DNA of 17,561 nt from Methanocella sp. (GTDB lineage: Archaea > Thermoproteota > Bathyarchaeia > Bathyarchaeales > Bathycorpusculaceae). Shown one piece after another: positions 1 through 17,561 of this stretch. The translations under genes were made by a program, and so were the position numbers. Numbering within the stretch: position 1 is the stretch's first letter; every line of letters starts with the position of its first letter. A model generated the notes under the pieces. It was given only the letters and a program-made list of their open reading frames with translations, was not told where the DNA came from and did no database searches. The DNA is taken from contig JBLNCY010000040.1 in the NCBI GenBank assembly GCA_050261115.1, positions 1 to 17,561 on the forward strand, written 5' to 3'.

Positions 1-2
1 CA

Positions 3-1034
3 GATGCAAAAGCTAATCCCAAATAAAGGGAATTGAAAGGGTGTATCTTTGCAGGTTCCGTTGCAGAGTGAAGTTCAAGATGCAAAAGCTAATCCCAAAT
101 AAAGGGAATTGAAAGCCTGCACGTTGAATGCTACGCACACGAGAAGGCGTATCCAGATGCAAAAGCTAATCCCAAATAAAGGGAATTGAAAGGGGTAGTA
201 TTTGCCGTTGAAAACTTTTGGCTTTGGATGTGATGCAAAAGCTAATCCCAAATAAAGGGAATTGAAAGTGAGTAAACCAGGCATCCTTAAGCTGTTCCTC
301 ATGGTCTATGATGCAAAAGCTAATCCCAAATAAAGGGAATTGAAAGTTTTTTGCCTGACATTTTCCACGGATCAGCCAGCGCACGATGCAAAAGCTAATC
401 CCAAATAAAGGGAATTGAAAGATTTATCGACAATATCAACAGGGGGAGAATAACCCAGCAGATGCAAAAGCTAATCCCAAATAAAGGGAATTGAAAGTCT
501 TAACCTTGGTCCAATCAAATCCATCTTGCACAATAGATGCAAAAGCTAATCCCAAATAAAGGGAATTGAAAGAAAATATACCCAGCGCTAAAGGCCGACT
601 GTGAAGCATACATGAAGATGCAAAAGCTAATCCCAAATAAAGGGAATTGAAAGTGAGATTAATTTTGTTAATTGACTTCTAAAATCGAAGTAAGATGCAA
701 AAGCTAATCCCAAATAAAGGGAATTGAAAGTTTGTTTGCATCAAAACTTATTTTCCTCCATCATTATCGGATGCAAAAGCTAATCCCAAATAAAGGGAAT
801 TGAAAGAGTCGGATTCGACGCACGCAAAACACCGATGCGCTTCAAGATGCAAAAGCTAATCCCAAATAAAGGGAATTGAAAGAGGTTCACTGATTCACAG
901 AAGTCATCAACAACCGTCTTTGGATGCAAAAGCTAATCCCAAATAAAGGGAATTGAAAGGTAAAGAAGACAGTGGTTGTCGGCACCTATCTCAAGATGAT
1001 GCAAAAGCTAATCCCAAATAAATGGATTAAGCCA
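3..1034 (+). CRISPR. CRISPR array, trailer end; 37-bp repeat GATGCAAAAGCTAATCCCAAATAAAGGGAATTGAAAG; 14 repeats and 13 spacers of 38-44 bp; probably continues beyond the left edge
   Basis: Identical repeats start at 3, 79, 156, 232, 310, 385, 461, 536, 617, 694, 770, 846 and 923. The last copy at 998 matches the first 25 nt, then degenerates (TGGATTAAGCCA), marking the leader-distal end. The 3' ATTGAAAG and the TCCC-AAATAAA-GGGA hairpin are typical of Cas6-processed class 1 repeats and orient the array on +. Confidence 0.98.
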
Positions 1035-1069
1035 GGATGTCGGTGCTCATCATTTAATGTATGCGTATA

Positions 1070-1291
1070 TCAGTGTCTTAGTCCTATGCCTACTGCTACT
1101 GCACCGATCACCATAAGCAAAATAGCTACGCCCCAATTGAAGAAGTAATCCTCAAAAATCTGCATCACTAAAACCCCAGCCGTAACTTGCTCCCTCACCA
1201 AACCAACACTATAAACAGCTATCCCACACGCAACCAGAATCAAAACAGCACCCACAACCACCAAAGGTAAACAGACAGCTTTCCTATTCAA
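1070..1291 (-). CDS. Small hypothetical membrane protein (2 predicted TM helices)
   Basis: 73-aa ORF with a TTG start and two clean hydrophobic segments (LPLVVVGAVLILVACGIAVY; WGVAILLMVIGAVAVGIGL) with basic ends. It lies downstream of, and co-oriented with, the ECF operon. Confidence 0.6.
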   Translation of the reverse strand: MNRKAVCLPLVVVGAVLILVACGIAVYSVGLVREQVTAGVLVMQIFEDYFFNWGVAILLMVIGAVAVGIGLRH

Positions 1292-1380
1292 CCTAAATGC
1301 CCTTTAGAGCAGTAATTAGCGGGTTTGCGCTTTTAGCATTTGCCATCAAACGCTCATTCAGGGCTTTAGCTGGGGCTTGA

Positions 1381-2232
1381 TTAGCAGGGTGGTTTGCTAT
1401 CTTTTTCCTTGAGTAGTTTTAGGATTGCTTCTTTGCCCTCGGCAACCGTAAGCGGCACCTCATCAATATACCCCTGTGCCTTAAGTTCGCCAAACAGATC
1501 CACAATCGTGGGCGGCTCAAGCCCTGAGGCCTCCAGTATCTGTTTGTTTTGTAGGACGCTGCTGGTTTGGCCCTCTAAGAGTTTCTGGCCGTGGCTGATG
1601 ATTATGACGCGGTCAGCTATTTCGGGTATCGCTTCGGCGTCGTGAGTGGAGATGATAATGGTTGTGCCTGCTTTGCTTAGTTCGTTTAGGGTGTCAATTA
1701 AGCCTCTTCGGGAGGCGAGGTCTAAATTGGCTGTGGGCTCATCTAAAATCAGCAGCTCAGGCTTAAGTACCAAGGCGGTTGCCAGAGAAACTTTCTTTTT
1801 TTCGCCAAAACTTAGCCGATGCGGCGGGCGATCCCGGAGGTGAGTGATACCCATTTTGTCTAGGACATGGTTGCTGCGTTGTTTGATGTCTTCTTCGGGT
1901 AGCTTTAGGTTTTTAGGGCCATATTCCACGTCCTCAATTACGCTGGGGGTGAAGAGTTGGTCGTCGGGGTCTTGGAATACTATGCCGATGCGGCTGCGGA
2001 ACTTTTGAAAGTCCTTGGCGGTGGTTTTTTGGCCAAAGACCCTGATTTCGCCGTTCTTAGACGTCAGTAATCCAGCGATTAAGAGTATAAGGGTTGATTT
2101 GCCTGAACCGTTTGGGCCAAGCAACGCGACCCGTTCGCCCTGCTTTATGTCAAACGATATGCCATGTAGTGCTTCGACGCCGGCGGGGTAGCTGAATTTG
2201 ATGTCTTTTGCGGAAACGATGGGTTCAGACAC
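1381..2232 (-). CDS. cbiO: ECF transporter ATPase (NikO/CbiO family)
   Basis: Walker A GPNGSGKST, ECF-type Q-loop VFQDPDDQLF, signature LSFGEKKK, Walker B LILDEPT, H-loop STHD. Confidence 0.93.
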   Translation of the reverse strand: MSEPIVSAKDIKFSYPAGVEALHGISFDIKQGERVALLGPNGSGKSTLILLIAGLLTSKNGEIRVFGQKTTAKDFQKFRSRIGIVFQDPDDQLFTPSVIEDVEYGPKNLKLPEEDIKQRSNHVLDKMGITHLRDRPPHRLSFGEKKKVSLATALVLKPELLILDEPTANLDLASRRGLIDTLNELSKAGTTIIISTHDAEAIPEIADRVIIISHGQKLLEGQTSSVLQNKQILEASGLEPPTIVDLFGELKAQGYIDEVPLTVAEGKEAILKLLKEKDSKPPC

Positions 2233-2243
2233 AAGGCTTTCTC

Positions 2244-3056
2244 CTAAAGCAAAGCTATAGCGGCAAAAGCGACTATTATTGATGACGCAAACATGACATC
2301 ACGTACACGGAGTTTTGGCATGGTCTCTTTGGTTTCTGCTTCGATTTGGAAGCCTCGAGCCTTCATGGCTAAGTATACCCGCTCTGAGCGCTCGTATGTG
2401 CGGATGAATAGCGAAGCGATGATTGCGCCGAGGTCTTTTAGTGATTGGAAGTTTAGGTTGCGTTTGGGGACGTAGGTGCGGGCTTCTTTGGCAATCAGTA
2501 CGCTTTGGGCTTCCTCGATGGAAACGAAGAAGTAGCGATAGGTTAAGCTGAAAAGCTGAATGATCAGAGTTGGGACTCTTATGGTTGCGAGTAACTTGAT
2601 GGTTTTTTCAAAGCCTGTTGAGAGCACAAGCAGGATTAGGGAGGCAACACAGAACCATACCCGAACAGTAAACACAGCCGCCCTCAGCAGACCCTCCATG
2701 GTTATCACAAGGTTCAGGCCGCCTAGACTGGTTGCCCAGACCGCATTGCCCGGAGTGAGGAATACTGTTAGCGAAGAAAGTACCGCAGCAAAAATCGTAA
2801 TCATGGCTGTTCTTAGCAAGAACTGCCTAAGCGGAATCCTAGAGGTTAAGGCAAGCACTAGCGGGATAATGCAGATAGCAAGCAACACTGTGAGGTTGGC
2901 TATGAAAAGCGAAGCAACAATCATCCCGACGATCGCGACAAGTTTGGCGAGGGGATTGATGGCTTGCATGAGCCCCCGCTTTTCGCTTAGGTCTTGAACA
3001 TAAACTAGCGACTCGACGCTTTCGGTGAGGTCTCTTAGGGATTGGGGTACCTTCAT
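2244..3056 (-). CDS. cbiQ: ECF transporter T component (NikQ/CbiQ family)
   Basis: N-terminal INPLAKL, multiple TM helices, LTYRYF, and the two conserved Ala-Arg motifs (AKEAR; YLAMKARGF). Overlaps the upstream gene (ATGA). Confidence 0.92.
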   Translation of the reverse strand: MKVPQSLRDLTESVESLVYVQDLSEKRGLMQAINPLAKLVAIVGMIVASLFIANLTVLLAICIIPLVLALTSRIPLRQFLLRTAMITIFAAVLSSLTVFLTPGNAVWATSLGGLNLVITMEGLLRAAVFTVRVWFCVASLILLVLSTGFEKTIKLLATIRVPTLIIQLFSLTYRYFFVSIEEAQSVLIAKEARTYVPKRNLNFQSLKDLGAIIASLFIRTYERSERVYLAMKARGFQIEAETKETMPKLRVRDVMFASSIIVAFAAIALL

Positions 3057-3355
3057 GGCTTTACACTCTTCTTTTTCTGAAATACCTTAGCGGCGGCTAT
3101 TCCTGCTAGAAACAGCAGAAATGTCGCTGCCACTCCAACAATTAATGCAACCCACTGATTATCCGAACCGCCCAGAGTGTAGTCAGCGAAGGGCGCCTCA
3201 AAAATGGGCTGTTCCTCTGCCCCCAACTCTTCAGCCTTCATATCAAAAGTCTCATAGGCATAAGAGAGCACAAACGTGCCCAGTACGACAAAAACTAAAG
3301 CGACAACTAAACCTGCTAGAACCAGTTTTTTGTTACTTTTTTTGGGGGTTGCCAT
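3053..3355 (-). CDS. nikN: Ni/Co ECF auxiliary membrane subunit (NikN / PDGLE-domain-like)
   Basis: 100 aa, two TM helices flanking an acidic loop ending in APFADY. Located between the M and Q genes. Confidence 0.75.
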   Translation of the reverse strand: MATPKKSNKKLVLAGLVVALVFVVLGTFVLSYAYETFDMKAEELGAEEQPIFEAPFADYTLGGSDNQWVALIVGVAATFLLFLAGIAAAKVFQKKKSVKP

Positions 3356-4045
3356 TTATGCCTCCTCCTGTGATTTGTGTGAGAATAGGCTAAGGTTGCC
3401 CAGAATTGGGCTTGCCTGCAAAACGTCTGGGCGGAGCTTTAGCAGGGTGCCTATGATGATTACTGCAACCACGCCTTCTGCAACGCCGATTATCGAGTGA
3501 TTAATCGCCATAGCCGGCAAGGTAACCTCTAACCCATACTGGAATAAACCCTGGGATAGACTAAGTTCAACCGCAGCAGCCAACGCCGCAAGCAAATCGC
3601 CGACGAATGCCGAAACAAAGACCACGCCGAGAACTGCGTTGGTTGATTTGGGTTTGAGGGTTTTGTTTAGTCCGTAGAATAGTCCGCAGGGGATGAATAC
3701 GCCTATGATTGCGATGTTGAGTACGTTGGCTCCGAGTGCGATGATTCCGCCATCTCCAAACAGCAGGGCCTGTAATACTAGGATTATGGTCATGGATATG
3801 CAGCCTGCAAAGGGGCCAAGGATTAAGCCGATTACTGCGGCGCCTAGCAGGTGGGCTGTTGTGCCAAATAGGACGGGGTAGTTGGCAAACATGGCGGCAA
3901 AAAAAAGCGCAGTCAAGAGTCCCATCATGGGGACTTGATGTTCGGTCAGTTTTACTTTTCTGGCGGAGATGACCCAAAAGATGGCTGTGATTACAAAGGC
4001 TGCTATGGAAACGGGCAGTGTGAGGTATCCGTCGGGTATGTGCAT
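3356..4045 (-). CDS. nikM: Ni/Co ECF substrate-binding S component (NikM/CbiM family; N-terminus of the nickel type)
   Basis: Metal-binding N-terminus MHIPDGYL, GTTAHLLG, QALLFGDGG and LGAN motifs. GGAGGAG RBS at ~4055-4061. Confidence 0.92.
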   Translation of the reverse strand: MHIPDGYLTLPVSIAAFVITAIFWVISARKVKLTEHQVPMMGLLTALFFAAMFANYPVLFGTTAHLLGAAVIGLILGPFAGCISMTIILVLQALLFGDGGIIALGANVLNIAIIGVFIPCGLFYGLNKTLKPKSTNAVLGVVFVSAFVGDLLAALAAAVELSLSQGLFQYGLEVTLPAMAINHSIIGVAEGVVAVIIIGTLLKLRPDVLQASPILGNLSLFSHKSQEEA

Positions 4046-4062
4046 ATGTTAAGTCTCCTCCA

Positions 4063-4090
4063 GTAACACGATAGATGGAAGAAGTGTTAC
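4063..4090. promoter_or_regulatory. NikR-like operator 1 (GTAACAC-N14-GTGTTAC, i.e. 6-N16-6)
   Basis: Perfect 7-bp inverted arms spanning 28 bp, the same geometry as the E. coli NikR site GTATGA-N16-TCATAC. Immediately upstream of the nikM RBS. Confidence 0.75.
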
Positions 4091-4093
4091 GGT

Positions 4094-4121
4094 GTAATAA
4101 ACTTTTGTGACTTCGTGCTAC
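4094..4121. promoter_or_regulatory. NikR-like operator 2 (GTAATA-N16-TGCTAC) overlapping the nikM BRE/TATA (minus strand AAAAGTTTATTA, 4095-4106)
   Basis: Second 28-bp imperfect palindrome with the same spacing, 3 bp from operator 1. It covers an archaeal TATA-like element. Confidence 0.65.
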
Positions 4122-4190
4122 CAAAACAACAACCAAACAACAAATATCAGACAAAAAGCCAAAATAACCCATGAGAAGGGGGGGGAGCGC

Positions 4191-4973
4191 TCATTTACGG
4201 AATTTCGCCGTGCGATTAGCAATCAAAGCCGCCACCGCACCCGCAGCCACCCCACCATCAATATTCACAACCGCCAACCCCAGAGAACAAGACTGCAACA
4301 TAGCCATAAGTGTGCTGACGCCTTTGGCGCCAAAACCGTAACTATTCGAGGTCGGCACAGCAATAACCGGTACATCAACCAACCCCGACACAACCGAAGC
4401 CAAGGCACCCTCACGCCCAGCCACAACCACCACCACATCAACCTCCTCCTCGATAATCTGCTTTAGAGGTTCAAGTAGGCGGTGGATTCCTGCCACACCC
4501 ACATCGTAGGCGGCTGTGACTTTACAGCCCATCTCTTCTGCAATGGTTTTGGCTTCTTCGGCTACCGGTATGTCGCTTGTCCCCGCTGTTAGTATACCCA
4601 CTCGGCCACCATTATTCGCAGCGACGTAGTCTTGTTTTTTGAGGATGGCCATGTTGGCGCGTTCTTTGATTTCGACTTGTAAGCCATCGGTTGGGATCGC
4701 CTTGATTGCGTCTAGGTGTTCTTTGCTGCATCTGCTAACTATGACGCGGCCGTTGTGGGAGAGCATGGTTTTGCAGATTTCAATCACATCAGCAGGTAAC
4801 TTGCCCTCCGCCAAAATCACCTCGGGCACACCCTTGCGTAGTTCACGGTTGCCGTCAAGCTTCGCTATGCAACCCAACTCCGCTACCGATGAGAGCCGCA
4901 GCATCTTTTCGGCTTCCTCGACAGAGAGTTCGTTACGAGAAACTTTGGCTAGAATCTCTTTTAGCGATGGCAT
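4191..4973 (-). CDS. larB: Nickel-pincer cofactor biosynthesis protein LarB (NaAD carboxylase/hydrolase, PurE-like domain)
   Basis: Motifs RELRKGVPEVI, AGTSDIPVAEEA, DVGVAGIHRL, AGREGALASV, PVIAVPTS and VVNIDGG. Adjacent to larC and larE. Confidence 0.95.
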   Translation of the reverse strand: MPSLKEILAKVSRNELSVEEAEKMLRLSSVAELGCIAKLDGNRELRKGVPEVILAEGKLPADVIEICKTMLSHNGRVIVSRCSKEHLDAIKAIPTDGLQVEIKERANMAILKKQDYVAANNGGRVGILTAGTSDIPVAEEAKTIAEEMGCKVTAAYDVGVAGIHRLLEPLKQIIEEEVDVVVVVAGREGALASVVSGLVDVPVIAVPTSNSYGFGAKGVSTLMAMLQSCSLGLAVVNIDGGVAAGAVAALIANRTAKFRK

Positions 4974-5048
4974 AAATAGAGATACTTTAAAAACGGTTAA
5001 ATAATATATCTATTATGCTTGCTTGCTAAATCGCTTCTGGTGCTCTAT
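4974..5048. promoter_or_regulatory. Divergent larB / larCE promoter region
   Basis: 75-bp AT-rich gap between divergent starts containing TATA-like elements (TTTAAAAA, TTAAATA, TATATC). Confidence 0.5.
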
Positions 5049-6305
5049 ATGTCTAAGAGAATTCTTGTTATCGATCCATCTGCTTCTGGCGTTGCGGGAG
5101 ATATGCTGCTGGGTGCATTGCTGGATTTAGGCGCGAATGTGGAGAGGGTGATTTCAGCCATAAGAACCCTTGAGGCCCCCGAATACGGCTACCGCCACAT
5201 CGACATAGCCATCGACGAAGTCCACCGAGGCATGTTCCGCGCCACCCAAATAGATGTCACCTCAACCCACACAGAAAAACACCACCCAACCGAACTGATT
5301 GACATCGTCGAGAAGGCAGCCAAAGGCATCTACATGACAGACGCCGCACGCACCTACGCATCAAAAGTCATCCGCACCCTAACCCAAGCCGAAACCCAAC
5401 TCCACCGAACCAACACCGACGACATGCACCTGCATGAAGTGGCCAAGGTGGATACAGCAGCGGAAATCATCGGCTGCGCAGTCGCCCTAGACGACCTACA
5501 CATGTTTGAGCCCCAAAACAAGGTCTACTCGACCCCCCTGGCGGTCGGCGGCGGCATCTTCAAATTCTCACACGGCATCACCACCGCACCCTCACCGGCG
5601 ACGCTGGCAATTCTCCAATCCAAAACGTTTCCATTTCACGGCGGCCCCATCGAGAGGGAACTCGCCACCCCGACAGGCGCCGCATTGCTTGTGAACCTCG
5701 CTGAACCCCTAAACGTCTACCCTGCCATAGTCCCCCGAAAAGTTGGGTGTGGCGCTGGCACAAACGAGTACCTTGGGTTACCAGCAGTCCTACGTCTAAC
5801 CCTGGGCGAAGCACCCCAAGGTACCCATTCGCGGGACGAGGTCGCCGTCTTAGAAACCAACCTAGATGATGCCACAGGCGAAATCCTCGGCTACACCATC
5901 GACCGGCTGCTTGCCGAAGGCGCCAAAGACGTAAGCATACTGTCGGCGGTCACCAAAAAGAGTCGCCCCGCCCACCTCATCAGAGTTATCGCGGACCAAA
6001 AAGACGTCGCCCGCCTCTCTGATGTTTTGGTTACGGAGACGGGAACATTAGGCGTTAGAGTTTACTACTGCGAACGCCACATCATCAGTAGGGAACAGCT
6101 TATGGTGGATCTGCTTGTTTTGGGGAATAAGGAGACGGTGCGTGTTAAAGTCTCCAAGAACTCCCGGGGGGAAGTTATCCGCATTAAACCCGAGTTCGAA
6201 GACCTTAAGCGGTTGGCGGAGAAGACTAGGCGGCCGCTGCGGGAGCTTATGGATTTGGCGGTTTCTCAAACGCAGCAGGGGTTCTTTAAGGAAGCGCAGG
6301 AATAA
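5049..6305 (+). CDS. larC: Nickel insertase LarC (CTP-dependent cyclometallase), single full-length ORF
   Basis: Motifs SGVAGDMLLGALLDLG, HLHEV, HG..PSPAT, ELATPTGAA, LETNLDD.TGE, KKSRP, ETGTLGVR and KPEFED. The ATG at 5049 is preferred over the TTG at 5019. Confidence 0.95.
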   Translation: MSKRILVIDPSASGVAGDMLLGALLDLGANVERVISAIRTLEAPEYGYRHIDIAIDEVHRGMFRATQIDVTSTHTEKHHPTELIDIVEKAAKGIYMTDAARTYASKVIRTLTQAETQLHRTNTDDMHLHEVAKVDTAAEIIGCAVALDDLHMFEPQNKVYSTPLAVGGGIFKFSHGITTAPSPATLAILQSKTFPFHGGPIERELATPTGAALLVNLAEPLNVYPAIVPRKVGCGAGTNEYLGLPAVLRLTLGEAPQGTHSRDEVAVLETNLDDATGEILGYTIDRLLAEGAKDVSILSAVTKKSRPAHLIRVIADQKDVARLSDVLVTETGTLGVRVYYCERHIISREQLMVDLLVLGNKETVRVKVSKNSRGEVIRIKPEFEDLKRLAEKTRRPLRELMDLAVSQTQQGFFKEAQE

Positions 6306-6307
6306 AC

Positions 6308-7138
6308 ATGCAGCAGCTAGATTCAAAGCTTGAGGAACTCAAAAAATTCATCCTACAGAAAGGCCAGGGCGGCGTGGTTATTGCGTTTAGTGGCGGGGTG
6401 GATAGCACAACACTTGCCGCCATCACCTACCAACTGCTTGGCGATAGGGCGGTTGCGGTTATAGCACAGTCCCCCACCTACACCCGCACGGAAATGCAGC
6501 AGGCCAAACAGGTCGCCCAAGAGATAGGTATCAAACTCTACGTCACCCTAACCGATGAACTAGACAACCCCCACTTCAACCAGAACCCCGAAAACCGATG
6601 CTACTACTGCAAAAAAGAACTCCTAACAAAACTAAAACAATTCGCCCACCAACATGGCTTTGGCGCAGTGTTTGAGGGCACCAACTACAGCGACCTAAGC
6701 GACCACCGCCCCGGATTTAAGGCAGTTGAGGAAACTGAGGGCGTCTATAGTCCCTGGGCTGCGATGGGGTTTAGCAAAGAAGAAGTGCGCCAAGTAGCCA
6801 AAGACATAGGCTTAACGGCGCATGACAAGCCTGCTTCGGCATGTCTTGCGTCCCGTATCCCCTTCAATGAATCCATAACCGCCGAGAAGCTGCGCCGCAT
6901 AGAAGAAGCCGAAAACGCGATTCGCAAACTGCTAGGCGTTAGGCAGTTGAGGGTTCGTGATCATAATGGGTTGGCTCGTATTGAAGTCGGCGCCGGCGAG
7001 CGGCACTTGTTCTTTAATGTCGATAAGTTGGATATGGTTGCTGCTAGGCTTAAGCGGTTGGGTTTTAGGTATGTGGCGTTGGATTTGGAGGGGTATCGGA
7101 GCGGTAGCATGCTGGATGGGCTAAAAAGAGACTCTTAG
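6308..7138 (+). CDS. larE: ATP-dependent sulfur insertase LarE (PP-loop)
   Basis: Motifs AFSGGVDST, NPENRCYYCK, EGTN.SD..DHRPG, SACLASRIP, LRVRDH...ARIE and DLEGYRSGS. Starts 2 bp after the larC stop. Confidence 0.95.
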   Translation: MQQLDSKLEELKKFILQKGQGGVVIAFSGGVDSTTLAAITYQLLGDRAVAVIAQSPTYTRTEMQQAKQVAQEIGIKLYVTLTDELDNPHFNQNPENRCYYCKKELLTKLKQFAHQHGFGAVFEGTNYSDLSDHRPGFKAVEETEGVYSPWAAMGFSKEEVRQVAKDIGLTAHDKPASACLASRIPFNESITAEKLRRIEEAENAIRKLLGVRQLRVRDHNGLARIEVGAGERHLFFNVDKLDMVAARLKRLGFRYVALDLEGYRSGSMLDGLKRDS

Positions 7139-7158
7139 ACGCCTCAACTGCGATACGG

Positions 7159-7175
7159 AAAACAAAGTTTGTTTT
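7159..7175. terminator. Palindromic A/T tract, possible bidirectional terminator between larE and the convergent ncRNA unit
   Basis: AAAACAAA-G-TTTGTTTT gives a T-rich tract on both strands, 20 bp after the larE stop. Confidence 0.4.
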
Positions 7176-7243
7176 GGGTCTGGAGGAAGCGGATTCTCTA
7201 CTCTGGGGAGTTTGCCATCTTAAAATTAGGTTTGAGAGAGGGT

Positions 7244-7391
7244 GCCGGGTTGAGTCTAAACCCCACATCAATCACTGGTCTTCTTTAGCACTTGACAAAG
7301 CCGTATCCATTTGATGTTATCTCTTGGACGGTCTTTAGCAGTTACCAAAGAGTCAACCTTGTGTTGTTGTGAAGCGTGTTCCTCAACCGGC
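7244..7391 (-). ncRNA. Candidate structured ncRNA copy 1; BHB motif enclosing a predicted 120-nt excised RNA (7256-7375)
   Basis: Minus strand: outer helix GGUUGAG/CUCAACC, 4-bp central helix GAAC/GUUU, 3-nt bulges ACG and AGA, inner helix CU(U)CACA/UGUGGG. Further internal stems UGGU/ACCA and AAAG(A)CCGU/ACGGCUUU. G-U pairs favour the minus strand. Confidence 0.65.
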
Positions 7392-7535
7392 AAACATTCT
7401 TTTCGTTGCATCGGATATATCGATATGTGACTGCAACCTGCTAGCAACAACCGCCCCGAAAGGTTAAGCGGTATCTGAACTGTAAAAAATTCAGCAATTT
7501 CAAAAGGGTCTGGCGGAGTGGTCGAGAAAAAGTTT

Positions 7536-7672
7536 GGGTTGAGTCTAAACCTCACCTTGCAGGTATTTGACCAGAGGTTCTTACCAAGACCATTCTTCGA
7601 ACACTCTAAGTTTGGTCTTTAATAGCTACCCATGGTCTATACATCTGCCATGTGAAGCCTGTTCCTCAACCC
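7536..7672 (-). ncRNA. Candidate structured ncRNA copy 2; BHB motif enclosing a predicted 114-nt excised RNA (7545-7658)
   Basis: Minus strand: GGGUUGAG/CUCAACCC, GAAC/GUUU, bulges AGG and AGA, inner helix CU(U)CAC/GUGAG. Internal stems GCAG/CUGC, GGUA/UACC and AAGACCA/UGGUCUU. Confidence 0.65.
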
Positions 7673-7739
7673 AGAACAATAAACCTCAACGATACCCTAT
7701 AATTTTATGTTGGTGACTCCAGTTAGCAACAACACACCC

Positions 7740-7752
7740 AAAAAACTTAAAG
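7740..7752 (+). promoter_or_regulatory. BRE/TATA of the tRNA-Leu gene (AAAAAACTTAAAG); may also serve the opposite-strand ncRNA unit
   Basis: A-rich BRE followed by CTTAAA about 33-38 bp upstream of the mature tRNA 5' end. Reads CTTTAAGT on the minus strand. Confidence 0.6.
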
Positions 7753-7783
7753 TGTAGCATGTTGACTCTATTCGGATGCTGGT

Positions 7784-7911
7784 GGCGGGGTATCCGAGCC
7801 AGGTCTAAATAGGTGGCCAGATACTAAACCAATTTGCCCCTAAGATATGGAGGAGGACTTAAGATCCTCTGGCGCAGGCCTTCGTGGGTTCAAGTCCCAC
7901 CCCCGCCACCA
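7784..7911 (+). tRNA. trnL: tRNA-Leu (anticodon UAA) with encoded CCA and a 40-nt intron (7809-7848) at position 22/23
   Basis: Acceptor GGCGGGG/CCCCGCC-A-CCA. Spliced D-arm TCCGAGCCAGGTCTAA|GGAG. Anticodon arm GAGGA-CTTAAGA-TCCTC. Long variable arm GGC-GCAG-GCC. T-arm GTGGG-TTCAAGT-CCCAC. Mature length 88 nt. Confidence 0.95.
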
Positions 7912-7918
7912 TTCCGTT

Positions 7919-7962
7919 AAAATACTGGGGGTTTATCCCTGGCATACCCCTTCAGTATTTTT
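7919..7962 (+). terminator. Hairpin with T-tract directly after the tRNA
   Basis: Inverted repeat AAAATACTG-GGGGT...ACCCC-TT-CAGTATTTT ending in a T run. Confidence 0.55.
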
Positions 7963-8020
7963 GGCTAACTTTCGTGTAGCAAGTATTTTTAAACTCAGCT
8001 TATAACATCAATATGAGGAT

Positions 8021-8659
8021 TTGACTCGTCTGATTGAATTTAACGAATTAACAGACGTCTCGTCATCGGCTTTCAGGGATGCCATGGATATCTATACAGA
8101 AGCGATACCCGCCGCAGAGAGGCAAAGTATTGATGCCATAACGGAGCGGATCAGCTTGGGCAAGGAACGACTCTATATTGGATGGGCAGAGGGAAAGGTA
8201 GTTTTTATGGCGCTTCTATTTCCGCTGGAAGACGCCCCGTTTGTTCTTCTGGATTATATGGCGGTCAAAACAGCTTATCGCAAAGGCGGTATCGGGTCAG
8301 ATTTCCTAAAAAACATCTACCGAATCACGGGCTATAAGAACGAACTTATCCTAATCGAGGTCGAAGACCCCAAATCAGGCCTTGACAAAGAGGCCAAACA
8401 GTGCCGGGTTTACTTCTACCGCAAGAACGGAGCAAAAATCCTCAAAAATGTACGCTATCTCTTGCCGCCTTTGCAGGGGAATTCGCCGACGGATATGCTT
8501 CTTTTAGTTTTGGCTAAAAAACAGCCTGTTTGGCTTTCTGGGGGCGCCGTTAAGGATGCGATTAGGCAAATTTATCGGGAGCTTTACTGCAGAGATGAGG
8601 GTGACTCTTTGTTGAGGTCGTTTATTGACGATGTGCCTCAGAAGGTGCAGTTGGGTTGA
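8021..8659 (+). CDS. GNAT-family N-acetyltransferase
   Basis: Motif A LLDYMAVKTAYRKGGIGS, then IEVE, FYRKNG and YLLPPL. N-terminal IYTEAIPAAER. TATA-like TTTTTAAA about 30 bp upstream. Confidence 0.85.
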   Translation: MTRLIEFNELTDVSSSAFRDAMDIYTEAIPAAERQSIDAITERISLGKERLYIGWAEGKVVFMALLFPLEDAPFVLLDYMAVKTAYRKGGIGSDFLKNIYRITGYKNELILIEVEDPKSGLDKEAKQCRVYFYRKNGAKILKNVRYLLPPLQGNSPTDMLLLVLAKKQPVWLSGGAVKDAIRQIYRELYCRDEGDSLLRSFIDDVPQKVQLG

Positions 8660-8916
8660 TGCCGGTTGCTTGTGTCTTAATATAACTGTTTTTGTTTGAC
8701 CGTTTGTAACTGAAAGCTACTGTTTTCTATACAACTGCACTTCTTTCAATGCTCAAAATTTTAGTTGATTTTTTAAATCATTCAAAAGAAGTCATATTTT
8801 TAAATATTTTGGGCAATAAAACTAGCTTAAATTACGTTTCAACATGTAAGAGTAACAGCTTATTATACGCAAACGTTTTATTCTCTATGCTCCAAATAAG
8901 TTCGTGGAGATGTAAG

Positions 8917-9234
8917 ATGCCAAGTGCATATGTGTTATTCAATGTCTCCCCTGGTTTTGAAGCATACGTTTTAAATGAAGCAAAAAAAATTGGTGGAATA
9001 CAAGAGGCATACGTCTCTTATGGCGTCTATGATTTAATTTTGAAGGTCAAAGCACACACAAACGAGGAACTAAAGGAACTTGTTATGTTCAAACTTCGCA
9101 GGTTACCTAACGTAACAGCCACATTGACACTGATGCTAAACGACCTAGAGGTCCCCATTAGAACCCCCGCAAAGCGGAAAGAATCCCACCCGCAGCTTCC
9201 ACCGCTAACTCAGCTAACTCCCCTATATCCCTGA
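8917..9234 (+). CDS. Stand-alone Lrp/AsnC ligand-binding (RAM) domain protein with a Pro-rich tail
   Basis: MPSAYVLFNV...EAYVSYGVYDLILKV...LRRLPNV..TLTL is the RAM signature. No HTH. ATG 8917 follows GGAGA; the upstream in-frame extension is AT-rich and probably non-coding. Confidence 0.85.
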   Translation: MPSAYVLFNVSPGFEAYVLNEAKKIGGIQEAYVSYGVYDLILKVKAHTNEELKELVMFKLRRLPNVTATLTLMLNDLEVPIRTPAKRKESHPQLPPLTQLTPLYP

Positions 9235-9238
9235 GTTG

Positions 9239-10096
9239 CTAGGGCGACTGGGCCACTTTTCTTAGCAGAAACATATTCACGGCATCGGTGAGTGCTTCAC
9301 AGGCAAACCACCGCTCTTCTAAAGACCCATCCGATTCTAATCCCTCTAAATTCTTCTGCAGTTTTTTTATCTCCTCAAGCACTGGGTCTCTGCGCTTGTC
9401 AAACTCGTCGCGCAGCAGTTTCTGGGCTTGCTTTAAGTCAAGCGTAGCTAACTCGAGTTCGGTCTGCTTTTTGGTTAACTCTTCAATTATTGCTATTTCT
9501 CGGCGTTCCCTCTCTTTTTTAGAGATTCTGTGGAAGAGGCCGGCTTTTGTTTTAATGATTTTTTCCTGTTCTTTTTTTAGTTCTTCTATCTCATTGTTTA
9601 TGCGTTGGATTACGAGATGGTTGCTTTCTCTGAGTGTACGGGTTCGGTTGGCGTATTCGTTGTCGATTTCCCGTAGCTGGTTTTTCTGTTGTGAGAGACT
9701 CTGTAGTTCTTGGTCTATGGTGGTTTCTTTTCGGTGTATCTGTTCAAGATTGTTCCTGATGCCGTTGAGTATCTGCTGACAATCGTCTGTGAATTCGTCG
9801 TCTATGCCTATGTTTGGGTTAGAGGTGAAATCCGCTAAAACTGTTTCTACGCTTGCTATCCAGCGGTTGAAGTGTTCGCTGTAGGGGAAGGAGCCGAATC
9901 TTTGGTTGCCCAAGGTGTGTAAGCGTTTGAGGGTGTCTTCTATTATTTCTTGCTGGGTTGGGATGTGCTGGGCGTTGTCTATGGCTTGGGCGGTGCTTCT
10001 TTGGAGGTGCTTTTTTGCTTTACTTTTTTGGGTGAATGGCTGTTTATATTGGCGGCTTTTGCCTTTGCGACTGTTTGTGGGTGGCTGGTACCCCAT
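9239..10096 (-). CDS. Hypothetical coiled-coil protein with a basic N-terminus
   Basis: Long E/K/Q/L heptad-rich central region. Globular-looking ends (LGNQRFGSFPYSEHFNRW; LEERWFACEAL). ATG at 10096 chosen as the start. Confidence 0.8.
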   Translation of the reverse strand: MGYQPPTNSRKGKSRQYKQPFTQKSKAKKHLQRSTAQAIDNAQHIPTQQEIIEDTLKRLHTLGNQRFGSFPYSEHFNRWIASVETVLADFTSNPNIGIDDEFTDDCQQILNGIRNNLEQIHRKETTIDQELQSLSQQKNQLREIDNEYANRTRTLRESNHLVIQRINNEIEELKKEQEKIIKTKAGLFHRISKKERERREIAIIEELTKKQTELELATLDLKQAQKLLRDEFDKRRDPVLEEIKKLQKNLEGLESDGSLEERWFACEALTDAVNMFLLRKVAQSP

Positions 10097-10167
10097 GTTT
10101 AACACGTATAGTGTTGGTCGTATTTAGCTTCTATCCATTTTTGGTTTGCCGACCGGAACTCAACTAC

Positions 10168-10284
10168 GTGGTAATCGTGGTTACACAATCAAGTGACACA
10201 TCCATTCTACCCTTAGCTATTAGTTATTGCTGCATTAATCCCAGCAATCGTTGGGTTCTGCTTGTGGTTCTACGCAGAAAGTAG
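10168..10284 (+). pseudogene. Possible frameshifted remnant of a C-terminal membrane anchor
   Basis: Frame A gives QSSDTSILPLA, frame B gives LLVIAALIPAIVG, and frame A resumes with VLLVVLRRK*. Followed by a T-rich tract. Confidence 0.4.
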
Positions 10285-10378
10285 CCCACTTCACCCTTCT
10301 CTTTTTGTTTCTATCCTTAGTTTGGCGAGTTTTTGGCGAACATAAATAAGCCATCAAGCCAGTACCCTTCTGAGTATC

Positions 10379-10948
10379 ATGAAATCAACCTGCCCAGTCT
10401 GCGGACAGACCTACCGCGGCATCGCCCTAACCACCGTAAAAGACGCACAACCCATTGAAGTCTGCCCCACATGCTACAAAACCCTCGACGCCGAATACCG
10501 CAAAACAAGTTGCTTAGCCTGCGTATTTTTTGACAGCGGCGCCTGCGAGTTGTTTGCTACTGAACTAGAGGAACCCTATGTTGCTAGCGCTAAATGCGGC
10601 TACTTTACCACAAGCACAGACGAATCAGCTGTGGCGCGGGCTAGGATTAAAAAGTTTGAGATGTCCGGCCGCTTTGAGGACGCCGCCAGAGAATACGAAA
10701 AGTTGGGTATGCAAGCGGAAGCTCAAGAAGCCCGCCGAAAAGCAGCGGATGCGCCGGTTCAGGTTTTGGCTTTGCCTGAAGCATTGCAGCTGCTTAGTCA
10801 ACGGGGGCAGGTTTTGACCTATTACTGCTGCCATTGTGGCGCCCCCATTAAGGTCGGTGCAGGAATTGAGGTTTCAAAGTATTGTCCTAAGTGCAAGTAT
10901 GACTTGTCTGCTATTGACCTTGCAAAGCTGATTAACCAGCACCTTTAA
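10379..10948 (+). CDS. Multi-zinc-ribbon / Cys-rich hypothetical protein
   Basis: CPVC...CPTC; CLAC-x6-C-x15-C; a helical-repeat-like segment (GRFEDAAREYEKLG); CCHC...CPKC. TATA-like ATAAATA about 25 bp upstream. Confidence 0.82.
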   Translation: MKSTCPVCGQTYRGIALTTVKDAQPIEVCPTCYKTLDAEYRKTSCLACVFFDSGACELFATELEEPYVASAKCGYFTTSTDESAVARARIKKFEMSGRFEDAAREYEKLGMQAEAQEARRKAADAPVQVLALPEALQLLSQRGQVLTYYCCHCGAPIKVGAGIEVSKYCPKCKYDLSAIDLAKLINQHL

Positions 10949-11009
10949 CTCTCAGGGTTGTGTGGCCATGCGTGAAGGTTTAAATTTGGCGTGTTAGTGT
11001 TTGGTTGCT

Positions 11010-11098
11010 TGGTGAGGAGCGCCTGTGAAGCGGTTAGGGGACCCCTCTCCCTTCTATCTGGGGTTTTACTAGCTGTTGGAGTAGGAACAGACTCACCA
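11010..11098 (+). ncRNA. Candidate ~89-nt hairpin sRNA with its own promoter
   Basis: TTTAAA at 10979-10984 puts the TSS at about 11010. Stems TGGTGAG/CTCACCA, CCTG/TAGG, CGGTTAG/CTAGCTG and GGGACCCC/GGGGTTTT. Pyrimidine/T-rich tract immediately downstream. Confidence 0.5.
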
Positions 11099-11191
11099 CT
11101 TCTTATTTATTCTCAGTCCCGATTTCTGATACAGTTGATTAATAAGCCCTAACCCCTATACGGTAGAGACCATTAATTGGGGAACACATAC

Positions 11192-14100
11192 ATGGGCAAT
11201 CCACTACGAAAGATCATAATCGTAATTCTAATCGCATCTCTTATCATGAGTAGTAACCTTGCAGCAGCCATAACCTTAACAGACGAAAGGCCTGCTGTCG
11301 GTCTCCAAACTGATCCGCCTCAATTAGACCTTGTCAACCTTGCATACACAGACTGCTTTACGGCGGATTGGAGCCCCAGCGCCCTAGCCGCCTACACCGA
11401 AGGCGCAGAAAATGTTGAAATCATCATCGGCCTAGACGGCAATCCCCAGAGCCAAACGGGAGTAGCGGCTTATGCAGCTCAAAACGGCGGCCGCATAATC
11501 AACACACTTTCTATGGGTTCTAAGAGCGCCGTCGTTGTTAGCATACCCGTAAATGCTGTAGCCTCTTTCGTTGCTGCTGTTCAGGGTTCTGGATTATCTC
11601 GTTATGTTGAGATAAACGGCGAGTGTCATGTTTACTCTATGCCCAATGACCCCTATTGGAATCAACAGTGGGGTACCCAGCGAATCGGCGCCGACTATGC
11701 CTGGAATACCACGGTCGGCAGCGAGGATCTTGTGGTTGCCGTTATAGATACCGGTATTGACTATTACCACACAGACCTTGCCGATTGCTACATAGGTGGC
11801 TATGACTTCGTAAATGATGACCCATTCCCTCTTGATGATAATGGTCACGGAACCCATTGCGCTGGTATACTCGCCGCCACCATGAACAACGCCGAAGGCA
11901 TTGCAGGAGTTGCCCAGGTGAAGATAATGGCTCTAAAAGGTCTCGGTGCATCGGGGTCAGGTTCATTTGTTGCTCTTGCTCAATGTTTAATTTATGCCAC
12001 CGATGCGGGTGCCCGCATCTTAAGTAACAGCTGGGGCAGCAGCAATTGGGGCGCTTTAACAAACGGTTACCTAATATCAGACGCAATCGAGTACGCAACC
12101 TCTCAGGGCGTTTTAGTCTTGGCATCCGCCGGAAACGACAACCTGAACAAAAATGTGTTTCCTGCAATGGATAGCAATGTGGTCGCAGTTGCCGCAACCA
12201 ACAGAAGTGATACGAAAGCCTCCTTTAGCAACTATGGGGATTGGGTAGACGTCGCCGCACCCGGTGTAGATATCATGTCAACCTTCCCCACCTATCAAGT
12301 TACCCTAAACGACCGACCGGGTTATGAAACGACTAGGAATTATGCATCTTTTAGCGGTACTTCTATGGCTTGCCCCATGGCGGCGGGCGTCGCAGCCCTA
12401 ATCTGGAGCACATACCCCCAGATGGATGCAGAAGCAGTCCGAAATCATCTGGAAGCAACCTGTGACGACGTAGGCGAGGTCGGCTTTGACATCTATTTCG
12501 GACATGGCATAGTTAACGCTTCAAGAGCGGTAACTCAGTTGCCGGTTCAGCATGACTTAGTCGCTCGGAGCTGGATTAAGCCATCTTGTGCTATGCTTAA
12601 TGAAGCGGCGGCGTTCACTTTGACCGTGGCTAATCGAGGCGCCCAAGACGAGACCGACGCTGAGGTTAGGTTAGTGGTGAATGATACGGTGGTGGATTCC
12701 ACTGTAATAGCGTCTTTGTCTTGCTATACCTCTAGTAGCATTATGCTCTCTTGGACACCAACCGAAACTGGAACCTACAACGTAACTTATATTGTCACCC
12801 CCAGTTCAGGTGAAACTGACCTCTCTAACAACGAGTTATCAGCCGTTTACACTGTTGTGGTATCGCCAAGCGAAGACAATTGGACACTACTAGCCAATAA
12901 TACTGATTCAGGCGTGGGTTGTGGTCTTAAAGAGGCATATAGTCAACTTGACGATGGTGTTGTCTTCTTAAAAGTAGCTTTTTACCGTAACTGGAACATA
13001 GCATCTCAAGCCATAGATGCATGGGTATTGATTGATTCAGATCAGAATTCCCGTACTGGTATACCTCTAAACGCCTACCCTGGCCAAGAAGACTGCCTTG
13101 GCGTCGATTACATGATTCTAGTCGGCATTGAGGGCAATGAAATCTTGCGGTGGAATACCACTGAGCGATCCTGGGATAGTAACAGTTTGCAGCTGCTCTA
13201 TCTAGACGCTCCAAACAACACCAATACCTATGTTGTTGGAGTTGCTGCTGAGGACATTGAGGTTGCTGATTCTTTTGATTGTTCGTTTGTCGAGGTCACA
13301 GTTCTCTTTATGCCGTCCTATATCTGGACCTACTGGAACTGGATGCCGACCTCAGGTTATGTGCCGTTTAGTCCACAACGCAACCAACATGACTTAGCGG
13401 TAACCCTTGAAACCAATAATATCTATGCTCCCAATGCATCCTACACGGTGACTGCTACAGTCTACAATTTAGGGCAATCAAATGAATCCAACGTAAACCT
13501 AGAGTTGTTCGTAGACGGTCAAGTGGTTAATAGTACTACATTCCCAAGCATAAGTAGTAGCGGATATGGTAAACTAACGTATGCCTGGAACGCCACCAAG
13601 GGCTATTATAACATAACTGCCTATGCCGCTTCGGTGGATGATGAAGCAACAGTCCAAAATAACGTTCGAACAAGGTTTGTTTCCGTTACCCCAAAAATAG
13701 CCGTTATTTCCGATAACGATGAGCTCTGGGAAATCTTAACAATCCTTGAAAGCATGAGCGTCAACTATGGCTATGGATACGATAACTCCCATATGCGCTA
13801 TACAGCTTACCCTGATTTGCTGAGTCAGTACCCCCTTATAATTTACTTTAACACCCATGACATATCGTCTACGGAAAAGGCTGTGTTAAACCAGTATTTG
13901 GCTAACGGCGGTAAACTCATCGTTACAGGCAGCAACGCGCTGGCTAATCCAGAAGCTCGTCTCGGCGAAGTTGTAAGAGCGATTTCAAGCGGGGACGACA
14001 TAAACCAACCTGACCTGCATGTAATGAACGCGTCTCATCCCATAATGAACGGCCCATACGGTAAATTCGCCCAAGGCTACTGCGTCTCAGACCTAAACCC

Positions 14101-15397
14101 CGACAATGACGCCGTAATAGCAGACACCGCAAAAAACGCCGTTTCCATCGCAAAATTAGCTGACGGTAAAGACAAAATCATAGTTACAGACAACCTCCCC
14201 GGCACCGTTATCTTCTGGAACGGCATCGCAATAGAGGACTGGCTATACAACCCCGACTGCCAAGCTATATTCAAAAATATGCTGATTTGGCTCCTAGGCT
14301 CCACAGGGCCATCTACCACATCAGACTATGACGGCGCATGGCATACTACTGATTTTACAATCAATCTCTCTGCAAACAGTGAATTGGGGGTTGTCGGGAC
14401 TCATTACCGGATAAACGAGGCTGCTACTAGAGTCGTCAGTTTGGATGGTCAACCCCACATCACCGCTGAGAGCGCCAATAATACCTTAGAGTACTGGAGC
14501 ACCGACGTTTATGGTTACCAAGAAAAGCATCATTACCTTACAGGTATCAAGCTGGATAAAACTGCACCTACTGCAAATGTAGGCGATAACCAAACAATCA
14601 CAATTACCGAGGACAATACTGTTACATTCAATGGTAGCGGCAGCACTGACAATTTAGGCATAGTATTTTACTCATGGAACTTTGGAAGTGGAACTGAAGT
14701 ACAAGGCATGACAGTTAACCACACCTACAACAGCACAGGCACATACACAGTAACATTAACAGTAGCCGATGCAGCCGGAAATACAGACCAAGCGTCAGTA
14801 ACGGTTTATGTTATCGAAAAACCTTCCCCAACGCCAGCGCCGACCCCTACTTCAATGCCAACTCCAACTAAATCAGCTACGACTCCAACGCCGACAATTA
14901 AACCCACCATAGCCCCAACTCCAATGCCGACCCCAACTTCTGCCCCCAATACCATACCCGTAACAGTTGACAACGACCAAACCGTGCAACTCTCAATAAG
15001 TGGAAACATAACCGCCACCCAAATAACCAACGCAACAATCCACCTAAACCAAACCGCCGCAACAACAACCATACGCTTTAGGGTTACAGGCGAGAGCGGC
15101 ACCACTGGGTTTGGAAACTTAACCGTACCTAAAAGCCAAGTGCCGCTTGGGTCTTCGCCTGTAATCTACATAGACGGTGAACCAGCAGAGAATCAAGGCT
15201 TCACAGAGGACGCAAACAACTACTATGTCTGGTATATGGTGCACTTTAGTACGCATGAATTATCGATTGTCTTTGTGGGTGCTTCTGTGGTTAATGCGTC
15301 GGCCGATTATACGGTTTGGATTGCGTTAGCTGTGGTTGCTTTGATTGTTTGTGTGGTTGCTGTTTTGTTGTTTAAGCGGCGAAGTTCCGCTTTCTAA
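11192..15397 (+). CDS. Secreted, C-terminally membrane-anchored S8 (subtilisin-like) serine protease with CARDB-like Ig domains, a PKD domain and a Pro/Thr linker
   Basis: Signal peptide and prodomain. Catalytic VAVIDTG, NGHGTHCAG and GTSMACP, oxyanion AGND. Two CARDB-like repeats (HDLV/HDLAV...TV.N.G..E.....L.V....V...NN). PKD domain (WNFGSG..HTY..GTY.VTLTV.D). PT repeats, then a C-terminal TM helix followed by KRR. Confidence 0.95.
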   Translation: MGNPLRKIIIVILIASLIMSSNLAAAITLTDERPAVGLQTDPPQLDLVNLAYTDCFTADWSPSALAAYTEGAENVEIIIGLDGNPQSQTGVAAYAAQNGGRIINTLSMGSKSAVVVSIPVNAVASFVAAVQGSGLSRYVEINGECHVYSMPNDPYWNQQWGTQRIGADYAWNTTVGSEDLVVAVIDTGIDYYHTDLADCYIGGYDFVNDDPFPLDDNGHGTHCAGILAATMNNAEGIAGVAQVKIMALKGLGASGSGSFVALAQCLIYATDAGARILSNSWGSSNWGALTNGYLISDAIEYATSQGVLVLASAGNDNLNKNVFPAMDSNVVAVAATNRSDTKASFSNYGDWVDVAAPGVDIMSTFPTYQVTLNDRPGYETTRNYASFSGTSMACPMAAGVAALIWSTYPQMDAEAVRNHLEATCDDVGEVGFDIYFGHGIVNASRAVTQLPVQHDLVARSWIKPSCAMLNEAAAFTLTVANRGAQDETDAEVRLVVNDTVVDSTVIASLSCYTSSSIMLSWTPTETGTYNVTYIVTPSSGETDLSNNELSAVYTVVVSPSEDNWTLLANNTDSGVGCGLKEAYSQLDDGVVFLKVAFYRNWNIASQAIDAWVLIDSDQNSRTGIPLNAYPGQEDCLGVDYMILVGIEGNEILRWNTTERSWDSNSLQLLYLDAPNNTNTYVVGVAAEDIEVADSFDCSFVEVTVLFMPSYIWTYWNWMPTSGYVPFSPQRNQHDLAVTLETNNIYAPNASYTVTATVYNLGQSNESNVNLELFVDGQVVNSTTFPSISSSGYGKLTYAWNATKGYYNITAYAASVDDEATVQNNVRTRFVSVTPKIAVISDNDELWEILTILESMSVNYGYGYDNSHMRYTAYPDLLSQYPLIIYFNTHDISSTEKAVLNQYLANGGKLIVTGSNALANPEARLGEVVRAISSGDDINQPDLHVMNASHPIMNGPYGKFAQGYCVSDLNPDNDAVIADTAKNAVSIAKLADGKDKIIVTDNLPGTVIFWNGIAIEDWLYNPDCQAIFKNMLIWLLGSTGPSTTSDYDGAWHTTDFTINLSANSELGVVGTHYRINEAATRVVSLDGQPHITAESANNTLEYWSTDVYGYQEKHHYLTGIKLDKTAPTANVGDNQTITITEDNTVTFNGSGSTDNLGIVFYSWNFGSGTEVQGMTVNHTYNSTGTYTVTLTVADAAGNTDQASVTVYVIEKPSPTPAPTPTSMPTPTKSATTPTPTIKPTIAPTPMPTPTSAPNTIPVTVDNDQTVQLSISGNITATQITNATIHLNQTAATTTIRFRVTGESGTTGFGNLTVPKSQVPLGSSPVIYIDGEPAENQGFTEDANNYYVWYMVHFSTHELSIVFVGASVVNASADYTVWIALAVVALIVCVVAVLLFKRRSSAF
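14822..14948 (+). repeat. Coding low-complexity Pro/Thr repeat (linker of the protease)
   Basis: Encodes PSPTPAPTPTSMPTPTKSATTPTPTIKPTIAPTPMPTPTSAP. Confidence 0.85.
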
Positions 15398-15399
15398 TC

Positions 15400-15421
15400 T
15401 TTTTTTTGTTTTTCCTTTTTT
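15400..15421 (+). terminator. Oligo-T archaeal terminator of the protease gene
   Basis: TTTTTTTTGTTTTTCCTTTTTT directly after the stop codon. Confidence 0.65.
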
Positions 15422-15516
15422 GGTCTCAACAAACGTCTGTATTACAATTGTATTACTGTTGATAATGCTTTTATGCGCAAAACCCCTCAACCCGCTAAAA
15501 AAGAAAAGGAAAAAAC

Positions 15517-16098
15517 ATGATACCCAAACAAAGCAAAGCAAAACAAGTCTCAATAATGGCCGTGACTGCCGCACTATTTGCAATATTCTTCTACCTCTCA
15601 CACATCATCGCATTACCCAACTTTACCTTCCTCTACCTACCCATCATCCTGCTGGGCGTCGTCCCCATATGGTTTGGATGGAGCGGCCTAGTAGGCAGCA
15701 TGATAGGCGCATACATAGGCGGCGTCTACGTAGAAGCTCTACCCCTCCATTTAGCATGGGTAGAAGTAACCACCGTGTTAATCATCTACAGCCTAAACTG
15801 GCTCTTAATCCCCAAATTTGCCGCCGAAGCAAAATCCACCAAAGGCCTCATAGCACTCATAAGCGTATACGCCGCCTCACTCCTAATCGGCACAGTCGCT
15901 ATACTCTGGCAGTTCGTCGCAGTCGGCTTATTCCCGGCAGAAATCGCTTGGCCCCTACTGCCCGGCGTTTATGCGTTAAACCTGCCGATTGTAGCGATTG
16001 CCTGCCCAGCCCTACTCAGGGCTGTCTCTCCAAGGCTGCAGTCATGGGGCATCTACTCCGGCAACTTTACCGACTGGCGAACCAAAAGAGCAAACTAA
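15517..16098 (+). CDS. Integral membrane protein resembling a solitary ECF S component (QueT-like)
   Basis: 193 aa with about 6 TM helices. Helix 1 MAVTAALFA contains an AxxxA pattern. FGWSGLVGSMIGAYIG is a glycine-rich motif typical of S components. Confidence 0.65.
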   Translation: MIPKQSKAKQVSIMAVTAALFAIFFYLSHIIALPNFTFLYLPIILLGVVPIWFGWSGLVGSMIGAYIGGVYVEALPLHLAWVEVTTVLIIYSLNWLLIPKFAAEAKSTKGLIALISVYAASLLIGTVAILWQFVAVGLFPAEIAWPLLPGVYALNLPIVAIACPALLRAVSPRLQSWGIYSGNFTDWRTKRAN

Positions 16099-16202
16099 AC
16101 ACCTTTTTTCCTCACCTTTTTCTCTAAACGATTTTCTGCTGCAGTTGTATTGGTGGGTAACGCTTTTATGTCATCAACAGCTAACGCTTTTGGCGGTTGA
16201 AT

Positions 16203-16757
16203 ATGAAACTACGCATCCTAAAATTAACCCTTGAACAATTCGCCAGCTTACTCCAGGGCAAACCCGTCGCTTTTTCTTCAAAGCTGCCAAACGATTTAGA
16301 AGTGCTCGACACAAAGGTTGATTTATTCACAAAACAAGTCGCAATAGTCCTCAGAAGCGACAGCTTTGAAGACGTCAATGAGTCCTGCCCTGTCCCTGAA
16401 TTCGTCCCCTGCACAACCTCCGCTTCAGCCACCCTATCAGCATCAGCCGCCCAAGAAGTCAAACCCGCCCCCAAACCAGCTATCCCAACTCTAAACCTCG
16501 AGCCAAAACACGAAAGCCCCGCAGTCGCCAAACCGGTGCCTCCACCGTTAAGTCGCTATGCCGCAAAAATGGAAAACGAATTCAGCCCAGACCAACGTAA
16601 ACTTCTCAGTTTCACCGTTAAGGGAGACGCTGTTGTAGTTAAGCCTGTGACGTTTCTGAAGGCTGAATGGGATGACATAAATGATGTTGTGCGTAGTTTG
16701 GGTGGTCGATGGGTTAAGGGTGACATAATTAGCTACTGGGAAATCCCGCTACAATAG
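16203..16757 (+). CDS. Hypothetical protein, two small domains joined by a Pro/Ala-rich linker
   Basis: N-domain MKLRILKL...FEDV..CPVPE, low-complexity linker, C-domain LLSF...VKPVTFL..EW.DINDVVRSLGGRWV...YWEIP. ATG 16203 preferred. Confidence 0.8.
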   Translation: MKLRILKLTLEQFASLLQGKPVAFSSKLPNDLEVLDTKVDLFTKQVAIVLRSDSFEDVNESCPVPEFVPCTTSASATLSASAAQEVKPAPKPAIPTLNLEPKHESPAVAKPVPPPLSRYAAKMENEFSPDQRKLLSFTVKGDAVVVKPVTFLKAEWDDINDVVRSLGGRWVKGDIISYWEIPLQ

Positions 16758-16820
16758 CTTGATTCTGACAATAAAGCCTTTAAACGGTTATTACTATTTC
16801 AGAATGCGAGTTGACTCCAT

Positions 16821-17210
16821 ATGGAAAACGATAAACCCTTAACTAGAGATGCCCTAATTTCTATGCAAGTAATTGACGCTAAAGGCCGCTTGGTAGGTAA
16901 AGTAAAGGATATTGCGTTTGCAATTGGCAAAAACGGTATCGCCCTAACCGTTGAAGGCAAAGACGGACAAGTTACGAATGTGGCTTGGGAAGAAGTTCAA
17001 GCAGCCTCCGACTTTATCGTACTTAAACCTGTCATGGCTCAACCTGTCTATCAGCAAAGCAACCTGCAGCAAGACGCAGCTCAAGCAGTCCCCGTTCAGC
17101 AGCAACCCGCCACGCAGACTCCGCCGCTGTGTCCATCCTGTGGTAAACCGCTTACTTGGATTCCCCAGTATCAACGCTGGTACTGTTACAACGACAAGAA
17201 ATACGCCTAA
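16821..17210 (+). CDS. PRC-barrel domain protein with a Gln-rich linker and a C-terminal zinc ribbon
   Basis: LISMQVIDAKGRLVGKVKDI...VAWEEVQAASDFIVLK is the PRC-barrel pattern. C-terminus CPSCGKPLTWIPQYQRWYCYND. TATA CTTTAAA at about 16778. Confidence 0.85.
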   Translation: MENDKPLTRDALISMQVIDAKGRLVGKVKDIAFAIGKNGIALTVEGKDGQVTNVAWEEVQAASDFIVLKPVMAQPVYQQSNLQQDAAQAVPVQQQPATQTPPLCPSCGKPLTWIPQYQRWYCYNDKKYA

Positions 17211-17405
17211 TCAGGAAGCCGATTGCTTCCGTTTATTTCATTTTTTCTGAATTTTAGTTTTACCATAATTTACATGCAAAAAGAAACTACCCGCAATCTG
17301 TTGAACACAGTGCTAAACAGTGCCGTTGCCAGTCCGTTGGAAGCTGTGCAAGAGGCTCCATGACTATCTCTAAAGCGAAAAATTAACTATACCTGTAAAA
17401 AAAGG

Positions 17406-17561
17406 TTAGTTTTGGATTGGGCCTTCTATGATGGTGACTGCGCCGTTTTTGCCCAATCGTAGCTGTCGTTCACCTTTAAAGCTTGCAACATGAGCGCCTT
17501 TTATTTCAACGATGTCGCCTGGGTGGACAGTATTAACTTGCTGGTCCCAGAGGCAGAGCAG
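17406..17561 (-). CDS. 3' end of an OB-fold single-stranded DNA-binding protein (SSB/RPA-like); truncated by the window edge
   Basis: Not in the ORF track. Manual translation gives LLCLWDQQVNTVHPGDIVEIKGAHVASFKGERQLRLGKNGAVTIIEGPIQN*, matching the archaeal SSB pattern LW...GD.V.I....V..F.G..QL. T-tract after the stop on the minus strand. Confidence 0.82.
   Translation of the reverse strand: MLCLWDQQVNTVHPGDIVEIKGAHVASFKGERQLRLGKNGAVTIIEGPIQN

Follow-up and report, generated by a model that had tools for sequence, protein, structure and literature searches.

Two adjacent stand-alone genes in a Bathyarchaeia genome very probably make small circular RNAs as their main product

The archaeal tRNA-splicing enzymes are known to produce circular RNAs out of several sources: the introns of tRNAs, the precursors of rRNAs, a single rearranged SRP RNA and a single mRNA leader. 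The SRP RNA is that of Thermoproteus tenax, which is permuted and circular (Plagens et al. 2015, PMC4731332). As the available text of that paper presents it, it resembles what we propose for the two units described here: a non-coding RNA gene stands alone, the tRNA-splicing endonuclease cuts its transcript, and ligation yields a stable circle (PMC4731332). In T. tenax the circle is the functional product, and it is a rearranged universal RNA in which circularisation repairs the permutation. The units differ from this case, so far as that text describes it, in that their source genome has a normal SRP RNA, that they match no Rfam family and that they have several paralogues.

The circular pre-16S/pre-23S and 23S rRNAs also resemble the units, in the sections of the reports available to us, in carrying the motif called bulge-helix-bulge (BHB) in the processing helix, with cleavage by EndA, ligation by RtcB and a circle as the outcome (PMC12918454, PMC7714728). 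There, according to the same sections, the helices flank the rRNAs inside an operon, whereas in the units a 10-bp helix surrounds an RNA of 97-200 nt that has its own gene, and the units show no sign of re-linearisation. Excised tRNA introns (for example, the C/D-box intron of tRNA-Trp and the metazoan tricRNAs), as described in the accessible parts of PMC12558985 and PMC4536317, share with the units the cut sites, the geometry and the circular form of the excised piece. The likeness extends to the ligated flanks of the units, which would form a hairpin with a 7-nt loop and with the joint after loop base 6, as for a canonical 37/38 intron. However, the units have no surrounding tRNA and no C/D boxes, they have a promoter of their own and their interior is conserved as a rod. 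The 'anticodon-like' loop also has an A at the position of tRNA U33. Finally, Haloferax volcanii HVO_1309 has in its 5' UTR a BHB intron that came to light through its circular product and that, in the available text, resembles the units in being a substrate outside tRNA and rRNA (Schwarz et al. 2020, PMC7714728). That intron, of 46 nt, lies in an mRNA leader, and its removal is thought there to act on the mRNA, while the flanks of the units have no gene attached.

The units lie in a stretch of 17,561 nucleotides from Methanocella sp. (GTDB class Bathyarchaeia; assembly GCA_050261115.1, contig JBLNCY010000040.1), which is called the window below. Both are on the minus strand, unit A at 7535-7675 and unit B at 7243-7392, between larE (6308-7138, plus strand) on one side and a GNAT gene (8021-8659, plus strand) on the other. 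Each is predicted to fold as a long rod closed by a helix-bulge-helix-bulge-helix (hBHBh') motif with 3-4-3 geometry. The 5' side reads, in order, GGUUGAG, GAAC, the three bulge bases ACG (unit B) or AGG (unit A) and CUUCAC, and the 3' side reads GUGRG, GUUU, AGA and CUCAACC; the inner helix CUUCAC/GUGRG has a single bulged U in both units. This agrees with the definition of an hBHBh' motif, with 3-nt bulges on opposite strands, a 4-bp helix between them and helices on either flank. An earlier note, made from the sequence alone, had described these helices and bulges, including the one-base bulge of the inner helix, and all are present on the minus strand. It had also stated that the motif nucleotides are the best conserved between the two copies. 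This too is borne out: identity between A and B is highest at the ends, where two stretches of 21 nt and 20 nt are 95% identical, and reaches at most 82% over 17 nt in the interior. The predicted folding energies are -52.0 kcal/mol for unit B (z -5.2) and -57.3 kcal/mol for unit A (z -6.6), and none of 200 shuffled sequences folds as well as either unit. Pfam has no match for either of the two small ORFs overlapping the units. The coordinates of all parts are collected in Table 1.

Table 1. Features of the two units in the window (promoter-like elements, 'exons' and excised segments), with the basis of each assignment
Feature	Position	Strand	Description	Basis
Unit A, promoter-like element	7697..7713	-	CCAACA...AAATTATAG, BRE/TATA-like, ~25-40 nt upstream of closing helix	
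Unit A, 5' 'exon'	7659..7672	-		Coordinates from motif patterns; cut 7659/7658 placed by joint (2-nt ambiguity)
Unit A, 5' 'exon': outer helix, 5' strand	7672-7665	-	GGGUUGAG	
Unit A, 5' 'exon': central helix	7664-7661	-	GAAC	
Unit A, 5' 'exon': bulge bases	7660-7659	-	AG	
Circle A	7545..7658	-	114-nt excised RNA, rod-like hairpin	Joint; fold z -6.6; R1 90.5 bits
Unit A, 3' 'exon'	7527..7544	-		Sequence read, motif pattern
Unit A, 3' 'exon': third bulge base	7544	-	A	
Unit A, 3' 'exon': outer helix, 3' strand	7543-7536	-	CUCAACCC	
Unit A, 3' 'exon': T-run	7531-7527	-		
Unit B, promoter-like element	7413..7429	-	CACATATCGATATATCC	Sequence read; likeness to family and 5S rRNA elements
Unit B, 5' 'exon'	7376..7392	-		Motif patterns; cut 7376/7375 fixed by joint
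Unit B, 5' 'exon': extended outer helix	7392-7382	-	UGCCGGUUGAG	
Unit B, 5' 'exon': central helix	7381-7378	-	GAAC	
Unit B, 5' 'exon': bulge bases	7377-7376	-	AC	
Circle B	7256..7375	-	120-nt excised RNA	Joint; fold z -5.2; R1 129.5 bits
Circle B, apical hairpin	7311-7323	-	GAGAUAACAUCAA, conserved in family	Motif location
Unit B, 3' 'exon'	7222..7255	-		Sequence read, motif pattern
Unit B, 3' 'exon': third bulge base	7255	-	A	
Unit B, 3' 'exon': outer helix, 3' strand	7254-7243	-	CUCAACCCGGCA	
Unit B, 3' 'exon': T-run	7225-7222	-		

The main evidence for circles comes from public RNA libraries. A search of public sequencing runs with positions 7150-7760 brought up 24 runs, each containing at most 0.49 of the sampled words; 22 are recorded as RNA. 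The joints were read from assembled contigs of four metatranscriptome runs of a similar kind, perhaps from one campaign; these contigs are strandless and do not give transcript ends. For unit B a permuted joint that leads from 7375 back 120 nt to 7256 is present in all four runs with zero positional ambiguity. For unit A the corresponding joint leads from 7658 back 114 nt to 7545 and is present in three of the four, with an ambiguity of 2 nt because the letters repeat. The contigs that carry the joints are 150 nt (B) and 144 nt (A) long, that is, circle length plus 30, and include no flanking sequence, which is what is expected for a circle in a k=31 graph. The contigs of the four runs are reported to contain no further joint in the 611-nt stretch 7150-7760, nor a hybrid of the 5' half of unit A with the 3' half of unit B, which would be conceivable given their similar ends. 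Parts of the stretch between and beside the units lack contig cover, and no weight is placed on these gaps.

The splicing endonuclease cuts a BHB motif after the second base of each bulge. In the 5' bulge the third base is at 7375 (B) or 7658 (A), and in the 3' bulge the second base is at 7256 (B) or 7545 (A), so that both cuts fall after the second bulge base. The earlier note had predicted exactly this, naming 7256-7375 and 7545-7658 as the segments that would be excised, of 120 and 114 nt, and suggesting that the back-splice joints be looked for in RNA reads. Both joints appear in the contigs at the predicted base. In one run (X5) the mean word depth is approximately 7,700-29,000 for the circle-only contigs of B, 703 for those of A and 5.5 for a contig of the flank; contig depth is a poor measure, and these values give no more than a hint that the circles are highly abundant. 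The flank contig covers 7150-7255, then runs into GGAACAC in reverse complement, the 7 nt with which the unit B 5' flank ends, and finally into Illumina adapter. This single contig, of depth 5.5 and with only 7 nt to one side of the junction, fits the ligated exons GGAACAC|ACUCAACC of unit B, the exon junction that had been proposed. After ligation the circle would present a 7-bp helix with a UUAG loop at the joint. This hairpin remains a prediction, for which RNAalifold chose on the alignment the same register as that first drawn from the two copies.

To place the units in a wider context, a covariance model (R1) was built from 15 units. It has exactly three matches in the source genome: units A and B and a third copy on the minus strand of another contig (C53), whose inner helix is compensatory and whose circle, applying the cut rule, would extend from 33083 to 32987. 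A half-site on contig C19, with one mismatch to the 3' motif, has neither a 5' partner nor an R1 match. In the genus, R1 matches were obtained in 78 of 101 sampled genomes including the source (77 of the 100 others), and in 52 of the 62 high-quality ones. They total 116, with one to three per genome; 12 of the 78 matching genomes have at least two copies within 5 kb, and in 7 of these the copies are within 700 nt. At the level of the GTDB family, 31 of 141 sampled genomes and 19 of 70 genera have matches (source counted; 30 of the 140 others), and most of the matches are of a 165-nt form. In a sample of the class (151 genomes), matches are confined to the GTDB family of the source except for one marginal partial match (E=0.008). 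The search with a covariance model that the earlier note had advised thus returned a family, and its suggestion of a dedicated circular non-coding RNA gene family is now supported both by a conserved gene family and by the joints in RNA contigs.

The geometry is retained throughout. The 3-4-3 arrangement, whose loss in homologues would have counted against the proposal, is kept in 58 of 59 distinct sequences, the only exception being an antisense false match. Among the 58, the central helix is GAAC/GUUU in 38, GAGC/GCUU in 10 and AAGC/GCUU in 7, while AACC/GGUU, GAAU/AUUU and GAAU/GUUU occur once each. The 5' bulge is NNG in 57 of them and the 3' bulge is AGA (52) or AGG (6). In an alignment of 52 rows, compensatory changes affect 9 of the 16 modelled pairs and involve all three helices. 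There, 98.4% of the cells are paired, a value reached by none of 500 shuffles and falling below 50% if the partner is shifted by one column; the alignments were fitted to the modelled structure, which inflates the percentage paired, although not the pair types of the central helix. Judged from the sequences, with covariation across these 58 distinct family members, the BHB motif of the units is not a chance feature.

Conservation is not restricted to the ends. The predicted rod fold is retained across family members of very different sequence, and in one subfamily the arms are almost invariant over 14 species. An apical hairpin of the form G-M-GAU-NNN-AUC-AA is present in 11 of 13 cross-genus members; unit B carries it, and unit A and the third copy (unit C) have diverged versions. 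In the 165-nt form an AACAGYUG element is found on each arm, and the two pair as a near-palindromic helix flanked by adenines. Within the genus the BHB ends are nearly invariant in sequence. This exceeds the need of EndA, which concerns structure only, and something else may therefore also read the ends.

The enzymes that would process such transcripts are encoded in the source genome. EndA is represented by two PF01974 matches on contig C10 (96 and 78.6 bits) and RtcB by one PF01139 match on contig C52 (595 bits). The two EndA paralogues suggest an enzyme of the heterotetrameric type, which is said, in the available text of PMC5829648, to accept non-canonical substrates. The processing stem of the 16S rRNA of the same genome has an hBHBh' motif of the same 3-4-3 geometry, whose 5' strand likewise runs from the outer helix through the 4-bp helix and the bulge to the inner helix. 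Taken with the cut sites and the geometry of the units, the presence of these genes argues strongly for processing by EndA and RtcB.

The units also appear to be equipped for independent transcription. The closing helix of each of the 15 first-found units is preceded, at approximately 25-45 nt, by a CAACA-N-TTATAT-type element and followed, after 5-40 nt, by a T-run. The same type of element precedes a 5S rRNA gene of the source genome. Oligo-T is a termination signal for the archaeal RNA polymerase, and the T-runs are probably terminators. From the position of the promoter-like element, the transcript should start at or just before the closing helix, leaving flanks of approximately 17 nt and 12-35 nt. 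Beyond the closing helix the sequence on the 3' side is not conserved. In one related genome (G090) two units abut under one promoter and in another (G046) they are 16 nt apart, which indicates that circles can also come from a polycistronic precursor. As to the neighbourhood, larB or larE lies beside the units in 12 of 24 related LarC loci, three genomes have units adjoining L14e-cbf5 and two other genera have them next to a GIY-YIG gene pair. No neighbour gene is common to all the loci examined, and none of these neighbourhoods is taken as a functional link.

A number of known identities were considered and rejected. An ARAGORN search of the whole window yields no tRNA. Rfam has no match in the window at the gathering score and none in 7150-7800 at E<=10; the comparison with Rfam had been proposed in the earlier note, whose view of the units as introns with no tRNA, rRNA or mRNA as host is supported. 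A tRNA intron was rejected, there being no tRNA around the units, whose flanks form a plain helix of 8-11 bp. An rRNA spacer was likewise rejected. A C/D box sRNA was rejected on the lack of a box pair in the alignments and of an Rfam match at E<=10, and the absence of C/D boxes had already been remarked in the earlier note. In the locus of one relative an sR42 match (E=4.8) lies outside the unit. An H/ACA sRNA was considered because the genes of three relatives adjoin L14e-cbf5; it was rejected since Rfam gives no match, the alignments show no K-turn that is consistent, and the circle has no 3' tail. K-turns within the rod were sought by eye in the GAUGA/CAACA and GGUG/UGACA regions and no arrangement is consistent across subfamilies. 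A permuted SRP RNA was rejected: a canonical Archaea_SRP is found on contig C16 (149 bits) and the unit contains no partial SRP match. Nor do the units substitute for another universal RNA, since the genome has its SRP RNA, 5S rRNA and RNase P RNA, each in normal form.

Other functions and origins were treated in the same way. For an antisense role, the complement of the apical motif has 11 exact 10-mers in approximately 4.3 Mb (both strands) against approximately 4 by chance and is not considered enriched, and blastn-short with the three circles against the genome gave a best E of 0.18 (the circle C query was 3 nt short at its 5' end). An endless reading frame was rejected: circle B, examined by eye, contains stops in each of the three frames, and multiples of three are not favoured among the circle lengths of the family. 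Virus-borne copies were also rejected: in IMG/VR, 78 loci have the 16-letter 5' motif (15 specified bases), and not one of them matches R1. The same pattern across the contig database falls mostly in bacterial records, as chance predicts for 15 specified bases.

Four other explanations have to be set against that of dedicated circle genes. In one, the circle is a by-product and the functional RNA consists of the ligated flanks, as a 10-11-bp hairpin with an invariant 7-nt loop (GAACACA/GAACAGA) and a 3' tail; in the window this RNA would extend, antisense, into larE at its 3' end. Conservation within the units is indeed highest in the flank sequences GGUUGAGGAAC and CUCAACC, the one contig of ligated flanks extends at least to 7150, approximately 12 nt from the larE stop at 7138, and in the 12 LarC loci mentioned above the units are convergent to larE or beside larB. 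However, the interior is also selected, as seen from the near-invariant arms of the 14 species, the apical hairpin shared between genera and a rod fold that is kept despite very different sequences. In addition, the word depth of the circle contigs is far above that of the flank-junction contig, many family members lie at other loci and the 3' sequence past the helix, from which such a tail would be made, is not conserved. We regard this explanation as unlikely, even if it is the least improbable of the four. Spread rather than function would account for the conservation if the units were copies of a mobile element (a MITE or a host-less mobile BHB intron). Inverted-repeat ends, one to three matches per genome, positions that vary among species (larB, larE, L14e-cbf5, the GIY-YIG pair) and the 12 of 78 genomes with at least two copies within 5 kb could all be read in this way. 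A unit is asymmetric, however, a promoter being on one flank and a T-run on the opposite one; copy number is low and old, diverged paralogues keep the fold; and none of the 78 IMG/VR loci is a real unit. Inspection by eye of 15 units shows no duplicated flanking bases, which, together with the few and diverged matches in each genome, answers the earlier note's suggestion that target-site duplications would reveal a MITE. A mobile element is thus very improbable.

Slightly less credence still is given to the view that no circular RNA exists and that the joints are artefacts of tandem DNA duplication, of template switching by reverse transcriptase or of de Bruijn loops. The evidence consists of contigs, and the unit arms and the ends shared by A and B are repeats able to confuse an assembler. 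Against this, two different units give joints precisely at both positions predicted from the BHB motif. The joint of unit B is unambiguous in all four runs, in contigs of exactly circle length plus 30 that lack flanks, and no other joint is reported in the 611-nt stretch; moreover, the copies in the genome assembly and in 78 related genomes are single and flanked. The least probable explanation, to which we give hardly any weight, is that the internal loop is a K-turn bound by L7Ae and that the RNA is linear and uncut, with a terminal stem, in the manner of a C/D box sRNA. The invariant letters can be drawn as a UUA bulge followed by a GA on the 3' strand that faces a GA on the 5' strand. Yet, according to the joints, the RNA is cut inside that loop, which contradicts an uncut form, and Rfam has no match, C/D or other. 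In 7 of the 58 sequences the 4-bp helix begins with an A, which would turn an A.G pair of the K-turn into A.A but a G.U pair of the BHB into A-U.

The explanation that we retain for the locus, and consider very probable, is therefore that of two adjacent stand-alone genes with a small circular RNA as their main product. In the scheme that we propose, each gene would have its own promoter and terminator, a point strongly indicated by the elements described above, and the primary transcript would consist of little beyond a long hairpin whose closing helix contains a canonical BHB motif. Two EndA paralogues, probably as a heterotetramer, would cut each 3-nt bulge behind its second base. RtcB would join the ends of the excised piece to give covalently closed rods of 120 nt and 114 nt. 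Each rod would be capped by the UUAG loop at the ligation joint and by the conserved apical hairpin at the other end. The two short flanks could also be ligated, giving a mini-hairpin with a 7-nt loop.

As to function, the conserved loops, internal loops and apical hairpin, the lack of extended complementarity and the closed rod point to a stable RNA to which protein binds, as a scaffold, decoy or sponge, rather than to a guide. Only tentatively do we propose that the circle is a stable, exonuclease-resistant scaffold or decoy, to which a protein would bind through the apical hairpin and the internal loops, and not an antisense guide. To judge from its sequence, the near-palindromic AACAGYUG helix of the 165-nt form would be an apt site for a dimeric protein.

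The mechanism of biogenesis is known; its use by a conserved family of stand-alone genes is new. The texts of the literature consulted, supplementary tables aside (and including PMC3326292, PMC12558985 and PMC12918454), describe no dedicated family of BHB-flanked circular-RNA genes and no circular small RNAs from Bathyarchaeia. Two practical consequences follow from the units themselves. Small circles can be mined from metatranscriptome assemblies as contigs of circle length plus k-1, and the units constitute a compact natural cassette for circular RNA expression, with 5' and 3' sides of approximately 17 nt and 12 nt. Such cassettes are now being engineered from archaeal BHB motifs, as the accessible text of one report describes (10.64898/2026.10.12.758436).

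The family is carried by no fewer than 19 genera of an uncultivated lineage that is common worldwide, and public metatranscriptomes show its joints. It lengthens the list of EndA and RtcB substrates and offers a testable case for the role of stable circular RNAs in prokaryotes. Here the tRNA-splicing enzymes appear to serve dedicated genes, with the circle itself as the product. It is quite possible that these organisms have a class of promoter-driven and sometimes polycistronic circle genes, which would serve solely to feed the tRNA-splicing enzymes; their abundant and long-lived rods would be part of a new ribonucleoprotein, in which a dimeric protein perhaps sits on the near-palindromic helix and the apical hairpin.

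Units of the circular RNA family recur around the lar cluster. Twelve of the 24 LarC loci extracted from related genomes (L030-L055) have one or two units within 3 kb of larC, and in all 12 the units lie on the strand opposite to larC. Because a unit stands just past larB in seven of the 24 loci and just past larE in nine, the cluster is a favoured site on both of its flanks. Elsewhere, three genomes from the genus carry the RNA gene beside cbf5 and the gene for ribosomal protein L14e; the corresponding locus of the source genome (G000) is without a unit. In two other genera (g22 and g18; loci L090 and L092), the 165-nt form, which is the main cross-genus form, is divergent to a conserved gene pair encoding an uncharacterised protein of 230-250 amino acids, with no match in Pfam, and a small GIY-YIG protein. 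The G000 copy of this pair has no adjoining unit.

Coordinates of the features discussed (C numbers are contigs, L numbers extracted loci)
Feature	Locus	Genome and position	Strand	Remarks
Units adjoining L14e-cbf5	L068, L087, L089	G019, G003, G013		
L14e-cbf5 locus		G000:C2:6518-7881		
GIY-YIG gene pair		G000:C35:2672-3618		
Two abutting units	L115	G090:C6:53350-53950	minus	
Two units 16 nt apart	L116	G046:C1:409950-410550	minus	
Deviant family member	L094	G041:C4:41545-41681	minus	44 bits
CRISPR-like array		window 1-1047	plus	14 repeat copies, ~37 nt each, spacing 75-81 nt
1406-aa ORF		window 11177-15397	plus	
Flanks of split 16S rRNA gene		G000:C18:68989-69199 and G000:C24:3320-3530		
225-227-nt RNA class	L095-L097, L101, L102	G112, G042, G080, G083, G085		
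Further member of 225-227-nt class		G009:C288:949-1175		

Units also occur in pairs. In both G090 and G046 a single promoter-like element lies upstream of two units, which implies a dicistronic precursor for two circles. The low-scoring member in G041 has a 5' side shortened by 2 nt compared with the rest of the family; the 3-4-3 structure can still be drawn in a shifted register (AACC/GGUU), and this may be a decaying copy.

The window itself carries two other features. The CRISPR-like array extends past the contig start and its last repeat copy is degenerate. Inspected by eye, the long ORF resembles a secreted protease of the subtilisin type that would have repeat domains, a linker rich in Pro and Thr, and a membrane anchor at its C-terminus.

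BHB motifs are not confined to the circle units. The 16S rRNA flanks in G000 pair into a long processing helix. It contains a clean hBHBh' in which GUUUCUCC/GGAGAAAC is the outer helix and CUCC/GGAG the central one, and the two bulges read AAA and CAA. One publication (PMC12918454) reports that circular 16S rRNA is absent from some Bathyarchaeia. A second kind of RNA, 225-227 nt long, shares the BHB ends of the circle units, with the central helix GAGC/GCUU, and matches no Rfam family. Its branched interior is very unlike that of the circle units and contains a hairpin whose 11-bp stem closes a 13-nt loop. This class is probably another RNA served by the same processing cassette.
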